Virus record (IMG/VR): IMGVR_UViG_3300035701_000001
Source: a virus
Strand: one strand, 5' to 3'
Length of the DNA stretch: 64,000 nucleotides
The notes beneath the pieces were generated by a model. It saw nothing but the letters and a program-made list of their open reading frames with translations, was not told the origin of the DNA and ran no database searches. The position numbers and the translations under genes are program-made. Below, one piece after another: positions 1-64,000 of this stretch (position 1 is the stretch's first letter; the number at the start of each line of letters is the position of its first letter).

Positions 1-348
1 TGTTGTTGAGCAGGCGGACCTCGTCGAGGATGGCGGCGAAGATGTTCTTCCGGCCGAGTACCTGGGAGCGGTGCGAGAGGTAGGAGAAGATCATCGCGTT
101 GAACATCGTGAGGCCTTGTCCGTAGACCGCGATGACGGATTCCAGGTCTTTTCCATCGGATTGGGTTGTTTCCATCGCGGCGAACAGGGAATCCATGGCC
201 CGTGCGATCTGGTTCTGGACCGTCCCGATCTTGTCGGAGAGGTTCGGGACTTCGATGCCCTTCTGCATCATGGGCAAATACGTTGTTTCGATCTCGTTCC
301 AGGCAGAGATGGCCTGTTGCAGTTCCTTCACCTCTTTTTCACAGGCAT
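1..348 (-). CDS. hypothetical protein, 3' end runs off the window
   Basis: Read manually: ATG at 348, open to position 1 (MPVKKRVKELQQAISAW...), downstream of and co-oriented with dnaE; absent from the ORF track. Confidence 0.6.
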
Positions 349-407
349 GGTTCTTCCGGGACGAGGTGAGATCGGGAAGCGGGGGGATGTCGGTGGGGTT
401 TGGCATG

Positions 408-3400
408 TCATCTCCGTTTGTGAGGTGTACTGGGGATTCGCAGAGCATCCGGTCGTCCGGTCCTGCGTTCAATTTCATCGAAGAGTTCCTGGGTGGGAAC
501 GACCTTATAACCAAGGTCTTCACACCAGCCAAGGGGAGATTCTTGTCCTGTCTCTTGTACGGCGATTTGGACGGGACAGGTCCCCCGGTATTCCGCGAAC
601 AGGTCGAGTAGCGAGGAAAGAAAGGATCTCTCGGTTTCTTCCCTTGTGAGATAGAGATGGAGCGTGGTGGCGATTTGGGCCCGTAGAGTTGGCAAGTCCG
701 TCAGGTCCTGGACTTGTATCTTTCCTTGGCCCTCTGAAGCCTCTGGAACTCCGCTTACCAGCAAGGGGGCTCCTACCTGGATCTTCTTCTTGTGTCGTTC
801 GTAGACTTCTGGGAACAGGACCACCTCGGTCATCCCGATGCGGTCGGCAATCGTGAGGAAGGTCATGAGGTCCCCGTGGCGGGTCTGGATGCGGTGGATC
901 TTCGTGAGGATGCCGACCAGGTTGACCGGAGTTCCTCGGATGAGGGACTCGACTTCCAGTGTCGTGGCGGTCCGGAACCGGACTTCGACATCGTGATACC
1001 GGTCGAGGGGATGTCCGGTCACCCAGAATCCCAAGCGTTCGGCCTCGCGTTCAAGTTGTGCGGTCGTGGTCCATTCCAGGGGCGTTTTCTCCTCTTCTTC
1101 GTGTGGAGAATCTGGTTTCGACTCTGTAGAGATCAGTTCAGGCTGGAGTGGATTCCGGGTGATCTTCTTCTTGTCTTTCTGGGCTTCGATCCGGTGGAAG
1201 AGTTCCTTGCGGGATATTCCGAAGCTATCCAGGGCTCCTGCGTGAAGGAGTGCCAGGACGGAGGCTTTCGTGACTTTCTTGGGCTTTCGCCGGAGGAAGT
1301 CTTCGAGATCCTGGAAAGGACCTCTCTGTTGTCTTTCGGCCCACAGGTCTTTGTAGGCTGCCTCTCCGAATCCCTTGATGGCAGAGAGCCCGTAGCGGAT
1401 GGCCTTCTTGTCTTCGGGCAGGCAGATCACGGTGAACCGGTCTGTGCTTTCATTGATGTCCGGGGGAAGAACAGGGATGTCCGCCTGGATGCAATCGTAG
1501 ACGTACTGGGTCAACTGCTCGCGTTTGGCCTGCTCCCAACTCATCACAGCGGCCATCAATTCCGCTCTGTGGTATGTTTTCAACCAAGCGGTTTGATACG
1601 TTATGATGCCATAAGATGTGGAGTGGGCTTTATTAAATCCATACCCACTGAAATGATCAATCAAGTCGAAAATAGACTCTGCTATTTCTTTTCTCACTTC
1701 ATTTGAGATAGCACCTTCTACAAACCTTGACTTTTGTTTTTGCATTTCGGCTGCAATCTTTTTGCCCATGGCACGACGCAGCAGATCGGCTTCTGCCAGG
1801 GAATATCCTGCGAGGACTCGGGCGGCGTTCATCACCTGTTCCTGGTAGACGATGACGCCGTACGTCATGGAAAGGACAGGTTCGAGCATGGGATGTGGGT
1901 AGGCAATCTCGGCTCGTCCGTGTTTGCACTCCACGAACTGATCGACCATGCCGCTCTTCAAGGGTCCTGGCCGGTACAGGGCCAACAAAGCGATGACATC
2001 CTCGATGTGCTCGGGCTTGAGCCGTTTCATGAGCAGGCGGAGTCCATGACTTTCGACCTGGAAAAGACCGAGTCCGTCTCCCCTTGAGAGCAGTTCGAAG
2101 ACCTTTGGATCATCGAGGGAAATGGAGAGCAGATCGATGTCTTTTCCCGTGGTTTCCTTGACGTTGTGGATGGCTTCCTTCAGGATGTCCAGTGTCTTGA
2201 GGCCGAGGAAGTCAAACTTGACCGCTCCGAGGGTTTCGGCTGCCTTCATGTCGCAGCCCATCAGGGTACGGCCATCGGATGGATCGGTATGAACGGGGGC
2301 AACCGAAGCCAACGTTCGGCTGGAGATGACGATTCCTGCGGCATGCACACCTGGTTGTCTCGGAAGTCCTTCCACGGTCTTTGCCAGATCGATTACGGTT
2401 CGGAAGGAGGGGCTGCTCTGGTAGAGCAAGAGGGGTTCTTCCTGTTTCATCCCTTCTTCGATGGAATCCACATCCTCGAAGTAGTGGGACCACTGGTTCT
2501 GTTCCTCGAAGTGGACATTGAGGCTGCGGGCCGTGTCTCGGAGTGCCTGTTTTGCTCCCATGGTTCCAATGGTGAGGATCTGTCCGACCTTGTCGGTTCC
2601 GTACTTTTCACGGACATGTTCAATGACCTTTTCCCGGTCTGCCTGGGAGAAGTCCATGTCGATATCGGGCATGGAGATGCGGGCCGGGTTGAGGAATCGT
2701 TCGAACATGAGTCCGAATTGCAGTGGATTGACGTCGGTGATTCGCATGGTCCAGGCAACGAGAGACCCTGCAGCGCTTCCGCGTCCTGGACCGACCGAGA
2801 CCCCGTGGTCTCGTGCCCAGTTCACGAATTCGGCTACGATGAGCAAGTACGTCGGGAACTTCATTCGGACGATGGTCTGGATTTCCATCTCCAGGCGCTC
2901 GGCATATTCCTGGGGATTGCCGTATTTTATCGCCTCGGGGAATTCCTGCAGGCGTACCTCCAATCCTTTGCGGGCATACCAGGCAAAGTACGCGGCATCG
3001 AGCGGCCAGTCCTCTGGAAATTCAGGTGGCGGTTCTTTTCTTCGTTCCCCGAAATTGTTTGGAGTCGGAATCCAGCTTTTCAGCCATTCCCACTTCTGTC
3101 CGAGGGTCGGCAGGGTCTCGGGAGGGAGCGTGATGGGGAGGTAGGTCACGTTCCGTTCGAGATCGAAGAGGCATCGATCTGCAATCTCCTGGGTTCGTTC
3201 AATCAGTTCTGACTCGAAGAGGAGGGTCATTTCCGAGGGGGACTTGTAGTAGGCCTGGTCCGTTGAAAATGGATTTTCCGAGGAGTTGATTCCGAAGAGA
3301 GACTGGCTTTTCGCGATGCAATGCATGAGTTCCAAGGAAGAGGACTGCTCCCTTGTCCGATACTGGCAGGCATTTGTCGCAAGGAGAGGCAGTTCGAGGT

Positions 3401-4034
3401 GATGTGCGATTCTTCGGTTTACTTCGTTGTTTTTTGCATCTCGTTTGAGTCCGTGGTCGTGTAGATCGATCAGGAGATCTCCGGGGACGATTGCTTCCTT
3501 CCAGAGACGGATCGTATGCAGGGCTTCTTCCTCGGGAAGCATCCCGGCAGGCCCGTAGGTTCCCCCGATGAGAACGAAGAGTCCTTCGAGTCGTGAGAAG
3601 GCGAGAGCCGGGGAGAGACGGGGAGCGTAGTGGTAGGTCTTATGGGCGAGTGTGAGGAGTTCACACAGGTTTTTGTATCCGACAGCGGATTTTACCAGGA
3701 AGGCTACCTGGTATCCCTTGTTCTGATAGATAATTTCTGCAGCGGTGTCTTGGAACAGGGAGGGAAACAGGGAAGTTGGCTCGGGAATCGACTGGGTGTC
3801 GGGGAGTATCCAGATTTCTGCCCCGTAGATAGGCCTCACTTTTTTCTTGAGGTCTTTTGCTACCTTTTCACAGGCCTTTGACAGATCGACAGCCCCACAT
3901 AGGTTGGCGGAGTCGGTGAGGGCCACGTGCGTCATGTCCATCTCGGCTGCGGCCTTCACCATGTCGAGGGGCTGCATGAGTCCATCCAGGAAGGAAAAGC
4001 AGCTATGGGCGCGCAGATGGACGTAGCCCGGCAT
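408..4034 (-). CDS. dnaE: DNA polymerase III alpha subunit (DnaE-type, PHP + polymerase + OB)
   Basis: HLRAHSCFSFLDG PHP motif, GPGRGSAAGSLVA, RISMPDIDMDF catalytic motif, KFDFLGLKTL, YGFNKAHS; start set at the ATG of MPGYVHL. Confidence 0.97.
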   Translation of the reverse strand: MPGYVHLRAHSCFSFLDGLMQPLDMVKAAAEMDMTHVALTDSANLCGAVDLSKACEKVAKDLKKKVRPIYGAEIWILPDTQSIPEPTSLFPSLFQDTAAEIIYQNKGYQVAFLVKSAVGYKNLCELLTLAHKTYHYAPRLSPALAFSRLEGLFVLIGGTYGPAGMLPEEEALHTIRLWKEAIVPGDLLIDLHDHGLKRDAKNNEVNRRIAHHLELPLLATNACQYRTREQSSSLELMHCIAKSQSLFGINSSENPFSTDQAYYKSPSEMTLLFESELIERTQEIADRCLFDLERNVTYLPITLPPETLPTLGQKWEWLKSWIPTPNNFGERRKEPPPEFPEDWPLDAAYFAWYARKGLEVRLQEFPEAIKYGNPQEYAERLEMEIQTIVRMKFPTYLLIVAEFVNWARDHGVSVGPGRGSAAGSLVAWTMRITDVNPLQFGLMFERFLNPARISMPDIDMDFSQADREKVIEHVREKYGTDKVGQILTIGTMGAKQALRDTARSLNVHFEEQNQWSHYFEDVDSIEEGMKQEEPLLLYQSSPSFRTVIDLAKTVEGLPRQPGVHAAGIVISSRTLASVAPVHTDPSDGRTLMGCDMKAAETLGAVKFDFLGLKTLDILKEAIHNVKETTGKDIDLLSISLDDPKVFELLSRGDGLGLFQVESHGLRLLMKRLKPEHIEDVIALLALYRPGPLKSGMVDQFVECKHGRAEIAYPHPMLEPVLSMTYGVIVYQEQVMNAARVLAGYSLAEADLLRRAMGKKIAAEMQKQKSRFVEGAISNEVRKEIAESIFDLIDHFSGYGFNKAHSTSYGIITYQTAWLKTYHRAELMAAVMSWEQAKREQLTQYVYDCIQADIPVLPPDINESTDRFTVICLPEDKKAIRYGLSAIKGFGEAAYKDLWAERQQRGPFQDLEDFLRRKPKKVTKASVLALLHAGALDSFGISRKELFHRIEAQKDKKKITRNPLQPELISTESKPDSPHEEEEKTPLEWTTTAQLEREAERLGFWVTGHPLDRYHDVEVRFRTATTLEVESLIRGTPVNLVGILTKIHRIQTRHGDLMTFLTIADRIGMTEVVLFPEVYERHKKKIQVGAPLLVSGVPEASEGQGKIQVQDLTDLPTLRAQIATTLHLYLTREETERSFLSSLLDLFAEYRGTCPVQIAVQETGQESPLGWCEDLGYKVVPTQELFDEIERRTGRPDALRIPSTPHKRR

Positions 4035-4173
4035 GAGGAGGTCCTTATCGGATTCTCCTGTCTGTGTCAATCTGCATTGACATGTAGCAGTTTGTCAAAC
4101 CTGGAGATGGAGGCTGGAGATTGTAGGAAACAATCGTCCACTGTCCGTTCCGACTTCCTGTCTACGGCCTATC

Positions 4174-4208
4174 GCCTACAGCCTACAGCCTACAGCCTAC
4201 AGCCTATA
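4174..4208. repeat. heptamer tandem repeat (GCCTACA)x4 plus GCCTATA
   Basis: Read directly in the intergenic region upstream of dnaE. Confidence 0.9.
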
Positions 4209-4928
4209 TCAGGCCTGTGCGGGCGGTTCGGTCGGGACGGGGATCTGGGCGGGGACCTCTGCCGTGACTATTTCCTTCGCCCATTCCAGGAACTCGGCCA
4301 CCGGACAGGTTCCGGTGGTTCCGTTCGGGATGCGCTTGTTTGCGCTCTTCGTGATCTTGTACTCGACGGTGCCGTTGTCGAGCTTCATGATTTCGCGAAG
4401 CGCTCCCTTCTGGTTCGAGTAGGTCTTGCCCTGGGCAAGCTGCAGCGTCGGCTTCTCGGGGATCGCGGGAGGGGTGGCAGGCAGTTCGAGCCCGTCCATC
4501 TCCTCCAGTTCCTTCTCGACTTCCTTTTCGGGTGTCTCCTCGGCAGGGCCTGCGAGGCGGAAGGAGAATTGGACCTTGTGCTCGACGATATCGTATCCGG
4601 CCTCTTCGACCAGGTATTCCATCGCGTAGGTCATCGTTTCGATCTGGGTCTTGGCGCGGGCATCTGCCTTCAGACGCGCATGGGCTTGCTTGGCCAGATC
4701 CTGGATGTTGATCTCGACGTCGACCTCGATCTTGCGTTCGGCTGCCGCGATCTCGATGGCACGGCGGGATGCGGTCTGCAGGGCCATGTCGAGCCACTTG
4801 GACAGGTTTTCTCTGCGCTTTCCGGTTCCTTCGTCGAGCCATGTCAGGATGTCCGAATCCATCTTGTCGACGATTCCGAAGTAGTGCTCCATGCAGCGGC
4901 GGTACAGTGTCGCGGGGTCGATGATCAT
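4209..4928 (-). CDS. hypothetical protein
   Basis: 239-aa ORF with protein-like composition, co-oriented with neighbours. Confidence 0.75.
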   Translation of the reverse strand: MIIDPATLYRRCMEHYFGIVDKMDSDILTWLDEGTGKRRENLSKWLDMALQTASRRAIEIAAAERKIEVDVEINIQDLAKQAHARLKADARAKTQIETMTYAMEYLVEEAGYDIVEHKVQFSFRLAGPAEETPEKEVEKELEEMDGLELPATPPAIPEKPTLQLAQGKTYSNQKGALREIMKLDNGTVEYKITKSANKRIPNGTTGTCPVAEFLEWAKEIVTAEVPAQIPVPTEPPAQA

Positions 4929-4985
4929 GAGAATCCCTCCGCCCCCTCTCTACCCACCGGACTCTAAAAGGTCAACCCCGTTGGC

Positions 4986-5435
4986 CTATCCTTTCAGCGT
5001 TCTCTGTCTCCACCAGGATCGGTCCAGGCGAATGCCAAGGAGTTTCGTCGCAATTTCGTCGCAGGTTGTTTCTTCCGGGTCGAGTTCGTGGAAGGAGTCA
5101 CCTGCGGGATCGAGTGGAGGTCTCTGGTCCAGGAGGTGTTTTCGGATCGAGGATTCCTGAAGGATGCGTTGGTGGCAGAGTTCATGAGCCATGAGCCAGG
5201 CAATACTTTTCTTCGTCTCGGTCGAATCGACAAAGAGATGAGATCGCCCGTCGTGGGAGAAGGCACGGAAGGAATAGGGTAGGGTGGGTCGTTCGATGAC
5301 GTGGGGAATGAGAGGACGTGGCCACAGGTGGACTTCCACCTCGGGCAGATCGAAGGCAGACTGCAGAATCTTTCGATCTTCTTTTTCAGGGACCCAGGGT
5401 CTGCAGCCAGGATGTACGAGGAGTCGAAAGCTCAT
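4986..5435 (-). CDS. putative HExxH metallopeptidase-like protein
   Basis: AWLMAHELCHQ motif followed by a downstream E (EETTCDEIA). Confidence 0.55.
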   Translation of the reverse strand: MSFRLLVHPGCRPWVPEKEDRKILQSAFDLPEVEVHLWPRPLIPHVIERPTLPYSFRAFSHDGRSHLFVDSTETKKSIAWLMAHELCHQRILQESSIRKHLLDQRPPLDPAGDSFHELDPEETTCDEIATKLLGIRLDRSWWRQRTLKG

Positions 5436-5710
5436 GGCCAGGCGTCCAACCCGCAGAAAATGGAGTCGGCATCTGATTCATCCGGAGCAAGGGTCTCGGC
5501 CAGAAGGGAGACCTCTTCCTCGGTCAGCGCGTCGAAGATCCCGAATCCGTGTTCCTGGTAGAGGGTATGGTCTGCCCACCGGAAGAACTCCTGGGCCCTT
5601 GCAAGGGGGTGGAGTTCCTTGAACTGGAGGTAGACCGACCAGAGCGAGGTCGGGGTCGTCGAGAGGAGTCGTCCGTATTCCTGCTTGTCCTGGTCCGTCA
5701 GAAAGGGCAT
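5432..5710 (-). CDS. hypothetical protein
   Basis: 92 aa; 4-nt stop/start overlap with the next gene. Confidence 0.7.
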   Translation of the reverse strand: MPFLTDQDKQEYGRLLSTTPTSLWSVYLQFKELHPLARAQEFFRWADHTLYQEHGFGIFDALTEEEVSLLAETLAPDESDADSIFCGLDAWP

Positions 5711-5720
5711 GTCGGGTTTC

Positions 5721-6965
5721 TCACTTGAGCCGGAAGGTCACCGGGACGTTGGGACGGGCCCAGCAAGTTCGGCAATTGGCTTCGTTGCAGCTTTCCGGGT
5801 ATCCGCCGTGTGGAATCACCGGACAGAGATAGGTCGGTTTTCCGTTGGAATCCGAGGTGGGAAGGTATTCCCCTTTGATCATCCGTGTGATGGTGGTCCC
5901 TGCAGAGAGCCCTGGGATCATCGGTGCCGGTTCGAACAGGTACGCCGCTGAGGGTCGGAAGAGGATGTTCTTTGCTGTTTTTTTTACTTCTTTCAGTTTT
6001 TTGAGAAAGGTTTCCCGAATCCAGAGCCGGGTCGGAGCCCAGAACAACACGTGGGGAAATTCGTGGGCGACCTGGGCCCATGCATCCAGGTAAGCAACGC
6101 TTTGGGCTGTGGTTCCGACGGAAAAATCCCCAGAATCGTGCAGCCGGAAGAACCCGGTGATTTCTCCTTCCATCGGAGGGGGTCTCATCCTTGCGAACAC
6201 GTCGGTCGAGGTCGAGTACTTCGTCCAGGGGGCAAGTTCCACTTCTCGCAGGGGAGTCCAGAGATCGGGACGATTTCTGCGAGGAAACCGATCCAGTGCC
6301 TGGATGCGACCCCTCTTCCAGACACCGAGTTCACTCTTGTCTCGTTCGGACTCGAAGGCTCCCCCATGGATGGGGATTTTCTCCGCGAAGCTCCGGATGG
6401 CCGAGATGAGGTCTTTCGCGATGGAATTTCCGGATGGATCCCGTTCCAGGCTTGTCAGGATCCATTCTCTTCGGGCCATGAGGCTGAAGATGGACTCATC
6501 ATGGATGTAGTTTCCGTTGGACGCGTAGCAGTGGTTGCAGACGAAGTTTCGATCCCCGAGTCCATCGTTCGAGACCACACAGGAACCCCCTTGATCATGA
6601 GGGCCGGAAGGCAGGGAGAACGAGGGGCAGGGCATCTTGTTGGCGTCTGAGAAGATTCCGGTTGCTCTCCTTCCGTTTCCCGAGGAAGGCCAGGGAGATC
6701 CGTCCTTGTGGGTTCCATGGCAGGAATGGCCGCAGAAGTCGAGGTAGGGATCGTGGTAGCTCGTTGTTCCGTCAGGGTCCGTCTTTGTGATTCCGCCGTA
6801 TCGAATGCCGGTGGCACGGAAGAGTCCGGGTTCATCCGGAGTCGAATGCAGGGCGAAGAGCGGGTGTTTCTCTTGATGGGCCGTCTGGACGGATTCGTTG
6901 ATGCTGAATCGAGCCTTCAGGCGTTGATCTGCAACGTATTGCACGACGGGCTGGGTTCGGGCCAA
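5721..6965 (-). CDS. phage GP88-like Cys-rich protein
   Basis: SFSLP, VCNHCYA, FFRLHDSGDF, FWAPTR and a C-terminal CP...C..C..CW pattern resembling the GP88 family. Confidence 0.6.
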   Translation of the reverse strand: MARTQPVVQYVADQRLKARFSINESVQTAHQEKHPLFALHSTPDEPGLFRATGIRYGGITKTDPDGTTSYHDPYLDFCGHSCHGTHKDGSPWPSSGNGRRATGIFSDANKMPCPSFSLPSGPHDQGGSCVVSNDGLGDRNFVCNHCYASNGNYIHDESIFSLMARREWILTSLERDPSGNSIAKDLISAIRSFAEKIPIHGGAFESERDKSELGVWKRGRIQALDRFPRRNRPDLWTPLREVELAPWTKYSTSTDVFARMRPPPMEGEITGFFRLHDSGDFSVGTTAQSVAYLDAWAQVAHEFPHVLFWAPTRLWIRETFLKKLKEVKKTAKNILFRPSAAYLFEPAPMIPGLSAGTTITRMIKGEYLPTSDSNGKPTYLCPVIPHGGYPESCNEANCRTCWARPNVPVTFRLK

Positions 6966-7000
6966 GAGCGTCCTCTCTTCTGTCAGGATAACCTACCTGT

Positions 7001-7600
7001 ATGGATACGTCCTTTCCAGGCTCTTCGCGCGTCCAGGGTCTTTCGGAACTCTGTACGGAACTCGTCCGGGTGGGTCGGGAGGATCTGTTGTCCGAGATGG
7101 GAGAACGGAGTCCGGATGTCGAGCGGATGCTGCGCCAGATCCTGGAACTCTTCCCCCTCTCCCTCGTGGACGTGGTCTCGGATCTGCTCGAAGAAGTTGC
7201 CCGGAAGTTCAAGGACAGGGATCTGCTCTGGAGGATTCGGGTCGAGCGGTATGACCCGAGAACTCCGCAAGAAGCCTCGGACATTCTCGTCGGGTTTTCC
7301 GAGGAGATCTGGACAAGACCGCTCTTGGACTCGACCGTGGACGAGAGCCTGAAGGTACTGGAATCCCAGGGGGTACTCGGGGAGAGGAACCTCCGGCGTT
7401 TGCTCCGTTTCTTCGAGGTCCTCCAGCGGACAGGAACCCGGCAACTCGTCTTCGATGGGATGTTCTTCGGGGTACGGGACGAGTGGTTCGGCACCGATGA
7501 GATCCGGCAGATCGCCGAGTCATACCTGGACCATGACCCTGAGTGGGGAAAAAAGGCCGTTCAGGAAGTACTTTCTCCCAAGACCAAGAAACCGGGATGA
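7001..7600 (+). CDS. hypothetical protein
   Basis: 199 aa; stop overlaps the ATG at 7597; start uncertain. Confidence 0.6.
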   Translation: MDTSFPGSSRVQGLSELCTELVRVGREDLLSEMGERSPDVERMLRQILELFPLSLVDVVSDLLEEVARKFKDRDLLWRIRVERYDPRTPQEASDILVGFSEEIWTRPLLDSTVDESLKVLESQGVLGERNLRRLLRFFEVLQRTGTRQLVFDGMFFGVRDEWFGTDEIRQIAESYLDHDPEWGKKAVQEVLSPKTKKPG

Positions 7601-8748
7601 TCGGGTCTGTTGCCTTGGCAGTGGTTGGGCTTGCTCTCGGTTCGGATGCAGAAGGAGCCGGGACGACCCCTGAACCATACGTGACTGTTTATTCCTGGGC
7701 GGACGGGACTCAGATCGTTCGAATCACGGCAGTGGACGATGCATTCTACGAAGAAAAGCTTCAGGTATTTACGGGAATGTCTGTCGAATTGATCCGGATG
7801 GTCCTTGGATTTCCGTATGAAACGGTCTTTTTGTACTTTGATTCTGATTCGAATCCACGATTCCTTCTTTTTGGAAGTGTGAGATACGGGGTTAATTCTA
7901 CGGAATTAGGTGTGAGAGATATTTTTGATGTGATTCGTTTTTTCTCGGTCGATCAGCAGATGCCATCTGGGCTGGAACGGGCTCGTATCTATGAGTTTCT
8001 TGGCTGGATTGACCAGGGAATCGAAAAAGTCTCCCTGGATGTTCTTGCACTGTATCTGCTTGGAGTTGCAGCGGTTTCTCTTCATTTTCCCAAGAGAGAC
8101 GAGGAAATACGGAAGCAATCCCGGTTGAAGAGGCGGGTGGTTGCCCTGCTGGCACAGGAACAATCCTCTTTTTCAAATGAGACGGACGTTCGGATGGCTT
8201 TGCGGGATCTATTGGAGACGGCAGGGATTCTCACCGCGAAAACTATGTCAGACAAGTATGTTTCCAGGGTTTGCGAGAGGGGATTTTATCGCTTCGATTG
8301 CCATGACAACTTCCTGATCGGATCCGAGGAAGGGGTTGCCGTTGTTGAGTATGACAAGCGGATGTACATGGGGGACGGGGCGGGTTATGTCTCCGATCAT
8401 TTCCGAATCACGACGGCCTGGGAGAACGACGGTCTTCTCTGGAAGGTCACCCATCATCAGAACGAGGGTCCTGGAGTTCTTCTTTCAACTTCTACAAAAG
8501 GTCCCTACGATGCGTTGTTTCAAACAGATCGATTCTTTTGTGCTGGTGTTCCTTCCAACCTTTCCTATCCGGAATTGGTGAAGGCACGGAGATCCGCCAA
8601 GATGGATGTACTCTCCTCCCTGGCTTCTTCGGATGGCGTTCCATTGAAAGGATGCATGATTCCGCAGATGATCCAGAATCCGAATCCTGCGTTGGCTTTG
8701 CTTCCCAAGTTCTTGCAACAGTATGGGACTAGAGCGGCCGGAACTTGA
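7597..8748 (+). CDS. hypothetical protein with N-terminal signal peptide
   Basis: MIGSVALAVVGLALGSD hydrophobic leader; ATGA overlap with the upstream gene. Confidence 0.7.
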   Translation: MIGSVALAVVGLALGSDAEGAGTTPEPYVTVYSWADGTQIVRITAVDDAFYEEKLQVFTGMSVELIRMVLGFPYETVFLYFDSDSNPRFLLFGSVRYGVNSTELGVRDIFDVIRFFSVDQQMPSGLERARIYEFLGWIDQGIEKVSLDVLALYLLGVAAVSLHFPKRDEEIRKQSRLKRRVVALLAQEQSSFSNETDVRMALRDLLETAGILTAKTMSDKYVSRVCERGFYRFDCHDNFLIGSEEGVAVVEYDKRMYMGDGAGYVSDHFRITTAWENDGLLWKVTHHQNEGPGVLLSTSTKGPYDALFQTDRFFCAGVPSNLSYPELVKARRSAKMDVLSSLASSDGVPLKGCMIPQMIQNPNPALALLPKFLQQYGTRAAGT

Positions 8749-9547
8749 CCTGTCCGTCCCAGTACAGCCGGTACATCCCGTTGGTTTCCAGCGTGACTTT
8801 TGCACCGGTAAGCGGGCTTTCATTCCACAGGATTGTGTAGGTCCCGGCAGGCACGGCCCCCGGTTTGACTGTTCCATCTGGTCCAGAGAGCCCGATGCGC
8901 GGGTCATCGGTTTCCCAGGTGGCGAGGGAAGGTCCACACTCGAAGAAGGAACTCACCCAGTCGAAGAATCCCGGCTCTTCTTCCTCGATGACGGGTTTGG
9001 GGGTCGGTTTTTCGACCGATGGACGTGTGGGTCCCGAGGTCGAGAACAGGGAAGCAGGCAGGACGTCCCGAGGATCTACGAAGGGTTGGCTCGGATTCAC
9101 GTACAGGCATGTGGCCAGGTGGAGGTGGGGACCGGTCGTGTGTCCGGTCATTCCAACGATCCCGATCTGCTCTCCTCGTGCAATGGGAGTTCCACTGTAG
9201 GATTTCGTCTTGTAGCCCTTCATGAGTTTCGAGGAGAACGCATTCATGTGGCAGTAGATGTAGTGCAGACCGGATGTATTTCCCTGGATGGTCACGGATC
9301 GTCCGGCCAATGGAGAATCCCAGGTTATCCAGCGGACGGTACCTTCCTCCACGTTGAAGATGGGGTCTCCGACGGAAGCCGCCAGATCGATGGCTCCATG
9401 CATCTTGCCGGTGGTACGGTAGAACTCGCTCACGACGCGGAGGGGTGGGTTGGACAGGGGGGAGGCTACCTTGTCGGGCAGTTTGAGGTCCACGGGGAAC
9501 GTGGTCTTGTCCCAGTGATACGCTTCAACGGTCTTTGATAGGGACAT
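8729..9547 (-). CDS. M23 family peptidoglycan endopeptidase with C-terminal accessory domain
   Basis: HGAIDLAA (HxxxD), YCHM, GQ.IG.VG.TG.TTGPHLH (HxH). Confidence 0.9.
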   Translation of the reverse strand: MSLSKTVEAYHWDKTTFPVDLKLPDKVASPLSNPPLRVVSEFYRTTGKMHGAIDLAASVGDPIFNVEEGTVRWITWDSPLAGRSVTIQGNTSGLHYIYCHMNAFSSKLMKGYKTKSYSGTPIARGEQIGIVGMTGHTTGPHLHLATCLYVNPSQPFVDPRDVLPASLFSTSGPTRPSVEKPTPKPVIEEEEPGFFDWVSSFFECGPSLATWETDDPRIGLSGPDGTVKPGAVPAGTYTILWNESPLTGAKVTLETNGMYRLYWDGQVKFRPL

Positions 9548-9560
9548 GGGTTCTCTTTTG

Positions 9561-10409
9561 CTAGAGGGGTTTGAACTTGACCGTGGATCCTTCCCGTACG
9601 GCCCGGTAGCTCTTGCCCCCTTCGAACTGGACCGTTGCACCAGGGACCGTCTTGCCATCCCAGACGAGGGAGTAGGTGCCCGAAGGGACGGTACCAGGTG
9701 AAATTTTTCCGTTCGGACCTGCAAGTCCGATGCGGCGATCCTCGGAAGTCCAGGTCGAGGTCTGGGGTTCGGAGGTGAAGAAGGAAGCTACCCAGTCGAA
9801 AAACCCGTTTTCTTCTTCTGCATCGGGCGCGGGAAGCGGAGTTCCGGCACGGGGAGCCAAGGGGGTCGTCACGAAGTCGGGGAACAGCCGGACCGCAAGC
9901 TTGCGCCTGCGGGTATCTTTTTCGGCGTTGTATTGGGGGCGTTCGACGTAGCACAGGAAACCGGCGGTGAGGTGTCCGACTTCACGGACACCTCGATCGT
10001 GGGCATCCAGTGGATGCTCGATGGCATAGGCAGGGACGCAGCCTGGCTTTTTCTTGCGGGTCGAGAAGAGTTCCTTCAGGATGATCTGCGTGTTGGTGAC
10101 GGGATCCTTGCGTTCCTCGACGGTCATCCCGGCTCCGGCTGCGCCAGGGGCTCCGTGAAGCTGGAAGAGTCCAACTGAGTCGTACCCGGATTTTTCCCGG
10201 TAGATTGCGCCGGGTTCGAGGTTCGATTCCCCCATGGCGTTGGCCACCATGGCCATTGCGACAGCAGGGGGGACCTTGTAGTTCTGGGCCTCCTCTTCGA
10301 TGATCTCGACCATGTCTCGTTGCGAGGTATTCAACACCCCTCGGGGAATGTACCGGGAGATGGGGTAGGCAGCCTCGGGAATCGCGCTGTATCGTTCGGA
10401 GGGGTTCAT
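9561..10409 (-). CDS. lysozyme-like / phage tail lysozyme-type hydrolase with the same C-terminal domain as the M23 protein
   Basis: AMVANAMGESNLEPGA (catalytic ES) and SVGLFQL lysozyme-fold motifs. Confidence 0.7.
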   Translation of the reverse strand: MNPSERYSAIPEAAYPISRYIPRGVLNTSQRDMVEIIEEEAQNYKVPPAVAMAMVANAMGESNLEPGAIYREKSGYDSVGLFQLHGAPGAAGAGMTVEERKDPVTNTQIILKELFSTRKKKPGCVPAYAIEHPLDAHDRGVREVGHLTAGFLCYVERPQYNAEKDTRRRKLAVRLFPDFVTTPLAPRAGTPLPAPDAEEENGFFDWVASFFTSEPQTSTWTSEDRRIGLAGPNGKISPGTVPSGTYSLVWDGKTVPGATVQFEGGKSYRAVREGSTVKFKPL

Positions 10410-11068
10410 TGGACTTCTCCGGAAATCACCTTCTGGAGGAGTTCGAACTCGGGTTTCCAGATGTCTTCCCTGGCAGAGAGGGCGAACCGCTTGTCCTGGA
10501 GGATCTTTACGAGCTTTTTCACATTCGGTAGAAGCTCTTCGAAATGGCTTTTCTTCTTGGTGAGTTCTTCGAAGGCTTGCAGAGCGAACCCCTCGTATCT
10601 CTCCATCTCTCGTACGAGCCGTGCAGAGGTATTCTTTTGTTCATACCCTTCTTCGTCTACCGCGTAGAGGGATCCGTTCTTCACGTGGAGAAGAACATTC
10701 CGGTACGCGTAAAGCCAGGGGGGGCGGAGAATCAGGGAACCTGTTTCGAGTGCGAACTGGAGTCGGTCGGGTCGGAAGTCGATTTCCACGTCGTCCTTGC
10801 CGATGCGGTTCGGGAAAATACCTTCGAGGATCGCCTGGGCGACCTTGCGGTTCTGGACGAAGGCCAGCATGAGTTCGATGGCCCAGTCCGGATCTCCTGA
10901 GTACTGGTTCATCGCCATGCGGAACACGCCTGCCGAGTTGCACCACTGGGTGCTGATGAAGTGCAGGGTACAGGGTTCTTGGAAAGAAGGCATGGGGTGA
11001 GCCGGATGTTGGGACTCTCCATCACTTGCTGTTGCAAGGGTCAGGGTGGTGAGGGCCAACAGGGTCAT
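10406..11068 (-). CDS. hypothetical protein with signal peptide
   Basis: MTLLALTTLTLATASD leader; 4-nt overlap with the next gene. Confidence 0.7.
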   Translation of the reverse strand: MTLLALTTLTLATASDGESQHPAHPMPSFQEPCTLHFISTQWCNSAGVFRMAMNQYSGDPDWAIELMLAFVQNRKVAQAILEGIFPNRIGKDDVEIDFRPDRLQFALETGSLILRPPWLYAYRNVLLHVKNGSLYAVDEEGYEQKNTSARLVREMERYEGFALQAFEELTKKKSHFEELLPNVKKLVKILQDKRFALSAREDIWKPEFELLQKVISGEVQ

Positions 11069-11194
11069 CCGGGCTCCTGGATGGGGATCTCCTATCCTGG
11101 TCCAGGACCATCTGCCGGGTTCAAAGCCCTGGAAGATTTGACCGGGTCCAAAGATCCGGATTCTTTGGCGGTATGGATCGGGTTAGGGAGTTCC

Positions 11195-11884
11195 ATGATC
11201 TTCGAGATTGCCCTTGCCACGCTTCTCGCTTCGCTCGGTGCGGACATTTTCGTGTTCGAGGACAATCCGGCCCTTCCGATAGCTTTGCTCATTGGAGAAT
11301 GGGAGTCCTATTTCCGAACGCGGTTTCCGGATCCGAAGAAGTGGCATGCGCTGTTGTTACAGATGGCTCGATGGGTAACCGAGTCCGAAACCCTGGAAGA
11401 CCTGAAACATCGGCTGGAGAAATTTCACGAGGTCCAGGTCCCCATCAACCATGTGCGGCAGGAGTTCATCTTGAAGCGGAAGCTCAAGGAGAACAGTCTT
11501 CCACATCCTCATGAGGAGGCGTACCTCTACCCGGCTTCCGAGCAGATCCTTTTCAAGATATTGTCTTCCTCATTGGAGGAACGGAAAAATCATGCTCCCA
11601 TCACGCGTTACGCCCTGGATATTCCGGTATTTGATTCGGCGGTACGGAATGGATCTCGCCCTGCCGTCATTGTGACAGACCATCGCCGAAACACGTATAG
11701 TCTGGATTGGGGTTCCTCTGTCGATTTATATTCCTGGATGCAGTTTCGTTCCTACGATACGACCATCATCTGGTCCTGGGACAAGGACCGGATTCTCATC
11801 GAGGACGAAGAAGTTCATTATCCGGAGATTCGATTCTTGATTTTGAAGCGTCTGCCTGTGGATCCCAGCGTGTTCAAGTCGTGA
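11195..11884 (+). CDS. hypothetical protein with hydrophobic N-terminus
   Basis: AGGGAG RBS before the ATG of MIFEIALATLLASLGAD. Confidence 0.65.
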   Translation: MIFEIALATLLASLGADIFVFEDNPALPIALLIGEWESYFRTRFPDPKKWHALLLQMARWVTESETLEDLKHRLEKFHEVQVPINHVRQEFILKRKLKENSLPHPHEEAYLYPASEQILFKILSSSLEERKNHAPITRYALDIPVFDSAVRNGSRPAVIVTDHRRNTYSLDWGSSVDLYSWMQFRSYDTTIIWSWDKDRILIEDEEVHYPEIRFLILKRLPVDPSVFKS

Positions 11885-11896
11885 GCTTCTGTGCAA

Positions 11897-12577
11897 TCAG
11901 GCGGTCTTTTTCTGTTCAGAAGCTTCTTTTTTCCCATAGCCACGATCCATCTTCCATCGCTTCAAGCGCCACAGGAGGCGGTCCCAGGCGTTCGCACACA
12001 GAAGCTTATTGAAGACCGCACGGGTCCGCAGGACATCCACGAGGGCCCCATGGGCATTCTCGTTCGGTATCCCGAGCGTCTTGCACGTGGAGGCAAGGGA
12101 AGGAGACTTTTGGATACCGGGAACGAGAAGGTGTTCCCAGATGAGGGTTGCCGTATCCAGGCAATAGATCTTCGGAACCTCGACTCCGTGTTCCCGTAGG
12201 GTAGCCACCAGGAAGGAGTAGTCGAACGGGATGTTGTGGCCGCAGAGGCGTTTGCCGTCGATGATCTTCACGATCTCGGGGAGCCAATGGGACATGGGCT
12301 TCGCGTTTTCCCAGTCGTGCTCGTTGTACCCATTGATCTTCAGGGCTTCTGCTTCCGCGCAGCCGGGGCGGGAGGGCTTGATGCGCCGCCAGTAGATGTC
12401 GAGCCCCTTCAGGTAGGGATCGTAGAGGGCAGGGGCCATCGGCAGTTCGGGGTGGGCGTTGAAAGTCGGGGGAGCATCGGGGTGCGTAGGTCTTGCAAAA
12501 CAAAACTCGATGATCTCGTGCTTGCCCGTGGAGCAGTCGAGTCCGGTGGTTTCGCAGTCGAAGAAAATCTCATTCAT
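11897..12577 (-). CDS. DEDDh 3'-5' exonuclease (DnaQ/epsilon-like)
   Basis: IFFDCETTG (ExoI), GHNIPFD (ExoII), HGALVD (ExoIII). Confidence 0.9.
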   Translation of the reverse strand: MNEIFFDCETTGLDCSTGKHEIIEFCFARPTHPDAPPTFNAHPELPMAPALYDPYLKGLDIYWRRIKPSRPGCAEAEALKINGYNEHDWENAKPMSHWLPEIVKIIDGKRLCGHNIPFDYSFLVATLREHGVEVPKIYCLDTATLIWEHLLVPGIQKSPSLASTCKTLGIPNENAHGALVDVLRTRAVFNKLLCANAWDRLLWRLKRWKMDRGYGKKEASEQKKTA

Positions 12578-12987
12578 GGCAGGGATTCCTTTTTTTCGTC
12601 CTGGAGCGAGGTGGCACGGTGCCATTGGTCGACCTGGTGGCGTTGTTCCAGGATCCAGACGCAGCAGAGGACTTCCAGGCTTTCGATGGGGAACAGTCGT
12701 CCTTCCAGTTCTTCATCCCGGTAGGCCTTTCCATATCCTTCATCGGGTTTCAGGTAGAGAGAGCCGTGACTCTGTCGTTTCACGGTTCCGAGCCGGGGAG
12801 GTTCCGGGGGAAGGTAGACGAGAACCCGTTGGGGATCTCGAATCCGCAGGCACAGGAGTGCCGGGACATATTGGACGGCTAGCGTTTGCAAGAGCCGTTC
12901 GATGCTGACCTCCTTGGCTTTGTCGATCACGATGGATGTGACGCGGATTCCTTCCCGACGAACGCTCCAGGTCTCGGGTGGCATCAA
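12574..12987 (-). CDS. hypothetical protein
   Basis: 137 aa; stop overlaps the exonuclease start. Confidence 0.6.
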   Translation of the reverse strand: MMPPETWSVRREGIRVTSIVIDKAKEVSIERLLQTLAVQYVPALLCLRIRDPQRVLVYLPPEPPRLGTVKRQSHGSLYLKPDEGYGKAYRDEELEGRLFPIESLEVLCCVWILEQRHQVDQWHRATSLQDEKKESLP

Positions 12988-13109
12988 GCTATTCCCCGGC
13001 GATCAGAATGTCAATTGTTTTGGCCAATTCGTTTGACGAAACCGTGGGATTCGGCGAATGCGAATTTCACGGTTAGGTTCCTCCTACGGTCCACTGGGGG
13101 AACGGTAAC

Positions 13110-13310
13110 ATGGCCAAGGATCGAACGACGCTGACCACGGTATTTCTTCTTGCCGCGAGCGCGGGTCTTGTCTATGCGGCCTACGAGTCGGGCCGTGCGT
13201 CCCAGGCGATCTCGGATGCCAAGGCCATCGTGCGTCGGAACTCGGGCCGACCGTTGGACGAGGAACCGCCTCTGGACGAGGAACCCGAGTCTCCTGTTGT
13301 CCATGGATAG
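13110..13310 (+). CDS. small membrane-anchored protein
   Basis: VFLLAASAGLVYAAY hydrophobic helix with an acidic tail. Confidence 0.6.
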   Translation: MAKDRTTLTTVFLLAASAGLVYAAYESGRASQAISDAKAIVRRNSGRPLDEEPPLDEEPESPVVHG

Positions 13311-13316
13311 GTTTTG

Positions 13317-13345
13317 TTGACACATCGGGTGTCGTCTGCTACTCC
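13317..13345 (+). promoter_or_regulatory. sigma70-like promoter with partial palindromic operator
   Basis: TTGACA-17nt-TACTCC; TGACACATCGGGTGTCG. Confidence 0.5.
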
Positions 13346-13371
13346 TCGGAGGACAGCCGAGGAGGAAGTTC

Positions 13372-13572
13372 GTGCCGACCCGAGTGGAAACCGTGGTGTG
13401 TGCGTGTGGACAGAGCTATCGGAGTAAGCTGAGGAGAGGCAAGACCACTGCTTGTTGTCCTCAGTGCGGACGGTTCAACCAGATCGTCCGACGTCCCGAT
13501 GGAAGAGGGGTTGTCGAAACCCTGGAATGCAAGAAGTCGAGCCCAAAGCTCGAAGTGAATGAGAGGCGGTGA
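13372..13572 (+). CDS. small zinc-ribbon protein
   Basis: CACG...CCPQCG and a further Cys. Confidence 0.6.
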   Translation: MPTRVETVVCACGQSYRSKLRRGKTTACCPQCGRFNQIVRRPDGRGVVETLECKKSSPKLEVNERR

Positions 13573-13895
13573 TGATGGAGTCCTTTTCATCGGTTTTCCG
13601 CGAGATTCAAGGTCGTATCGCGGAGAAAGGACTCGGGTCCTTGAAGGGGATCTACCGTTTCGAAATCGGATCAGAGGTTTACCGTCTCGCACCCAAGGAA
13701 GGAGGGGGCCATACCCTGGGAAAGGATCCGGGGGGACCTGTGGACTGTACCATCTGCATGTCCCCCTCTGACTTCGTCTACCTGATCCGGAGTCCGAACC
13801 ACGTCGTGAACATGTTCTTGCAGGGCCAGATCCAGATTACGAACACTCCGAAGGCTTTGGAGTTGGGATGGGCTCTGCAGAAGCTTGCCCGGTAG
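13569..13895 (+). CDS. SCP2 (sterol carrier protein 2)-like lipid-binding domain protein
   Basis: YRFEI...DCTICMSPSDFVYL...MFLQGQIQITN...ALEL matches the SCP2 consensus DCTITMS.EDF..L...AFMQGKLKI.G. Confidence 0.65.
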   Translation: MMMESFSSVFREIQGRIAEKGLGSLKGIYRFEIGSEVYRLAPKEGGGHTLGKDPGGPVDCTICMSPSDFVYLIRSPNHVVNMFLQGQIQITNTPKALELGWALQKLAR

Positions 13896-14467
13896 TTCTC
13901 GGAATCGGAGCCGATCCGGGTCGTCACGGAGGGGTGGCACTGGTCGAGCGCAGGGTGGGCCTGCGTCCGCTTCTACATGCAGTCTGGGAACTCAAAGGGG
14001 AGGGAAGAATCTGGTTTCGTCGTTGCAAGGTCGTCCATGAAAACCTGGTTTTCCAATGTAGATCCCTGGGGGTTCATCCCGAGTCCTTGCTCTATTATGT
14101 CGAACGGCCTCCCCCTGTCTCTCGTAAAGGTACGCTCAAAGGTGACAAACGGGGGCAACAGACCTGGTATGGGATGGGTCGGTACACGGGCAAGATCGAG
14201 GCGGTCTGGTCGCTCCTCTCGGGAGGAGAGGTCGTTCTCCTTGATCAGGCAAAATGGACGTCCTGCTTGCATCCCCATGTCCGTGGCCACAAGGTGGGGG
14301 GAGGAGTCCATCGCGTCACCGAAGCCTTGTTTCTAGTCGAAGGCGTGGACCATGGAATGTCCGAGGTCTCTTCCGGTTGCCGAATTGACTGTGCCGAGGC
14401 CATCCTGCTCGCAGTGGTCGCCGCGAACCATGCATCATTGCAAGTTGACACAACATGTGGCGGGTGA
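13868..14467 (+). CDS. RuvC-like Holliday junction resolvase (phage type)
   Basis: GADPGRHGGVA (D), YYVERP (E), W....V, DCAEAILLA (D/E) pattern. Confidence 0.7.
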   Translation: MGSAEACPVVLGIGADPGRHGGVALVERRVGLRPLLHAVWELKGEGRIWFRRCKVVHENLVFQCRSLGVHPESLLYYVERPPPVSRKGTLKGDKRGQQTWYGMGRYTGKIEAVWSLLSGGEVVLLDQAKWTSCLHPHVRGHKVGGGVHRVTEALFLVEGVDHGMSEVSSGCRIDCAEAILLAVVAANHASLQVDTTCGG

Positions 14468-14473
14468 TAACCT
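14445..14473 (+). promoter_or_regulatory. sigma70-like promoter with partial operator
   Basis: TTGACA-17nt-TAACCT upstream of the ATG at 14490. Confidence 0.55.
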
Positions 14474-14489
14474 GCCTGCGGAGTTCGAG

Positions 14490-14726
14490 ATGCCCAAACC
14501 CTCTTCCGAAGAACGTGCCCGAGCCCAAATCCTGCAGCGCATCCTCGTTGACCTGGTCGCATTGGTTGACTGGGAGGATATGAAGGAGAACCTCCTGTCA
14601 ATGGGAGAGGATCCCGACGAGATCGTTGCGGCCGTGGCCTGGCTCGCGGAAGAGGCGGGGGAAGAACCCGTTTTCGAGATCGGGGCTCTTTCCGAGGAGG
14701 AGGTCGACGATCCCACCGAGTTTTAA
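14490..14726 (+). CDS. small acidic hypothetical protein
   Basis: GGAG RBS, promoter upstream. Confidence 0.6.
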   Translation: MPKPSSEERARAQILQRILVDLVALVDWEDMKENLLSMGEDPDEIVAAVAWLAEEAGEEPVFEIGALSEEEVDDPTEF

Positions 14727-14905
14727 CCACGCACCGTACCGTCGGATGGGAGGGTGCGCTCCGAAACATCCGACTTGACCTGGAAGGAGGAGGGCTATCC
14801 TCTGTTTGGAGGGGACCGGGGGGTTGGGAAGCCTTCCGGTCGCGTGATTTTGAGATGACCCGCTGGGTGGAAAACCACCTGGCGGGTTTCTCGTGAGGGA
14901 GAATC

Positions 14906-15484
14906 ATGGCGGTCACGGCCATCCTGTTCTGGAATGGTTCTATCCATCCCAAGGATTTCACGGGGAAGATCGAGATCATTCCCGTGAATGTCCGCAGGGC
15001 CGTTCTTCGGTGTCTTCAAAAAGGGCAACCCTGTGCTGTCTACGGGGAACCGTACCGTTGCCTGATCTGTGGAAGTCGACTGGGAAATCACGATTTGACT
15101 GATGGGGAGTTTTTGTGGCCGGAACAAGCGGGACACTACCTCGAAGCCCATGGCATCTGGACCCCGGATTGTTCGATGTTCGTACGGTCTCTCGTGAAGA
15201 AGTTCCAGCAGAAGAAAACCCCTCCTGTCGAGTCCAAGAAACCCATGGGGCGTATCGAGACCTGTCGGTATGCGGCCATCGAGACGTTCGGTCAGATCTC
15301 TCGGGTATTGCAGCAGTTGTCCCTTGCCTCCCAGGAGATGATTCCCGTTGTGCTCGACCGTTCCGGTACCGAGGTGCCGGTGGGAGTACTCATCCGGTAC
15401 CGGGAGGGAAAACCCGTGCTCGTCCTGCTTGCCCAGGATGAGGTGCACAACGCTCCACCCCGCAAAGGCGGAATGGAGCGGTAG
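14906..15484 (+). CDS. hypothetical protein with a possible metal-binding motif
   Basis: YRCLICG...WPEQAGHYLEAH; GGGAG RBS. Confidence 0.7.
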   Translation: MAVTAILFWNGSIHPKDFTGKIEIIPVNVRRAVLRCLQKGQPCAVYGEPYRCLICGSRLGNHDLTDGEFLWPEQAGHYLEAHGIWTPDCSMFVRSLVKKFQQKKTPPVESKKPMGRIETCRYAAIETFGQISRVLQQLSLASQEMIPVVLDRSGTEVPVGVLIRYREGKPVLVLLAQDEVHNAPPRKGGMER

Positions 15485-15492
15485 AACGTGCA

Positions 15493-16836
15493 TCAGAGAA
15501 GCAGAGCGGTTCCTGCAAGCAGCGTGGCGATCCAGGCCTCGTTGTCGTGGGGAGCTTGCTGAAAATCACGCAGGATCAGCCGGTTGGTCCGTGCGTAGGA
15601 TTGCACCCCGAGGGCCTGTCCATTTTCCAGTTCGAACCAGCAGACGATGTTTGCCTCCGGACCGGGCCATGCGGTAAAACCGGGGAAGGGTGGATTGGGA
15701 TATTGGTTTGACTCGAAAATGTCTCTCTGGTCGTGCTGGGGGATCATCCAGTGGATTCGGTGGATGGCGACGTTTTTGTGTCGTCGTGCGGTCTTTCTGG
15801 CGTCCTTCTGCCACTTCTTCTCTTCCGCGTGGGGTCCGGTGAAGTGCAAGACGGGGTCTTGCTCGATGAGGAAGAGGGATTCATCGAAGGGAACCCTTGG
15901 TTCTTTTCCGGAGATCTGTCTTTTGCAATTGGTGGGTTCCTGGTCGAATAGACTGCCGACTGTGAGTAGGGGAGAGTGCTTCTTGTCGATTCGATCCATG
16001 ATCTCCAGGAGATTTTTTCCCCGGAGTTGCTTCTCTGTCGTTTTCGGTATCGTGTAATTGTAGTACGGATGCTGTACCTGTACCGTTTCTGGATACCAGG
16101 CCACGAATCCGGCAGGGGTCTTGTAGATCCGGATGTCGGGACGATTGCTTTTCCAGGCCCTGCGGACGAGGAGAGGAGCGACAGGGTGTGAATGCTTTTC
16201 GTCGGAGAGTGAGAAGAGATCGCTCGGAACGCATCGATCCCAGGGCTGGTATCCAGTCATCCCATCGATCATCGGCGCGAGGTCGAGGAAGTAGGCTTCG
16301 CGGTTCACAGAGCCATCCGAGTGCAGTCGGATGGAACTCTTACCAGGAGCGAAGGGGATCCAGGGGAAGAAGCTCTGGTAGTAGTAGCCACCTCCCCATG
16401 GACTGGGGGGTGAGTATTCCCGGTTTCTGATGGCGATTCTCAGGGTTTCGTACTGTGCACGGGGAAGATGGATTTCCAGGACGTTGGCCGGTTTTCCGAT
16501 GATTTCTTCGACGGGGGAATTCCACCACTCGTGTCTGCGGACACGTTTGTAGACCTCCCGGCGCAAGAGGCTGACGCACGCACGGGTGAACTCCTCGATG
16601 CGGTTCACGGTCATGCGGGTCGCGAATCCACAGTGATCGACCTGGATCGTTCCATCGGGATACCAGGTCGCGACATTGGAATGGTAGTATTCGAGGTGGA
16701 TTTCTCCCTTGTTGTTCTTCCAGATCTCTGTATTTGTCCGGTTGGGGACGCGACGTTTTTCCTTCCCGGCCAGAAATTCGAGGGCGTCCGCATAGGACCA
16801 GTTCCGAGGAGAATGGGAGACGGCAAAGGCGATCAT
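15493..16836 (-). CDS. hypothetical phage protein
   Basis: 447-aa ORF with GGAG-like RBS, divergent from the promoter at 16882. Confidence 0.75.
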   Translation of the reverse strand: MIAFAVSHSPRNWSYADALEFLAGKEKRRVPNRTNTEIWKNNKGEIHLEYYHSNVATWYPDGTIQVDHCGFATRMTVNRIEEFTRACVSLLRREVYKRVRRHEWWNSPVEEIIGKPANVLEIHLPRAQYETLRIAIRNREYSPPSPWGGGYYYQSFFPWIPFAPGKSSIRLHSDGSVNREAYFLDLAPMIDGMTGYQPWDRCVPSDLFSLSDEKHSHPVAPLLVRRAWKSNRPDIRIYKTPAGFVAWYPETVQVQHPYYNYTIPKTTEKQLRGKNLLEIMDRIDKKHSPLLTVGSLFDQEPTNCKRQISGKEPRVPFDESLFLIEQDPVLHFTGPHAEEKKWQKDARKTARRHKNVAIHRIHWMIPQHDQRDIFESNQYPNPPFPGFTAWPGPEANIVCWFELENGQALGVQSYARTNRLILRDFQQAPHDNEAWIATLLAGTALLL

Positions 16837-16881
16837 GGAGTCCTCTCTCTTCCTGCTTATCCCAGAAGGGGATTGACTGGG

Positions 16882-16910
16882 TTGACACAAGTTGTGTCAT
16901 GTGGTATGTT
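16882..16910 (+). promoter_or_regulatory. sigma70-like promoter overlapping a perfect inverted repeat TGACACA-N3-TGTGTCA
   Basis: TTGACA-17nt-TATGTT with extended TG; GGAGGA RBS follows. Confidence 0.8.
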
Positions 16911-16929
16911 GGCTGCCCTGGGAGGACAC

Positions 16930-18969
16930 ATGAGCGCATTGGACCATCCGATCAAGTTCAAGGAGTTACAGCGAAAACTACGGGAGGCCGGGTGGTTCAA
17001 GGACCGGATGAACGGAACCCACGAGACCTGGAAAGAGCCGGGGGGGCACGTGGTCGTCATCACGTTCACGAACGGGGATGCGGATCGCTCGGCGGTGAAA
17101 GATGTGAATCGAGCGATTCGAACCTGGACTCCCGAGGGAGCGAATCTCCAAGATGCGGTCGAAGCAAAGGGGCAGTCCCTCGGCGTCGAGTTTGAATACC
17201 TCTATCTACCGCAGCGAACGGTCGTTGTTTCGCAGGACCGTGTGCTCGACGTGCTTTTGGCGAATCCAGATCTCTGGTCGAAGAATCAGGAGGAGGCCAG
17301 AGAATTGGCCCTCGTCGAGCATTCAGAGATTTCTTTGTGTCTCTACCGAGCGTGCCTCTGGACTCCGAGCCAGGAGACACGCATCGAATTTTTGCAGGAA
17401 GTCGAGGGGTCCAAGCCGTCTTGGGTCGAGATCTACTCCGGATACTCCCTGTCCTTCTATCGTGGAATGTCTCGAACGATCCAGGTGAAGCAGACGAGGG
17501 CCGTTGTGCAGCCAAGGGATGAGGAGGTGACTCTCGGGAAGTTTCATTGGAGGATCGGGTTCGCCCGAAGCGAGGGGGGTCTGTTCTACCCGGTGGACGA
17601 GCGAGAGGGAACCCATCGCGACATCCTCAGACTCCTGAACGAGTGGAGCACCCAGCGAGAGCGTTGTCTTCCTCCTTCTCTTCTAAGTCTGGAGGGGTTG
17701 TACACTCCGCTGTATGCCTGGCCGTTGAAACCGGACGGTGTCTGGACGTACGTGGCCGATCACGACGATTCCCAAATCTGGAAGGGAGATCGAAAAGCTG
17801 TGCAACTGGAGAAAGACATGATTCCCTGTGAAGTTTTTCCCGGTTTCAATCCTGTTGAACCTTCTCCTTCTGAGCCCGAGACGGACTCGTCCATTCCCCC
17901 TGTGGAGTTCGGGGTCGAGAACACGGATGAGGAGGCCGGGTATCCTGGTCCTCAGCGTCATGGTCCCGTGACGTTTTACAAGGACAGACCGGATTCAAAG
18001 GGTCGACATGTCTGGGTTGCCCGTCTCATCCTCGTGAATGCGAAGGGAAAAAAGGTGATCAGGACCCATCGGGTTCCTGGGAAGAAGAAGGAGGAACTGG
18101 AGCCCATCGCACGGGCGATGTGCGAGGAGTTCTCGGTTCCCTTCGACTCGGCCAGGAGTCTGGAGAATCCTCCGTATGAGAGTCCGGTTCTTCCGAAACG
18201 GGAGGACCCCTCTGAAGCCGTTGAGAAAAAGCCTTCGAAACCCGTGCTGTACAACCTCGTTTTTGACAAGGTACTGGCTCTCTGTGACAAGCAGGGGGCA
18301 GAGGGTCTCTTCCATTACCGTGTTCGAAATCGTGACAACAAGGATCGGAAGTGGGTTTTTTCTGGGTGGTTCATCCCCGAAGGGGTCATTCAGGCCGTAG
18401 AGGAGAAGGGGTTCACGTTCCTCGGGTATCGTCGTTGTGACGAGCGCGGTAGGAAGTTGTTGCCGAACCTGCCTGGCTATGAACCGAAATCGTTGTCTTT
18501 CGAGGGCCGGGAAGTTCCGGAAGCCTTGGCTCCTTCGACCTCTCTCCAGGCTCCTCAGACTTCCCTCTCTCCTTCTTCTGTTCAGGAGTCGATTCATGTG
18601 TCCATTCCGTCTTCTGAGATTCTTTCCCATGAGAAATCGGAACCCGAAGAGGGACCCATGGATGATCCTGTTCAGAAGCTGTTGTCCCGTGCTTCTGCTC
18701 TGGCAATCCGGTTGAGCACGCCCGAGGTCCGATTCCTGATCGGAGAGGTCACAGCCGAGGAGGTTCTGCATCGTGCACTCCTGGGGATAGGAGCCCAGTT
18801 GAGCGAGCCATATGTCTCCTCTGCTCTTCCCTGGCTTGACCATGCGACCCTGTTGGCCAACCGGCTGTCCACTCCCGAGGTGAAGCTCCTCCAAGGGGAT
18901 GTGACTGCCGAGGAAGTCGTTGAACTTGCGCTGGGTCGCTTGGAGACTTCCCTGGGGATGTCGAGTTGA
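16930..18969 (+). CDS. multidomain protein with N-terminal HicA/YcfA-like domain
   Basis: IKFKELQRKLREAGW..DRMNGTHETWKEPGG.VVVI matches the HicA dsRBD-like pattern with G-x-H; duplicated RLSTPEV..L.G.VTAEEV motif at the C-terminus. Confidence 0.65.
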   Translation: MSALDHPIKFKELQRKLREAGWFKDRMNGTHETWKEPGGHVVVITFTNGDADRSAVKDVNRAIRTWTPEGANLQDAVEAKGQSLGVEFEYLYLPQRTVVVSQDRVLDVLLANPDLWSKNQEEARELALVEHSEISLCLYRACLWTPSQETRIEFLQEVEGSKPSWVEIYSGYSLSFYRGMSRTIQVKQTRAVVQPRDEEVTLGKFHWRIGFARSEGGLFYPVDEREGTHRDILRLLNEWSTQRERCLPPSLLSLEGLYTPLYAWPLKPDGVWTYVADHDDSQIWKGDRKAVQLEKDMIPCEVFPGFNPVEPSPSEPETDSSIPPVEFGVENTDEEAGYPGPQRHGPVTFYKDRPDSKGRHVWVARLILVNAKGKKVIRTHRVPGKKKEELEPIARAMCEEFSVPFDSARSLENPPYESPVLPKREDPSEAVEKKPSKPVLYNLVFDKVLALCDKQGAEGLFHYRVRNRDNKDRKWVFSGWFIPEGVIQAVEEKGFTFLGYRRCDERGRKLLPNLPGYEPKSLSFEGREVPEALAPSTSLQAPQTSLSPSSVQESIHVSIPSSEILSHEKSEPEEGPMDDPVQKLLSRASALAIRLSTPEVRFLIGEVTAEEVLHRALLGIGAQLSEPYVSSALPWLDHATLLANRLSTPEVKLLQGDVTAEEVVELALGRLETSLGMSS

Positions 18970-18994
18970 CACTCTTTGTGTCAACCGCTATGGT
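18966..18994 (+). promoter_or_regulatory. sigma70-like promoter with perfect inverted repeat GTTGACAC-N5-GTGTCAAC
   Basis: TTGACA-17nt-TATGGT upstream of the thyX-containing operon. Confidence 0.8.
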
Positions 18995-19017
18995 TTCGGA
19001 AGTCGGGGGTCAGAGTC

Positions 19018-19269
19018 ATGTGGACGAATGCAGAGATTCACTATGCGACGAACCTTTGCTTGAAAAATCTCCTGGAGCGCCTGGCCAAAGACACTCCGGT
19101 TGCGACCGGAGAACCGGTTCGTCTCCAGGTGACTCTGGAAGGGAATGAGGTCGAGATCTGTGCGACCTGTACGACTTCCGAAGGCAAGAGCACCCGGAAA
19201 GGTCGTGCAAAGTCGTTCACGCTCGCCATGGAAGAGATCATCCGGTCCGACTGGACAAAGGAGTCGTGA
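19018..19269 (+). CDS. hypothetical protein
   Basis: First ORF after the promoter; overlaps the next start. Confidence 0.65.
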   Translation: MWTNAEIHYATNLCLKNLLERLAKDTPVATGEPVRLQVTLEGNEVEICATCTTSEGKSTRKGRAKSFTLAMEEIIRSDWTKES

Positions 19270-19835
19270 TGTCTCGCAAGAAGAAGGAAGAGGTCGTCGA
19301 AGTCGAGCCGGTGGCCGAGTCCGTGGCCGAGCCAGTGATCGAGCCTGTGGCCGGACCGGTGACCGAACCCATGACCGAGCCCATGGTCGATCCGGACCTC
19401 GATCCAACGCTGGATGAAGCATCCGTTCCCAGTGGACTTTTCACTCAGAGTCTCATCGAGTCGATCCCCACCCAGTTCTTCGACACGCCCCAGTTCATCA
19501 TGGGCTGCTTCCCGCTGGAAGCCTTCTGGATCGGTCGGATGAAGCGCCGGATCGCGAAGAAGATCATCAAGAACCACATGACTCGCCCCGGCTCCTATTC
19601 CAAACGCCAGATCTTCTCGGCTTACGCAACGGCATACCGGGACCTCAACCGGCTCAAGATTCACACGTACCAGGCACTCACCGACCAGGAACGCCAGGAG
19701 ATCAAGAACAAGCGCATGCTGCAGTCGGCGGGGATCTCGATGGCAGGGCTCTACTTGATGTTTCGGGAAAGAAAGCTCGATCTCGATCTTTCCCCGGAGG
19801 TGCCCCAGGAGATCCCCAAGGGGAACAATCCATGA
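19269..19835 (+). CDS. hypothetical protein with EP(V/M)(A/T) low-complexity repeats
   Basis: EPVAESVAEPVIEPVAGPVTEPMTEPM segment; translational coupling on both sides. Confidence 0.7.
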   Translation: MSRKKKEEVVEVEPVAESVAEPVIEPVAGPVTEPMTEPMVDPDLDPTLDEASVPSGLFTQSLIESIPTQFFDTPQFIMGCFPLEAFWIGRMKRRIAKKIIKNHMTRPGSYSKRQIFSAYATAYRDLNRLKIHTYQALTDQERQEIKNKRMLQSAGISMAGLYLMFRERKLDLDLSPEVPQEIPKGNNP

Positions 19836-20920
19836 ATACCCTCCGTAATGCCGGAACGTTCACGCTGCTCACGGAGCCCGAGGATCTGATCCGCCAGCTT
19901 CCCGTCATCGAATTGGCTGGGCGTACCTGTTACCAGAGCTACGAGGGGAAGGAAATCACCCTGGAGAGCGCTGCAGCCTTCTGTCGGATGTTGATCGACC
20001 GGCCGCATGACAGTGTGCTCGAACATTCGCACATGACGGTTCGGTTCGAGAAGTTGAGCCGAGGTTTTACCCATGAGATGGTTCGGATGCGCCTGTGTGC
20101 GTTCTCCCAGGAGTCGACTCGGTACGTTGACTACAAGCTCGAAAAGCACGAAGCCTCTGCCGTAGCTCCGCCGGATTCGTCCGATGCCTTCGACAAGGCC
20201 TTCGATGCGGCGTTCGCTGCCTATGTGGACCTTCGCAACCAGAAGGTTCCCTCCGAGGATGCCCGCCAGGTGCTGCCGACCGGACTCGTGTCCGAGATCG
20301 TGGTGACGGCCAATTTCCGGGAATGGCGTCACATTTTCGAGCTTCGCTGCGACAAACCGGCTCACTGGGAAATCCGGGGGGTCATGGTGGCGCTGCTCCA
20401 GCACCTCCAGGGGTTCCTCCCTGGCCTCTTCGAGGATTTCCTTCGGGCAGGAACCTGCAAGAAGGGGATTTCATACTACAAGAAGCTCCTTCCATTGCAC
20501 GTTCTGGACGAGCAGATTGCACTGCGGGTCCAGCACGGGTTGTCCTTGCCTGCGAGTGTGGAAACGGGTCTTTCGAATATCAGCGGAAACGACAGGCGTA
20601 TCCTCGTTCACAATCCGAGTTCGAAAGCCATTCAAGAGGCTCGTATGCAACTGATCGATGCAGGATACCGTCCTGTAGTGTTGCTGTGCGTGGATACTCC
20701 GGATTCAACGGCGTTTGATCGGATGTTGCAGACCGATCCGACAGCATGGACGTGGTATGACCGTGGTATCACGGGGTTTCAAGGTACGAAGGAACAGTTC
20801 ATGGGGCTACAGGTCTACCGGGCAAAGGTGGGGCCGGACCCTGGAATTTTTGTTGCTCCCGATCCAGAAGTTCTCGTGATTATCGGGGTCACTTCTGGAG
20901 ATGAGAGAAAGAAGGCATGA
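19832..20920 (+). CDS. thyX: flavin-dependent thymidylate synthase ThyX with C-terminal extension
   Basis: HDSVLEH, THEMVRMRLCAFSQESTRYV (RHRx7S variant), EDARQVLP, NFREWRHIFELR, AHWEIR. Confidence 0.88.
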   Translation: MNTLRNAGTFTLLTEPEDLIRQLPVIELAGRTCYQSYEGKEITLESAAAFCRMLIDRPHDSVLEHSHMTVRFEKLSRGFTHEMVRMRLCAFSQESTRYVDYKLEKHEASAVAPPDSSDAFDKAFDAAFAAYVDLRNQKVPSEDARQVLPTGLVSEIVVTANFREWRHIFELRCDKPAHWEIRGVMVALLQHLQGFLPGLFEDFLRAGTCKKGISYYKKLLPLHVLDEQIALRVQHGLSLPASVETGLSNISGNDRRILVHNPSSKAIQEARMQLIDAGYRPVVLLCVDTPDSTAFDRMLQTDPTAWTWYDRGITGFQGTKEQFMGLQVYRAKVGPDPGIFVAPDPEVLVIIGVTSGDERKKA

Positions 20921-21555
20921 AAAAAATCTACATCTGCCATCCGCTGGTCGGGGACGGTTCTCTCGAATGGGGGGACATGGCTCGGAATGTGGATCGATAT
21001 CTCCGGTTCGTAGCCCTCGCGATGAACCAGGGGCATTGTGTCCTTTCCTGGGTCCATCATTACGAGGTGGATCGCCGGGGATGGACAAGGGGAAAGGCTC
21101 AGTTCTACCTGGAACGGGACATGCTGCTCTTACAGCATGCGGACGAGGTCTGGATTGCGGGTCCTCTCTCCGTCTCCAAGGGGATGCGGCAGGAGTATAA
21201 CTTTGCCTGTCGCTACGGGATTTTCGTTCGAAAAGATCCACAATGGGAGGATCCGAAGTTTCTGCCCGGTGTTTTTCCAGATCCGTCGACAGGAGAGATC
21301 GAATCCAGTTCCTCCATATTGGAGACAGTCGATCACCCAGTTCACTACGGAGGCGCGGACGATGTCTATGAGGCGATCAAGGTGATCGATGCCTGGGGTC
21401 TTGGGTTCAGCCTCGGAAACGCGGTGAAATACCTCTGCCGGGCCGGAAACAAAGATCCTGGGAAGACCCTTGAGGATCTGAAGAAAGCTCGATGGTATCT
21501 CGACCATGAGATCGGACTGAGAGAACTTGGATTGTCTGAGAGATTCCATGCCTGA
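20917..21555 (+). CDS. fusion of a YIC.P (DUF4406-like) domain and a DUF3310/SaV-like domain
   Basis: N-terminal KIYICHP...ADEVWIAG..SKGM..E; C-terminal VDHPVHY...GNAVKYLCRAGNK...EDLKKARWYL. Confidence 0.8.
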   Translation: MKKIYICHPLVGDGSLEWGDMARNVDRYLRFVALAMNQGHCVLSWVHHYEVDRRGWTRGKAQFYLERDMLLLQHADEVWIAGPLSVSKGMRQEYNFACRYGIFVRKDPQWEDPKFLPGVFPDPSTGEIESSSSILETVDHPVHYGGADDVYEAIKVIDAWGLGFSLGNAVKYLCRAGNKDPGKTLEDLKKARWYLDHEIGLRELGLSERFHA

Positions 21556-21940
21556 CCAGGGGCTGTCCGAGAAGAATTACGAGTTTCCGGCCGCCGGTCG
21601 GACTTGGATTGTGCCAGAATATCCCTTGTCTTGTTTGCGGGATGGCACTCTGGGGGTCCGGTTCTCAGACCTGAGGCGTATCCATCGTTTTATCGCTTGG
21701 AAGCTCTGTCAGGAAGAAGGAACTCTTTCCTTGGAGGAATTCGAGTTTTTGGCTGATATTTCAGATCTAAACATACGTTCGGATGGTCTTTACAAAAAAA
21801 TGGAAGAAAAATGGAAGTCTGAGTTGGGAGACGTTGTTCGGAAGGAGTTTCAGTTTTTTTTATTCGGCATGGATTTTTCTCCCGTTCAGGATCTGGGTAT
21901 TTACGAAAAGGGGGCTCGGATACGGAATGAAGGCTCTTGA
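21548..21940 (+). CDS. hypothetical protein
   Basis: Operon continuity. Confidence 0.55.
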   Translation: MPDQGLSEKNYEFPAAGRTWIVPEYPLSCLRDGTLGVRFSDLRRIHRFIAWKLCQEEGTLSLEEFEFLADISDLNIRSDGLYKKMEEKWKSELGDVVRKEFQFFLFGMDFSPVQDLGIYEKGARIRNEGS

Positions 21941-22082
21941 AATTGAAGCGGGATACTATTGCAAAATACTGAGGTATCTTTTCGATTTTCCTACGTGTTC
22001 TGAATGGCTTGGACCTTCGGATAGTCCCTGGACGCAATAAGAGAGGACCCTGGGAGTCCTCTCTCATGCTTCTGGAACCGCC

Positions 22083-22460
22083 ATGCGCCGAGGGTCGCAC
22101 GGGATGACTCTGCTTCCCATCTGGGATTCTTCCCTGCAGGAGGCCCTGTGCATCCGGCAGTGCCTTCTACGGCTCGGATATAAGTCCGAGGAGATCTGCG
22201 TGGAGGAGATCTCCGGGAAGTTCCGCGTTCTGCTCGTCCATGTCGATCACGTGTTCTACTTCGACTTGCGGCCGATGCAAAAAGAAGAACCTGATCTACA
22301 GGACCGTTGGAAACAGGCAATTTCCGAGTGGGATGGAATTGAACCGTCTCTCTTGGTGACGAAGTATCAGACCTCCTGGGCTTCTCAGAATCAGGAGTAC
22401 ATGATCTCCGAATTGCAGCGCGTGGGGATGTATCCTCCACGCAAGATCGGACTCTGCTGA
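22083..22460 (+). CDS. hypothetical protein
   Basis: 125-aa ORF with protein-like composition. Confidence 0.6.
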   Translation: MRRGSHGMTLLPIWDSSLQEALCIRQCLLRLGYKSEEICVEEISGKFRVLLVHVDHVFYFDLRPMQKEEPDLQDRWKQAISEWDGIEPSLLVTKYQTSWASQNQEYMISELQRVGMYPPRKIGLC

Positions 22461-22561
22461 GGATAAGATCACCACGAAGAACACGAAGAACACGAAGGAT
22501 CGGACCGGCCGAACTCCGCGTCCTCTGCGGTGGAAAAGAACGAGGGAATCACTACGGAGGA

Positions 22562-23329
22562 TCAGTAGTTCTGCAGCAGGAAGTCCAGGTCCGTGTGGAA
22601 CGACATGCGGGGGGTCGTGTCCTCGATCCATTCCGAGTAGCTGTAGTAGGTGCTGGGGGAGTCCCGGAACAGGACGAGTCGGACGGCTCCCATCTGGTGC
22701 AGGGCCTCGACGATCAGGGTTGGGTTGAAGAAGGAGTTTTTGTCTACCTTGATTTCCTTTGGATTTTTTCGTTCTTCCCTACGGAATTCCGAGGTGTTCT
22801 CCCACTCGATCCGATGGATGATCTTGCCGAGTTTGTCCAGGAACTTCTTGGCGTTCACGATGGCATCGTAGGTGTCGATGTCTTCCAGATGGGGTTCGAG
22901 GTATCGAGTGGCGTCGTACCAGTAGGGGGATCCGGATTCCCTGCGTTCCGGGGTGTATTCCTGGAAGGACAACTGGAACCTTCCCAGGTGCTCCGAACCG
23001 TAGTGCGAGGTGCTGTAGTGGAAGTCGGTGCCGAGATCCAACATCTTTTGGTAGAACGCCCTCCACTTCAGGTTCGTCTCCTCGTTCGAGGAGATTTCTC
23101 CTGGTTTGAACGTTTTTTCCAGGTATTCCTGGTTGGAATGCTCCTGGACGGCAAACAATCGGATTCTAAGTGTGGTGTATCCACCCGAGGAGGTTTCCCG
23201 GTCGAGGACGTATCCCTGGAGCTTGTCTTTTCTTGCGGTTTTCCGCTTTCTCTTTGCATGGGTCTTGGCAGTCGTCTCCGAAGAGGCGGTCGCGAACCCG
23301 AGGGCAAGGATGGCCAGGGTCTCGATCAT
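22562..23329 (-). CDS. hypothetical protein with signal peptide
   Basis: MIETLAILALGFATAS leader. Confidence 0.75.
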   Translation of the reverse strand: MIETLAILALGFATASSETTAKTHAKRKRKTARKDKLQGYVLDRETSSGGYTTLRIRLFAVQEHSNQEYLEKTFKPGEISSNEETNLKWRAFYQKMLDLGTDFHYSTSHYGSEHLGRFQLSFQEYTPERRESGSPYWYDATRYLEPHLEDIDTYDAIVNAKKFLDKLGKIIHRIEWENTSEFRREERKNPKEIKVDKNSFFNPTLIVEALHQMGAVRLVLFRDSPSTYYSYSEWIEDTTPRMSFHTDLDFLLQNY

Positions 23330-23778
23330 GGGGTCTGCTCTCGAATGGCCTGGAATTCTTGTTCCAGATCCACACCGGGAAGCACGAAGAGGTACTCGAT
23401 GCCGCTGTGCACGAGAAACCAGGCTGTCGATCCGCTCGGCAGAACTGTCTCTCGGTATTGGATGGAGTCATAGCGGGGGAACTCCGAAATATCCTCCTGG
23501 GTGAATCCCGGAACGTAGGAGAAGTGCTTCTCCCAGTCCGTAACAGAGATGATCTGGATGTCATGGCCCCGTTTGGGCGGTGGAGGCAGGGTGGAGAGGT
23601 CAACGAGAGAAGCAAACGCATCGACGTCGAGCGTTCGATTCACGTGGTCGTAGAGCCACCGTACGACTTCGGCAGGACCGAGGGGGCATGCCCAGACGTA
23701 GTGGGCACGGGTAGGTTCCGAAGCGTCCGCCAGGGTCGCGAGGAGCAGGCTCATGGCAGGGACGATTCCGAGGACCAT
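23326..23778 (-). CDS. hypothetical protein with signal peptide
   Basis: MSLLLATLADAS leader; 4-nt overlap. Confidence 0.7.
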   Translation of the reverse strand: MVLGIVPAMSLLLATLADASEPTRAHYVWACPLGPAEVVRWLYDHVNRTLDVDAFASLVDLSTLPPPPKRGHDIQIISVTDWEKHFSYVPGFTQEDISEFPRYDSIQYRETVLPSGSTAWFLVHSGIEYLFVLPGVDLEQEFQAIREQTP

Positions 23779-23865
23779 GGGTCTCCTTTATCTTGTTTCT
23801 CTGTACCGCGCGTGGACTTGGCTTTGTCGATTCGGGTGATTATCCTGGGTGTCCAGGGAGGTCGC

Positions 23866-24645
23866 ATGTCAGAACCAGGTTCGGGCTCGGTGCGGGGGTT
23901 GTTTCGTCAGTGGGCTCGGAAGATGCTCGGTACGGTGGTGAACGAAACCATCGATCGATTGCTCGAAGTGAGCGTGGAACTCGGTGAATCCGATGGGTCT
24001 CTCGCAGAGGGAGACGAAGGAGATCTGGATCTCGACGGATCCATGGAACAGGACGAGGCATCGAACCGACTTGTGCCTCGGTCTCCTCCTTTCGCGTTGC
24101 GCCGTTTGCCCCCCAAGGGGGAACGTTGGACTCCTCCTGTCGAAGGGGAGAAGCGTGAGTTCCGGTTTCTTCCTTTCTGCATCGAAGGCGGAGAGGAGAA
24201 CGTCCCTCTCGCTGGATGTGGAACCGAAGAGGTCCAGATTCAGTCCATGACATTGCGCTGTGCAAACCTTCCGACGGGCTGGATCCAGATCGTTGGATTC
24301 CGTGCTCTTCTTTCCTCGGATCCGACCGTCAAGGCCTTCGTGAAGGCGCTGCGTGTCGGAACGGAGGGGGACTCCCTTTTCCTCGCAAAAGGGTGGACGG
24401 ATCTCTCGGAGTTCGTCCGCAACCCGAACGGGATCGAGGGCCTTCCTCGGCTGCGTCGGTTCCCGACTCTCTATGTGAAGGACGGAGTCGTATCGGGGGG
24501 AGGCAATTTCGATGCGGTCTATGTGGATGCCTTCGCGTGGGGAGAAGGCCAGGCGCTGTGTCGCATGGATCTCGTCGTGGAGATCTTGGATTCGTCCATC
24601 GAGTCGGAGCCGCCTTTGCCTTCTTGGGAAGGAGAGAACCTGTAG
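23866..24645 (+). CDS. hypothetical protein (beta-rich, possibly structural)
   Basis: GGAGG RBS before the ATG of MSEPGSG. Confidence 0.65.
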   Translation: MSEPGSGSVRGLFRQWARKMLGTVVNETIDRLLEVSVELGESDGSLAEGDEGDLDLDGSMEQDEASNRLVPRSPPFALRRLPPKGERWTPPVEGEKREFRFLPFCIEGGEENVPLAGCGTEEVQIQSMTLRCANLPTGWIQIVGFRALLSSDPTVKAFVKALRVGTEGDSLFLAKGWTDLSEFVRNPNGIEGLPRLRRFPTLYVKDGVVSGGGNFDAVYVDAFAWGEGQALCRMDLVVEILDSSIESEPPLPSWEGENL

Positions 24646-24652
24646 TTCTCGA

Positions 24653-25252
24653 TCATCTCCTCTGGAAGGTCTCGTGGACAGCCACCTGTGCGACCCGGTC
24701 CATCCAGCCGTAGGCCTCGGATACTTCGGATTCGAGAGAGGACAGCCCTGCTTCTTCTGAGGATTCCTCGGCAGTCGTCACCTCGGACTCCAGTCCTTCG
24801 AGGTCATCGGTCTCGGTTCCTTGTTCGGAGGCCGTCACCTCGGACTCCAGTCCTTCGAAATCCGAAAAGTCCAGGTCGGCTTCTTCGTCGGTCCCTGTAC
24901 TGGGAGAGGGAGTTCCCGTGGGCCTCGTGAGGGAGGTTCCCGGATGGGAGGGGCCAGGTGGTGTCGAACGACCTTTGCTCGGATCTTTTCCATGGAGGTC
25001 GTGCTTCTTCTTTTTCTTCTTTTTCTTGTCTTCCTTTTTCTTGATCCCGAGCAGGCTGCGCGCTCCTTCCTGGGCTTTTTCACGCCCTTCTTTCGTACTC
25101 AGGACGGCTGCTGCGATGGGAATCAGGAGAGGGAGGAATCCGTAGCCCTCGTCGGTCATCTGCTGAGTCACTTGTTCCGCGATGGCTCTGGAATCTGGCC
25201 GTTCGGGCAGGTTGTAGAGCGTCGAATAGCCGTATTTCCAGAGTCTGGGCAT
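24653..25252 (-). CDS. hypothetical protein with TM helix, poly-Lys tract and acidic LESEV repeats
   Basis: FLPLLIPIAAAVLS; KKKEDKKKKKKKK; (G/S)LESEV three times; 26-nt DNA direct repeats at 24776-24801 and 24833-24858. Confidence 0.65.
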   Translation of the reverse strand: MPRLWKYGYSTLYNLPERPDSRAIAEQVTQQMTDEGYGFLPLLIPIAAAVLSTKEGREKAQEGARSLLGIKKKEDKKKKKKKKHDLHGKDPSKGRSTPPGPSHPGTSLTRPTGTPSPSTGTDEEADLDFSDFEGLESEVTASEQGTETDDLEGLESEVTTAEESSEEAGLSSLESEVSEAYGWMDRVAQVAVHETFQRR

Positions 25253-25274
25253 GGTGTCCTCTCTTCTTGGGAAT

Positions 25275-26171
25275 CTATCGGCCAGACCCCCATGCGGCCA
25301 TGAGAGCGAGTACCGTGAGCCCGGTGGCAATGGCCGTGGATGTTCCACTGGAAGCTCCATCTCTTCCCGAGGGAAGCTGCCCCGAGTCTGTCGTATCGTC
25401 TTCAAGAATCCATCCTTCTTCTTGCTGGATCCAGGTCTGTGTGCTCGGCTGGTATTCCATGGCAATCCCGAGGGCACCGAACTGGGAGACGTAGAGTTCG
25501 GGATAGTGATCCCGTAGGGCTTCCCAGAGACCACTCTGGAACTCGTGCTTGGCGGTTTCGAGGAGGACGTAGGGAACCCCTTGCTCTTTGGCTGCTCTCT
25601 TGGCAATGGACTGTACGTCCCCGGAGGAGAACCGGGGAAGTCCGATCACGACTTCGACGCCCGCAGGGACTTTCCAGTTTGGAGCGATCGGAGTGCCGAC
25701 CGGGATGTGGAACTGGATGTCGACACCGATCTGGATTGCGAGTTCTTTCAGGGAAGAAAGGTGTCCTTTTTCCCTTCCTCCTCCTACGAGGCAAGCCACC
25801 AGGATTTTCGAAGAACCGATTTCGTAGTAAGGTACGAACTCGGTGAGGAAGGTCTCTTTGTCGACTTTCTGCATCTTGCCGACCCAGGGATCCAGGTAGG
25901 TGACGATGCCTGCATTCGTGTATTTCACGAGGATGGTGAAGGATTCCTCTTGGGTTGACCGGAATTCTTCGGGCTGGTAGACCCACTTCGAATCTGGGGC
26001 GGGAGGCCAGGCACTCACGTACTGGGAGGGCCACTTCTCTACGGGTACGCGAGGGGTGGTCCCTTCTCCGTGGACATCTTCGAGGTACACGTAGCGTTTG
26101 TCCACGGAGTTGACGCGGTAGACATGTCCACGAATCGACCAGTGGCTGCCTCGGATGGGAAGAGTCGACAT
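25275..26171 (-). CDS. hypothetical protein with DUF2325-like domain and C-terminal TM helix
   Basis: LVGG...VEVVIGL...AKRAAKEQGVPYVL; C-terminal AIATGLTVLALMAAW. Confidence 0.65.
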   Translation of the reverse strand: MSTLPIRGSHWSIRGHVYRVNSVDKRYVYLEDVHGEGTTPRVPVEKWPSQYVSAWPPAPDSKWVYQPEEFRSTQEESFTILVKYTNAGIVTYLDPWVGKMQKVDKETFLTEFVPYYEIGSSKILVACLVGGGREKGHLSSLKELAIQIGVDIQFHIPVGTPIAPNWKVPAGVEVVIGLPRFSSGDVQSIAKRAAKEQGVPYVLLETAKHEFQSGLWEALRDHYPELYVSQFGALGIAMEYQPSTQTWIQQEEGWILEDDTTDSGQLPSGRDGASSGTSTAIATGLTVLALMAAWGSGR

Positions 26172-26220
26172 GCGGAACGCTCCAGTGAGGTTAGAGTATC
26201 CCGTAGAGGAGGGTCTCTCC

Positions 26221-26835
26221 ATGTCGGGTCGCATCACGGGTTTCTTTCCATCTCCCCCATCGGATTCCTGTCCTTTCGCAGAGCCTGCTGCGGAGCAGGC
26301 CCTTGCAGAGGCCTACGGGCATTTCCAAGTTTCCGGTGTGGGAATCGACCGACTCGGTTCCGCACGTGGGGTCTTCGAATTCATGTCCTATGGGGCTCTC
26401 GAACAGGCTATCCGGGAAGGAGTCGACAGCTTTGGTTCGGAATATGAATACTGGAACCCGATGTCCGTTGGCGAGATGGAAGAGGATGAACAGAGTCCAC
26501 TGTTCGAAGACGAGGAGGATCCGAGGCTTCACATACCGGATTTGCTTCCAGGACCAGAGCCTCAGTTCGGGGGCCATCGCAGGAAAGATCAGGATGCAGT
26601 CTCGGTTGTCGAAGAAGACGAGAACGACGACGAGTTGTCTCAGATGGAAGAGGAAGAAGATTCGGACTTCGACCTGGAGGAGATCCTGCCAGGAACCCAG
26701 AATTGGCTGGATCGGGGTGTTCCCGAGGAATACCGTTCCACCGTGGAACGGCTGAGGAGTCTCCGGCAGGTTTCCCAGATCGAGGACCCGAGGCTTCGCC
26801 GCAAGGGCCTTCGCCAGATTCGCCGTACCTACTAG
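26221..26835 (+). CDS. acidic hypothetical protein
   Basis: GAGGAGG RBS; Glu/Asp-rich. Confidence 0.7.
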   Translation: MSGRITGFFPSPPSDSCPFAEPAAEQALAEAYGHFQVSGVGIDRLGSARGVFEFMSYGALEQAIREGVDSFGSEYEYWNPMSVGEMEEDEQSPLFEDEEDPRLHIPDLLPGPEPQFGGHRRKDQDAVSVVEEDENDDELSQMEEEEDSDFDLEEILPGTQNWLDRGVPEEYRSTVERLRSLRQVSQIEDPRLRRKGLRQIRRTY

Positions 26836-26850
26836 GGTGAGGAGCCTTTC

Positions 26851-27600
26851 ATGCGCGGAATTCCCGATTCTTTTCTCTCGGACTCCTTCCTGAACCAGGC
26901 AGCGGGGGAAGCCCTGCAGGAGGTCTATGGAGAAGCTCCGATGTGGGCCAAGAAATTGGCCAAGAAGGTGACAACGGGAATTGCGAAAGGAGTCGAGGAC
27001 ATCAGCAAGCTCCGCCTGTTGCCGAAGACCCGGTTCGACTGGTTGAAGAGCGAGGTCATCCGGCTTCGTAAACGGGGAGATCCCAAGGAGAAAAAGAAGC
27101 TCAACCGTCTGGAAAGGCGGATGGTCGAGTTGGCGTATCCGAAATTCACCTATCTGACAGACGAATCGGTCCATAAATACGCTGAACTTGTCTTGCAGGG
27201 GTACATCAGTGGAGATGCGGCCTGGTTCCAGGACCAGGTCTCTGGAGTCTACGGTGCTGGATCCGTAGACAAGGAAGAGGATCCGGACACTGCGTTTCTG
27301 CTCGGTGGATACGAGGGATTCGGGTCCTTGACGACCAAAGAGATCGATCCCGAGATGGCGTTCTGGCTCGATGGGTATGGCGGATTCGGAGCCGATCCAT
27401 CTCCGACCTCGGTTCAGATCGATCCCCAGTGGAAGAATGTCGGACGTGTCCGGGAACAGGAGGTACAGGTTCCGGAGGGGAGGCCTTTGACCGAAGAGGA
27501 TCTCTATCCGTTCTACGAGACGGAGAATCTCCTGGCCAAACGGTGGGGGCCCGGTTCGGTCCAATTCTCGATCCGAGAAGACATATTGCCGGAGCTTTGA
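26851..27600 (+). CDS. hypothetical protein
   Basis: GAGGAG RBS; 249 aa; repeated YG/YxGFG motifs. Confidence 0.75.
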   Translation: MRGIPDSFLSDSFLNQAAGEALQEVYGEAPMWAKKLAKKVTTGIAKGVEDISKLRLLPKTRFDWLKSEVIRLRKRGDPKEKKKLNRLERRMVELAYPKFTYLTDESVHKYAELVLQGYISGDAAWFQDQVSGVYGAGSVDKEEDPDTAFLLGGYEGFGSLTTKEIDPEMAFWLDGYGGFGADPSPTSVQIDPQWKNVGRVREQEVQVPEGRPLTEEDLYPFYETENLLAKRWGPGSVQFSIREDILPEL

Positions 27601-27932
27601 TGCCTTCTCTTGTTCCAGGAATTCGCGTGGTCTGGTTGGAGAGGGCTCCGCTTTCCCAGAAGAGATCGGGGGTCCTGGTCTATGATGGACCTCCCTGTGA
27701 TGGGATTCCTACCTACGATGTGAAGCACTGGTCGAGTCTGGAGGAGTACGAGGCCGTTCAACAGGGCAATGGCCGGATCCGGTTCACCTCGGTTTTCCAG
27801 GGGCTCATCGTCCGGGTGGATCGGTCGCATCCGGAGACGGGACAGTCCCTTGTACCGTGGTACTATGCTCCAGATCGCGCCAGGACCTGGCCCGAGACCA
27901 AAGAAAACCGAATCGAACCCGAAGGCAGATGA
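27600..27932 (+). CDS. hypothetical protein
   Basis: Coupled to both neighbours. Confidence 0.6.
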   Translation: MPSLVPGIRVVWLERAPLSQKRSGVLVYDGPPCDGIPTYDVKHWSSLEEYEAVQQGNGRIRFTSVFQGLIVRVDRSHPETGQSLVPWYYAPDRARTWPETKENRIEPEGR

Positions 27933-28531
27933 ACGCAGGCACGACCAACAGCCGACGATTGCTCCGCTTGTTTCGTCGGGATGGAGCCAAGTGTTTCTGG
28001 TGTGGTCACCCCATCCTGACCCATCGGCAACTTCGGATCCGTGCGGAACGAGGTGCTTCGACACGGGGCATTCGCATGGCGACGGTGGACCATGTCCTTC
28101 CTCGATCCCAGGGAGGGTCGAGTCACCTCTACAATCTGGTGGCTTCCTGTGCCGAGTGCAATGTTGAACGGTCGAGGCCAGGGAATGCCATCGACGAGAA
28201 GATCCAGAAGGGGGAGTATGTCCTTCCCCAGCGACCCCCTTCGCATTCCCCCCTCTTTCGTCCTTCTTCTGCCCGTTCTTCTCCCGTACTCCCCGTCCTC
28301 GATCAGGATCGGTATGTCCAGGCCATTCCCTGGCGAATGGACAAGGATCCGACCGAGGAGGGGCTCTACCTTGTGACGATGCCAGGTCGATGGCGAGTCC
28401 TGCTTGTTCCCGTCGTACGACAGGGTGGACATGCCTATGTACTGCAGGGGGAACAGAGCCGGGTCTGGGAATCTCAGTGGTGGTGGTGTCCACTGGATGA
28501 TTTGTTGGACGATTCTGACGAAGAACGATGA
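27929..28531 (+). CDS. HNH endonuclease
   Basis: CFWCG...ATVDHVLPRSQGGSSHLYNLVASCAECN. Confidence 0.9.
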   Translation: MNAGTTNSRRLLRLFRRDGAKCFWCGHPILTHRQLRIRAERGASTRGIRMATVDHVLPRSQGGSSHLYNLVASCAECNVERSRPGNAIDEKIQKGEYVLPQRPPSHSPLFRPSSARSSPVLPVLDQDRYVQAIPWRMDKDPTEEGLYLVTMPGRWRVLLVPVVRQGGHAYVLQGEQSRVWESQWWWCPLDDLLDDSDEER

Positions 28532-28558
28532 GCGAGAGGCAGGGTCACTGGGATTGCA

Positions 28559-29035
28559 TCATCCATTCCCTCTGTTTTTCCTCTTCTGTTTCCTACGAAA
28601 TTCCATCTCTGAAATCGTAGCTTCTTTGTGGGCTTCTTCGTATGGTTTTCCTTCTCGGATCATGACCTCTGTTTCCATGTGTTCGTGGTATGCAATGGCA
28701 GCCACATCCTTGGGATCTCCCTCTTCGACCCAGATTTCTCCCTTTGGAACGTAACGGTATCGGGCTGGGTTACCGCCCAGGCAGAAGTTCACGTCCACCT
28801 CGTCTCGAATCACCCCGCCGTTTACGGACCAAACGGTGTATTTACCTGTCATTCCCACTTTTCGACGGTGGATTCTCTGGAGGAGCTTCGAAGGAAGAGG
28901 AGAAGTTCGTTCTCCCGGACTGGGGGGTGTGATGGGGTATTTTTTGCCGTTTTTCTTCGGATGGATTCTGTTTGGGTTTCCAACCCACCAGGTGAATCCT
29001 CCAAGTGTCGCCAACAGTGCCAGTAGTTCGAACAT
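28559..29035 (-). CDS. membrane-anchored hypothetical protein with HExxE motif
   Basis: MFELLALLATLGGFTWW anchor; IAYHEHMETEVM...YEEAH. Confidence 0.65.
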   Translation of the reverse strand: MFELLALLATLGGFTWWVGNPNRIHPKKNGKKYPITPPSPGERTSPLPSKLLQRIHRRKVGMTGKYTVWSVNGGVIRDEVDVNFCLGGNPARYRYVPKGEIWVEEGDPKDVAAIAYHEHMETEVMIREGKPYEEAHKEATISEMEFRRKQKRKNRGNG

Positions 29036-29037
29036 TC

Positions 29038-29394
29038 CTAGTTTCCGCGCTTGTGCATTTTCTTTTCAGATTCTTCCAAAATCGAATAATAATCGTCGTA
29101 TTCTGCGAGGTGGTCCAGAGCGATTTCCTGTGCCAACCGCCGATTGGAGGCTTTGTCTCCGGTCCGGATGTGTTCACGCTCGTGGCGGATGCCTTTGCTG
29201 AGTTCCACCGGGTCCACGTCCTTCAGACGGAGGGTATCCCCTCGTCCCCCTTTCAGACGATTTTCCAGTCGATCCTGCCCGACAAGCCAGGCAAATCCAC
29301 CGAGGACTCCAACGAGGGCCAACAGTTCGAACATGGGGTCCCCCTGAGCTTCTGCGGAGAACCTAACCCGCTCCAAACGCGTTAGGTTGTCCAA
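29038..29394 (-). CDS. DUF5661-like protein with membrane anchor
   Basis: DPVELSKGIRHEREH...AQEIALDHLAE..DYY; anchor MFELLALVGVLGGFAW paralogous to the neighbour's. Confidence 0.6.
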   Translation of the reverse strand: MDNLTRLERVRFSAEAQGDPMFELLALVGVLGGFAWLVGQDRLENRLKGGRGDTLRLKDVDPVELSKGIRHEREHIRTGDKASNRRLAQEIALDHLAEYDDYYSILEESEKKMHKRGN

Positions 29395-29407
29395 GCTGGA
29401 GGATGCG

Positions 29408-30880
29408 ATGCCGTCCCTGTCTTCAAGCCAGACATCCCTTTCGATTCTACAGGATTCTCCGCTTGTCGTCGGAGAGGTCTACTCGAATCGAATCGGGGAA
29501 AAGCGGACTCTTTGGCATCGCGGTATGACCGTGGGACTGATGGGGGTTTCCTGGTGTGCATGGGTGGGGACCCGGTGGATCGGGACGGTGATCGAAAAGG
29601 GAATTTCGACCGAGGAGGAATTCCGTTCTTGGATGCGATTCGACTACATCGATCCCCATCCACATCTTCGGATGAACAGGTCTGCATCCTATTTCCTTGT
29701 CAACCTCCAGGGGCAGTTGTCCGGGAAACCATGGATGATCGAGTCCGATTACCGTAAACAAGTTGCAAAGGGACTCGTCGGAAGTACCGAGTCGGTGGAA
29801 CGAGTTCTTTTCGAGGCGTGTGGCAAGGGCATGCCCGAGGATTGCCTGTCTCGTCCGGTCGAGAAACCCCTGCTCGTGCTGCCGCTTCAATCAGGAGCAG
29901 CCTATCTGAACCAGATCGGAGACGTGCGTATCCTGCGCTATGTCACGGGGGTGGAGGGTTCGGAGGGGTGGTGTACCTGGGTCGGAACGGAGTGGGTGAG
30001 TTCCCAGGAACTCGAACAGGGGGTCTGTTCGCAAGCTGAATTTCGTGCCTGGGTACAGTCGAACCAGATCTCTTCCTCCGAGAATCGCAAGAAGTCTCGT
30101 GTGAGCCCCTTGCTCATCGGCTGGCTTCGCTCTGTACAAGGGCTTCCTTCTCTGTACTCGGGGGACTACGACAAGCTGTCTCGCAAGGGGGCTCTCCCCT
30201 CTGTCGGATCCGTAGAAGCTGACATCCTGAGAACCCTGGAAGATCATGGCCTCATCGAGTCTTCATTCGATTCTCTGTTCTATGCCCGGCGTATCGAGGA
30301 AGCTCTCGAACCTCTCCGGGAATCCCGTCGGGAAGAGAAGGATCTAGAGGGAATGACGGAGATTTCTGGTTTCATCGAATCGGAGGAGCATGAGATTCGC
30401 CGGTTCTTGAAGAAGACTCCTGGTCTATCCATTCGGATCGAAGACATCCCGGTGCAAATCGTCCGTCCTGTCCTTGCTCGTTCTCCGGTTCCCGATCCGT
30501 GGCCTGTCTTGCCTTCCCCTGGGCCTTCCGAGGTGGAGAAGGGGGCCATTGCCGTGGTGGAACCTGTCTGGACCCCTGTTCTCTTGCCCTTCTTTTCTAC
30601 CGGTCCCATTCCCATTGAAACCCCTGTTCCTGCCGCATTCCAGGAAAAGAAGTTTATCGAGGAAATCGTCGAGGAGGAAGAGCCTGTAGAAGGAGATGTT
30701 CTTCCCCTTCAAGTCTCCGAGCACGAACTCCTGTTGAGACACAAGGTTTCCGAGGTTGTGAAAGCCATCGAGACCGGAGAGTGGGACACGGAACTCGACC
30801 GGCTCGAAGAACTCGAATCAAACGGCAAGGCGCGCAAGAAGATCCTTCGGGCCATCGAATTGCGCCGAGACGGGTCGTGA
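29408..30880 (+). CDS. hypothetical protein with an internally repeated domain
   Basis: WCAWVGTRWI...G..TEEEFRSW and WCTWVGTEWV...GV.SQAEFRAW repeats. Confidence 0.75.
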   Translation: MPSLSSSQTSLSILQDSPLVVGEVYSNRIGEKRTLWHRGMTVGLMGVSWCAWVGTRWIGTVIEKGISTEEEFRSWMRFDYIDPHPHLRMNRSASYFLVNLQGQLSGKPWMIESDYRKQVAKGLVGSTESVERVLFEACGKGMPEDCLSRPVEKPLLVLPLQSGAAYLNQIGDVRILRYVTGVEGSEGWCTWVGTEWVSSQELEQGVCSQAEFRAWVQSNQISSSENRKKSRVSPLLIGWLRSVQGLPSLYSGDYDKLSRKGALPSVGSVEADILRTLEDHGLIESSFDSLFYARRIEEALEPLRESRREEKDLEGMTEISGFIESEEHEIRRFLKKTPGLSIRIEDIPVQIVRPVLARSPVPDPWPVLPSPGPSEVEKGAIAVVEPVWTPVLLPFFSTGPIPIETPVPAAFQEKKFIEEIVEEEEPVEGDVLPLQVSEHELLLRHKVSEVVKAIETGEWDTELDRLEELESNGKARKKILRAIELRRDGS

Positions 30881-31488
30881 TCTTCGCCTGGGTGTTGTTT
30901 GCCGCGCTGGCCTCCGATGTATTCTCGGAAGCTGAGAAGCGACAGTTGGCTTCCACGTTGCCGATGTTCTGGAAGCGATTCCAGATTGTAGAAACAGCCC
31001 GGAGTCTTTCCCGCCGGGAATTTCCCCATGTCCATGCATCGGGTCGTTGTCTCTACGATACGGCGTGTCTTCTTTTCGTCGCGGCGCGGGAAGGGATCTT
31101 TCTGACTCCCCAGGCAGGCAGTGCGTTCTGGCGCGTCGTTCCCGAAGAACAGGACGATGGAGTCAGCATCACGCACTTTGGGTATGAGTGGGAACCGGAT
31201 TCAGCCCTGACACACTTTGCCCTGGCACAGGGTCTGTTGCCCGAGATGCATGTCTGGGCGGGAGATCCCGTTCGACAGGAGATCGTGGATGTCACGACCT
31301 GGGAGTTTCCCGACCAGGCGAGAGAACTCATCGGGGCCGAGTGGAAGACGCCTCTTCCTCCTGATTTCCTGTGGTGCAAGACCTCTGAGATTCCCCAGGA
31401 TGCCGAGTACAAGCCCTCGAAGAGCGCGACGGAAATCGCGTGGAAGCTTATGCAGAGGGTGATGCGGGAACGTGGGCTGTCGAGATGA
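30877..31488 (+). CDS. hypothetical protein
   Basis: GTGA overlap; MIFAWVLFAALASD leader. Confidence 0.65.
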   Translation: MIFAWVLFAALASDVFSEAEKRQLASTLPMFWKRFQIVETARSLSRREFPHVHASGRCLYDTACLLFVAAREGIFLTPQAGSAFWRVVPEEQDDGVSITHFGYEWEPDSALTHFALAQGLLPEMHVWAGDPVRQEIVDVTTWEFPDQARELIGAEWKTPLPPDFLWCKTSEIPQDAEYKPSKSATEIAWKLMQRVMRERGLSR

Positions 31489-32162
31489 TTCCCTGGATTA
31501 CCGGGATGACGCTTGGATTGGCCGGAGCAGTGGACGTTTCTGAACCGTCTGAAATGGAGAGGGAGCAGGAACGGGAATCCATTATCTACGAGATCATGGC
31601 GTGGAGGGAACTGCATGATGATCTCGGTTGTTTCGATGCTTATGCGGATCCTCCCGGTGGGGATTACCACAATTTTTTGGATCATCCGAAGAACTTGAAA
31701 AAATGTGCTCTTGCACTGCAGAAAGATGAATTTCTGGAGCCTGAGCCTCTCTGTCCATCTGGATTCCGGTTGGAGGGAGTCGATTTCTTTGCAAGGGTCC
31801 TGTTTCCCGATGTGAGGAAAAGTCCCTACTTCATTCTCCGTCGTCTGCAATTCTCGGTTCCCACCGGGTTGTCCTGGGAGCAAATCAGGAAGCTCTTCCA
31901 GGAATACATCGACGCTTTTTTCGATGGACCTGGTTCTGGCATTTTATGGTCGATGGACGCCTGGTCCCTGTCCCTTGACCGGGAGCCCCGTCACATTCCC
32001 ATGGGGTATACTTCTTTTCAGCCAGGGGATCGGGTCAAGATTCTGCGTAAAAAGTGGTTCAAGGATATGATCAACGTACCTTTTGACTGGTCTGATCAGA
32101 TGATTCTCCAGATTCTGGAAGCCTACGTCCACTTTGTTCCAGAAAAGAAGGACCGGGTATGA
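31485..32162 (+). CDS. hypothetical protein with signal peptide
   Basis: ATGA overlap; MIPWITGMTLGLAGAVD leader. Confidence 0.7.
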   Translation: MIPWITGMTLGLAGAVDVSEPSEMEREQERESIIYEIMAWRELHDDLGCFDAYADPPGGDYHNFLDHPKNLKKCALALQKDEFLEPEPLCPSGFRLEGVDFFARVLFPDVRKSPYFILRRLQFSVPTGLSWEQIRKLFQEYIDAFFDGPGSGILWSMDAWSLSLDREPRHIPMGYTSFQPGDRVKILRKKWFKDMINVPFDWSDQMILQILEAYVHFVPEKKDRV

Positions 32163-32665
32163 TCCTCATTTCCTGCCTGGCAATCTTCGGTGCGATGGCC
32201 CTTGACGAGCCTGAGCACTTGCCCGTTCGATTCACCGTGCCTTTGCGGGACAAGGATCTGCAAGATCTCCTGTCTCTGGCCAATGTCCGCATCGAGGATC
32301 TGTCGAAGGTTCCTCCAGAAGCAAAGCCGAATCTGGTACGGCTGGGTCTCTCGGCACTCATCCTTCTCTACCGTAGGAAGGAACTTGCCTATTTCGCGAA
32401 AGACGCCGTACAGTGGACGGCGTTCTGGGCGGTCGTCATCCAGAGATATGGCCTGCGGGAGGCCGCAGCCGCCGCCCTGGCTTCTGCCGATGGTCCGATC
32501 CCCGTCATGGACCTGATTGCCGTGGGTCTCACCCTGTGGACGATCCTCGACATCCTGTATGCGTGGGACGACCTGTGGAATCTGGTCGAGCCTAGTCTTG
32601 TGGAAGATTCCCGACCGAGAACACGAACTCCAGGTCCTGCCGCGTCTCGCCCTGGTTCACCGTGA
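32159..32665 (+). CDS. predicted membrane protein
   Basis: Several hydrophobic segments, including AAAAALASADGPIPVMDLIAVGLTLW. Confidence 0.7.
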   Translation: MILISCLAIFGAMALDEPEHLPVRFTVPLRDKDLQDLLSLANVRIEDLSKVPPEAKPNLVRLGLSALILLYRRKELAYFAKDAVQWTAFWAVVIQRYGLREAAAAALASADGPIPVMDLIAVGLTLWTILDILYAWDDLWNLVEPSLVEDSRPRTRTPGPAASRPGSP

Positions 32666-32957
32666 CCGAAACCCCGTAGAGACCGCAGATCCGAAGGATT
32701 TCGCTGGCAATTCGCTCCATGAGGTCGAGGGGATTGTCGGTTTTCACGGTGACGGAGGCATACCGATTCCCTTCTCGGGTCGAACCGAAGCGGACATCCA
32801 CATCCACGAGTCCGAGGATGACCTCCAGAAATCCCTGCAGTTGTCTTGCAGCGGTGTCGATGGCCTGGTTGGTCCGACTCATGGGAGGAGCCCCGTAGCG
32901 AGCTTGGGGAGCGAGCAGGAGTTTTTGCAGGTACGGGTCGATCATCGGAGGCTCCAT
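32592..32957 (-). CDS. hypothetical protein
   Basis: GGAG-like RBS; 121 aa. Confidence 0.6.
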   Translation of the reverse strand: MEPPMIDPYLQKLLLAPQARYGAPPMSRTNQAIDTAARQLQGFLEVILGLVDVDVRFGSTREGNRYASVTVKTDNPLDLMERIASEILRICGLYGVSVTVNQGETRQDLEFVFSVGNLPQD

Positions 32958-32971
32958 AGCTTTCTATCCTC

Positions 32972-33514
32972 CTAACCCTGGGAGTCCTCCTTGGCCTCTG
33001 AGTGTTCTTCGCGCAACTGCTTCATTCGTTCCCACATCTCTTGATCACTTGGCAGGTACGAGGAGACGTACGTGGTTGCGAATCCGCATCCGAAGACACC
33101 CTGTAGATTGGCGCGGACAGTTGGGACTGAGATGTCCAACAGTTTCCACCAGGCGACCAGACGGATGTTGGGCAGGATCAGCACGATGTTCCATTCCGGG
33201 GACATGACTTCGATCCGGAGGGCAGTTCCGAGGTCTTCCATCACGCGAGCCACGAGGGCTCCCTCTCGCTCGGCCAGGATCATCCAGAACTGGTTGGTCC
33301 TCGCGGAAGCCCCGAGTTCCTGTCGTTCTTTCGTCATCCAGATGGGGGTCGAGGGCTGTTCTCTGTCCACCCGGTGCGCGAGATGGGTTGCCAGGATCTC
33401 GTTGACGAGAGCACTGACGCTCTTCTTCTTGCGTGCATGGGCTTCCATCGTGAGATCGTCGATGAGATCCTTCCGGACACGGACGATGAGGCTGGACGAT
33501 TCGGTGGAACGCAT
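32972..33514 (-). CDS. ribbon-helix-helix (Arc/CopG-like) domain protein
   Basis: SSLIVRVRKDLIDDLTMEAHARKKKSVSALVNEIL: alternating beta strand followed by two helices. Confidence 0.65.
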   Translation of the reverse strand: MRSTESSSLIVRVRKDLIDDLTMEAHARKKKSVSALVNEILATHLAHRVDREQPSTPIWMTKERQELGASARTNQFWMILAEREGALVARVMEDLGTALRIEVMSPEWNIVLILPNIRLVAWWKLLDISVPTVRANLQGVFGCGFATTYVSSYLPSDQEMWERMKQLREEHSEAKEDSQG

Positions 33515-33610
33515 AGGGACTCCCGTTTGAATCCAGCCTATCCTTTCGGTCAAATGTACGCAATTCGCCACAGTTTTGTAAACAAACGTGAACACCTGAA
33601 ATCCATCCAC

Positions 33611-33639
33611 TTGACACAAGATGTGTCATCTGTTAGAAT
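33611..33639 (+). promoter_or_regulatory. sigma70-like promoter with perfect inverted repeat TGACACA-N3-TGTGTCA
   Basis: TTGACA-17nt-TAGAAT; GGAGGAG RBS follows. Confidence 0.85.
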
Positions 33640-33657
33640 TCAGGGAGGAGTGGTTTC

Positions 33658-34653
33658 ATGAAAATTCCAGATTCCGACGAAGTACTCAGATACCTCAGTC
33701 GATTTCCGAACTCGGTTCTCGCGGCAGCCCATGCACTGGCGGATGCCTTGGCTGTCCATGAAGGACGTCGGATTCACATTGACCGTTGGCGTCCTGTCGT
33801 CGGGGCTGTTCTCGAAAAGAAGCGGGTTCGAGACGAGCCGTTCGAGGCTGTTTTGAAAGTCGGTCAGGAGGCAGGGCTCTTCCAGATTGACCGAGAGAGT
33901 GGAGCCTATCCGTTCTTTGTCTTGCCCGAAGCGGATCCCGTGGTTCCCATCGAGGAACAGGTGGATGAGGTCGTCCTTCCGACCCCCGAGGAAGTCAAAG
34001 CCTTTCTCGACGTCCATCCAAATCCCTACGAGGCGGCAGCCCTGGCACTTCACCAGGCGGTTCGCCGGTATACGGGACGAAGGCTTCACATCGACCGCTG
34101 GCGGCCTGTTGTCGGGACCGTGCTCGGGCGCAAGCAGGTTCGGGATGTGGTCTACGATCCCGTGTTGCAGACTGCCGAGCGCATGGGTCTCTTGACGGTT
34201 GACCGGGAGAGCGGGGCCTATCCGTTTTTTGTCTGGCACATGCCTCCCTTGGAGCGCGAGGTCCAAGAATCTGGAGAGGAGTCTGAGGAGCCCGAGGATC
34301 CCTTCGACGAGGAATGGGAACGCCATGTCCATTGCTCCGAAGATCCCCAGCTTGTCCTTTCTCCTTCTCCGTTCGGACCGGAGCCTCCGGCTCCCTGGAA
34401 CTACCCGGACTACATGCCCTGTGGGCATTTGAACTTCACGTGTACCGAGACCGAATGCCGTCGTCCGAAGAACCAGCCGAACTACCGGTTCCTTTCCGGG
34501 GTGTACCGGGTCCCGGTCCCTGTGTTCCTCCGCCAGACGAAGGAGAAGATCACCCAGGGAGGATTCATCGGCCTTGTCGTCGATGAAGACGGCTACTACT
34601 GCGGGGGAGAATTCAACCAGTCTCCGAAACGGAGGAAGCGGAGGGCCCCATGA
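33658..34653 (+). CDS. protein with two tandem ~80-aa homologous domains and a Cys/His-rich tail
   Basis: GRR(I/L)HIDRWRPVVG.VL..K.VRD...DRESGAYPFFV occurs twice. Confidence 0.85.
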   Translation: MKIPDSDEVLRYLSRFPNSVLAAAHALADALAVHEGRRIHIDRWRPVVGAVLEKKRVRDEPFEAVLKVGQEAGLFQIDRESGAYPFFVLPEADPVVPIEEQVDEVVLPTPEEVKAFLDVHPNPYEAAALALHQAVRRYTGRRLHIDRWRPVVGTVLGRKQVRDVVYDPVLQTAERMGLLTVDRESGAYPFFVWHMPPLEREVQESGEESEEPEDPFDEEWERHVHCSEDPQLVLSPSPFGPEPPAPWNYPDYMPCGHLNFTCTETECRRPKNQPNYRFLSGVYRVPVPVFLRQTKEKITQGGFIGLVVDEDGYYCGGEFNQSPKRRKRRAP

Positions 34654-35162
34654 ATGTCCTCGTCTATCACGCGGATCGAAAGGAAGAAGGTCTCTGCTCC
34701 TGGCCGGTTGGATACACGGTCGTTGCACGGGTGCACTGCGGAATTCTCGCGGAAGCCGTGTTGGCAACCCAGAACGGGGATCAGAAGTGGTTCGAGCGGA
34801 CTTCGCTCGGGGATGTGCGGTGCGAACGGCTCCAGTCTTCGCCGATGCGCTCTACGCTCGTGGGAGACGTGTTTCTCATCGAGGAACAGAATCATGGGAA
34901 AGAAGAGGTCTCGATTCACCAGTTGAAGGCTGGAATGCGATTCGATGTCCACCAGGTTCGTCTTCCGAGTGGATATATCATGGAAAAGTTTGTTTCAAAG
35001 CATCTTTGTTCCAAGTCCAACCCTTCCGGACATCCAGGAGCAGGGCCCCGAGGTGAGTTCGAAGAACGGCGTTTGCTGTCGATTCTCCTTTCTCGTCTCA
35101 AAACCCTCGATGATCCGCGTGTCAACGAGATTCTGTGCTCGTTGGGAATCAAAGTATCCTGA
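34650..35162 (+). CDS. hypothetical phage protein
   Basis: LATQN...RSTLVGDVF motif; ATGA overlap. Confidence 0.65.
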   Translation: MNVLVYHADRKEEGLCSWPVGYTVVARVHCGILAEAVLATQNGDQKWFERTSLGDVRCERLQSSPMRSTLVGDVFLIEEQNHGKEEVSIHQLKAGMRFDVHQVRLPSGYIMEKFVSKHLCSKSNPSGHPGAGPRGEFEERRLLSILLSRLKTLDDPRVNEILCSLGIKVS

Positions 35163-35192
35163 CGGTTTTTTTCAATTTTTGTATTTTTGTTG

Positions 35193-35221
35193 TCGACACA
35201 CCCGGTGTCAATGGATAGTCT
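35193..35221 (+). promoter_or_regulatory. promoter with operator variant CGACAC-N5-GTGTCA
   Basis: TCGACA-17nt-TAGTCT immediately upstream of the ATG at 35228. Confidence 0.6.
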
Positions 35222-35227
35222 GTTCTC

Positions 35228-35560
35228 ATGGCAACCCAAGTCGTTCGTCCCCTTTTCGCCCATCCTTCCCGGAGGGCTCCCATGGATCAGTGGCTACTGA
35301 TGTTCCGTGAGGTACAAGGCGCAATCCAGATTGCGTCGGCGGGACCGTTCGACGTTTCGGAAGTTGTTTCTGCCGCAGAGATTGCGTTCGAAGACGGGTA
35401 TGACGGGGTGTTGGCCATGGATCGCAAGCCGGACCTCGGACTGGCCGCACGTCGGGTGGCGGATGGACGCGCACTTGCGGGAATGGAAGGGGTCGTTCGC
35501 CGCTACGTTCCCGAGGAAGATTTGCCTGAGATCGAGAGAAGCCTGGCCAAGGCAGGATAG
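35228..35560 (+). CDS. hypothetical protein
   Basis: 110-aa ORF behind a promoter. Confidence 0.65.
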   Translation: MATQVVRPLFAHPSRRAPMDQWLLMFREVQGAIQIASAGPFDVSEVVSAAEIAFEDGYDGVLAMDRKPDLGLAARRVADGRALAGMEGVVRRYVPEEDLPEIERSLAKAG

Positions 35561-35615
35561 CCGGTTAGGGGACAGGGGTTGACAACTGCACCGTCAACGG
35601 ATACCATTATACTCG

Positions 35616-36185
35616 ATGATGATACGACTTACTGAGTGGGCGACTCGACAAGGGATCGCGTATATCACGGCCTTTCGTTGGTCACAGGCTGGTAAAATCC
35701 CAGGACTGCACAAGTCCGTATCTGGACGGCTTTTTGTCGAGGTCGAGGAGTCAACCGGTAGGGAAACTGTGCTTTACGGTCGTGTTTCGTCTTCCGATCA
35801 AAAAGCAGATCTCGACCGACAGATGGACCGACTTCGAAGTTTTGCCGCAGCGCGCGGAATGATCGTGAATCGCGAGGTGCAAGAGATCGGTTCCGGGTTG
35901 AACGGACATCGAAAAAAACTCATTGGTCTTCTTCGCGATCCCAAAGTTAGTGTGATCGTCGTTGAGCATAGAGACCGATTGGCACGCTTCGGAGTCGAAT
36001 ACATTGAGGCTGCCATAGCTGCACAAGAACGGAACATTCTTGTCGTAAATGAAGGAGAACAGAAACTCGATCTCGTTCAGGATTTCATCGATGTGGTGAC
36101 TTCAATGTGTAGCCGTATTTACGGTCGACGTGCTGCATTGAACAGAGCAAAGGCTGCACTGGCTGCAACCAAGGTTATTCCATGA
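35616..36185 (+). CDS. tnpA: IS607 serine recombinase transposase TnpA
   Basis: LTEWATRQGIAYITAFRW (HTH), YGRVSSSDQKADLDRQ, VEHRDRLARFG, SMCSRIYGRR. Confidence 0.95.
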   Translation: MMIRLTEWATRQGIAYITAFRWSQAGKIPGLHKSVSGRLFVEVEESTGRETVLYGRVSSSDQKADLDRQMDRLRSFAAARGMIVNREVQEIGSGLNGHRKKLIGLLRDPKVSVIVVEHRDRLARFGVEYIEAAIAAQERNILVVNEGEQKLDLVQDFIDVVTSMCSRIYGRRAALNRAKAALAATKVIP

Positions 36186-37507
36186 TTCTCGCCCGTAGTT
36201 CCACTCTTCGTCCATCTTCCGAACAGGCCCGTGCCTTCGGTCGGGCGTGTGGAACGGCCAGGTGGGCGTGGAACTGGGGTCTCGCCAAGAAGCAGGAAGC
36301 GTGGAAGATCCGAAAAGCCGCCATCGAATCCGGAATCAAACCGTCTGACGCTCCGAAGGTGCCAACGGCCATTGACCTACATCGGGATCTGGTAAGATTC
36401 AAAAAGCTTCCCGTCGAGGAAGGTGGCGTCCCATGGATGTACGAAGTCTCGAAATGTGCTCCGCAAGAGGCTCTTAGAGACCTTGACGTAGCATTCGAGA
36501 ACTTCTTCAGACGGTTGAAGTGTGGAGAAACGCCAGGATACCCAAGATTCAAATCGCGTTTTCGTGATCCTGGACACTTTCGGCTTACGGGTGCTATCTC
36601 AGTCAAAAATGGACGGATTCGTCTCCCTCGGATCGGGGCTGTACGGTTCATGCCTGGAGATCGGAGCTACTTTTCTGACGGTGCCTTCGGTAGTGTCAGT
36701 ATCGTAGAAGACCATGGTCGCTGGTGTGTCTCCGTGAGGACGAACATTTTCGAGGCTCCTGTGGACAACACGCGGCCTACTGTTGGAATCGATGTGGGTG
36801 TTCGAGAACTCGCTCATCTCTCCGATGGAACCGTGATTCCGAATCCGCAGGCGCTGGACAGTGAGAACAGGCGACTCCGCAGGGCCAGGCTGACAATTGC
36901 CAGAAAGCAGCGTGCTGCTGATAAGCGATTTGGAAAGAGGAAGAAAGGAGAACGTCGTATCGAGTCAAAGCGACTGCAACGAGCCAGGAAAATCCATGCC
37001 CGTCTTGCTCGTCGTGTTACAGATCTCCGTGCGGATGCTCTTCACAAGTCAACGACATGGATTGCGAAGACGTACAGCACCGTCGTAGTCGAAGACCTTC
37101 ACGGGAAGAACATGACCCGTACCAGGAAAGGTAAAGGTCGAGCCTCGAAGGCCGGTCTGAATCGGTCGATTCTCGACAGCGGAATGCTACGTATTCGGCC
37201 TATTTTGGCTTACAAGATGCCGTTGTACGGTGGCTGGTTGGTTGCGGTTCCGGCAGCGGGGACGTCGCGTCGATGTTCTCGTTGTGGAGCGTACAACGAT
37301 CCAGGTTCCTCGAAAATTTACAAGTGCGAATCCTGCAAACTCGTCATTGATCGAGACGAGAATGCTTCGCTCAATATTCATGCCGCTGCGAGTTGCACAG
37401 TGGCCTCGACAGAAATGTCGGGATGTCGTGGAGCGGTTGTAAGACCCAAGGCGAAAGCCGGACGGCAGGCTGCTTTGATCCGACAGTTGGAGCCTGATCA
37501 TGTTTGA
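36182..37507 (+). CDS. tnpB: TnpB RNA-guided endonuclease with catalytic residues intact
   Basis: GTARWAWN, VGIDVG (RuvC-I D), VVEDL (RuvC-II E), TSRRCSRCG..CESC Zn finger, DRDENAS (RuvC-III D). Confidence 0.95.
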   Translation: MILARSSTLRPSSEQARAFGRACGTARWAWNWGLAKKQEAWKIRKAAIESGIKPSDAPKVPTAIDLHRDLVRFKKLPVEEGGVPWMYEVSKCAPQEALRDLDVAFENFFRRLKCGETPGYPRFKSRFRDPGHFRLTGAISVKNGRIRLPRIGAVRFMPGDRSYFSDGAFGSVSIVEDHGRWCVSVRTNIFEAPVDNTRPTVGIDVGVRELAHLSDGTVIPNPQALDSENRRLRRARLTIARKQRAADKRFGKRKKGERRIESKRLQRARKIHARLARRVTDLRADALHKSTTWIAKTYSTVVVEDLHGKNMTRTRKGKGRASKAGLNRSILDSGMLRIRPILAYKMPLYGGWLVAVPAAGTSRRCSRCGAYNDPGSSKIYKCESCKLVIDRDENASLNIHAAASCTVASTEMSGCRGAVVRPKAKAGRQAALIRQLEPDHV

Positions 37508-37700
37508 TCATGTTCCGAGCAACGGACGTACCTGTTGCTTCTGCTCGATTTGGGCCGTCGCAAAAACCAGCCCATCGCTGTCGAACCCGATGGATGGACC
37601 TGGACACTGCTTTTCCCGGTCATTCCTCATACGGTGTATGACCCCCATCCGGTCGAGGCGCTCGTACGGGCATTCGAAGAAACGATACAGGACTCTGTCC

Positions 37701-38207
37701 ATGGATGAACCGAAGCCGATCCGCCGCATCGTGTTCCTGGACATCGACGGGGTCTTGAACTCCCGAGAGGTCTTCGAACGAATCTGCACGCAGATGCCCG
37801 AGATCCGTCGGAAGGGTCGGTTCGAGTACGACGTGGCTCAGTTGGACGAGGTGATGGTGGGCCGACTGAACCGGATTCTCGAACGAACGGGAGCCGAGGT
37901 CGTGCTTTCCAGCACCTGGCGCAAGCTGCACCTCGTTCACGAGGTGCAGGCCATGCTGGAATGCAAGGGATTCACGGGTCGGATCCTCAGCCAGACTCCC
38001 GTGATGAACACCTTGCGGGGCCATGAGATCGAGCGGTGGCTTCAGAAGAATGCTCCCTCGGCCTCCTACGTCATCCTGGACGACGATTCGGACATGGAGG
38101 GGTGTTTGGACAGGCTCGTGCAGACTTCCTGCCGTACGGGGCTGCAGGACGAGCACGTCGAAAGGGCAGTGGCCTTGCTGATGGAATCGTCGGGAGTCGA
38201 TTCCTAG
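37701..38207 (+). CDS. HAD-family phosphatase, Swiss-army-knife RNA-repair type (HAD_SAK_2-like)
   Basis: IVFLDIDGVLN, VVLSSTWR, RGHEIERWL, YVILDDD..M, GL. Confidence 0.85.
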   Translation: MDEPKPIRRIVFLDIDGVLNSREVFERICTQMPEIRRKGRFEYDVAQLDEVMVGRLNRILERTGAEVVLSSTWRKLHLVHEVQAMLECKGFTGRILSQTPVMNTLRGHEIERWLQKNAPSASYVILDDDSDMEGCLDRLVQTSCRTGLQDEHVERAVALLMESSGVDS

Positions 38208-38344
38208 AACGTGGAGTACGACCCGAACCTTCGTACTCTTTGTGTCCTTCGTGGTGGTCCTGTCGTTCTTTTTCACCGTTGAGGACGCGGAGATCGCGGA
38301 GTATGACCCGATCCTCCGCGTTCTCTGTGTTCTTTATGGTAAGG

Positions 38345-39052
38345 CTACCTTGCGCGGGGTGCGTGCTTCTTCTTCGTCACGAGCCCCTTCTTGTTCGAGC
38401 GCAGTTCGAGGTCGATCGGGCAGCCTTCCTTGTGGCCTTTCTCCTGTTTGGCCCCACAGGCTCCGCAGCGTCCATTCACCCATTCGAGGTTCTCCAAGAG
38501 TTCCTTGCGGCGCACGGCGTGGCTCTTGACCTTTGGCTTGATACGGCGGGGCGGGCCGTACTTGTTCAACTGGTTTGCGGCACTCATGAGTTCGGAGCGC
38601 ACGAAGCTCATGGCGATCTCGCCCTTCGCGTTCTTCGGCCATTCGATCTGGTCGATGAGCGTCGAGATGCGGATGAGCGCTGCCACCATCTGGCCGCAGA
38701 GCGCATGGTGTTCCGGGATGCGGCCCTTGGCTGCCACAGGGACGGGCTCCCCGCAGAACGAACACGTGATGCGCCTCGGGCGGCCTTTGGGCCAATAGGT
38801 TTCCGTCGGAAGGATCTCCGTCGGAAGGATCTCCGTCGGAAGGATCTCCGTCGGAAGGATCTCCGTCGGAAGGGTCTCCGTCGGGAGGGTCTCCGTCGGG
38901 AGGGTTTTCGTCGGGATGGTTTCCGTCGAGGGGGTCTCCGTCGAGGGGCTCTCGGTGGAGGGGCTCTCGGTGGAGGGGCTCTCGGTGGAGGGGCTCTCGG
39001 TGGAAGAAGCAAGGAAAACCGGGGTAGGCTCGGTCTGGGGGGTGGGGGTCAT
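38345..39052 (-). CDS. protein with a Thr/Pro/Glu pentapeptide repeat stalk and Zn-finger motifs
   Basis: (S/P)TE(S/T/I)(P/L) about 14 times; CSFCG, CGACG..H..GC. Confidence 0.7.
   Translation of the reverse strand: MTPTPQTEPTPVFLASSTESPSTESPSTESPSTESPSTETPSTETIPTKTLPTETLPTETLPTEILPTEILPTEILPTEILPTETYWPKGRPRRITCSFCGEPVPVAAKGRIPEHHALCGQMVAALIRISTLIDQIEWPKNAKGEIAMSFVRSELMSAANQLNKYGPPRRIKPKVKSHAVRRKELLENLEWVNGRCGACGAKQEKGHKEGCPIDLELRSNKKGLVTKKKHAPRAR
38797..39006. repeat. 15-bp coding tandem repeat, about 14 units in sequence-variant blocks
   Basis: GATCTCCGTCGGAAG, GGTCTCCGTCGGGAG and GCTCTCGGTGGAGGG blocks. Confidence 0.9.
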
Positions 39053-39153
39053 GTCCTCTCTCCATTTCTCATGAGGAATGTATCTGGAGAGAGCATATGC
39101 CACGACCGTGAACATGTCGACACTTTTTGTGGCAAAATGTTCAGACACGCGTT

Positions 39154-39894
39154 TTATGGCTTGTAGCGCGGATCTCCGGGTTCGAGGTTCTTTGTCCAGC
39201 CGGGGAAGAAGGTGTCCAGCATCTCCTCGATGGTTCCGAAGGAGAGGGGGATCATCGTCTCGCTGTAGCCTGAATGGCTTGCGGTCTCGGGGATGGTCCG
39301 GCCCCAGGACAACAGGACATTCCCCATGGGTTTTCCCGGTGCGACATGACGGGAGAAGGTTCCTCTCCAGCACAGGTAGGGCTGTTCCGGTTCACAGTCC
39401 TTCCACATGTCGACCAGGCGCTGGACGAGGTGGACCGGCTGGATACGGAGGAGGAGTTCCCATTCGAAGCGCCGAGCATACCGGATGCACAAGCTCCAGT
39501 ATTCCTCATAGACAGGTCGTGTCCGTTCTTTGGTCTTGAACAACCCCCAAGCCGGGGAGGCCTTGTCGTTCATGTCGATGGCACGAGGAATCGACAGGGG
39601 GCGAATCCGACCGGACCCGAACGCGTAGCAGGGAGACCAGGACTCGGGTACCGAAAAATACTCGGGAATGGGAAGGGTTGGGTCTTGCTGGTAGGGGAGC
39701 ATCCGGCTGCGGATCTGGAGGAGCATGGGCTTGGTCACGAACCAGATGCCGAGTTCGAATCCCATGGCGAACATCCCGAAGGGAACGGGGATCCCCTCAG
39801 GAAGATCGTTGAGTGGTCGGATCGTTGGATCTTTCTGTGGAGTCTCGGAGGCGAGCGCGAGACCCAGCGTCAGCAAGGACAGGGTTCCGATCAT
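39154..39894 (-). CDS. hypothetical protein with signal peptide
   Basis: MIGTLSLLTLGLALASE leader; weak similarity to 44819-45760. Confidence 0.7.
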   Translation of the reverse strand: MIGTLSLLTLGLALASETPQKDPTIRPLNDLPEGIPVPFGMFAMGFELGIWFVTKPMLLQIRSRMLPYQQDPTLPIPEYFSVPESWSPCYAFGSGRIRPLSIPRAIDMNDKASPAWGLFKTKERTRPVYEEYWSLCIRYARRFEWELLLRIQPVHLVQRLVDMWKDCEPEQPYLCWRGTFSRHVAPGKPMGNVLLSWGRTIPETASHSGYSETMIPLSFGTIEEMLDTFFPGWTKNLEPGDPRYKP

Positions 39895-40673
39895 GGCGGT
39901 GTTTCCGGAAGCAGGAACCAGTCCATGAAGGTGCCCTTTCGGGCAGCGGAATGCCAGTCGAAAGCATCCAGAAATACGACAAGGGGTGCAAAGGAGGGCC
40001 GTGAGCCGAACTCTGATGGATGTTCATCGAGAAATGCCTTCAAATTCTCGTCCGTCTCGTAGAAATACTCCTTGCATTCCAGGATGTCTCCCCCTATATC
40101 GGAGGGGTTTCCATTGTGGAAGACGATTCCATAGGTATCGAGTTCCGTGGGAATCTGATGGAGCAGTCGTTTCATGAACTGAGCGGGACTCTTCCGGAAA
40201 GGTTTCAGGTCGACCTGCCAAGGATGGAGCGAAACAACAGGAAAATTTCGGACGTCCAGGGGGTCGAGTGGAAAAGAGGGGTCCAGGTCGATGGACCGGA
40301 TGGCGATGGGATCTCCTCCCAGGTAGACGGTTGAAACCCCGAAGCAGGTTTTTCCCCGTTTCCAGGAATTCGATCTGTCGATAGCTCGCTTGGGGTCAAA
40401 GCAATCCCATCCGGTGAGAGACCTTCCTGCCTGTCGAAGGAAAGGAATGGCTTTCTTCCGGGTAAGTTCTGGATGTCCTTTCATGATACCGGAAGGTAGG
40501 AAATCGGATTCAGGTGCTGTTAGGTGTACGAGGAGGGGGTCGATGCGCCCCTCGGGGCCAAGCCGGAAGACGGGGACCCAGATGGAGAGGGTGGAGCGGG
40601 ATGGGGAAGGGGCCGTCGCCGGGTCTGTCCCCAGTGCAACCGAGAGTGTGGCGAAGGCGAGGGGCCAGATCAT
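39891..40673 (-). CDS. hypothetical protein with signal peptide
   Basis: MIWPLAFATLSVALGTD leader; 4-nt overlap. Confidence 0.7.
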   Translation of the reverse strand: MIWPLAFATLSVALGTDPATAPSPSRSTLSIWVPVFRLGPEGRIDPLLVHLTAPESDFLPSGIMKGHPELTRKKAIPFLRQAGRSLTGWDCFDPKRAIDRSNSWKRGKTCFGVSTVYLGGDPIAIRSIDLDPSFPLDPLDVRNFPVVSLHPWQVDLKPFRKSPAQFMKRLLHQIPTELDTYGIVFHNGNPSDIGGDILECKEYFYETDENLKAFLDEHPSEFGSRPSFAPLVVFLDAFDWHSAARKGTFMDWFLLPETPP

Positions 40674-40708
40674 CGGGAGTCCTCGTCTCCTTCCTAACCC
40701 AGGTGATC

Positions 40709-40736
40709 TTGACACAGGATGTGTCGTCGTTACTTT
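40709..40736 (+). promoter_or_regulatory. promoter with operator TGACACA-N3-TGTGTCG
   Basis: TTGACA-16nt-TACTTT directly before a tRNA. Confidence 0.6.
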
Positions 40737-40744
40737 GTCCATGC

Positions 40745-40817
40745 CCCCGCGTAGCTCAGCGGTAGAGCAGCGGAATTTCAAGTCCAGCGGTCGCAGGTTC
40801 GAGCCCTGTCGCGGGGT
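40745..40817 (+). tRNA. atypical tRNA with an 8-nt anticodon loop (ATTTCAAG; UCA or UUC(A) reading)
   Basis: Acceptor CCCCGCG/CGCGGGG, D-arm GCTC/GAGC and T-arm GCAGG-TTCGAGC-CCTGT are canonical; the anticodon arm is irregular. Confidence 0.75.
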
Positions 40818-40979
40818 CTTTCCCTTGACGAGCCCATGGAATGGTCCTACGCTATGCCTATGACGACCTGGATCTTCGAGTTCACGTGAATGCGGGGCAT
40901 CTCCTCGATGCCGTGACCCTCCCGAATGGGTTGGATGAATCGGTTTCTTCCTTCCAACCCTTTTTCGAGAGAGAGTCCC

Positions 40980-41399
40980 ATGAAAAACGAACGTCTGGTC
41001 CATCTGAAGCTGAAACTGTCCTCCCTTGCCGCCGAGTCTCGGCTCATCCGGAACGAGGAGAACAAGCGCCTGAAGAAGCATCGCAAGGTGCTGGAGAAGA
41101 AGAAGCAGTCCGGAGAACTTGTCGATTCCTCCGAAGTGGCTCCTGGTTACCGGAGCTTGCACGACCATCGCACCGGAATCGTCCGGGAGACGGCGCGGCA
41201 CAACCACCTGGCCTACGGGTTCCTCCGGGAAGTCCCGTATGCGGTCATGGAATCCCGGTGCAAGGAAGAACCGGATTTTGGTCTCATCGAGAAGATCGCC
41301 CAGCGGTTTTCGACCGTATGGTCCGAGGAGATGTGGAAGACCTGGTCCGAGGAAGCACGGGGTCACCTCGCCCATCCTTCCGTTCCGGTCGCTGCCTAG
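40980..41399 (+). CDS. conserved-looking phage hypothetical protein
   Basis: LKLKLSSLAAESRLIR...LHDHR..IVR.TARHNHLAYGFLR..PY..ME pattern. Confidence 0.75.
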   Translation: MKNERLVHLKLKLSSLAAESRLIRNEENKRLKKHRKVLEKKKQSGELVDSSEVAPGYRSLHDHRTGIVRETARHNHLAYGFLREVPYAVMESRCKEEPDFGLIEKIAQRFSTVWSEEMWKTWSEEARGHLAHPSVPVAA

Positions 41400-41508
41400 A
41401 AATGCGAAGCGGCCAGGCCTTCCGGAGATGGGTGTGGAAGGCCTGGCCGTGTCGTACCGCTTGACTGCATCGGGGTCGATGGAGTGAAGGAAGTCTATCC
41501 GGGTTGTC

Positions 41509-42417
41509 CTATCCGGACCATCCGGGTGGTGCGGGGCAGTTGCCCGCCGGAAACGGATCCGGGGCCTGGATTTCCTGGGACTTCGCCTGGTCGACCGGGA
41601 TGCCGAGCGCGGCCAACCGCTCCCTCGTCCCGTAGCGGAACACGAGTTCGAGGCAGGGGGCTTCCGTTGCGCGTTCGAAGGAAATGTCCCTTGTCCGAAG
41701 CTCGGCACGGGATCCGTATCCGGTCCCGAGGTCGACCTTGGAAGGATCGAGAGAACGGGTTGATTTCGTGGCGACACCCTCTGTGTGGACCGAGTTCACG
41801 ACGGCCGAGTCCAGGTGGTTGGAGAAGCTGGCATCAATGACTTGGGACTCGGAGTCATCACAGCATGCGGCTCCTCCGTGGGAGGATTCCCTGTTGGATC
41901 CGAGGGCTAAACACCGGGTGAAAGTGAGGTGGGGTTCGGGATATTCGAGGTAAGGAAAATCCCAGGGGTAGACCCTGCGACGATAGATTGGAATCTCCCG
42001 GATGACCGGGACCTCCACGATGCGGGGAACGAAGATCGGGTCCGGTACGCGGACCTTTTCGTCGAAGACCGCCACCGCGATGACCCCGGTGTTCCGCTTG
42101 CCATGTCCCATGGCCTGGCTGTAGGAGCCCTCGTTTTCGGTGAAGGTGAACCGAGCGACTTCCTGGTCGTTCCGCCGCCAGCCGGGGATGACCATCCGCT
42201 GCCAGGGGAAGAGGACATACCCGTTGCCGTCCCGGCTCGCGGGTTTGCCGTCGAGTACGGAGAGCCCGTCGACCGAGACGACGGCCAGGCGACGGTGGGG
42301 ACTGTTGTTCACGAGAACGATCTCGTAGTCGCCCGAGGGAGGAGCCAGCACCCAGTGCTGGGCCTCGTGGAAGAGTACGGGGAGGGGAACACCGTTCTGC
42401 TGGATCTGGACTTTCAT
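41509..42417 (-). CDS. conserved hypothetical protein
   Basis: VVSVDGLSVLDG..A....GYVL...IPGWR...EVA.F.F...SY...NTGVIAVAVF. Confidence 0.8.
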   Translation of the reverse strand: MKVQIQQNGVPLPVLFHEAQHWVLAPPSGDYEIVLVNNSPHRRLAVVSVDGLSVLDGKPASRDGNGYVLFPWQRMVIPGWRRNDQEVARFTFTENEGSYSQAMGHGKRNTGVIAVAVFDEKVRVPDPIFVPRIVEVPVIREIPIYRRRVYPWDFPYLEYPEPHLTFTRCLALGSNRESSHGGAACCDDSESQVIDASFSNHLDSAVVNSVHTEGVATKSTRSLDPSKVDLGTGYGSRAELRTRDISFERATEAPCLELVFRYGTRERLAALGIPVDQAKSQEIQAPDPFPAGNCPAPPGWSG

Positions 42418-42746
42418 GGAATCACCTTGTCGGACGGGAAAGGGTTAGGGGAAAGGGAGATGTCTTCGGGAATGCAGCCCTCGCGCAATCCCCGGATCAA
42501 TTCTCGACAGGTCGTCTCCCAATCGAGGTCCTTGGACTCGAAGTGGTCGTAGAGGGAGGTGTCGAGGCGGAAGGAGAGCCGTTCGGAGAGGAATGGCTTC
42601 GTCTGGGCGTGGAGCTTTCCGTCTCGTACGGCATAGAGAAGCTCGTGCAGGACCCGAGTGGGGGTCGTCGAACGGGCCTTGGCATACGCAAACAGCCACT
42701 CCTTGTCGGAGGCGGTCACGTGAAGCTGGAGGGGCCGGGTGGGCAT
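42414..42746 (-). CDS. tandem ribbon-helix-helix-like DNA-binding protein
   Basis: PLQLHVTASDKEWL...PTRVLHELL and RLSFRLDTSLYDHF...TTCRELI. Confidence 0.55.
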   Translation of the reverse strand: MPTRPLQLHVTASDKEWLFAYAKARSTTPTRVLHELLYAVRDGKLHAQTKPFLSERLSFRLDTSLYDHFESKDLDWETTCRELIRGLREGCIPEDISLSPNPFPSDKVIP

Positions 42747-42752
42747 GCAGGG

Positions 42753-42781
42753 AGTGTATGACGTGGTGTCATACGTGTCAA
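42753..42781 (-). promoter_or_regulatory. sigma70-like promoter
   Basis: TTGACA-17nt-TACACT on the minus strand with TGACAC direct repeats. Confidence 0.7.
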
Positions 42782-42842
42782 GAGAAGAGTAGAAAAGTTT
42801 AGAAATCTGATATATAAACCAGGACAAAGCGAGGAACAGAGC

Positions 42843-43211
42843 ATGAAGAACGAGTCCGTGGGATCCAAGGATCTTTTTGAAATCGTAGATGTGGTGTTGC
42901 AGGATGGCGAAGTCCTCTCTGGGCTCGTCGATGGAAATGACAAAGTGGTAGCGGAAATCGCAATGACCAATGCCGAGGGGTGGGAAGTCGATCAGGCAGA
43001 GGTATTGACTGCCGAGTCCATGGGGTCTGATGAGATATTCTTCACTGCTTCGTTTCTTTTGATCGGTCAGCAGCGTGAAGATCGGATGGCGTGTGGTTCG
43101 AGGTTCAACGTCATGGCAGACGGCGTTGTGAAGCGGCTGGACGATTCATGGAAAATCGATCGGTTGAACGTGACGGATATTTCGTCCGATTTCGAAAACG
43201 AAGAAGTGTAG
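42843..43211 (+). CDS. acidic hypothetical protein
   Basis: GAGGA RBS; 122 aa. Confidence 0.7.
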   Translation: MKNESVGSKDLFEIVDVVLQDGEVLSGLVDGNDKVVAEIAMTNAEGWEVDQAEVLTAESMGSDEIFFTASFLLIGQQREDRMACGSRFNVMADGVVKRLDDSWKIDRLNVTDISSDFENEEV

Positions 43212-43213
43212 AT

Positions 43214-43250
43214 AAAAAAACGGGGTCGACGCCGTGAAACGTCGACCCCG
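43214..43250 (-). terminator. intrinsic terminator for minus-strand transcripts
   Basis: 11-bp stem CGGGGTCGACG/CGTCGACCCCG followed by T7 on the minus strand. Confidence 0.85.
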
Positions 43251-43303
43251 CTGGGGCGAAACGGAAACCCCGTCCCGCCTCCACCACTCTCGCCTTGAGA
43301 GAT

Positions 43304-43918
43304 CTATAAATTTGCAATTGTTATTGGATCTATGATTTTCGCAGCAATAACTTTTCTCCGCACAACAGAAAAACCGTATTTTTTTGCTGTTAGTTCTTTT
43401 TCTTGATCCAACTTTTTCTGTGTTTCACAAAAATGATACGGGCCGTCAAATTCAACCAGGATTCTTACATCCAAGAGAGCCAAGTCGAAGACATATTCTT
43501 CAATTTTGTACTCAAGTTCAAATTTTCTATTGTTGTTAACAAGTACATCTCTTATGGCAGAGTATTTCCATTTTTCTCTTCTTTTCAATGTTTCTGACGC
43601 TGTAAGTAAATTTCCTTTTTGTAGAATTCCGCCAAGTCTTTGCGAGGATCTCCGTTCTTCAGACATGCTGGATGAACTAGCGCAAGAACGAGAACAATGT
43701 CTCTTGGCTTTGTTGTGTGTGGTCGTAATGAATGTTTTGCCACATCCTGGGCATACCATGATTATCTCTTTAGATTTTCTTGGTGCATTCATGGTCAATG
43801 CGGTACATGAAAGGCTGCAAAACATTTTTCTGCCAAGTCTTTTTGATCTGTTGAATTCGCTTGCAGATTTCAAGACTTTGGCCCCACAACCATCACACTG
43901 TATTTCAACTTTCTTCAA
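43304..43918 (-). CDS. Vsr/DUF559-type (PD-(D/E)XK) endonuclease with Zn-ribbon repeats; putative freestanding homing endonuclease
   Basis: CDGCG..FCS..C and CPGCG..HCSRSC repeats; FDLAL..ILVEFDGPYH; TTG start with GGAGG RBS; AT-rich relative to flanks. Confidence 0.8.
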   Translation of the reverse strand: MKKVEIQCDGCGAKVLKSASEFNRSKRLGRKMFCSLSCTALTMNAPRKSKEIIMVCPGCGKTFITTTHNKAKRHCSRSCASSSSMSEERRSSQRLGGILQKGNLLTASETLKRREKWKYSAIRDVLVNNNRKFELEYKIEEYVFDLALLDVRILVEFDGPYHFCETQKKLDQEKELTAKKYGFSVVRRKVIAAKIIDPITIANL

Positions 43919-43935
43919 GTCAACCTCCACCGGAC

Positions 43936-43964
43936 ATTGTAGCAAAGTCCGATGGAGGTGACAA
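43936..43964 (-). promoter_or_regulatory. endonuclease promoter embedded in an RBS-sequestering hairpin
   Basis: TTGTCA(43964-59)-17nt-TACAAT(43941-36); stem ACCTCCATCGGAC/GTCCGGTGGAGGT covers GGAGG. Confidence 0.75.
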
Positions 43965-43968
43965 GAGA

Positions 43969-44630
43969 TGGAGATGGCGGGAGTCGACACATTGTTGTCG
44001 CCGTGGCTTTTTATCCTCGGCTTCTGCCCGTTTTCTTCCGGACAGGTCGGCGTACGTTTTCCCCCTCGGGTTTCCTCGGTCGGGGGCTGGAGACTCTTGG
44101 GGGGATTCTTGCTGGCATCTGTGCTCACCCCCTACGCTCTACGAGGACCTCGTGCTCGCGAAGCCCTCTCGGCGTTCCCATCTCAGGGTTCACCGATATT
44201 CCCCAGTTCTCTTCCCTGAATTACGCCAGGGAACGGGCCTTCTCTCGACCCGCGTCCAGAACCAATCGACCTCAACGTCTACGCGCGTAGCGGGTTTGGC
44301 ATTCGGTTCCCCTTGGAGTTCCCACGTCCATCGAAGTTCCTACACGGCTGATCTCCCCCGAAGGAGAGAGAATCCGGTCGTCGTCCCCCGGAAACCCCGC
44401 CATTCCATCTCAGACACGCCCAGCCAGGTGGTGATGGAAGGTGAGTCTCGGACCTTCCTGGCCGGACGGGAGCGTCCCTTTCGGGACTAGGCAGCCAGAC
44501 GGGCCGCCTCTCCGAAGTGCTTGCTGTTGTTGGCAATTACTTTTGGTTTGCCCAGTGCTTTACGAGGTTCTGGACGACCTCGGCGCGCGGTCTTGGCCTT
44601 CCTCGGCCCTGTCGAAACCGGTGCATCCCC
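43969..44630 (-). ncRNA. ssrA: tmRNA (intron-containing); tag peptide ANNSKHFGEAARLAA at 44534-44487
   Basis: 5' GGGGATGCACCGGTTTCGAC; acceptor GGGGATG/CATCTCC with G3-U70 and A73; spliced T-arm GCGGG-TTCGACT-CCCGC; tag ends in LAA-stop. Confidence 0.95.
43988..44247 (-). mobile_element. group I intron (260 nt, IA-like, no internal ORF) in the tmRNA T-loop
   Basis: P1 GCGGGU/GCCCGU with U-G at the splice site; P2 TCCCTG/CAGGGA; P3 CTGGGG/CTCCAG; P4 CGGTG/CGCCG; P7 GCGTA/TACGC; P8; P9; terminal G. Confidence 0.9.
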
Positions 44631-44721
44631 ATAGAGAAACGGGAGCCTTCGGGATGTCCCTTCGATCCAAGGAAAAAGCAGTAAGAGGCGGATCGGAAGG
44701 CTCCGGTCGATCAAAGAACGG

Positions 44722-44738
44722 TGACACAAGATGTGTCA
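44722..44738. promoter_or_regulatory. perfect operator palindrome TGACACAAGATGTGTCA
   Basis: Identical to the copy at 33612; lies between the divergent tmRNA and ORF 44819; no clear -10 box. Confidence 0.7.
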
Positions 44739-44818
44739 TGCAGAAGGTAGCGCAGGGGGAATTCCCCGTCAAGTCCCCGATGTCGCGTTCGTCGGTTAGG
44801 AGAAGACGAGGAGTCCCG

Positions 44819-45760
44819 ATGTTGGTCCCCCTGGCTCTCGCTGCGCTCGGCATGGCGGTCGCCTCTGCAGGAGAGGAGAGATCGCCTTCCGAACGAGTGC
44901 CATTTCCGGGGTTTGGACCGGAGGTACTTCTGCAGTTGATGCCGGGGTCCGCCTATTACGACATCGACAAGTGCTTCGGGCATCTGGATGGATGGTTCGT
45001 CCTGGCCTGGACGATTCCTACTTTGCTTTCGATGCGAAGTGCCGTGCGATCCCTGCTCAAGACCCCGCACATGGACATGGAGTGCCGGATCAGGTGTCCG
45101 GTTCCCATTGCCTGGTTTTTGCCGAAGGAGTCCCTGTCGGATCAGGCAAACAAGGTCCTGATGGAAATCCGGGGATATGACCTGGGCAGACACACCAAGG
45201 GTCATCCGGCTTACTTCAGGGATCGGGTTCTTCTTCTGAAGGAACTGGATGTCCTGCTCCGCCGGATCTTTGTCCCTTCGGAGCCAAACGAAGCCTTCGA
45301 GACTACATTTGGGATCGTTCAGACGGCGATAGGCCATACCCCTGTCCAAGTTCGGGAACTCGATGAGGTCAAGGAGGAGATCCGGGGGGCGTTGCTCAGT
45401 CGAGAAGAGTACGCCACTCGGATACTCAAGCCGTACTACGATTGGAGAACGCCGGACCCCAAAGAGCACAAGGAGATCCTTGTCGTCAAGTTGTGGGATT
45501 TCAAGCAGTCTTATATGAAAAAATTTCGGTATGGGGAACGCTGCGCGAATGTCAAGGTGCATTGGATCTATGAGGTAATCCAGGAACCCAAGGGGGATTT
45601 CTGGGCAGATGATTCCGTCGCCTCCTACGAGATCGACGACATGCTCGCAAGGCTCGGCTGGACTCCACCGCACCCGCGCAAGAAGAAGGACGGAGGAGAA
45701 GGAGAAGGAGGGGAAGAGGTTTCCGTAGACGATCTCATGAAATTGATTGGAAGTCATTGA
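44819..45760 (+). CDS. hypothetical protein with signal peptide
   Basis: GAGGAG RBS; MLVPLALAALGMAVAS leader. Confidence 0.75.
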   Translation: MLVPLALAALGMAVASAGEERSPSERVPFPGFGPEVLLQLMPGSAYYDIDKCFGHLDGWFVLAWTIPTLLSMRSAVRSLLKTPHMDMECRIRCPVPIAWFLPKESLSDQANKVLMEIRGYDLGRHTKGHPAYFRDRVLLLKELDVLLRRIFVPSEPNEAFETTFGIVQTAIGHTPVQVRELDEVKEEIRGALLSREEYATRILKPYYDWRTPDPKEHKEILVVKLWDFKQSYMKKFRYGERCANVKVHWIYEVIQEPKGDFWADDSVASYEIDDMLARLGWTPPHPRKKKDGGEGEGGEEVSVDDLMKLIGSH

Positions 45761-45795
45761 CAAAGCGTTGTTTTCGTTGATTCTTGTTTTTTTTG

Positions 45796-45824
45796 TTGCA
45801 CTTCTCGAAGCCCTTGGTTAGCCT
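45796..45824 (+). promoter_or_regulatory. sigma70-like promoter
   Basis: TTGCAC-17nt-TAGCCT preceded by a T-rich UP-like tract. Confidence 0.6.
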
Positions 45825-45840
45825 TTTTCCATGACTCCCC

Positions 45841-45934
45841 GCAGTTCCATCACCTTCGCCACAAGCTTCCTGCTTCCGAGTTTGTCCTCGTGGCGGAAGT
45901 ACGTTCCGGAGGTGGGCCCGTAGGGCTGGACTGC
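45841..45934 (+). ncRNA. candidate structured ncRNA
   Basis: Closing stem GCAGT(T)CC/GGACTGC with internal hairpins, between a promoter and a terminator. Confidence 0.45.
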
Positions 45935-45950
45935 TTGTCTTCCCCCCCCT

Positions 45951-45995
45951 GAAGCCCCCTCCGGAACGAAAGCCCGGAGGGGGCTTCTGGTTTTT
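45951..45995 (+). terminator. intrinsic terminator
   Basis: 14-bp stem GAAGCCCCCTCCGG/CCGGAGGGGGCTTC followed by TGGTTTTT. Confidence 0.85.
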
Positions 45996-46035
45996 CGGAT
46001 CCTTGAAATCGGGAATACGGATGGTTGTCCTGGAT

Positions 46036-46120
46036 GCGGATGTGGCGCAATCGGTAGATCGCGCGGGTCTCAAAAACCCGTGGGGGAAACCCCGTAGGAG
46101 TTCGAGTCTCCTCGTCCGCA
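46036..46120 (+). tRNA. tRNA-Leu(CAA)
   Basis: CGGGT-CTCAAAA-ACCCG, long variable arm, TTCGA T-loop. Confidence 0.92.
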
Positions 46121-46124
46121 CTTT

Positions 46125-46202
46125 GGCTGGATAGCTGAGCGTGGGACAAGCGCCTGACTGAAGATCAGGAGTACGTCGGTTCAACTCCGACTCCAGCCAC
46201 CA
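46125..46202 (+). tRNA. tRNA-Phe(GAA)
   Basis: CCTGA-CTGAAGA-TCAGG; CCA encoded. Confidence 0.92.
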
Positions 46203-46203
46203 T

Positions 46204-46291
46204 GGGAGGAAGCCAGATGTTAAATAGCTGGGGCGGGCTGTAAACCCGTTGCCTTCGGGCTGGGAGCGTTCGAATCGCTCTTCTCCCACCA
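46204..46291 (+). tRNA. tRNA-Tyr(GTA)
   Basis: GCGGG-CTGTAAA-CCCGT, variable arm, CCA. Confidence 0.92.
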
Positions 46292-46300
46292 TTTTTCTGC

Positions 46301-46388
46301 GGAAGGTGAGGCCGGGCGTGGGCTGGTCGCTGGTTGGAAGCCAGATGGCATCTTCGGATGTGCGGTTCGATTCCGCCGCCTTCCGCCA
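46301..46388 (+). tRNA. tRNA-Ser(GGA)
   Basis: CTGG-TTGGAAG-CCAG, variable arm GCATC-TTCG-GATGT, G73, CCA. Confidence 0.85.
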
Positions 46389-46395
46389 TTTTTTT

Positions 46396-46472
46396 GGGAT
46401 GTTAGCTCAGTAGAGTAGAGCCCCCGACTCTTAATCGGGCGGTCGTCGGTTCAAGCCCGACACATCCCACCA
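46396..46472 (+). tRNA. tRNA-Lys(CTT)
   Basis: CCCGA-CTCTTAA-TCGGG; CCA. Confidence 0.93.
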
Positions 46473-46478
46473 CTTTTT

Positions 46479-46561
46479 GCTCGGATGGTGGAACGCTAGA
46501 CACGCGGCGCTTAGAACGCCGTGGCCGAAAGGCTGTGCGGGTTGAATTCCCGCTCCGAGTA
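46479..46561 (+). tRNA. tRNA-Leu(TAG)
   Basis: CGGCG-CTTAGAA-CGCCG; variable arm. Confidence 0.9.
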
Positions 46562-46568
46562 CTCTTTT

Positions 46569-46656
46569 GGGGGCGTGGTGGAATTTTGGTAGACACCATA
46601 GGCCGAGGACCTATGGGGGCGTAAGCCCCGTGCCGATTCGACTTCGGCCGTCCCCA
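46569..46656 (+). tRNA. tRNA-Leu(GAG), C33
   Basis: ATAGG-CCGAGGA-CCTAT; variable arm. Confidence 0.88.
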
Positions 46657-46663
46657 CTCATTT

Positions 46664-46751
46664 GCACGCGTGATGGAAACCAGGAAGACATCCGAGGCTC
46701 AGAACCTCGGGAGACGAAAGTCTCGTGCCGGTTCGATCCCGGCCGCGTGCA
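46664..46751 (+). tRNA. tRNA-Leu(CAG)
   Basis: CGAGG-CTCAGAA-CCTCG; variable arm. Confidence 0.92.
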
Positions 46752-46761
46752 CTCGTTTGTT

Positions 46762-46835
46762 AGGCACCGTGCGCTGGGACACACCCAGGATTCCAAATCC
46801 AGGGGGGCCCGGATCATCACCGGGGGTGCCTGCCA
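46762..46835 (+). tRNA. tRNA-Trp(CCA), divergent D- and T-loops
   Basis: Acceptor AGGCACC/GGTGCCT, G73, CCA; GGA-TTCCAAA-TCC; T-loop ATCATCA. Confidence 0.7.
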
Positions 46836-46937
46836 TTTTTCCAAGGGATGAGGTCGGGTTCCTGTTTGGAACCTGCTAGAACAACGGAGGCGGGTGGTCG
46901 AATAGACCTGGGAATCCGACCTCATTCCTCTTCTTTT

Positions 46938-47018
46938 GCCCAGATGGCGAAAAGGCAGACGTAGAGGTCCTAAAAACCTTGTCCTTCGGGAGTGCGGGTT
47001 CGACTCCCGCTCTGGGCA
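46938..47018 (+). tRNA. tRNA-Leu(TAA), C33
   Basis: GAGGT-CCTAAAA-ACCTT; variable arm. Confidence 0.88.
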
Positions 47019-47100
47019 CTTTTCGGAGTTCTCGGATAATACCTGTCGGACGGCCTGAAAAACCGATCGATGCCCGTGGGGGCGGGGACTCCGTTTCTTG

Positions 47101-47188
47101 GGAGGCGTGACCGAGTGCTCGATGGCACCAGTCTTGAAAACTGGAGGTTCGCAAGGACCCGTGGGTTGGAATCCCACCGCCTCCTCCA
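47101..47188 (+). tRNA. tRNA-Ser(TGA)
   Basis: CCAGT-CTTGAAA-ACTGG; variable arm; CCA. Confidence 0.92.
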
Positions 47189-47194
47189 TCTTGT

Positions 47195-47282
47195 GGAAAC
47201 GTGACCGAGAGGCCGATGGTCCCCGCCTGCTAAGCGGGGTGTGTTAACCCACACGCGGGTTCGAATCCCGCCGTTTCCGCCA
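47195..47282 (+). tRNA. tRNA-Ser(GCT)
   Basis: CCCGC-CTGCTAA-GCGGG; CCA. Confidence 0.92.
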
Positions 47283-47287
47283 TCTTT

Positions 47288-47375
47288 GGAGCAGTGGCCA
47301 AGAGCCTCATGGCCCCCGTCTCGAAAGCGGGTGGTGCGAAAGCACACGCGGGTTGAAATCCCGCCTGCTCCGCCA
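47288..47375 (+). tRNA. tRNA-Ser(CGA)
   Basis: CCCGT-CTCGAAA-GCGGG; CCA. Confidence 0.92.
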
Positions 47376-47468
47376 GTTTGAGCGATTGTGACCGATCTTG
47401 TTGATGTTCCATTCGAGATAAACTAGGCTCTTTCCATCGGAAGTGTCGGGAAGATCGGGCAGTTACAA

Positions 47469-48326
47469 ATGGAGGATTTCACGGAATTGGTCGCAGAGAA
47501 AAAATCAGAGAGCCCTGGACAGAAGCTCATCACAGCAGGACGCCATTCCTGGGAAGAGATCGGGAAAGTCTGGGAAGTGATGGAGGAGGAGAATCAGGAG
47601 GCTGCTGTTCGGGAACTTCTTGGTCTCCTCAAGACGACAGAGGATCACGGGGTTCGTGACATCGCTGCGATGTTTTTCGGTGATTTGAAGGAACAGGATG
47701 CCGCTGTTATCCTGGCTGGACTTCTCACGGACCCTCGGACAAAGAACCATCGGGGTCGTCTCGTTGCTGCATTGGGAGACCTCGACTACCAGGAGTTCCT
47801 TCCTGTGATCGAGGGACTTGCGTCTCCGGATGAGAGTTTTGAGGTTCGGAGCATCGTCCAGTACCTGCTCCATCTTCCTTTGGTAAGCCCTCCAGTACAG
47901 GTCGAGGAAGTGGTGATGGCCCATGACCCTTTGAACGCGACCGAGGCCATCGCAATGGCCGTCCTGGCATTCCTTCCGAAGGCGGACGATGCCAGGTTGC
48001 GGGATACCATGGAGAGACATTTCTTCGAGCCCGCGCCGCGCAAGGTGATCGCCCGCCTGAACCCCCCAGAGGAACTACGGGAGGCCCTTGACCTCTGCGC
48101 AGAACTGGATGACGTGTGGGACCTCGGTACCGACGTGCAAAGGCAGAGTATTGAGGATATCCGCCGACTTCTTGTGGGCCTTATCGGGAAAGGCCCCTGC
48201 CACGAGATCACCCTTGACGATTGCGCGGTGTTCATCGAGGTCATCCGTCGCGAAGAAGAACACCATCCTCTCCCTGCCGAGGTCCAAGAACCGTTGCGGC
48301 GACGACTTGTCGGGGAGCCACGATGA
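47469..48326 (+). CDS. HEAT-repeat-like protein, possibly a two-domain fusion, inside a tRNA-3'-end duplication
   Basis: DHGVRDIAAMFFGDLKEQDAAVILAGLL...RGRLVAALGDL helical-repeat pattern. Confidence 0.7.
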   Translation: MEDFTELVAEKKSESPGQKLITAGRHSWEEIGKVWEVMEEENQEAAVRELLGLLKTTEDHGVRDIAAMFFGDLKEQDAAVILAGLLTDPRTKNHRGRLVAALGDLDYQEFLPVIEGLASPDESFEVRSIVQYLLHLPLVSPPVQVEEVVMAHDPLNATEAIAMAVLAFLPKADDARLRDTMERHFFEPAPRKVIARLNPPEELREALDLCAELDDVWDLGTDVQRQSIEDIRRLLVGLIGKGPCHEITLDDCAVFIEVIRREEEHHPLPAEVQEPLRRRLVGEPR

Positions 48327-48337
48327 CTTGCTGAATT

Positions 48338-48385
48338 CGGGTGGTGCGAAAGCACACGCAGGTCGAAATCCTGCCTGCTCCGCCA
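48338..48385 (+). repeat. 48-bp direct repeat of the tRNA-Ser(CGA) 3' half (att-like)
   Basis: Matches 47328-47375 with 3 substitutions, two of them a compensatory G-C to A-T pair. Confidence 0.9.
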
Positions 48386-48448
48386 GATTCTAATTTTTTC
48401 TTGACGACCACCTTTGAACCAGGTACATCATCCTTGTCTTACAGGAGT

Positions 48449-48587
48449 TCGTCTACCGTGTCTCCATTTGCCAAAACAAACGCCCAAACCGCAGCCATTC
48501 GGCCCGAAAGGTCCGGGTGCGTCGGTATGGTGCGCGAGCAGGCGAATCACCCGACGGTGAACCGGGGGCGCGGCATGCGGTAGACGA
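48449..48587 (+). ncRNA. candidate structured ncRNA (6S-like long hairpin with central bubble)
   Basis: 13-bp closing stem TCGTCTACCGTGT/ATGCGGTAGACGA; upstream TTGACG; downstream terminator. Confidence 0.5.
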
Positions 48588-48604
48588 TTTTCACCTACCC
48601 GACC

Positions 48605-48646
48605 GAGGCCCCCGGCAGAGCAATCTTCCGGGGGCTTCGTCGTTTT
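48605..48646 (+). terminator. intrinsic terminator-like hairpin
   Basis: GAGGCCCCCGG/CCGGGGGCTTC followed by a T-rich run. Confidence 0.7.
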
Positions 48647-48677
48647 CTGTTCTTTGATTTTTTGAACTTTTTGCTCC

Positions 48678-48753
48678 GGGGATGAAGCTGAATTGGAACA
48701 GCCCCGCGCTACGGACGCGGAGAATGCCCGTTCGATCCGGGTCATCCCCGCCA
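48678..48753 (+). tRNA. tRNA-Arg(ACG)
   Basis: CCGCG-CTACGGA-CGCGG; CCA. Confidence 0.92.
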
Positions 48754-48891
48754 TTTCGAAGCTCTTTTCCATCCTGAATACGAATGGTCTTGTACACGAT
48801 GTTCCTGACCGGAGAGGGTCGAGTCCATCGGCGGACGCAGGGAAACCGTGCACGTCGGTGGGTGCTCCCCTCTTCGGCAGGACATCCCTTG

Positions 48892-48965
48892 GTTCCCGTA
48901 GCGCAGATGCACAGCGCGCCGCGCTCCGGACGCGGAGGTCACCGGTTGGAATCCGGTCGGGAACG
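48892..48965 (+). tRNA. tRNA-Arg(CCG)
   Basis: CCGCG-CTCCGGA-CGCGG. Confidence 0.9.
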
Positions 48966-48973
48966 CCTTCTAT

Positions 48974-49050
48974 GGTAAGCGAAGTTCTATTGGTTGAACG
49001 CCGGGTTGTGGCCTCGGAGGGTGCGGGTTCGATCCCCGTCGCTTACCCCA
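48974..49050 (+). tRNA. tRNA-His(GTG)
   Basis: G-1, C73, CCA; CCGGG-TTGTGGC-CTCGG. Confidence 0.92.
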
Positions 49051-49166
49051 GTTCGGCAATGCGGACACGGTGTAAGCAGCCCCCGCGTTGCCGGGCTGTC
49101 CCAGCGGGACGTTTTTGAGGTCCTGTGAGTGCAGTCGCTTGCGACTGCCGGGACAGCCTGGTTTTC

Positions 49167-49243
49167 GGGGTGGTAGTTGAGTCGGTCACAACACCGGCCT
49201 GTCACGTCGGAGTTCGCGGGTTCGAGCCCCGTCCATCCCGCCA
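49167..49243 (+). tRNA. tRNA-Asp(GTC)
   Basis: CCGGC-CTGTCAC-GTCGG; G73, CCA. Confidence 0.93.
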
Positions 49244-49292
49244 TTTTGGAGGTCCACATGACCCGATTGAAACGTCGGTCGATCTACCCCGT

Positions 49293-49365
49293 GGGGCGGT
49301 AGGTCAACTGGCAGACAAACGGCCTTTTAAGCCGATAGTTCCGGGTTCGAGTCCCGGTCGCCCCA
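49293..49365 (+). tRNA. tRNA-Lys(TTT)
   Basis: CGGC-CTTTTAA-GCCG. Confidence 0.9.
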
Positions 49366-49373
49366 CTCCCTTT

Positions 49374-49450
49374 CCGAGCGTAGCGCAGCCTGGTAGCGCA
49401 CAAGCCTTGGGCGCTTGTGGTCAGAGGTTCAAATCCTCTCGCTCGGACCA
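49374..49450 (+). tRNA. tRNA-Pro(TGG)
   Basis: CAAGC-CTTGGGC-GCTTG; C1-G72; CCA. Confidence 0.92.
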
Positions 49451-49586
49451 TTTCTTTTCCGCCTCGCAGCGGAACCTGCCGTCGGGGGCGGGACCGGGTT
49501 TCCACGGGACAGCAACCTGTGAAACGCGGATAGGGAAACCCCGGTACACTCCTTTCCGATGGGCGAGGGAAGGAGCCCGATTCTTC

Positions 49587-49659
49587 GTTCCCATCGTCTA
49601 GTGGTCCAGGATGGCGGACTCTCGATCCGTCGACACCGGTTCGAATCCGGTTGGGAATG
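49587..49659 (+). tRNA. tRNA-Glu(CTC)
   Basis: GCGGA-CTCTCGA-TCCGT. Confidence 0.92.
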
Positions 49660-49748
49660 CCTTTTCAGATGGACACACGATGTGTCCAATGGTACGTCTT
49701 CTCCGAGGTCAATCCATGAACTCCAGGTCTCGTTCAAAGCAGGAAGCG

Positions 49749-50207
49749 ATGGACAACCGATACCCTCTCTGGGTCGACTCCAGTGAACGGTTCAACCTGC
49801 GGGAGGTCGCCCCCAACCTTTACGTGGGCTCCCAGTGGTCGTTGGAGTGCAGGGATTGGCGGGCGGTCGTGGATCTCACGGGAAGCAGCCGCAGCGATCC
49901 CACTGCATATGGACGTTGCGACCGGCTCCTGCGCTGGACCCTGCATGACGGGGATCCCTTCCCGGAGGGATCCCTCACGGCCATCGAGGGATTCTGCCGG
50001 GACCGGAGTGGTCCGATCCTTCTGCACTGCGCGGCGGGTCTCTCCCGGTCCGCCTCCGCTGCCTACGGAATCCTGAGGACCCACCACCGGCTGCCTCCGA
50101 GGGAAGCCCTCCGCAGGATTCGGGTCCTGCCTCAGTTTCCCGTGAAGGAGACCTTGCTTTCTGTGGAACAGTGGGTCCGTCGCTGGAAATATCGGAATTC
50201 CAGGTAG
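49749..50207 (+). CDS. dual-specificity / PTP-like phosphatase
   Basis: EVAPNLYVGS, ILLHCAAGLSRSAS (HCxxGxxR). Confidence 0.9.
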   Translation: MDNRYPLWVDSSERFNLREVAPNLYVGSQWSLECRDWRAVVDLTGSSRSDPTAYGRCDRLLRWTLHDGDPFPEGSLTAIEGFCRDRSGPILLHCAAGLSRSASAAYGILRTHHRLPPREALRRIRVLPQFPVKETLLSVEQWVRRWKYRNSR

Positions 50208-50279
50208 AGTGGAGACGGGAGATGGTCCTGTGACGTTCTTCCCTTCTGCGGATAGAAGAGAAGAAAGAGAAGATATTCC

Positions 50280-50768
50280 ATGCATTCCCTGGTCTGGCTC
50301 GGTGCACTCGTTCTCGGTGGCTCGGCTCTGGCCTCGCGCGAGTCGAAGCCATCGGGTCCTGAGCAAGATCCCCGTTTTCAGCCGGTGGGTCCAGGGAGAG
50401 ATCCCGAGACATTCGGGGGGCAGGAAGAAGCGGTCCGTCTGGCGGATGCACTCGTAGCCCTCTGTGATTACGCCGAGGAAAACTGGGAGGAACTCGGGAT
50501 TCACAGAGTCCGGGTTCCTGAGGACCAGGGGGGTACCCTGGAAGGGATCCTCATTGAGCACTCCGTGCATGGAGCCGAATTCGTGATCCTCTCCCAGGCA
50601 CTCGAACTGGCAGAGCAGTACGAGGTCCGAGCCGTCCACGTCCTCTCGGACAAGGGGATCTTCATCGGATTCACTCCGCTGTTCTCCACGTCGTTCGAGC
50701 CCATCGACCCCGCATTCGTTAACCAGGGATTGCTGTGGAGGTCATACGGCAATCCCCTGTGGAAATGA
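50280..50768 (+). CDS. membrane-anchored paralog family member 1
   Basis: MHSLVWLGALVLGG anchor; LAEQYEVRA...KGIFIGFT domain. Confidence 0.8.
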   Translation: MHSLVWLGALVLGGSALASRESKPSGPEQDPRFQPVGPGRDPETFGGQEEAVRLADALVALCDYAEENWEELGIHRVRVPEDQGGTLEGILIEHSVHGAEFVILSQALELAEQYEVRAVHVLSDKGIFIGFTPLFSTSFEPIDPAFVNQGLLWRSYGNPLWK

Positions 50769-50814
50769 CGGGGTAGGGATTTATGGATAGGAAAGGGGAA
50801 AGAGAGGACATTCC

Positions 50815-51513
50815 ATGGCACACAAGACCGACTTCACTCCCCTGTACTGGCTTGGCGCGGCGTTGGTCGGCGCGTGGGCATTGTCTTCTGGAGGTTCGAA
50901 GGAAGAAAGGAGACTGGAAGGTCACCGGGGAAGGGCACAGGAACCCTACAGGACTGAAGAGCCACCACGGGAACCCGTCTCGCAGATGCAGACGAGAATC
51001 CCCGGAGGATCGGAAAGGGTCGAATCCGAGGTCCAGAGGAGAAAACCTGTCTCTTCCACAATGGGTCCCCAGAGAGCCAGTGTGGAAGAACAGGCCAGAC
51101 AAGCGGCAAAGGAAATGATCCCTGCCCAGGGGGAGGTCCAGTCTGTGGATCCGGGGGATGAGACGACTCTGATCTACCGGTATCCATCGGAGGATTGGCT
51201 CGGGACGCCCACAAAGACCCCCTGGGGGATTGCACGGTCTGCCCAGATGTTTGGAATCACAGGGTACATCTTCCCCGATGCGGCGGGTCGATACCCGATG
51301 TACGCCGCACAGGTCGAAGAAGGGATTTTCTATCCCTACTACTTGGTCTCCAAAGGAAAAGTGATTCCTGCGAAGTCCACCTTTGAGATCCTGTCCCTCG
51401 ATCCCTCCAAGGCCGAAGGCAAGGTCTACCTTTTCTCTCCGGACAATCCGAAGGACGTTCCCGGAAGAAAAGCTGTTCTGCAGGGAGGTCGGGTGAAAAT
51501 GGAGCAGGAGTGA
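50815..51513 (+). CDS. membrane-anchored paralog family member 2
   Basis: LYWLGAALVGAWALS anchor; TPWGIA...FPDAAGRYP. Confidence 0.8.
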   Translation: MAHKTDFTPLYWLGAALVGAWALSSGGSKEERRLEGHRGRAQEPYRTEEPPREPVSQMQTRIPGGSERVESEVQRRKPVSSTMGPQRASVEEQARQAAKEMIPAQGEVQSVDPGDETTLIYRYPSEDWLGTPTKTPWGIARSAQMFGITGYIFPDAAGRYPMYAAQVEEGIFYPYYLVSKGKVIPAKSTFEILSLDPSKAEGKVYLFSPDNPKDVPGRKAVLQGGRVKMEQE

Positions 51514-51576
51514 GCTTGTTCCAGGAATGACATTGGGATGTGCTGCGGATAAGAAGGGGAAAAGAGAGGTCGTGTC

Positions 51577-52671
51577 ATGAATTCCCTGTACTGGCTCGGC
51601 GCGGCATTGCTCGGGGGTTGGCTGGCCTCGGGCTACGGAGAGAAGACGGAGGCGACTCCCTCTCGTCCGGCTCCGATCCCTCCCCGTCGGAATGGGACCG
51701 GACATGGGGATCAAGGTCAGGAGAGATACCCCGAGGAACCGGTCCAGGAACGCGAAGGGGCCGAATCAGGTCTTTTCGAGCAGGAAGAGCAGTTCGGACG
51801 CAAAAAGCCACAGCCATCGAAACACGAAGTTCGTACCGGGACTCCTCCTGCCAAGCCCAAGAAGAAGCCCGCTGCCATTGCCCAGAGCGATGCACTCGGA
51901 CTTGACCTCAACCCCATCTCCCGCCTGGCAACTTTCTCGAATTGTGAGGCCGAGAAGGTGGCAGCGCAGGAAGCCATCCGTCCTTTCTCGGAGCCGGTCC
52001 CGAAGACGCCCAGGACATCCCTGGTTGCTCCCCCTCCTCCGCCCCTCGACTTCGACGAAGAACTGGATCTCCTCGAAGAGGGAATCGAGTCCGAATTCTT
52101 CGAGGGTGTTCCGGAAGGAAAAGGACCCGTTTCTGCCAAGGCAAAGAAGTCAGCCCGGATCGAAACCCAGAACCGGGCAGTCCAGCGTGGGAAAGAAAAC
52201 GTCATCTCGGAGTTTTCCCTCGAAGGATCCTCAGAAGGCCCCGAGGAAGACGAAGAGGAAGACTGGCTCGACTGGGCCGAGGCCGAGTTTTCAGAAGAGG
52301 CGATGACCCAGTGGCAGGAATTCGGCCGCAAGCCCAAGGGATCTATGGCGGGACCCGGCAGCGAGTTCGAGGATCTGGAGTCTGCCGACCCCTACGCGAA
52401 CCTCGGCAACATCTACAGCACACCTGCAGGACCCGTACGGCATCGTCAGATCGACACGCCGGACGGCCCCCGCAACCTCTACACGTTCCCCGATGCTCAG
52501 GGCCAGTACCCGACCGTCTTCGATACACCGGACGGTCCCCGCTACGTCTATCCGGGGACTCTGCCGGGACAGACCGTCGAGGCTGTGACGGAACGGCGGG
52601 GGGATTCGTACTTCCACATGTCTCCGCAGCGGCTTGTCGATCTGGATTCACTTGGGCTTTCGGTCGAATGA
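51577..52671 (+). CDS. membrane-anchored paralog family member 3
   Basis: LYWLGAALLGGW anchor; acidic linker; DTPDGPR twice; FPDAQGQYP. Confidence 0.8.
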   Translation: MNSLYWLGAALLGGWLASGYGEKTEATPSRPAPIPPRRNGTGHGDQGQERYPEEPVQEREGAESGLFEQEEQFGRKKPQPSKHEVRTGTPPAKPKKKPAAIAQSDALGLDLNPISRLATFSNCEAEKVAAQEAIRPFSEPVPKTPRTSLVAPPPPPLDFDEELDLLEEGIESEFFEGVPEGKGPVSAKAKKSARIETQNRAVQRGKENVISEFSLEGSSEGPEEDEEEDWLDWAEAEFSEEAMTQWQEFGRKPKGSMAGPGSEFEDLESADPYANLGNIYSTPAGPVRHRQIDTPDGPRNLYTFPDAQGQYPTVFDTPDGPRYVYPGTLPGQTVEAVTERRGDSYFHMSPQRLVDLDSLGLSVE

Positions 52672-52746
52672 CCCCCTTGTTTTTTGCCACTTCTTCCTTC
52701 AACTCATCTTGTTCTTCGGGATATAGAAGAGCAGGAGGATGTCTTC

Positions 52747-53721
52747 ATGCACCCTGTGATCTGGATCGGCAGCCTCGTCCTCGGGGCCTGGGCTCTCTCG
52801 GGAACCTCGAAGAGAAAGGAACCTCCTGTCGCAGGTTCTCCCGAACCTTCTCGCTCCGTAGGGTTCCTGGGTCGTCCTCGCTATGGAGCTACGGAAATCC
52901 GGCAGGTTTCCCCAGATGAACTTGGGCTTCTTGTTGAAGTACCCTGGGGAATAGTAGCGAAAGCACGGCAACAAACGCTGAAAGATGGCTGGACTCACAC
53001 GTTTTTTCCTGACGCACGTGGAAAATTTCCCATCTGGGCAATCGGCCAGCACTACTACTACTTGCCTCCAGGCGACCCGTGGACAGATCAGTGGGCAATG
53101 TCCTCGACGTACGCCGATCCGTTCGATCCTCCGACAAGGAAGAGGATTTTCACCGTTCCTTCCAAAGATCCTCAGTACTTCGACCTGGTCGATAGAATGA
53201 CTGAAATCAATCTGGACGAAGCCTATGCAGGGCGGAAGTCACGTTCGGACCGTTTCGGGGCAGTGACGGAGGAGGACCGCCTGGCTGTAGCCATCCGGGA
53301 ATTCAGGCGCGCAGCCGAGGAGTTCAAACCGCACTATGACAGGGGGGACTCCGTCCTGAATGCGAAGACCTCGGACAGCAAGGGTAGGCCCCTTGTTGGC
53401 GTTCTCACCCCTGTGGGGGACTGGGAATACGGGAAACCCATCAACTACGGCGTGGACTATCTCCATGGAGAGGCCTGTCGCATCGCGGAGAAGTACCGGG
53501 TGAGGGCAGCGATGTCTCCGGTGGTGTCCGTTGGGGAGAACCAAGGGGTCGTCATCGGACTCACGTCGGCTTGGAACCCAGCATTCCAGACTCTCTTCCG
53601 TGGACAGAATCCAGAGCTTCAATGGGGGAGAGCCAGTCTGAAGGGACTCCAGTACCAGACAGGCATCTTGCCACGTCCTGGTTCGGGGGACTCGTACGGG
53701 AAGAAGGCCTCCGAGATCTAA
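52747..53721 (+). CDS. membrane-anchored paralog family member 4
   Basis: VIWIGSLVLGAWALS anchor; VPWGIV...FPDARGKFP; IAEKYRVRA...QGVVIGLT; GGAGG RBS. Confidence 0.8.
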   Translation: MHPVIWIGSLVLGAWALSGTSKRKEPPVAGSPEPSRSVGFLGRPRYGATEIRQVSPDELGLLVEVPWGIVAKARQQTLKDGWTHTFFPDARGKFPIWAIGQHYYYLPPGDPWTDQWAMSSTYADPFDPPTRKRIFTVPSKDPQYFDLVDRMTEINLDEAYAGRKSRSDRFGAVTEEDRLAVAIREFRRAAEEFKPHYDRGDSVLNAKTSDSKGRPLVGVLTPVGDWEYGKPINYGVDYLHGEACRIAEKYRVRAAMSPVVSVGENQGVVIGLTSAWNPAFQTLFRGQNPELQWGRASLKGLQYQTGILPRPGSGDSYGKKASEI

Positions 53722-53785
53722 CGCAATCGAATAGCGCACCAGATTGGGGATCTGGTGAGTGATCGTTCCAATCAGGTGGTCCCGA
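53712..53785 (+). pseudogene. degenerate tRNA-Pro(GGG)
   Basis: CCAGA-TTGGGGA-TCTGG is intact; acceptor 6/7 paired; T-stem broken; overlaps the stop of the upstream ORF. Confidence 0.6.
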
Positions 53786-53794
53786 CTTGTTCAT

Positions 53795-53871
53795 GGGGTT
53801 GTAGCTCAGTTCGGGAGAGCGCGGCGTCCGCAACGCCGAGGCCGGGGGTTCGACTCCCCTCGACTCCACCA
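53795..53871 (+). tRNA. tRNA-Ala(CGC), C33
   Basis: G3-U70; CGGCG-TCCGCAA-CGCCG; CCA. Confidence 0.9.
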
Positions 53872-53876
53872 TTCAT

Positions 53877-53949
53877 GGGCCTGTAGTTCATCTGGGAGAA
53901 CACCTCGGTGGCATCGAGGAGGCAGTCGGTTCGAGTCCGATCAGGTCCA
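53877..53949 (+). tRNA. tRNA-Ala(GGC)
   Basis: G3-U70; CCTCG-GTGGCAT-CGAGG. Confidence 0.9.
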
Positions 53950-53958
53950 CTATTTCAC

Positions 53959-54035
53959 GGGGTTGTAGCTCAATGGTTTAGAGCAATCGGCCGTTAACCG
54001 ATAGGCTGTCCGTTCGAGTCGGACCTTCCCCGCCA
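53959..54035 (+). tRNA. tRNA-Asn(GTT), C33
   Basis: ATCGG-CCGTTAA-CCGAT; G73, CCA; two acceptor mismatches. Confidence 0.85.
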
Positions 54036-54040
54036 TCTTT

Positions 54041-54128
54041 GGGACGGTAGCTCAGTTGGGTAGAGCGCGGTTCTGATAAGACCGAGGCCGAGAGGATTTC
54101 GTGGGTTCGAGCCCCGCCCGTCCCACCA
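54041..54128 (+). tRNA. tRNA-Ile(GAT) with expanded (16-nt) variable region
   Basis: CGGTT-CTGATAA-GACCG; variable region AGGCCGAGAGGATTTC; CCA. Confidence 0.85.
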
Positions 54129-54129
54129 T

Positions 54130-54206
54130 TGTCCCCTAGTTCAATTGGCAGAACGCTCGGCTCTGGACCGAGAGGTTTCAAGGTTCGAACCCTTGGGGGA
54201 CAACCA
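54130..54206 (+). tRNA. tRNA-Gln(CTG)
   Basis: U1-A72; CTCGG-CTCTGGA-CCGAG; CCA. Confidence 0.92.
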
Positions 54207-54212
54207 TCTCGT

Positions 54213-54285
54213 GTCGGTGTAGCCCAAAGGCTGGGCACGACGCTGCAAACGTCGAAGAATGCCGGTTCGAATCCGGCCGCCGACT
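54213..54285 (+). tRNA. tRNA-Cys(GCA)
   Basis: CGACG-CTGCAAA-CGTCG; U73. Confidence 0.92.
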
Positions 54286-54292
54286 CCCTCTT

Positions 54293-54368
54293 CGGGGTGT
54301 AGCTCAGTTGGAGGAGCGCCTGGTTCGGGACCAGGAGGTTTTCGCCGGTTCGAGCCCGGCCACCCCGA
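54293..54368 (+). tRNA. tRNA-Pro(CGG)
   Basis: CCTGG-TTCGGGA-CCAGG; 8-nt variable loop. Confidence 0.9.
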
Positions 54369-54454
54369 CTCCTTCGTGTTACAACAAGGATACCGGCAGG
54401 CCGTGAGCCGGGACAACCGCACGGTACCTTCACCTCGATGTCAGGGAGAACGAC

Positions 54455-54883
54455 ATGAGACAGGTGCGTGCGAAGTTCCGGTGCATGGAGATCAGCCGTT
54501 TCTGGAACGGGGGGTGTACGCTCGTACGTTTTTTGCCTGTCATGGCAAAGAATGGATGCCGTGCGGACGAAGAGACCGCCAGCGAGGAGAACGCAGCCTT
54601 CTGGCAGGCAACCCCTTCCGGAGAAGCCAAGCTCCAGTTCCCCACGCTCGACCCCGTGTCCTACGAGATCGGGCACTGCTACTACCTCGACATGCGTCCA
54701 GACGAACAGGGGAGTTGGAAGCTCACCGAGCGCAAGCACAGTGAAGGCCAACTCGGGGTTGTCCTGTCCTGCTCCTGGCGGGACTCGGTCAGCATGAACA
54801 TCTGCAACGAGTCAGCCTGGGATGCCTTCGACGGTCCCATCGGGGGACCCTGGTCTGTCGAGTTCACGCACGCGGGGCCGTAG
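54455..54883 (+). CDS. conserved-looking phage hypothetical protein within the tRNA array
   Basis: VRAKFRC...PV...SEENAAFWQATPSG; GGGAG RBS. Confidence 0.8.
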   Translation: MRQVRAKFRCMEISRFWNGGCTLVRFLPVMAKNGCRADEETASEENAAFWQATPSGEAKLQFPTLDPVSYEIGHCYYLDMRPDEQGSWKLTERKHSEGQLGVVLSCSWRDSVSMNICNESAWDAFDGPIGGPWSVEFTHAGP

Positions 54884-54898
54884 CGCTCCTTCTTTTGC

Positions 54899-54969
54899 CG
54901 GGGCGTTGGCAAGCGGCAAGCCACCAGGCTTTGGTCCTGGCATCGCAGGTTCGAATCCTGTCGCCCCCA
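54899..54969 (+). tRNA. tRNA-Gln(TTG)
   Basis: CCAGG-CTTTGGT-CCTGG; C1/C72 mismatch. Confidence 0.85.
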
Positions 54970-54977
54970 CCTTCGAA

Positions 54978-55054
54978 GGCAGCGTACCTCAGTTGGCCAG
55001 AGGAGGGCGCTCATATCGCCACGGTCGCCGGTTCGAGTCCGGCCGCTGCCACCA
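54978..55054 (+). tRNA. tRNA-Met(CAT), elongator type (Ile2 not excluded)
   Basis: GGCG-CTCATAT-CGCC; G1-C72; CCA. Confidence 0.85.
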
Positions 55055-55063
55055 TCCTTTCAT

Positions 55064-55141
55064 CCGGCTGTAGCTCAGCCTGCTCAGAGCGCGTGGTCGG
55101 GGACCACGAGGTCGCCCGTTGAAGTCGGGCCAGCCGGACCA
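55064..55141 (+). tRNA. tRNA-Pro(GGG), C33
   Basis: CGTGG-TCGGGGA-CCACG; CCA. Confidence 0.88.
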
Positions 55142-55145
55142 TTTT

Positions 55146-55220
55146 GCGGGTATGGCGCAATGGTAGCGCATCGGGTTGCCAATCCGAAGGTTGCCGGTTC
55201 GACTCCGGTTGCCCGCTCCA
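55146..55220 (+). tRNA. tRNA-Gly(GCC)
   Basis: TCGGG-TTGCCAA-TCCGA; U73, CCA. Confidence 0.93.
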
Positions 55221-55339
55221 CTTTGAAATAATCTACAAAAAACGAAAGAAACGAAAATAATGACACAGAACTTGTATAGTCCGAGGCTTGGACTATACAG
55301 TTCCTGTGCAATTTCAAGAAAGATGCAGGTTCCTTCGTT

Positions 55340-55412
55340 GCTGACATAGCTCAGCCGGTAGAGCAGTGGTTTTGTAAACCTCAGGTCGTCGGTTCGAACC
55401 CGACTGTCAGCT
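55340..55412 (+). tRNA. tRNA-Thr(TGT)
   Basis: GGT-TTTGTAA-ACC. Confidence 0.9.
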
Positions 55413-55422
55413 TTCCTTCCTC

Positions 55423-55500
55423 GCCCCAGTAGCTCAGGTGGATCAGAGCGCGTCCTTGGTAAGGACGAGGTCATCGGTTCAAGTCCGATTTGGGGCTCCA
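55423..55500 (+). tRNA. tRNA-Thr(GGT)
   Basis: CGTCC-TTGGTAA-GGACG; CCA. Confidence 0.93.
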
Positions 55501-55506
55501 TTTTGT

Positions 55507-55584
55507 GCCTCAGTAGCTCAGATTGCTTGGAGCGCCTGCTTCGTACGCAGGAGGTCGTCGGTTGGAATCCGACCTGAGGCTCCA
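55507..55584 (+). tRNA. tRNA-Thr(CGT)
   Basis: CCTGC-TTCGTAC-GCAGG; CCA. Confidence 0.92.
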
Positions 55585-55727
55585 TTTCTCAGGACGCATC
55601 GAACGAGGCTAGGGCCCGTGTCTCCCTTCGGAATCGGTGGGAGGAGCTTCGGCTTCGTTTGCACCACCCCAACGCGGTGGATAATCGGGGTGGGAAGCGT
55701 GCGGATGACCTGTCCTGGGATCTATTT

Positions 55728-55799
55728 GCGGGAGTAGCTCAATGGTAGAGCGCCAGCCTTCCAAGCTGGCCGTTGCGGGTTCGAGTCCCGTTTCCCGCT
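55728..55799 (+). tRNA. tRNA-Gly(TCC)
   Basis: CCAGC-CTTCCAA-GCTGG; U73. Confidence 0.93.
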
Positions 55800-55807
55800 C
55801 TTTTTCC

Positions 55808-55882
55808 GGGTGTGTAGCTCAATGGTGGAGCACCGTTTCGACATGGCGGAGGCCGTTGGTTCGAGTCCAATCACACCCACCA
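55808..55882 (+). tRNA. tRNA-Val(GAC), C33
   Basis: CCGTT-TCGACAT-GGCGG; A73, CCA. Confidence 0.88.
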
Positions 55883-55888
55883 TTTCTT

Positions 55889-55927
55889 GGGGACGTAGCT
55901 CAGTTGGGAGAGCGGCGTTGCACGCGT
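55889..55927 (+). pseudogene. 5' remnant of a tRNA-Ala(TGC)-like gene
   Basis: GGGGACG-TA-GCTC-AGTTGGGA-GAGC, then TTGCAC in a shortened arm; no T-arm or acceptor 3' strand follows. Confidence 0.65.
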
Positions 55928-55952
55928 AGTCCAGGTATGGTAGCACTAGGCT

Positions 55953-56444
55953 ATGTCGAAGTACCGCTTTGTGAAAGCTCCTCCTGACTACCCCGGCAAG
56001 GTGTACTCCTGGGGGTATCGGGTTCTTGAACATCACCTTGTTTGGTGGCAGAACACCAAGCGCCTCGTTGCAGAAGGTTTTGAGCTTCACCACAAGAACG
56101 AAAATGGGTTGGACAATCGCTTTGAGAACTTGGAGGAAATCAGGGCGCCGGATCATGGCAAGCTGCATCACCCAAAGGAACCGGATGTGGAGACAACCTG
56201 CGCTTACTGCGAAAAGCCTCTCACTAGAAGTGGCCGGGATGTCAAGTCCAAGAGAAAAGCTGGTCAGCAGCGATTCTTCTGCTCATCTTCTCATGCAGCC
56301 CTCATACGACAACGTGAGAAGAAAGGATCGAAGGCCGGTCACGGTACAAGCTCGATGTATAACATTCATGGCTGTCGATGTGAAGTCTGCAAAGTCTACA
56401 ATCAAGCCAAGTATCTCAGGTACAAGGCTAAAAAGGGGCGTTAG
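55953..56444 (+). CDS. HNH (HNH_3-type) homing-like endonuclease with Zn-ribbon domains
   Basis: VLEHHLVW...ELHHKNENGLDNRFENLE...H..LHH; CAYC..FCS; HGT..Y..HGCRCEVC; stop lies inside the next tRNA. Confidence 0.88.
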   Translation: MSKYRFVKAPPDYPGKVYSWGYRVLEHHLVWWQNTKRLVAEGFELHHKNENGLDNRFENLEEIRAPDHGKLHHPKEPDVETTCAYCEKPLTRSGRDVKSKRKAGQQRFFCSSSHAALIRQREKKGSKAGHGTSSMYNIHGCRCEVCKVYNQAKYLRYKAKKGR

Positions 56445-56510
56445 TTCAGTTGCGAGAACACTCGGCTTGCACCCGAGAGGTCGCGGGTTGGAACCCCGCA
56501 CGCTCCACCA
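56435..56510 (+). tRNA. tRNA-Ala(TGC)
   Basis: G3-U70; CTCGG-CTTGCAC-CCGAG; CCA. Confidence 0.9.
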
Positions 56511-56516
56511 TTTCTG

Positions 56517-56590
56517 TGCGGGGAGAGGTGTTGGTTTCCCAACCAGGACTCATACTCCAGGCCACGTCGGTTCGATTCCGGCCCCCGCTA
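56517..56590 (+). tRNA. tRNA-Met(CAT), initiator-like
   Basis: 1-72 mismatch, acceptor (T)GCGGGG/CCCCGC(T); GGA-CTCATAC-TCC (lacks the full 3GC pairs). Confidence 0.75.
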
Positions 56591-56599
56591 CCCTTGTTC

Positions 56600-56672
56600 G
56601 CGAGCATCGTCTAGCGGCCAGGACTCCGCCTTTACACGGCGGCTATCGGGGGTTCGAGTCCCTCTGCTCGCA
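56600..56672 (+). tRNA. tRNA-Val(TAC) with a Glu-like body
   Basis: CCGCC-TTTACAC-GGCGG; D-arm TCGTCTAGCGGCCAGGAC; A73. Confidence 0.88.
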
Positions 56673-56682
56673 CTTCTCCCAT

Positions 56683-56755
56683 GCCCCCGTCGTCTAACGG
56701 TCAGGACTCCGGGTTTTCAGCCCGGCTACTGCAGGTTCGAATCCTGTCGGGGGTA
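56683..56755 (+). tRNA. tRNA-Glu(TTC)
   Basis: CCGGG-TTTTCAG-CCCGG. Confidence 0.92.
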
Positions 56756-56761
56756 CTCCTT

Positions 56762-56836
56762 GCTCGCGTAGCTCAATGGAGGAGCACCGGAGTTCTACCT
56801 CGGTCGATGGAGGTTCGAATCCTCTCGCGAGCGCCA
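56762..56836 (+). tRNA. tRNA-Arg(TCT)
   Basis: CCGGA-GTTCTAC-CTCGG (31-39 mismatch); CCA. Confidence 0.8.
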
Positions 56837-56841
56837 ATCAC

Positions 56842-56916
56842 GGCCCCGTAGCTCAGTGGAATCAGAGCCTCCCGTTCCTACCGGGAAGGTCACCGGTTCG
56901 AGTCCGGTCGGGGCTG
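56842..56916 (+). tRNA. tRNA-Arg(CCT)
   Basis: TCCCG-TTCCTAC-CGGGA. Confidence 0.92.
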
Positions 56917-56976
56917 CTTTTCCTCGTCGTGCAAGACCGTCGTATCCAGGGTATTCCTCTGCTGCAGGAAACTGTC

Positions 56977-57558
56977 ATGCACGCCGTCCTTCTTCTCAAC
57001 GTCGACCATACCCCCATGAAGATCGTCCCCTGGCAGAAGGCCATGTGTCTTCTGCTCGCGGACAAGGTCCGGCTCATCGAGAGCTACGGGGACAAGGTCG
57101 TGCATTCCGCCTCGGGCAAGACCTGGCCCTGGCCTGCGGTCGTGGCCCTGAAGACCTATGAGCGGATCAAGAGGGCCGAGTCGAAGGTCAAGTTCAAGCG
57201 CCTCAACGTGCTGGCCCGAGACGGGTTTGCCTGCGCGTACTGCGGGGTCAAGCCCCAGACGTCCGCCGGGCTTCCTGACCTGTCTCGCCTCTCGGTCGAC
57301 CACGTCGTTCCGAAGTCCCGTGCGGTCGATGGCAAGGTGAAGCTGCCCTGGAACGGCCGGGTGGTCCCCATGACGTGCTGGGACAACGTCGTGTCCTCCT
57401 GCAACGCCTGCAACTACGCGAAGGCGGACCGGACCCCTGCCGAGGCGGGGATGAAGCTCCAGGTCGTCCCGAGACGACCCAATCCCTTCGACGTCGTCCG
57501 CATCGTGCTGTCTCGGATGGCCGTGCCTGCCGAGTGGGAACCACATTTGTCTTCTTGA
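56977..57558 (+). CDS. HNH endonuclease (McrA-like, LLLN...W.KA N-terminus)
   Basis: VLLLNVDHTP..IVPWQKAMCLL; NVLARDGFACAYCG; SVDHVVPKSR; WDNVVSSC..CNY.KADRTP.EAGM.L. Confidence 0.92.
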   Translation: MHAVLLLNVDHTPMKIVPWQKAMCLLLADKVRLIESYGDKVVHSASGKTWPWPAVVALKTYERIKRAESKVKFKRLNVLARDGFACAYCGVKPQTSAGLPDLSRLSVDHVVPKSRAVDGKVKLPWNGRVVPMTCWDNVVSSCNACNYAKADRTPAEAGMKLQVVPRRPNPFDVVRIVLSRMAVPAEWEPHLSS

Positions 57559-57562
57559 CCGT

Positions 57563-57591
57563 TTGACACCTGGAGTGTCATAGGGTAAGGT
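57563..57591 (+). promoter_or_regulatory. promoter of the Cas12f-like gene with operator TGACAC-N5-GTGTCA
   Basis: TTGACA-17nt-TAAGGT; perfect 6-bp arms. Confidence 0.75.
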
Positions 57592-57621
57592 GGTCGCACA
57601 GGACAGGCCACGGCGGTTTGC

Positions 57622-58953
57622 ATGAAAAAGTCCAAGGTCTCCAAGACCCCCAAGATCATCATTTCCCATCCGGGTTTCCTCACGCGGGCCGTGCGGTTCG
57701 CGGTGAGCTTCCCTGGGATGCGGAAGGCCGATCTCAATGGGGAGAAGGGGCTGTTCTACCAGCTTACCGTCACACAGAGCGATGTGCGTCGAGCCGCCAA
57801 CCGCCTGATTCACCTCATCGCCTTGCTCGACCGTGGGATGATCGAACGGCCGATGAGGGAAGATGGAACAGGCCCCGAGTACGCCCAGACCCTTGGCTAT
57901 CGGGCCCTCAACGGAACCTGGCAGCCCTTCGACAAGCCTCTTTACGATCCGGAAGCCAAGCGGCTCGGCGGTGGATGCCTCTCTGCGCTGTCCGAGTTTG
58001 TCCGCAACCGGTATGCCAACGACAAGAAGGCAGTCCGGAAGGATCGGAATCGTCCGGAGTACAGCACGTTCAAGATCCTCCCCATCCCCATCCGGGCCCA
58101 GGAGACCCACATCCAAGAGGACGAGAAGGAGGGAATCACGATTTCCCTTGGCCTGTGGAGCAGGGATGCGGGGGGAGCCACTCGCCTGAAGGTCAAGCCG
58201 GTCAAACCCAACGCAGGGCAGAAGACCATCCTCCAGCGTCTCCTCGATGGAACCTACTCGTGTGGCGGTGCACAACTCACCCATCATCCCCGCAAGGCGA
58301 AGTGGATGCTGTCCGTCGTCTATACAGGCCTGGTCCAGCAAACACGGGGGGATTGGATTGCCGGGGTACGGCTCGATGCCTCTCCCTACGTCGAGATCGC
58401 CTACACCCCGAAGACTCCTGTTCCCGAAAATACTCCGAACCACGAAGCTCCTCGTCCGGATACGCTGCGTGTCTCGGAAGTCGCCCTGAGGGCGTGGTGC
58501 CAGGTGGAGGAACAGAAGAGGGAACGGCTGCACTTCAACCGGGACGTCTACGGGGCTCGGGAAGGACAAGGCCGGAACGGAAAGCTCAAGCCTGTCTCCG
58601 CAATCCAGGACAAGCATGCGAGGACGGTGAAGACAGCCCTGCAGCAGACCGCGTGTGCCGTCGTGGAGACGGCGAAGAAACGGGGTGCTTCGGTGCTCGC
58701 CCTTGGAGATGTGCAGGGTCTCGCCAGGAAATTCCTCCGCCAGACGGACGAGATGAGCCGCCGCAAGCGTGCCCACCTCCGCCGGATCCGGTTCTTGCAC
58801 CAGCAGCCGTCCGAACTGTACGGCTACATCCAGATGGCCGCAGAGCGGGAAGGCTTGGCCTTCCTCAAGGTCGGTCCTGCCGACTCCGCCCTCCATGCGG
58901 CCTTGCAAGGACGGGAAGCCATTCTGCAAGGAGAAATCCCATCCGTTTCTTGA
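57622..58953 (+). CDS. nuclease-dead Cas12f1-like (type V-F) CRISPR effector, 443 aa
   Basis: Aligns by eye to AsCas12f1 blocks (KTILQRLLDGTYSCGGAQLTHHPRKAKWMLSVVY; GAREGQGRNGKLKPVSAIQDK). RuvC-I GVRLD (D to R), RuvC-II ALGDV (E to G); Zn finger and RuvC-III absent. Array adjacent. Confidence 0.85.
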   Translation: MKKSKVSKTPKIIISHPGFLTRAVRFAVSFPGMRKADLNGEKGLFYQLTVTQSDVRRAANRLIHLIALLDRGMIERPMREDGTGPEYAQTLGYRALNGTWQPFDKPLYDPEAKRLGGGCLSALSEFVRNRYANDKKAVRKDRNRPEYSTFKILPIPIRAQETHIQEDEKEGITISLGLWSRDAGGATRLKVKPVKPNAGQKTILQRLLDGTYSCGGAQLTHHPRKAKWMLSVVYTGLVQQTRGDWIAGVRLDASPYVEIAYTPKTPVPENTPNHEAPRPDTLRVSEVALRAWCQVEEQKRERLHFNRDVYGAREGQGRNGKLKPVSAIQDKHARTVKTALQQTACAVVETAKKRGASVLALGDVQGLARKFLRQTDEMSRRKRAHLRRIRFLHQQPSELYGYIQMAAEREGLAFLKVGPADSALHAALQGREAILQGEIPSVS

Positions 58954-58984
58954 CTTTGAACGCTCTTTGACATTTCTGAGCATC

Positions 58985-59170
58985 CCCCTGTTGGTTCCCG
59001 CAGCGGCAGGGGTGTGGTGTTGGGCTGACTACGCAGCCAGAAGGGGAGTCCCTTTCTAGGGAAGCCACCCGAGCCCATGGGAAGCTCGGGGCGCGAAGTG
59101 GTCTACAGGGTTGCAAGCCTCGGTTCCCGGTGTCGAAACCGGTCCCCCCGAGGCCCCCCGCAAGGGGCAG
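58985..59170 (+). ncRNA. putative tracrRNA (anti-repeat at 59103-59127; ends approximate)
   Basis: CTACAG plus CAAGCCTCGGTTCC pair with repeat nt 31-36 and 12-25 (20 bp, two G-U); flanking GC-rich hairpins. Confidence 0.75.
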
Positions 59171-59397
59171 GACCCGCTTGATCAACGCTCCTCAATCCTC
59201 TCCTTTTGCGAGTGGTCCGGCTTCGGCTGGATTCCCAGATGCCGCTCGCACGCTCGAAAGTGCAAATAAGGAAGGAACCTACTATTGAAAGATAGAAGAG
59301 TGGATCTCTGCGGGAACCTCTGTGGCTGCGTGGAAAAGGTGGATAACTCGCCATCCGAGTCGGAGAAGGGCTTGGTTTGCGGATCGTGAACGGGTCT

Positions 59398-61461
59398 GTT
59401 GCAGTGGAGGAACTGAGGTTTGATCTGCTGTAGCGCTCCTGGACACATCGACTTGCTGGCCGAGTTTCCAGGTTGCAGTGGAGGAACTGAGGTTTGATCT
59501 GCTGTAGCGCTCCTGGACACATCGACTTGCTGGCCGAGTTTCCAGGTTGCAGTGGAGGAACTGAGGTTTGATCTGCTGTAGCAAAAGACCGAACGTCCGG
59601 TCGAGACCAGCAATCCAAGTTGCAGTGGAAGGACTGAGGTTTGATCTGCTGTAGCATGATACAGCGCACGACCTATGCGCCCTTCGCGTCGTTGCAGTGG
59701 AAGGACTGAGGTTTGATCTGCTGTAGCATGCCCTGTCTGTCGGGAACGGATCCGTTGTACAGGCGTTGCAGTGGAAGGACTGAGGTTTGATCTGCTGTAG
59801 CCTACCAGCGGTCCGCCGGGATCACGGCGTCGGATCTGGTTGCAGTGGAGGAACTGAGGTTTGATCTGCTGTAGCCGCCCAAGTTCCGCTATCTCTCTCA
59901 GCACGTTCCGGGTTGCAGTGGAGGAACTGAGGTTGGATCTGCTGTAGCGCAGAGCTACTCCGTGAGTCCACGTCTCGCCCACTTGTTACAGTAGAGGAAC
60001 TGAGGTTTGATCTGCTGTAGCCGGCTCGTCGCCCTCCGCGACCACCTTCTGCACCATGGGTTGCAGTGGAGGAACTGAGGTTTGATCTGCTATAGCCAGG
60101 CCCGCAGTGTCTCCGGGCGGTGGCTAGAAGGCGGTTGCAGTGGAGGAACTGAGATTTGATCTGCTGTAGCAGCACCGGCCACCTGAGAACAGGTCACACT
60201 TCTCGGAGGTTGCAGTAGAGGAACTGAGGTTTGATCTGTTGTAGTTAGAGCGAGCGCGACAGGATGAGCGCGGACCTTTGAGTCGCAATGGAGGAAATGA
60301 AGTTTGATCTGCTGTGGCCCGCAATCTCGCTCGCTGTCCGAGCAATTTCCGGTGGTTTCAGTGGAGGAACTTAGGTTTGATTTGCTGTAGTTCCACGCGC
60401 GGACGCTACGCTGGGGCTGGCAGGTGAAATCGCAGTGAAGAAACTGAGGTTTGATCTGCTGTAATGACCCGGATACGCCCGCGTCCAATGCCAGTTCTGT
60501 GGTCGCAGTGGAAAAACTGAGGTTTGATCTGCTGTAATGACTTCCGGACGACCTTCTCTTCTGCAGATGATCAGTTGCAATGGAGGAACTTGGGTTTTAT
60601 CCGCTGTAGCAGGTACTCCGCTGCTTCATAGGTTTGATTCGCTGTAGCTTGGCGAGCGGAGGCTTCTTGTCAGGAAGATGAAGGAATCGCAATGGAGAAA
60701 CTTAGGTTTGTTCTACTGTAGTCTCGACCGTCTACCTTATGAGAGACCCTGTCATCGGTTGTAGTAGATGAATTGAGGTTTGATCCTCTGTAGCACTCGA
60801 ACTGACCATGGAAAAGTTGAGGTTTGATCTGCTGTAGCGAGGGTCCTCGATCCAAATCCAAAGGTCCTACCTTGTCACAATGGAAAAATTGAGGTTTGAT
60901 CCTCTGTAGCGGTGGAGCGACGTTGAGAGTTGGTTCCGCGAGCGCTTCGCAATAGAGAAATTGAGGTTTGATCCGTTGTAGCCGCAAGCCCGGTGACCAT
61001 CTGCCTGGTAAAATCGTGATTGCAGTAGAAAAGTTGAGGTTTGTTCCGCTGTAGTGCGGCTGCGGTCAACGGCAGGGGTTCCGTGGACATCGTTGCAGTG
61101 GAAAAGTCGAGGTTCGTTCCATTGTAGCAAGAGAAGCTCGAAGAATGGAAGGAGCATCCCGGTGGTTGCAGTGGAAAAGTCGAGGTTTGATCTGCTGTAG
61201 CAAGCCGTTCACCGGGGAACAGTCCTGGTATGGGGTCGGATATCTGAACCTCGTGATGTCCCATCGAATTGCAGGGGAAGAATTGAGGTTGGATCCACTG
61301 TAACATTGCCTGCCACGTTTCACAGGTAGAGGTCGATTGTCGTTGAGATGGAGGAAGGAAAGTCAGATCTGCTGTAGTGCGGCCCCCGTGCTGCCCCATG
61401 AAGTTCCTTGTGCCTGCCAAAGAGGTCAAGGGGGAAAAACATAGGTTGGATCCGCTGTAAT
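59398..61461 (+). CRISPR. CRISPR array: 29 repeats (2 truncated), 28 spacers; consensus GTTGCAGTGGAGGAACTGAGGTTTGATCTGCTGTAGC (37 nt)
   Basis: Regular spacers of mostly 35-38 nt; degeneration increases rightwards, so the leader is on the left; terminal 7-bp pairing needs G-U pairs, favouring + strand transcription. Confidence 0.97.
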
Positions 61462-61537
61462 GAGCCGATATCCCGGCGTCTGCTGATGTTTGGAGTGGGC
61501 ATGCCCATGCATGACCTGTATTTGACGAGGAGAAACC

Positions 61538-62356
61538 ATGGCTCATGTGACCTGGGTGGTTGAGACAGGCATTGAGCCTGCCTATGAAAAGGTTCTCCTG
61601 AAGTCTATTCAGAAAACCGGTTCGAAAGCCTTCGTTCGCAAGGTGCTACCGTTCGGGGAGGGGATGCTCGATCCTCCGGATCTTTCGGGGCATGTCGTGT
61701 TCCATGGAAGCCTCCAGGGGGCCCAGTGGGTCCGGGAACATACCGACTGGAAGCCCGGTGCCATCGAAAACACCTCGCAGTTGGAGTGTCGCTACTACTA
61801 CCCCCGGCTTGGACCCAGGCTTCTCAATCGGGAACACACTTTCCTCCCCTTCGGCTGCCTGGAGGAACGCAAGGACGACCTGTTCCGGTGGCTGGGGGAG
61901 GCGGACTGCATCTTCCTTCGCCCGGACTCCAACCGGAAGCCGTTCTCGGGGCAGATCATCCGGAAAGAGCAGTGGAATGAGGATATTGGCCTTGCTTCCT
62001 TTTACGGCGTAGATCCCGAGGTGATGGTGGTCGTGGCCCGACCTCAGGTGGTTCGGGCCGAATGGCGGTTCTTCGTGTGCCGGGGGCAGGTAGTCACGGG
62101 CTCCTGCTACCGTCGGGGGGACCAGCGGGTTCGGAAGCGTGCCGACGAGAAGAGGATGGACGTGGCGAGGAACATGCTCGCGTTTGCCCTGAGCCAGGGG
62201 TATGACCCCGACCCCGTGTGGGTACTGGACATCTGCGAGGACGGAGCAGGGGAGTACCGCATCTTGGAGGTGGGCGGTTTCTCCAGTGCCGGGCTCTATG
62301 CCTGCAACACCCACCTCCTGGTGCAGGCGGTCGAGGTCGCAGTCACGCAGCCTTGA
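61538..62356 (+). CDS. ATP-grasp domain protein, R2K clade (DUF4343-like)
   Basis: VFHGSL, IFLRP.S..K.FSGQ, EWRFFV..GQVVTGS.Y, VLDICE..ILEVG.FSSAGLY. Confidence 0.8.
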   Translation: MAHVTWVVETGIEPAYEKVLLKSIQKTGSKAFVRKVLPFGEGMLDPPDLSGHVVFHGSLQGAQWVREHTDWKPGAIENTSQLECRYYYPRLGPRLLNREHTFLPFGCLEERKDDLFRWLGEADCIFLRPDSNRKPFSGQIIRKEQWNEDIGLASFYGVDPEVMVVVARPQVVRAEWRFFVCRGQVVTGSCYRRGDQRVRKRADEKRMDVARNMLAFALSQGYDPDPVWVLDICEDGAGEYRILEVGGFSSAGLYACNTHLLVQAVEVAVTQP

Positions 62357-62921
62357 ACGTCTCCGTGTAGAGGTCCAGCAGTTCCCGGTTCGCCAGGGAC
62401 GCCATCATCCGAGACTCGGGGATCTCATCCTCGGGGTACTGATCGACATACCACCTGTCCCATGTTCGGTAGAACTTCCCACCAAATCCGAGCCAACCGC
62501 AGAAGCGGTACTCGTTCCCGTTCTTCTCCTGCGTGAGCCAGTCAACGAAGGACGCCCGGTCATGGGTGGGCTCCTTTCCCAGGCAGTTGCGGACGATGAT
62601 GTCGTACACCTTGTTCGCAACCTCGGGGGTGACGGTGAGAACCCTGTGGGTGTTGCGGGGCATGGCCACCCACTTTGCACAGGTTTCCTGGTTGATGGCT
62701 GCCACCAGCGGGTCGAGGCTGTACGCCAGGTAGGCATCCACTGCCCTCTTTCGGGTCTTGAACGGACCGAGTTTTTTCTGGGTGGTGAGCAGGATGAACC
62801 ACCCCTCTTCCTCCTTGTCGATCCAGCAGAGGTTTCGGAAGTTTGTGTCCACAGGTCCTTTGTAGAGGGCAGCGTAGGTTCCCTTTTCGATTTTCTTGAA
62901 CTTGTACGTTCCAAGGATCAT
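62343..62921 (-). CDS. hypothetical phage protein
   Basis: EYRFCGWLGFGGKFY...YVDQYPED motif; 192 aa. Confidence 0.7.
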   Translation of the reverse strand: MILGTYKFKKIEKGTYAALYKGPVDTNFRNLCWIDKEEEGWFILLTTQKKLGPFKTRKRAVDAYLAYSLDPLVAAINQETCAKWVAMPRNTHRVLTVTPEVANKVYDIIVRNCLGKEPTHDRASFVDWLTQEKNGNEYRFCGWLGFGGKFYRTWDRWYVDQYPEDEIPESRMMASLANRELLDLYTETFKAA

Positions 62922-62966
62922 GTCTGCCTGGTTTCGGAAAGTTGATGAAACTTCCCAGGCGTCCTT

Positions 62967-63998
62967 TCATTCGCCATTGGCATCCGACCGCTTTGCAGCA
63001 GTTGGATGACGGGATTGACCAGTTGTAGATCCCGATTCACCCCCAGGAATCTCGCCTGAGTTATCCCCTGTGCCAGCAGGATTGCTGGAGCCAGAGACAG
63101 GGCTGTGAGCCCGGCTATTCTTCGGACGAAGGAACGAGTCCTTCATCCACGACCACGCCTTCGGCTTGAGTGCATGGTTACGGGATCTTGCTTCCAGCTT
63201 CACCCGTGACCCACCCCGGCCTTGGAGCGTGTCCGTAAACGTCTGTCTCTCCTTGATTTCCATTCCACGACGAGCGATCACGAGGGCCGCCGCTGTGTGA
63301 CGATTCAAGGAGTACATACCGGCGTACTTGAGGAGACCGAGAACCGACGTGAACGCCGGATTGACTTCGATGGCCTCGACGCCCTCACTTGCTGCCCTGG
63401 ACTTGATGGCGTCCAGTATCCTCCTGTGGAGGAAGTTGTGCTTCATCCTCTGGAACTTCGCCCCACGCTGCTTCCCGCCCCAGAACCGCAACTCCTCCAA
63501 GACAAGGGGCTTGCGAACCTTCACCGCATAGTCCACCACCTGGATAGCAAGCTGCCGAACGTCGTAGGTCCGCTTGCCCTCACAGGCGAACTGAATGCGC
63601 TGCTCTTTCTCGTACCGATGGTCCAGGAGATTCCCGTCGGAGTTGACCTCAACCAGGGCCACTCCATCAGGATTGCAGTCCACCCCGATTGTCCCGTTGG
63701 AAGGGGAGGTCGTGATGACATGTGGAGCCAATTCGTCCCAGGATATCGAGACCTTGAACTTGTCCTCTCCCACCCACTTCAGGCGAACATCGTAGCAGGA
63801 CCAGTTCGGCTTGAATTTTGCGGGCATCCAAAACTTGCCCTCGATCCACAGCCCCCGTGCAGCCGGGTCATTGATGAGAATCTTGTCCTTCACGACACGG
63901 ATGTTGGGATTGCCCTTCTTGGTCTTGTCCCCTCGGCTGTAAAGAAGGGAGTTCCGACGCTGCTGCCAGTCTTCTTTGGCTAGCTCCCCAGACTGGAA
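62967..63998 (-). CDS. IS200/IS605-family TnpB-related protein lacking the Zn finger; 5' end outside the window
   Basis: Frame open to the window end (WQQRRNSLLYSRGDKTKKGNPNIR); IGVDCN (D), VLEEL (E), VNPAFTSVLG..KY, NRHTAAALVIARRG. Confidence 0.85.
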   Translation of the reverse strand, partial: FQSGELAKEDWQQRRNSLLYSRGDKTKKGNPNIRVVKDKILINDPAARGLWIEGKFWMPAKFKPNWSCYDVRLKWVGEDKFKVSISWDELAPHVITTSPSNGTIGVDCNPDGVALVEVNSDGNLLDHRYEKEQRIQFACEGKRTYDVRQLAIQVVDYAVKVRKPLVLEELRFWGGKQRGAKFQRMKHNFLHRRILDAIKSRAASEGVEAIEVNPAFTSVLGLLKYAGMYSLNRHTAAALVIARRGMEIKERQTFTDTLQGRGGSRVKLEARSRNHALKPKAWSWMKDSFLRPKNSRAHSPVSGSSNPAGTGDNSGEIPGGESGSTTGQSRHPTAAKRSDANGE

Positions 63999-64000
63999 GT

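Follow-up and report, generated by a model that had tools for sequence, protein, structure and literature searches.

Can a tmRNA gene that is interrupted by 260 nt inside its T-loop still be a gene, and what is the sequence that interrupts it? The question is raised by the minus strand of a 64,000-nt stretch of viral DNA (IMGVR_UViG_3300035701_000001, hereafter the window), where a first-pass annotation, made without database searches, had described a tmRNA gene split by a group I intron. The coordinates and strings that it gave hold on reading the sequence, and the gene spans 44630 to 43969 (minus strand). Exon 1 (44248–44630), which is defined by a match to the Rfam tmRNA model RF00023 together with ARAGORN on the spliced sequence, begins with GGGGATGCACCGGTTTCGAC at 44630 and ends with ...GGACGCGGGT at 44248. 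It carries the 5' acceptor strand, the tag region, the pseudoknot region, the 5' strand of the T-stem, and the first T of the T-loop. Exon 2 (43969–43987, minus strand), which reads TCGACTCCCGCCATCTCCA and has a single copy within the window, carries the remainder of the T-loop, the 3' strands of the T-stem and acceptor, and the discriminator A.

RF00023 matches exon 1 at 44250–44622 (minus strand) with 74.6 bits against a gathering score of 47 (E 3.7e-27). The match runs as far as GGACGCG, and neither the 3' strand of the T-stem nor that of the acceptor is included. ARAGORN found 41 tRNA genes and no tmRNA in the raw window. After deletion of the 260 nt from 44247 to 43988, it returned a tmRNA of 402 nt in which both tRNA-like domains, the resume consensus, and the tag ANNSKHFGEAARLAA* are recognised. 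Splicing gives the T-arm GCGGG/TTCGACT/CCCGC and a 7-bp acceptor, GGGGATG/CATCTCC, with G3–U70, confirming that removal of this segment restores both elements. The tRNA-Ala-like domain is complete only when 44247–43988 is removed. The junction GGGT|intron|TCGACT is unique, as a shift of one base leaves no 7-nt T-loop. The prediction that standard annotators would miss this gene is correct outright for tools of the ARAGORN type, but those based on Infernal and Rfam would report its 5' 373 nt.

The tag reading frame (44487–44534, minus strand; positions 97–144 of the spliced tmRNA according to ARAGORN) runs from a GCC resume codon to a TAG stop. It is open and terminates in the usual LAA, so that the alanine resume codon, the stop, and the hydrophobic C-terminus are all present. 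In the RF00023 alignment PK1 is good, while the PK2–PK4 region has low posterior probability and many nonstandard pairs, and the score of 74.6 bits compares with 98–205 bits for Anaerolineae tmRNAs and 79–119 bits for other phage tmRNAs. After the discriminator A comes TCT rather than an encoded CCA (43966–43969, minus strand), and maturation must therefore need a CCA-adding enzyme. No smpB was found in the 64-kb window (tblastn, best E 0.12), as the annotation had said. The exact 5'-end pattern of the tmRNA has 0 matches among the viral contigs searched, and the 350-aa protein encoded upstream of the tmRNA has no relatives in viral contigs or in a set of 5.8 billion proteins. A close relative of the tmRNA, with or without the intron, was not found in the searched viral and metagenome contigs, and hence there is no intron-less, empty-site allele of this gene to set beside it. 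Acquisition of the tmRNA from Anaerolineae was considered and is unsupported, since the identity is about 50%, no better than that to other phage tmRNAs. Elsewhere in the window, apart from the main tRNA blocks, lies a 74-nt tRNA gene (40745–40818, plus strand; Rfam tRNA 44.4 bits) with anticodon TCA, which ARAGORN calls tRNA-SeC and which may encode a TGA-reading suppressor tRNA.

The insert (43988–44247, minus strand) has the parts of a compact, ORF-less, IA-like group I intron, placed after the first T of the T-loop. P1 (44233–44253), read from the sequence, pairs the exon GCGGGU (44253–44248) with intron nt 10–15 (44238–44233) across a 9-nt loop, and the exon U at the splice site (44248) lies opposite G at intron nt 10. 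The P2 hairpin (44213–44232, nt 16–35) has seven standard pairs in the family alignment described below and is present in the minimum-energy fold. The 5' strand of P3 (nt 42–48), P4 with a minimal P5 (nt 52–79), and P6 (nt 80–105) follow at 44143–44206, with every window pair standard. The 5' strand of P7, GCGUA (44133–44137), has its partner UACGC at 44054–44050, and between P7 and the 3' strand of P3 stands a P7.1 hairpin (44100–44132, nt 116–148). Such a P7.1 is a mark of IA-type architecture (classification summarised in PMC3984707). The 3' strand of P3 (nt 155–161), P8 (nt 162–187), J8/7, and the 3' strand of P7 (nt 194–198) occupy 44050–44093, as aligned to the family model. The last part of the intron (43988–44045; all of these coordinates are on the minus strand) consists of the P9 hairpins (nt 203–224 and 227–248), where the family motif GAGGAUAAAAAGCC is found, and ends with the terminal G at 43988. 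Thus, every element that had been named for the insert, from P1 with its U–G through P2, P3, P4, the variant P7, P8, and P9 to the terminal G, is present, and P7.1 is an addition to that list. A P10 is not convincing; by inspection it is at best UCG/CGA, 3 bp, on the far side of the P1 loop. The fold of the insert has a z-score of −3.15, and its GC content, 0.60, is like that of its surroundings. The RNA model covers all 260 nt, and an endonuclease ORF is absent.

Is the resemblance to a group I intron one of descent? A search for the conserved core motif led to 21 viral contigs, and from these a covariance model, R1, was built from six introns that split phage protein genes, with the window left out. 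R1 has one match only in the window, at 43988–44237 (minus strand), with 112.9 bits (E 6.7e-34), over model positions 1–311 and ending at the terminal G. The same model matches the AR9 gyrA gene twice, in a CDS annotated by its depositors as a join of three pieces, and, in a Streptococcus thermophilus phage, the gap that separates a pair of CDSs annotated as 'terminase large subunit'. It also matches an intron in a viral contig (L006) whose ORF starts with a GIY-YIG-type motif, and the endonuclease-bearing DNA polymerase intron of Alicyclobacillus phage MMB025. By blastn, intron nt 105–243 matched two Bacillota phages, and in one of them, MMB025, the match has a 'DNA polymerase' CDS fragment on each side and directly follows an 'endonuclease' CDS, the classic layout of a mobile intron.

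The changes among these relatives are compensatory. A three-way alignment shows P7 as GCGTA/TACGC or GCATA/TATGC and P7.1 as GGGGG/CCCCC or GGCGG/CCGCC, with further compensatory changes in P8. Across the relatives P7.1 is GGGGG/CCCCC in the window and GGCGG/CCGCC or GGUGG/CCACC elsewhere, with changes on both sides at 5/5 pairs. When 15 sequences were aligned to R1, 93.8% of the cells were paired, compared with 38–44% when the partners were slid; the slid control is the relevant one because the alignment was fitted to R1, which favours pairing. Changes on both sides occur in 65 of the 82 pairs, covariation is seen for P3, P4, and P6 over the 15 family members, and none of 500 shuffles reaches the observed values. 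The window itself forms 50 of its 53 alignable R1 pairs. P7 was left out of R1 because it crosses P3 in the group I pseudoknot, but it is paired in 14/14 sequences, as GCGUA/UACGC, GCAUA/UAUGC, or the canonical GACUA/UAGUC, and this series ties the variant P7 of the window to the usual one.

The Rfam group I model RF00028 (Intron_gpI) gave no match to the insert at E ≤ 10 (901 nt searched). An Infernal search with tmRNA and group I intron models had been proposed as a check on the annotation, with rejection of the core by such models counting against an intron. The tmRNA model matches exon 1 and R1 matches the insert, and although the silence of RF00028 is formally such a rejection, we judge it uninformative, because RF00028 also misses the MMB025 and CBP1 introns, the annotated AR9 introns, and a classic Clostridia tmRNA intron. 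The S. thermophilus phage member (L068) does pass, with 51 bits against a threshold of 50, and this links the R1 family to the curated group I model. Homology and covariation together support the assignment of the insert as a group I intron.

Its lineage appears to be that of Bacillota phages. The introns of AR9/PBS1 gyrA, the S. thermophilus phage terminase, the MMB025 DNA polymerase, and the tail gene region of Caldibacillus phage CBP1 have the same core as the window intron and share with it common sequence blocks, P7.1, and the P9 motif, at 60–76% identity. However, they lie in protein-coding genes, some with endonuclease ORFs, whereas the window intron is ORF-less and lies in an RNA gene; its GC content of 0.60 compares with 0.33–0.56 for theirs. 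The nearest relative (L076), which comes from a metagenome contig and seems to interrupt a coding sequence there, shows 75.9% identity across 232 nt and has both the minimal P5 and the ...AACAATGTG end of the window intron. Since L076 has the same minimal P5, the small size of the intron is a trait of the lineage.

Searches for the family in other tmRNA genes were negative. No other R1-family intron in the collection (21 loci in viral contigs, 14 in metagenome contigs, and those of the phage records examined) lies in a tmRNA gene. The 14 metagenome members came from a broader pattern of the intron core, and 0/14 are flanked by tmRNA exons; the window-specific core had 0 matches in metagenome contigs. 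The pattern GAGGATAAAAAGCC...TCGANTCC had 10 matches in 185,579 species genomes, all by chance in coding DNA, so this exact motif revealed no cellular subsite-2 tmRNA (subsites are defined below) with an intron of the window's family. When the intron was compared by BLAST with 401 Anaerolineae genomes, only short matches at chance level appeared. The sole other tmRNA intron found by R1 is a weak subsite-7 Clostridia match with 27.5 bits, compared with 112.9 for the window. One viral contig (IMGVR_UViG_3300020112_001004; L007:1113–2822) has four introns of this family within 1.7 kb (R1 95–226 bits), which is unusually dense.

The locus is thus very probably a phage-encoded tmRNA gene that is split after T-loop nucleotide 1 by a compact, ORF-less group I intron of an IA-like, Bacillota-phage lineage. 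The primary transcript would fold the exon GCGGGU and the intron guide GCCCGU as P1 onto the P3–P9 core. P7 would bind free guanosine, and two transesterifications would then release the 260-nt intron, ending in G, and join GGGU to UCGACU. This ligation would recreate the T-arm and the G3–U70 acceptor stem. End processing, CCA addition, and alanine charging would fall to the host, which would also have to provide SmpB. We infer catalysis by the intron, and function of the tmRNA in infection, from the intact anatomy.

An improbable alternative is that a genuine intron has lost its catalytic activity, or that the tmRNA is a passively carried, decaying pseudogene. The low Rfam score, the divergent pseudoknot region, the unencoded CCA, the lack of smpB in the window, and the reduction of P5 and P9 relative to other family members would all be expected of such a relic. 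However, every core helix is intact, with 50/53 pairs formed, and the changes are compensatory rather than disruptive. The U–G pair and the terminal G have been kept, and the tag frame stays open up to its final LAA. Furthermore, the minimal P5 is found also in L076, and other phage tmRNAs score similarly (79–119 bits). It is more improbable still that host RNases excise the insert as an intervening sequence without ligation, to give a two-piece tmRNA. Permuted tmRNAs do exist, and one lies beside a homologue of the endonuclease described below, but cleavage within this T-loop would produce a 3' fragment of 19 nt with no more than 5 + 7 bp to hold it, and a spacer would have no need of a full group I core with homology to spliced introns. 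Least credible of all is an assembly chimera or the scar of a mobile element or attachment site, for which nothing specific speaks beyond the frequent use of tmRNA 3' ends as integration sites, and against which stand the insertion of only 260 nt, the lack of a duplicated tmRNA 3' end in the window (including a displaced 'ghost' 3' end downstream of the endonuclease gene), the GC content matching the surroundings, and boundaries that follow group I rules exactly.

How does the split tmRNA gene compare with those already known? Intron-form tmRNA genes, whose T-psi-C loop holds a group I intron, were first described in Clostridium botulinum and are catalogued in the 2025 tmRNA database, where they make up 1,703 of 421,434 tmRNA genes (PMC11915505). 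The description of T-loop introns as known but rare is therefore accurate, yet the gene form is well catalogued. By subsite, 1,658 genomes have the intron at 7, 22 at 2, 14 at 8, and 9 at 3; the carriers at subsite, or "position", 2 are 21 Chloroflexota, mostly Anaerolineae, and 1 Myxococcota (PMC11915505). RefSeq viruses were scanned in that work, and no viral intron form is reported there. The catalogued introns resemble that of the window in the T-loop site, the −1 U:G in P1, the terminal G, and the P7.1 region. In this numbering the window intron, between T-loop nucleotides 1 and 2, is at subsite 2.

The numbering was checked by an RF00023 scan of 151 Anaerolineae genomes, which found three low-scoring tmRNA genes missed by ARAGORN (L044, L045, and L046, in genomes G010, G122, and G080). 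Their junction, GGGT|...G|TCGATT, is the same as in the window, and they give normal tmRNAs after splicing. Their introns, however, are about 660 nt long with a P7 ending in AUAGUC, in contrast to the 260 nt and GCGUA/UACGC of the window. R1 gave no match to them at E ≤ 1, placing them in a different intron lineage, and the tmRNA bodies are about 50% identical to that of the window, no closer than other phage tmRNAs. These comparisons point to an independent invasion of subsite 2 in the window rather than to common descent with the Anaerolineae introns. The L044 intron (537–1196) has an antisense 118-aa ORF with its own ribosome-binding site; this ORF matches LAGLIDADG weakly (Pfam E 0.0017, short of the curated threshold). 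The L045 and L046 introns have an antisense start codon and ribosome-binding site at the same place.

Only 50 nt past the tmRNA gene begins a free-standing gene (43304–43918, minus strand; TTG start at 43918, alternative GTG at 43930) for a 204-aa protein with two Cys4 zinc fingers and a DUF559/Vsr-like nuclease domain. It matches Pfam PF04480 (DUF559) with E 6.6e-8 and has eight invariant cysteines, and 19 homologues keep the nuclease motif's acidic, His, and Lys positions, which are of catalytic type. The predicted structure has a pLDDT of 90, and its best PDB match by Foldseek is the catalytic domain of I-Bth0305I, followed by Vsr, with probability 1.00 but weak E-values (0.005–0.03, best 4.8e-3). 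A sequence search against the PDB gave nothing meaningful, and no relatives of the protein were found in viral contigs. Between the two genes, at 43923–43964 (minus strand), is a promoter-like sequence, TTGTCA-17-TACAAT (TG-extended; 10/12 in a promoter scan), overlapped by a 13-bp hairpin whose stem (43959–43947/43935–43923), read from the sequence, pairs the GGAGG ribosome-binding site of the endonuclease gene. Read-through from the tmRNA gene would mask this GGAGG, while transcripts from the internal promoter would not. An intrinsic terminator-like hairpin with a 15-bp stem and a T-run (43219–43252, minus strand) closes the tmRNA–endonuclease unit.

What is this endonuclease doing beside a tmRNA gene? 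We looked up ten distinct genomic contexts among about 50 metagenomic homologues. In nine of the ten, the homologue lies 30–95 nt downstream of a tmRNA gene, and the gap usually holds the homologue's own sigma-70-like promoter; L054, L057, and L062 have promoter/hairpin arrangements similar to that of the window. The nine contexts represent seven distinct tmRNA genes (L054, L055/56, L057/58, L059, L061, L062/63, and L064–66), six with Rfam matches of 79–119 bits and one, L057/58, with only its 3' end on the contig and read by eye. In the tenth context (L060), a circularly permuted tmRNA gene (2564–2889; RF04321, 68.9 bits) lies at the 3' end of the homologue gene (2001–2636), and because it starts at the end of the nuclease gene, the nuclease again adjoins the acceptor/T-arm piece. 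None of these eight tmRNA genes has an intron. Three of the seven have noncanonical T-loops in place of TTCGANT (L054:2900–2934, L057:130–170, and L059:1935–1969), namely GGCAGTA in two and the 8-nt ATGCAAAA in one, and are missed by ARAGORN. The tRNA genes flanking the unit in L054, L059, L061, and L062 indicate that the tmRNA–endonuclease module sits within phage tRNA clusters. In L054 only 5 nt separate a tRNA gene (2432–2514) from the phage tmRNA gene downstream of it. These contexts fit a family of free-standing homing endonucleases whose special target is the end of tmRNA genes that bears the T-arm.

The gene form itself is already catalogued; the novelty of this locus lies in its being carried by a virus, in a phage-type, IA-like intron occupying subsite 2, and in the Vsr/EDxHD-like endonuclease gene 50 nt downstream. 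On the reading of a phage tmRNA gene split by a group I intron, the catalogued intron form would be extended from bacteria to a phage-like virus, and the rare subsite 2 would have been invaded at least two times by unrelated group I introns. This would lend support to a proposal already in the literature, namely that the −1 U offered by the T-loop makes it a pre-adapted site for introns. Counts of phage tmRNA genes are underestimates, because ARAGORN misses such genes and Intron_gpI misses this intron lineage. The intron and the tmRNA-associated nuclease family together offer a testable system for the assembly of selfish elements around a conserved RNA gene.

Separate introns and endonucleases are known to cooperate in collaborative homing, as in cyanophage S-PM2 (psbA intron and F-CphI) and T4 (mobE and the I-TevIII intron) (PMC3984707, PMC2790892, PMC6083498). 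It is possible, at somewhat less than an even chance, that the window intron and the neighbouring endonuclease are such a pair, with tmRNA genes as their special target. Nucleases of this family would recognise the conserved T-arm end of tmRNA genes in rival phages or in the host, and the intron, by splitting GGGTTCGA, would make the carrier's own tmRNA gene uncuttable. Altered T-loops such as GGCAGUA would be other ways to protect carrier tmRNA genes, and in mixed infections the nuclease, intron, and tmRNA would be co-inherited. If true, an RNA gene would be the object of an arms race, and a phage-type intron would have invaded subsite 2 independently. In the window, as in the collaborative pairs, an ORF-less intron lies near a separate endonuclease gene, here 50 nt away and with its own promoter-like site, and the nuclease family keeps to the same target gene. 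Unlike in the S-PM2 and T4 pairs, however, the nuclease of the window is Vsr/EDxHD-like, and its target is an RNA gene.

Follow-up and report, generated by a model that had tools for sequence, protein, structure and literature searches.

A putative tracrRNA-type scaffold between a predicted nuclease-dead Cas12f-like gene and a CRISPR array on a phage-like contig

The effector gene, the array and their surroundings

The window, that is, the whole stretch of 64,000 nucleotides analysed here, is part of a 204.5-kb contig with a jumbo-phage-like look. Among its phage-like genes are those for a DnaE-type polymerase (with a match to a phage family), ThyX, GP88 and HNH proteins, and from its sequence the window looks like part of a jumbo phage. 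A gene for a Cas12f-like effector (P0001), a non-coding interval and a CRISPR array follow one another on the + strand (Table 1). The interval between gene and array, 58954-59397, has no ORF picked by a gene call based on G+C content by codon position, and its pattern of change fits an RNA.

Table 1 Features of the effector-array locus, with positions in the window.
Feature	Position	Strand	Description
Effector gene P0001	57622-58953	+	443 aa; Cas12f-like, predicted nuclease-dead
Motif TCTTTGACA	58964-58972	+	11 nt 3' of the effector stop codon; conserved
Variable stem-loop CCCCTG/CAGGGG	58985-59012	+	hairpin of unrelated sequence in every locus
Conserved hairpin GGCUG-ACUACG-CAGCC	59023-59038	+	loop tetrad CUAC at 59029-59032
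AAGGGGAG	59041-59048	+	5' strand of the helix closing the variable domain; two bases after the hairpin
Unalignable variable domain	about 59049-59184	+	67-182 nt among loci
Anti-repeat of the sequence-only reading	59103-59127	+	CTACAG (59103-59108), GGTTG, 14-nt arm (59114-59127)
ACGCTCCTC	59185-59193	+	3' strand of the closing helix
Conserved stem GCGAGUGG ... CCGCUCGC	59208-59249	+	encloses an inner hairpin
Array leader	59255-59397	+	A+T-richer; intact repeats adjoin
CRISPR array	59398-61461	+	27 full 37-nt repeats placed by script and at least one partial copy

Directly 5' of the effector gene, at 54000-56920 (+), at least 18 tRNA genes are packed closely together, with HNH-endonuclease-like ORFs between them; the true start of the ORF at 56776-57558 is probably later than called, because it overlaps two of the tRNA calls. 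An ATP-grasp protein gene of the R2K clade (61538-62356, +) lies directly 3' of the array. A second RuvC-type gene (P0162; 62967-63998, -), 1.5 kb past the end of the array that faces away from the effector gene, encodes at least 343 aa and continues past the end of the window. It has GVDCN and LVLEEL motifs, with the Asp and Glu present, reads NRHTAAA at the expected RuvC-III position, is without a Zn ribbon and matches weakly the PADLOC Cas12f/Cas14b models (1e-5) and the family profile of P0001 (hhalign 93.6%). No match to cas1, cas2 or cas4 was found among the scanned genes near the locus, no sigma factor lies beside the effector gene within the window, and neither the P0001 protein nor the array was found in GenBank phages. 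A gene identical to that of the effector is also present on JGI contig Ga0315295_10085946.

P0001 matches the PADLOC Cas12f profile at 2.3e-18, over profile positions 27-313 of 399 only, and its best solved relatives are the AsCas12f chains 8dzj and 7wju (3e-13 over residues 72-367), so that similarity to the WED, REC and RuvC regions of Cas12f is present. The protein has no Pfam match; PF07282, found in relatives, is absent. An exhaustive profile search returned 503 relatives, 63 of them below 1e-30. At the RuvC-I Asp position of the family alignment, P0001 (GVRLD) and P0004 have R, one subclade has H and most of the other members have D; at the RuvC-II Glu position P0001 has G (LALGDV). The CxxC...CxxC Zn ribbon (TNB domain) and the hADrNAA RuvC-III motif, present in nearly all full-length relatives, are both missing. 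An earlier, sequence-only reading of this DNA had set the locus beside type V-F effectors. P0001 does not have the residues of a working V-F nuclease: it is predicted to be Cas12f-like and nuclease-dead, with all three RuvC residues gone. The distance from the stop codon to the first RNA motif is the same as in a relative (L001), from which the C-terminal loss is taken to be an internal deletion rather than a premature stop. With the RuvC residues and Zn ribbon gone, any sgRNA would guide a DNA binder and not a nuclease.

Relatives with His for the RuvC-I Asp are P0005, P0006, P0011, P0013, P0016, P0023, P0026, P0027, P0031, P0034 and P0038. Most of them retain the RuvC-II Glu and the RuvC-III motif (P0013 is without the Glu, P0034 is truncated), and to judge by these residues they may represent a distinct state, possibly of altered activity, between the active and the fully dead members.

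The array has a repeat of 37 nt (GTTGCAGTGGAGGAACTGAGGTTTGATCTGCTGTAGC), a period of 72-75 nt and spacers of 35-38 nt. The last full repeat starts at 61342, a partial copy lies at about 61443-61461, and three over-long gaps contain unplaced repeat remnants; the array is taken to have 27-29 repeats. The repeats decay away from the effector, towards 61461, which places the leader at the 59397 end and makes + the strand on which the array is read. The first two spacers (59435-59471 and 59509-59545) are identical, and the 74-nt unit is exactly duplicated, suggesting recent recombination or slippage rather than two acquisitions. No spacer target was found in the window, in the fetched loci or in GenBank phages.

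Conserved structure 3' of the effector gene

DNA of homologues was fetched through an exact-protein look-up and one metagenome scan. A related non-coding region was found directly 3' of the effector gene in nine further distinct loci (L001, L003, L005, L006, L029/L030, L031, L151/L152, L153 and L154-L157), the effectors of which are only about 27-41% identical to P0001. Scans with protein patterns gave none in viral contigs and two loci in metagenome contigs, while scans of genome and viral contig collections with scaffold-motif patterns returned chance matches only, without an effector gene. Rfam has no family in the interval, the only matches being the upstream tRNAs.

The elements of the region occur in the order TCTTTGACA, variable stem, 5-bp hairpin, AAGGGGAG, variable domain, ACGCTCCTC and a GCGAGYGG/CCGCUCGC stem that ends at about 59250. 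TCTTTGACA is found at the same place, within two substitutions, in seven loci (the window, L001, L005, L029, L031, L151 and L153); it is absent from L003 and L154, and L006 has no match. From its sequence and place it may be a -35-like box or the 5' part of the RNA. It was also considered as a recurring phage promoter, and rejected: it occurs only twice in the window, which is the chance expectation, and no -10 box follows. The variable stem cannot be aligned by MAFFT, yet each locus has a hairpin there.

The 5-bp hairpin, with its 6-nt loop, is paired in 40 of 40 cells across 8 loci. Two of its pairs are changed on both sides (C-G to U-A; G-C to A-U and C-G), and its covariation score was reached by no shuffle. 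The closing helix, formed by AAGGGGAG with ACGCUCCUC and pairing GGGGAG with CUCCUC, has 6 bp in 8 of 9 loci across a spacing of 67-182 nt; all of its C/U variation stands opposite G, and L154 has one compensatory change, G-C to A-U. The 3' stem, GCGAGYGG ... CCGCTCGC at 59208/59242, is common to the loci; from an alignment of 4 of them RNAalifold predicts 8 conserved pairs, in which all changes are one-sided (wobble), and in L151 the stem reads by eye as GCGAGCGU/ACGCUCGC. Secondary structure with covariation among homologous loci, which is what would be sought in a tracrRNA, is found here. Folding of the + strand gave -126.9 kcal/mol (z -1.4, a modest value) versus -112.1 kcal/mol (z +1.0) for the - strand, a difference of 15 kcal/mol. 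No sigma-70 promoter or intrinsic terminator was predicted in 58800-59500, so the scaffold and array could be one transcript.

These findings bear on the extent of the RNA. The sequence-only reading had placed a tracrRNA at 58985-59170 and proposed this interval as the scaffold for an sgRNA. The four hairpins that it listed are all there (58985-58990/59007-59012, 59023-59027/59034-59038, 59068-59074/59084-59090 and 59156-59167). Its bounds were too narrow, since they leave out the conserved ACGCTCCTC and the 3' stem, and an sgRNA cut at 59170 would be without these conserved 3' parts.

Some relatives depart from the arrangement of the window. In L006, CGCAG-UUC-CUGCG replaces the conserved hairpin, and three tandem 23-nt units (CTGCAGTATCAGG.CATCCA.GT) lie 3' of the scaffold of P0011 (L006:5709-5780) in place of a CRISPR array. 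L154-L157 are the same phage from several samples and encode an effector of 481 aa (P0160) and a scaffold with the loop UCUCCA, again without a CRISPR array (L154:4947-5700); effector and scaffold are followed by a 67-aa ORF and by a 268-aa protein with faint matches to sigma-70 region 4 and HTH domains, and two short CTTGAT...GGAG.GC units there may be single guides. A 15-nt stretch of L005 (L005:2723-2737), within a called gene some 1.3 kb upstream of the effector gene, differs by one substitution from the core of the repeat of that locus; judged by sequence, it may be a self-match or a stray copy of the repeat.

Two sites of complementarity to the repeat

Six loci (the window, L001, L003, L005, L151 and L153) have arrays downstream on the same strand, with dissimilar repeats. 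In all six, the four central bases of the hairpin loop are exactly complementary to positions -5 to -2 of the repeat, which directly precede the spacer. The loop tetrad is CUAC in the window, opposite GUAG at repeat nt 33-36; CUGC in L001, opposite GCAG; CCAC in L005, opposite GUGG, where the repeat end rests on an assumed repeat length of 37 nt; and CCGC in L003, L151 and L153, opposite GCGG. Only 6 of the 720 permutations of loops and repeats match in all six loci, and each locus has its required tetramer at a frequency of only 0.0035-0.02 per position. Four independent states of the tetrad at one fixed offset, each a rare tetramer, are far beyond chance. This covariation is the strongest evidence obtained here; the sequence-only reading had listed the hairpin and had not noticed the loop contact. 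The loop CUCC of L154 and the downstream ...GUGGGAGC are consistent with the same pairing and were left out of the count. The contact is short, at 4-5 bp, and corresponds in position to R:AR-2 of Cas12f sgRNAs.

The second site is the one on which the sequence-only reading was built. There, 59114-59127 (CAAGCCTCGGTTCC) pairs with repeat nt 12-25 (GGAACTGAGGTTTG) in 14 contiguous pairs, 2 of them G-U, and 59103-59108 is perfectly complementary to repeat nt 31-36 (CTGTAG), the two arms flanking a 5x5 internal loop. This pairing was recovered both by direct reading and by script. The claim that the two deviations make G-U pairs on the + strand only is also borne out: G59117 and G59122 each stand opposite a repeat U, and on the opposite strand both would be C-A mismatches. 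When the 444-nt interval 58954-59397 was shuffled 3000 times with its dinucleotides preserved, a helix of at least 14 bp with at most 2 G-U pairs arose in a single shuffle. The gapped pairing score is 40, versus 25.9 +/- 3.6 for shuffled repeats, and was reached by 1 of 100 shuffles. On both strands of the 64-kb window (128 kb of strand space) there are three 14-bp G-U-tolerant helices outside the array; the helix at 59114-59127 has the fewest G-U pairs among them and alone is flanked by a perfect 6-mer. Ranked by duplex energy alone, the site comes only about 11th among roughly 1400 independent windows. Energy discriminates poorly in G+C-rich DNA, and for this reason duplex-energy scans of the window and of related intervals were replaced by tests of contiguous helices against shuffles.

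Single repeats of the array carry as many as 11 substitutions, yet 26 of the 27 copies can still form 11-14 of the 14 pairs. The variants that recur in the interior (A14G, A15G, C16T, T17C and A19G) all keep pairing, and the changes that break pairs are mostly at the helix end or occur once. The pattern is suggestive only, since all five recurrent variants are transitions.

The long anti-repeat is not shared by the family. Its place is within the domain that AAGGGGAG and ACGCUCCUC close by pairing, where the scaffold varies most, and conservation of its position among relatives was not found: no long anti-repeat is significant in L001, L003, L005 or L153, where the best helices are no better than those of shuffles. 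The partial exception is L151, with a perfect 12-bp helix in the same domain against repeat nt 16-27; this is marginal (62 of 1000 shuffles reach it, p about 0.06), and the helix lies on the other side of a conserved CCGAGC hairpin, so that it is not positionally homologous. Part of the core of the anti-repeat, GCAAGCC.TCGG, was also seen by eye in L003, where the repeat is unrelated, and the segment may accordingly be partly structural. Covariation across homologous loci was found for the hairpin, the closing helix and the loop-repeat contact; the long anti-repeat is significant in the window only. A candidate origin of the repeat as a duplicate of the 3' part of the scaffold was rejected, same-strand local alignments being no better than those of shuffles.

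When the RNA is folded to minimum energy, GCCUCGG/CCGAGGC and neighbouring helices take up the anti-repeat. Co-folding, which had been suggested as a check, gave a divided answer: with repeat nt 12-37 alone it returned exactly the proposed duplex (ddG -5.3 kcal/mol), with the full-length repeat there was no net gain, and with a spacer attached other pairings were predicted instead. The 14-nt arm and the loop contact can coexist, as repeat nt 12-25 and nt 33-36 are both free for their own partners. The CTACAG arm, proposed as part of the duplex, fares worse. It uses the same repeat GUAG that the family-conserved loop contact at 59029-59032 takes, and is therefore probably an alternative or a relic rather than the native pairing. 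By analogy with Cas12f, the 14-nt arm is a probable lineage-specific R:AR-1.

A proposed dual guide and its relation to known systems

We consider it probable that the stretch from about 58964/58985 to about 59250 (+) is the tracrRNA-type scaffold of a phage-borne, nuclease-dead Cas12f-like effector, with two-site docking of the crRNA. The original proposal of a tracrRNA between effector and array is retained in the form of a conserved, same-strand scaffold with compensatory changes and loop covariation; what is given up is the long anti-repeat as a feature of the family. If transcribed, the scaffold would have ends near these coordinates and would consist of the variable 5' stem, the 5-bp hairpin, the long-range AAGGGGAG:ACGCUCCUC helix around a multi-hairpin domain, and the 3' stem. 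The crRNAs would be cut from a + strand transcript of the array, the 3' part of the repeat being kept ahead of the spacer. At the first dock, repeat GUAG (nt 33-36), just before the guide, would pair with the loop CUAC in a pseudoknot-like contact equivalent to R:AR-2. At the second, which would be particular to the phage of the window, repeat nt 12-25 would pair with 59114-59127, the equivalent of the distal, partly dispensable R:AR-1; the long duplex might also offer a double-stranded substrate to a host RNase III-type enzyme that processes the array. The effector, taken to be a non-cutting Cas12f derivative of the dimer type, would receive a dual guide made up of the scaffold (about 58985-59250) and a crRNA, and the assembled RNP would bind complementary DNA without cutting it. 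More tentatively, the locus could serve as a form of CRISPR interference by a jumbo phage, in which more than 25 guides, a two-point dock and RNase III-type processing, in place of array processing by the dead effector itself, would let an effector that has lost its catalytic residues silence genes of the host or of rival phages without cutting; this wider role is possible, and we hold it with less than even confidence.

The explanation that competes most directly concerns the long anti-repeat alone. The RNA could be real and contact the repeat through the hairpin loop only, the 14 + 6 bp of anti-repeat being a non-functional, lineage-specific relic outside the RNP, left for example when a copy of the repeat recombined, in inverted orientation, into the variable domain. 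The absence or lack of significance of the long anti-repeat in the five other array loci, its place in the most variable part of the scaffold, its burial in the minimum-energy fold and the duplication of the loop motif CUAC by the CTACAG arm would all suit a relic. A relic is nevertheless unlikely, as both deviations from perfect complementarity are G-U pairs on the strand that would be expressed, the recurrent interior variants of the repeat keep the pairing, and the geometry, with the arm ending at nt 25 and the loop contact at nt 33-36, fits both L151 and the R:AR-1/R:AR-2 arrangement of Cas12f. Outright chance complementarity in G+C-rich non-coding DNA, with no RNA function at all, would agree with the middling energy rank, the existence of three such helices in the window and the weak folding z-score, but it would have to account for a helix so rarely reached by shuffled sequence, for loops and repeats that covary, and for a scaffold that keeps its compensatory changes across such divergent effectors; we give it almost no weight.

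A further possibility is that the scaffold is not a separate trans-acting RNA and is instead a structured 5' leader of the array transcript, or a processed 3' UTR of the effector gene, acting in cis on the first repeats or only after cleavage. Gene, scaffold and array share a strand with no promoter or terminator predicted between them, and the scaffold starts 11 nt past the stop codon, like omega-RNAs at the 3' ends of tnpB genes. One leader could not serve all 27-29 repeats in cis, however, and L154-L157, L006 and L004 keep the effector, with or without a scaffold, in the absence of a CRISPR array. This arrangement seems improbable to us, and in practice it would differ from the tracrRNA-type scaffold that we prefer in biogenesis only.

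Type V-F tracrRNAs are already known. What is new here is the architecture of the scaffold in this clade, the rule of loop-repeat covariation, the internal position of the long anti-repeat, and an effector in which the Zn ribbon and all three catalytic positions are lost. At 443 aa, P0001 would be among the smallest natural DNA binders guided by RNA, and the locus offers a concrete RNA architecture for it that is open to test. In this architecture the closing helix, the 3' stem and the hairpin together with its loop tetrad are conserved, and the long anti-repeat is lineage-specific. The rule, loop NCYRCN against a repeat 3' end GYRGN, predicts repeat ends and array orientation in a mostly phage-borne, uncharacterised family, and connects the RNA of this family with the contact that Cas12f and TnpB RNAs make next to the guide. 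For L029 and L031 it predicts repeats that end in GCAG followed by one base. It also bears on why phages retain long CRISPR arrays beside effectors unable to cut.

Naturally non-cleaving type V effectors guided by CRISPR arrays include Cas12k (V-K) and Cas12m (V-M). Cas12k needs a long tracrRNA and works with Tn7-like transposition genes, while Cas12m acts without a tracrRNA. Unlike the effector of the window, both belong to different Cas12 clades and size classes, and no sequence similarity to them was found here.

The closest parallel for the RNA is the tracrRNA:crRNA of type V-F1 Cas12f1, especially that of AsCas12f1 (7WJU, 8DZJ, 8J12), the sgRNA of which has stems 1-4 together with R:AR-1 and R:AR-2, the distal R:AR-1 being truncatable (10.1101/2023.07.03.547593). 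In both systems a long structured RNA adjoins an effector of about 420-450 aa and, as proposed here for the window, the handle is 5' of the guide and the repeat is contacted at two separate places, by a long distal duplex and by a short one next to the guide. The anti-repeat of the window differs in being internal, within a domain closed over a long range and followed by conserved 3' structure, and not at the 3' end of the tracrRNA; the effector of the window is, in addition, without the RuvC catalytic residues and Zn ribbon, and its locus is on a phage-like contig.

For the locus as a whole, the nearest description is that of a CRISPR-array-associated dCas12f cluster with a C-terminally truncated RuvC site and a covarying intergenic RNA upstream of the array (PMC13472631, Extended Data Fig. 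1). The published example, from a Chitinophagaceae MAG, has an efflux-promoter target and a proposed role as a repressor, and was not characterised (Hoffmann et al., Nature 2026, PMC13472631). Matched by description, the window agrees with it in the dead RuvC, the array and the upstream structured RNA; unlike this bacterial example, it lies on a 204-kb phage-like contig and has 27-29 repeats and no identified targets. The dCas12f-sigmaE systems use one chimeric single guide without a tracrRNA (Hoffmann et al. 2026, PMC13472631). Like their guides, and like the omega-RNAs of TnpB and the guides of TldR, the scaffold starts at the 3' end of the effector gene and the guide-adjacent bases would be held by an upstream element; like dCas12f-sigmaE and TldR, the effector is predicted to be a nuclease-dead DNA binder. 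The window departs from both in that a full CRISPR array would supply separate crRNAs.

Follow-up and report, generated by a model that had tools for sequence, protein, structure and literature searches.

The window, a 64-kb stretch of the ~204-kb genome of a giant phage, carries a 29-unit guide array next to the gene for a predicted nuclease-dead relative of Cas12f. We propose that the units of this array grow older with distance from the effector, the far end being old and the effector-proximal end young, and that most of its old units probably still give loadable crRNAs; taken as a whole, this reading seems to us about evenly balanced between right and wrong. The array would be transcribed on the + strand, downstream of a scaffold (tracr-like) RNA of ~250 nt. 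New units would enter at the effector-proximal end and would seldom be purged, from which the gradient of age would follow, and the differences among old repeats would be a mixture of alleles inherited or exchanged between units and unit-specific mutations. The parts of the locus are as follows:

57622-58953, + strand: P0001, a 443-aa Cas12f-like effector, C-terminally truncated and predicted to be nuclease-dead (phmmer, alignment)
58967-58972, + strand: TTGACA box just past the effector stop codon, in the candidate start region of the scaffold RNA
58985-59250, + strand: predicted scaffold (tracr-like) RNA region, common to related loci
59103-59127, + strand: predicted anti-repeat, by complementarity to the repeat (CTACAG at 59103-59108, and 59114-59127)
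59251-59397, + strand: leader separating repeat 1 from the scaffold RNA, richer in A+T, read from the sequence
59398-59948, + strand: units 1-8, with near-identical repeats and seven different spacers (spacer 1 = spacer 2)
59985-61461, + strand: units 9-29, with increasingly divergent repeats, 1 to 14 of 37 aligned positions off consensus
60628-60648, + strand: truncated unit 18, with repeat positions 17-37 left, preceded by a 17-nt spacer remnant (60611-60627)
60808-60838, + strand: truncated unit 21, with repeat positions 7-37 left, preceded by a 13-nt spacer remnant (60795-60807)
61202-61267, + strand: 66-nt spacer
61379-61424, + strand: 46-nt spacer

P0001 matches the AsCas12f structures 7wju, 8dzj and 8j12 over residues 72-367 (phmmer, E about 3e-13), and its length lies within the 400-700 aa of small Cas12f/TnpB-type effectors. 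Its score against the NCBIfam family guided_TnpB is 34 bits, under the 100-bit cut-off, and no Pfam match was found. The RuvC-I aspartate is replaced by arginine (GVRLD) and the RuvC-II glutamate by glycine (LALGDV), and the protein ends ahead of the Zn ribbon and RuvC-III, both of which are missing, so that it has neither an intact RuvC D-E-D triad nor a Zn-ribbon (TNB) domain. These features agree with the description of the effector as dead in a first-pass annotation of this DNA, and by alignment P0001 is a C-terminally truncated, RuvC-dead relative of Cas12f that would act by binding without cutting. Its relatives comprise 36 representatives at E<1e-30, most of which retain the D/E/D residues and the Zn ribbon; none was found in IMG/VR or in phage records.

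The flanks of the locus contain 23 tRNA genes, with an HNH gene upstream of the effector and, downstream of the array, an ATP-grasp gene and two ORFs without a family match; no sigma-E (rpoE) or HTH gene lies beside the locus. The HNH gene (about 57000-57558) was considered as a trans nuclease partner and set aside: it is not conserved at L001, the locus of a related dead effector, and free-standing HNH genes are common across this tRNA region. No adaptation genes (cas1, cas2, cas4) were found in the locus flanks within the window. Because cas1 and cas2 are not nearby, new units would presumably be added by host adaptation enzymes or by recombination.

The 37-nt repeat GTTGCAGTGGAGGAACTGAGGTTTGATCTGCTGTAGC occurs in 29 units between 59398 and 61461 on the + strand. 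The consensus is the sequence of units 1-3 and 7, while units 4-6 carry A12/G14 and unit 8 has the single change T24G; repeats 1-8 are therefore nearly identical apart from an AGGA/AAGG variant and one single-base change, exactly as first annotated. The later repeats, annotated as about 20 that nearly all differ, number 21 (units 9-29), and no two are alike. Units 9-12 carry 1-3 changes each, and divergence generally mounts along the array to reach 10-13 changes in units 28-29. No gap is needed to align the 27 full-length repeats, and spacer length is still 35-38 nt in 24 of the 28 spacers. Both truncated units and both long spacers of the annotation were recovered at the positions listed above; the deletions in units 18 and 21 each spared the 3' 21-31 nt of the repeat, and a search for a repeat remnant inside the 66-nt or 46-nt spacer detected none. 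Degeneration is leader-distal, yet it affects 21 of 29 repeats and so departs from a trailer-only pattern confined to the last one or few. Searches with the repeat revealed no other array in GTDB species genomes, the JGI metagenome collection or IMG/VR, the first two returning three single chance matches each and nothing more.

Over 6.5 kb, the sequence is matched at 100% identity by an independent JGI assembly (L002), with the sole exception of one copy of the duplicated unit 1, which is present once in L002 and twice in the window. Since the variants in this second sample are identical, the repeat differences are not assembly noise. The exception itself, one unit gained or lost between identical repeats where spacer 1 equals spacer 2, bears on an explanation that we regard as very improbable: recombination in a replicating phage genome would lose or duplicate identical 37-nt repeats, so that divergence at dispensable positions is favoured, or simply survives, and diverged repeats stabilize the old units. 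The old units, whose repeats are all different, have indeed all been retained. However, the evidence from the exception is a single event that could reflect assembly collapse of identical units, and such stabilization alone would not account for the choice of the constant positions.

The presence of seven different spacers between near-identical repeats in units 1-8 argues that units were added faithfully and relatively recently at the end nearest the effector, and it suggests growth in that direction. The variant of units 4-6, flanked on both sides by consensus repeats, is not explained by simple leader-end growth.

Among the old repeats, substitutions are distributed unevenly. Raw counts over positions are strongly dispersed (dispersion 2.83, p<5e-5), and to this extent the claim that decay is non-random holds; the signal becomes marginal when shared variants are collapsed into runs (dispersion 1.37, p 0.054), is modest in tree-parsimony counts (p 0.014-0.06), and disappears for unit-specific substitutions. 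Two blocks are near-constant, positions 19-25 (AGGTTTG) and 31-35 (CTGTA). Tree parsimony places 18-19 of 88-94 steps at the 13 block positions (of 37), with p 0.002-0.0035 for blocks that were defined post hoc, and 52-57 steps in the 5' half versus 30-32 in the 3' half (p 0.011-0.02). The blocks persist almost unchanged as far as unit 27 and degrade in units 28-29. The zone that was said to vary freely, the 5' third, was drawn too small: it extends over the entire 5' half (positions 1-18), seven of these positions belonging to the predicted long helix with the scaffold RNA. Similarly, the ATCTG segment, placed opposite an internal loop and described as free, varies much at positions 29-30 but little elsewhere, T27 being invariant. 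As for the segments described as persistent, (C/T)TGTA is exact in 27 of 29 units, whereas for GAGGTT the claim fits only the AGGTT part (exact in 25 of 29), G18 having varied in 6 units. Positions 36 and 37, which adjoin the spacer, are highly variable and fit a simple "3' handle" model poorly.

In Cas12f systems, the 5' half of the repeat lies outside the 40-50-nt mature crRNA. Given that variation falls mainly in this half and that the 3' blocks are near-constant to unit 27, most old units probably still give loadable crRNAs, and we infer that crRNA maturation or loading imposes the selection that preserves the blocks. A dead relative of the effector, P0003 at L001, has its own array, in which two truncated units retain only the 3' 19-24 nt. 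We count these 3'-only units, the arrays of 9-nt cores in more distant relatives (L010 and L003), the near-constant blocks, both 3'-sparing deletions, the gap-free alignment of the full-length repeats with mostly regular spacer lengths, and the nested variants of units 20-27 in favor of the proposed reading. Against it we count the run-collapsed p value, the post hoc definition of the blocks, the variable positions 36 and 37, the variant of units 4-6, the lack of a target for any spacer in the sources searched, and the unit-specific changes, which are not depleted in the blocks (p 0.13-0.74); 8 of the 17 variants that occur once in the array fall within the 13 block positions.

Alternatively, the distal units would simply decay neutrally, the pattern arising from identity by descent together with transition-biased, GC-to-AT mutation of a G-rich 5' half, an explanation that we hold to be possible but on the unlikely side. 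As many as 116 of the 133 differences are common to more than one unit. Variants are nested in units 20-27 (T16 > A12A13 > G15 > C17) and units form clades in an NJ tree, which points to inherited repeat alleles, and private substitutions are evenly spread. Transitions exceed transversions (106 vs 27), with 75 of them at G/C positions and 31 at A/T positions. Moreover, units 28-29 have changes inside the blocks as well, with 6 broken pairs each in the predicted duplex with the scaffold RNA, and two guides have already been destroyed by deletion, leaving the 17-nt and 13-nt spacer remnants. Neutral decay accounts less well for other observations, however. At G positions alone, mean changes are 6.3 in the 5' half and 2.3 in the 3' half, and a permutation among columns of the same base still gives P 0.0035 for the blocks. 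No small indels occur in the 27 repeats against 133 substitutions, and neither large deletion extends into the 3' part of the repeat. In addition, "shared" variants may partly represent repeated mutation of the few sites where change is tolerated, which a test restricted to private changes discards.

The first-pass annotation offered a more specific account, in which the tracr-pairing cores are kept and the old guides remain as a fixed set. The scaffold RNA would start near the TTGACA box; this box or a one-mismatch form stands at the aligned site in 5 of 6 aligned loci and is exact in the window, L003 and L010, and a promoter scan found no full sigma-70 match near it and no promoter consensus in the leader (59251-59397). 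Promoter and terminator scans of the locus yielded nothing useful. The predicted scaffold region contains a hairpin, GGCTG..CAGCC, followed by AGAAGGGGAG at 59023-59048 and kept with a compensatory change in L001, L010, L003 and L014, as well as a single copy of the motif GCGAGNGGTCYGG (59208-59220), which L001, L010, L011 and L014 likewise carry once, in the corresponding position. The region has no Rfam match, and its fold is no better than that of shuffled sequences (z-score -0.57). Within it, the predicted anti-repeat shows 14 bp + 6 bp of collinear complementarity: CTACAG would pair with repeat positions 31-36 and 59114-59127 with positions 12-25, leaving a 5x5 internal loop between them. 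The duplex energy is -35.9 kcal/mol versus a background of -29.6 +/- 2.9, and helices of 14 bp with the repeat were seen in just 7 of 264 background chunks. When the RNA is folded alone, 59117-59123 pairs instead with 59150-59156. A matrix of handle/anti-handle energies across loci showed no cognate preference and thus no covariation support for the tracr model.

Purifying selection aimed specifically at the pairing cores, with the old spacers serving as a fixed long-term regulatory guide set for the dead effector, is in our assessment unlikely. Both near-constant blocks do lie inside the predicted duplex, 91.7% of pair cells are still paired (48 of 575 broken), and C16>T and C31>T retain G-U pairs, in line with the claim that common changes turn G-C into G-U; the commonest changes at paired positions, G12>A (11 units) and G13>A (10 units), instead break pairs. 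Considered as a whole, conservation fails to track the predicted pairing: the 20 a-priori pairs show 48 broken versus 52.2 +/- 8.6 expected (P 0.34), duplex energy across units does not differ from expectation (P 0.16), and tree-parsimony steps do not separate paired from unpaired positions (p 0.24). The most variable repeat positions, 12, 13 and 16-18, lie inside the predicted long helix, and 48 of the 70 substitutions at paired positions are pair-breaking, the other 22 being pair-preserving. Per-position conservation is thus uneven in raw counts, but predicted pairing does not predict it, and the substitution pattern does not back a tidy account by "tracr-pairing cores."

For the guide set, a dead effector suits binding-only roles, for which there are precedents (PMC7162821, PMC13472631). 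In old units, the G+C content of spacers falls only from 62.4 to 57.9% (p 0.08), compared with 55.6 to 41.1% in the 5' half of the repeat. The seven unique spacers added recently between leader-end repeats nevertheless contradict a strictly fixed set, and within old spacers the G+C content of the initial 20 nt does not differ from that of the rest, a difference that would have been a signature of selection on guides alone. Searches for targets returned only chance 9-13-mers in the window (blastn-short), no match of the whole array to phage and plasmid records at E<=1, and no match to IMG/VR for 20-mers of spacers 1, 3, 5, 7, 22 and 24; across these sources, then, the suggested BLAST of spacers produced no target. 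Nor were ancient spacer duplicates found in the array besides spacer 1 = spacer 2. The evidence for selection on tracrRNA pairing, or for a frozen old guide set, is only moderate.

Another doubtful explanation is that the CTGTA block is kept by pairing within the repeat (positions 31-37 against positions 1-7 at its 5' end), rather than or besides pairing with the tracrRNA, in a stem that may serve pre-crRNA folding or spacer integration. Terminal stems of this sort are found in many CRISPR repeats. Across 22 distinct units, 89% of the cells are paired, compared with 21-70% in slid controls. Changes are compensatory at G1-C37 to A1-U37 (three times), U3-A35 to C3-G35 (once) and G7-C31 to A7-U31 (once), and one-sided at U2-G36 to U2-A36 (four times) and G4-U34 to A4-U34 (three times). 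The stem would account for the tolerated G36>A and C37>T, even though G36>A breaks the anti-repeat pair. Its covariation score of 0.259, versus 0.225 +/- 0.017, was matched by 12 of 500 shuffles, a control that gives no true probability for related sequences. Against the stem stand the unpaired cells C3-A35 (6) and A7-C31 (5), its absence from the RNAalifold prediction, the loss of its 5' strand in truncated units 18 and 21, and the constancy of positions 19-25, which it leaves unexplained.

Array-associated dCas12f and phage "dCas14" are already in print. Hoffmann, Wiegand et al. (Nature 2026; PMC13472631) described Cas12f homologues encoded beside CRISPR arrays and truncated at the C terminus so as to lose part of the RuvC site, proposed a repressor role for dCas12f loci, and reported "vestigial" or discontinuous arrays as well as promoter-targeting guides. 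P0001 likewise combines a C-terminal RuvC truncation with an adjacent array. According to the published description, however, those dCas12f proteins are bacterial (Bacteroidetes), and the characterized loci use single chimeric guide RNAs and an adjacent sigma-E partner (rpoE/HTH) without a tracrRNA, whereas the present locus belongs to a giant phage, has its guides in a 29-unit array, and appears to encode a separate scaffold RNA with a predicted anti-repeat. The "dCas14" of a huge phage (Al-Shayeb et al., Nature 2020; PMC7162821) is a Cas14/Cas12f without one catalytic residue, found without Cas1, Cas2 or Cas4, with a proposed role in repression and a spacer against host glyRS; P0001, in contrast, lacks the catalytic residues of all three RuvC motifs and the Zn ribbon. 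Phage arrays in that study have a median of six repeats, compared with 29 here, and repeat decay was not analyzed there.

In Cas12r-CRISPR of the Thermus Lalka phages (bioRxiv 10.64898/2026.04.20.719267), a small type V effector is followed by an array of degenerate repeats in which one spacer is cut to 6 nt; new spacers join beside the effector gene, and reliance on the host is supposed, adaptation genes being absent. The likeness to our locus lies in a phage-borne small type V effector with degenerate repeats, but Cas12r is an active, tracrRNA-free nuclease with 29-bp repeats and short arrays. The relatives that P0001 matches best in structural-sequence comparison are the type V-F1 Cas12f1 proteins (7wju, 8dzj, 8j12; E about 3e-13). 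AsCas12f and SpCas12f1 (PMC8548392) have the tracrRNA between gene and array and a crRNA in which a portion of the repeat is joined to the spacer; they differ from P0001 in keeping the D/E/D triad and Zn ribbon and in cutting DNA, and the text consulted does not describe degeneracy of their arrays.

If most old units still make working guides, the array would record, in legible form, the long-term targets of an RNA-guided DNA binder from a giant phage, and its 22 distinct natural repeat variants would show which handle positions are tolerated by a 443-aa dCas12f, information useful for the design of very compact programmable binders. If the old units simply decay, the locus amounts to a commonplace relic joined to a short array that is still growing; the present data are compatible with either outcome.

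More distant relatives present a further form of array. In L010 and L003, the arrays consist of 9-nt cores only, L003 having about 42 units with one core every 29 nt. Arrays of this Cas12f-like clade could conceivably evolve without Cas1-Cas2 constraints toward minimal "handle plus guide" units, the array of the window being an early stage in which the repeat 5' half and spacer tails may drift or be deleted, L001, with its 3'-only units, an intermediate, and L010 and L003 end states. The old guides of the dead effector would then form a target list that is hard-wired and under selection, and the array could be read as a mutational scan of the crRNA handle carried out by nature, a scenario that we consider decidedly unlikely.

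The CRISPR array of the window lies downstream of a nuclease-dead Cas12f-like effector (P0001), with a predicted tracr-like scaffold RNA between them, an order that agrees with the published layout of type V Cas12f1 loci (PMC8548392). The locus and its surroundings comprise the following features:

53712-56917: 23 tRNA genes within 3.2 kb, immediately upstream of the CRISPR locus
57000-57558, + strand: HNH endonuclease gene, separated by 63 nt from the same-strand dead effector gene that follows it
57622-58953, + strand: P0001, 443-aa ORF, Cas12f relative (phmmer E about 3e-13 to AsCas12f structures)
After the effector stop codon: TTGACA box, scaffold-region motif common to related loci
59023-59048: hairpin followed by AARGGGGAG, scaffold-region motif common to related loci
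59103-59108 (CTACAG) and 59114-59127, + strand: predicted anti-repeat, collinear complement of repeat positions 31-36 and 12-25 with a 5x5 internal loop
59208-59220: GCGAGNGGTCYGG, scaffold-region motif common to related loci
59398-61461, + strand: CRISPR array, 29 units, 37-nt repeat, consensus GTTGCAGTGGAGGAACTGAGGTTTGATCTGCTGTAGC

Counted from the effector-proximal end, units 1-3 and 7 carry exactly the consensus repeat, units 4-6 an A12/G14 variant, and unit 8 a single change. From unit 9 to unit 29 no two repeats are alike, and changes from the consensus climb from 1-3 to 10-13. Only positions 17-37 of the repeat remain in unit 18 and positions 7-37 in unit 21, preceded by spacer remnants of 17 and 13 nt, respectively. 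Spacers are mostly 35-38 nt, with the canonical length kept in 24 of 28; two are overlong (66 and 46 nt), and no repeat remnant was recognisable inside them. No gaps are needed to align the 27 full-length repeats, and this, together with the canonical spacer lengths, hints either that unit geometry is constrained or that the time scale is shorter than raw divergence implies. The repeat variants are real, since they are reproduced in a contig of a second JGI sample (L002), which is 100% identical to the window over 6.5 kb save for one copy of a duplicated unit; spacers 1 and 2 have the same sequence. Both assemblies represent the same strain and are therefore uninformative on array turnover. 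The three successive A12/G14 repeats (59619-59801) have consensus repeats on either side, a pattern that simple leader-end copying is unable to yield. It is suggestive of recombination among array variants, of gene conversion or of ectopic integration.

The first-pass annotation had described the decay of this array as non-random, an observation that we could confirm in part. The repeats depart from the consensus 133 times in all, by 106 transitions and 27 transversions that are biased from GC to AT. In raw counts these differences are spread very unevenly over the positions (dispersion 2.83, p<5e-5), and six positions never change (2, 11, 22, 27, 32 and 34). However, the units are not independent: 116 of the differences also occur in another unit, and variant sets are nested, with T16 in units 20-27 and, inside these, A12A13, then G15, then C17. 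Once adjacent shared variants are collapsed, dispersion falls to 1.37 (p 0.054), and Fitch counts on NJ or UPGMA trees (88-94 steps) give dispersion p values of 0.06 and 0.014. These counts place 52-57 steps in the 5' half and 30-32 in the 3' half (p 0.02 and 0.011), with only 18-19 in the 13 positions 19-25 and 31-36 (p about 0.003), a set picked post hoc. Unit-specific substitutions alone show depletion at no part of the repeat, a conservative result because this filter also drops recurrent changes at tolerated sites. The evidence for slower change in the 3' half, and in two blocks within it, is thus moderate, and weaker than the raw picture implies.

The predicted anti-repeat has the arrangement that the first-pass annotation described, and the tracr model is plausible: a 14-bp helix with the repeat is reached by only 7 of 264 background chunks, and in energy the duplex is more stable than background by about 2 SD. 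When the scaffold RNA is folded alone, part of the anti-repeat pairs internally, and a cross-locus handle/anti-handle test revealed no preference for the cognate partner. The statistics do not support protection of the tracr-pairing cores, as had been claimed, as the cause of the repeat pattern. Differences per position average 3.3 at positions 1-11, 4.4 in the long helix (12-25), 3.8 in the loop (26-30) and 1.5 in the short helix (31-36), with 8 at position 37. When whole columns were permuted among positions of equal consensus base, preserving mutation spectrum and unit kinship, broken cells among the 20 a-priori pairs numbered 48, where 52.2 +/- 8.6 were expected (P 0.34), and the mean duplex energy of -30.0 kcal/mol compared with an expected -28.8 +/- 1.1 (P 0.16). 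The post-hoc blocks are the sole exception, having 15 broken cells where 35.8 +/- 8.3 were expected (P 0.0035). The suggested conversion of G-C into G-U pairs is real (C16>T eight times, C31>T three times) but accounts for a minority of changes: pairs are broken by 48 of the 70 substitutions that fall in paired positions, including the commonest, G12>A and G13>A.

CTGTAG also has a modestly supported alternative partner in the repeat's own 5' end, through a self-stem joining positions 1-7 with 31-37. Across 22 distinct units, 89% of its cells are paired, and compensatory changes create A1-U37 three times and C3-G35 and A7-U31 once each; its covariation score was matched by 12 of 500 shuffles. 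Such a stem would account for the variability at 36 and 37, since G36>A turns its U-G pair into U-A, though the same change breaks the anti-repeat pair. However, C3-A35 and A7-C31 mismatches are frequent.

The accompanying interpretation, that old guides form a fixed set under selection, is supported only in part. Seven different spacers sit between identical repeats in units 1-8, which speaks against a fixed set, as faithful additions have gone on at the effector-proximal end. Among the old guides, two have been shortened to remnants of 17 and 13 nt, and six pairs are broken in each of units 28 and 29. Spacer G+C is 62.4% in spacers 1-16 and 57.9% in spacers 17-28 (p 0.08), whereas that of the repeat 5' half drops from 55.6% to 41.1%. 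Either spacers are protected, or repeat variants are mostly inherited alleles instead of decay. Since private changes amount to only about 5-15% in each old unit, neutrality would give a spacer shift this small. The first 20 nt of spacers behaved no differently in G+C from the remainder. The suggested search for targets returned no protospacer for the spacers in the 64-kb window, for the array in phage and plasmid records, or for six spacers in IMG/VR.

Reduced arrays also accompany relatives of P0001:

L001:3158-3680: array of P0003, in which five good 37-nt repeats are followed by degenerate ones and these by two units reduced to the 3' 19-24 nt
L010:5624-5975 (and L011), downstream of P0031: eight irregularly spaced copies of a 9-nt core, GYGCRGTGG
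L003:1370-2779 (JGI 3300033144 contig): P0005 gene, Cas12f-like, D/E/D intact
L003:3275-4673, downstream of P0005: about 42 same-strand 9-nt cores, YCAC(G/A/T)(G/A)CGG

P0003 is the closest dead relative (34% identity), and the unit spacings of its array are irregular (60, 73, 73, 73, 52 ...). P0031 is dead and without a Zn ribbon; its eight core copies, one on the opposite strand, compare with 1.4 expected and possibly represent a very reduced guide array. The P0005 cores have a median spacing of 29 nt, with 24 exact CCACGGCGG against 0.2 expected, and look like a micro-repeat guide array with a 9-nt handle and a spacer of about 20 nt. Two neighbouring spacers there are diverged duplicates, and gene callers overlay this array with ORFs. 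These arrays suggest that, in the clade, it is the spacer-proximal portion of the repeat that matters, with no integrase holding arrays in shape; in the window, the last nine nucleotides of the repeats taken together are no more constant than average.

The effector-array interval shares several motifs with equivalent regions of related loci, and the three scaffold-region motifs each occur once, in matching place, in L001, L010/L011 and a further comparison locus, L014. The scaffold 3' hairpin region (59202-59239) resembles the repeat start (TTGCGAGTGG vs TTGCAGTGG), and the L001 repeat is likewise similar to a scaffold segment, GCGAGCGGTCCGG; the repeats may have originated from the scaffold RNA's 3' end.

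Aligned to AsCas12f and 49 relatives, P0001 has Arg for the RuvC-I Asp and Gly for the RuvC-II Glu, and it ends short of the Zn ribbon and RuvC-III; D/E/D is retained in most of its clade. No adaptation genes were found in the array flanks, and phage CRISPR loci generally lack them (PMC7162821). The locus belongs to a known kind, given published precedents: natural C-terminally truncated dCas12f beside CRISPR arrays, with vestigial arrays and a proposed repressor role (PMC13472631), and a huge-phage 'dCas14' with a host-targeting spacer (PMC7162821). Similarly, in the type V arrays of Lalka phages the repeats are degenerate, one spacer is truncated and new units enter beside the effector gene (bioRxiv 10.64898/2026.04.20.719267). 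The array length and the extent of the repeat gradient are unusual.

The HNH gene, which is weakly similar to the HNH domains of Cas9d and IscB, is not conserved at L001; it is therefore probably a homing endonuclease gene that stands on its own in the tRNA region. Its start must lie further downstream than the longest reading frame indicates, since the last two tRNAs (56762-56917; ARAGORN) fall within that frame. Other products of the window include a DnaE-type polymerase and a thymidylate synthase, both with phage-family matches, and there is a transposon-type gene:

36182-37507, + strand: canonical TnpB with HTH_OrfB_IS605, OrfB_IS605 and TNB domains (PHROG 506 transposase)

This phage genome thus carries a standard TnpB as well as a dead Cas12f relative.
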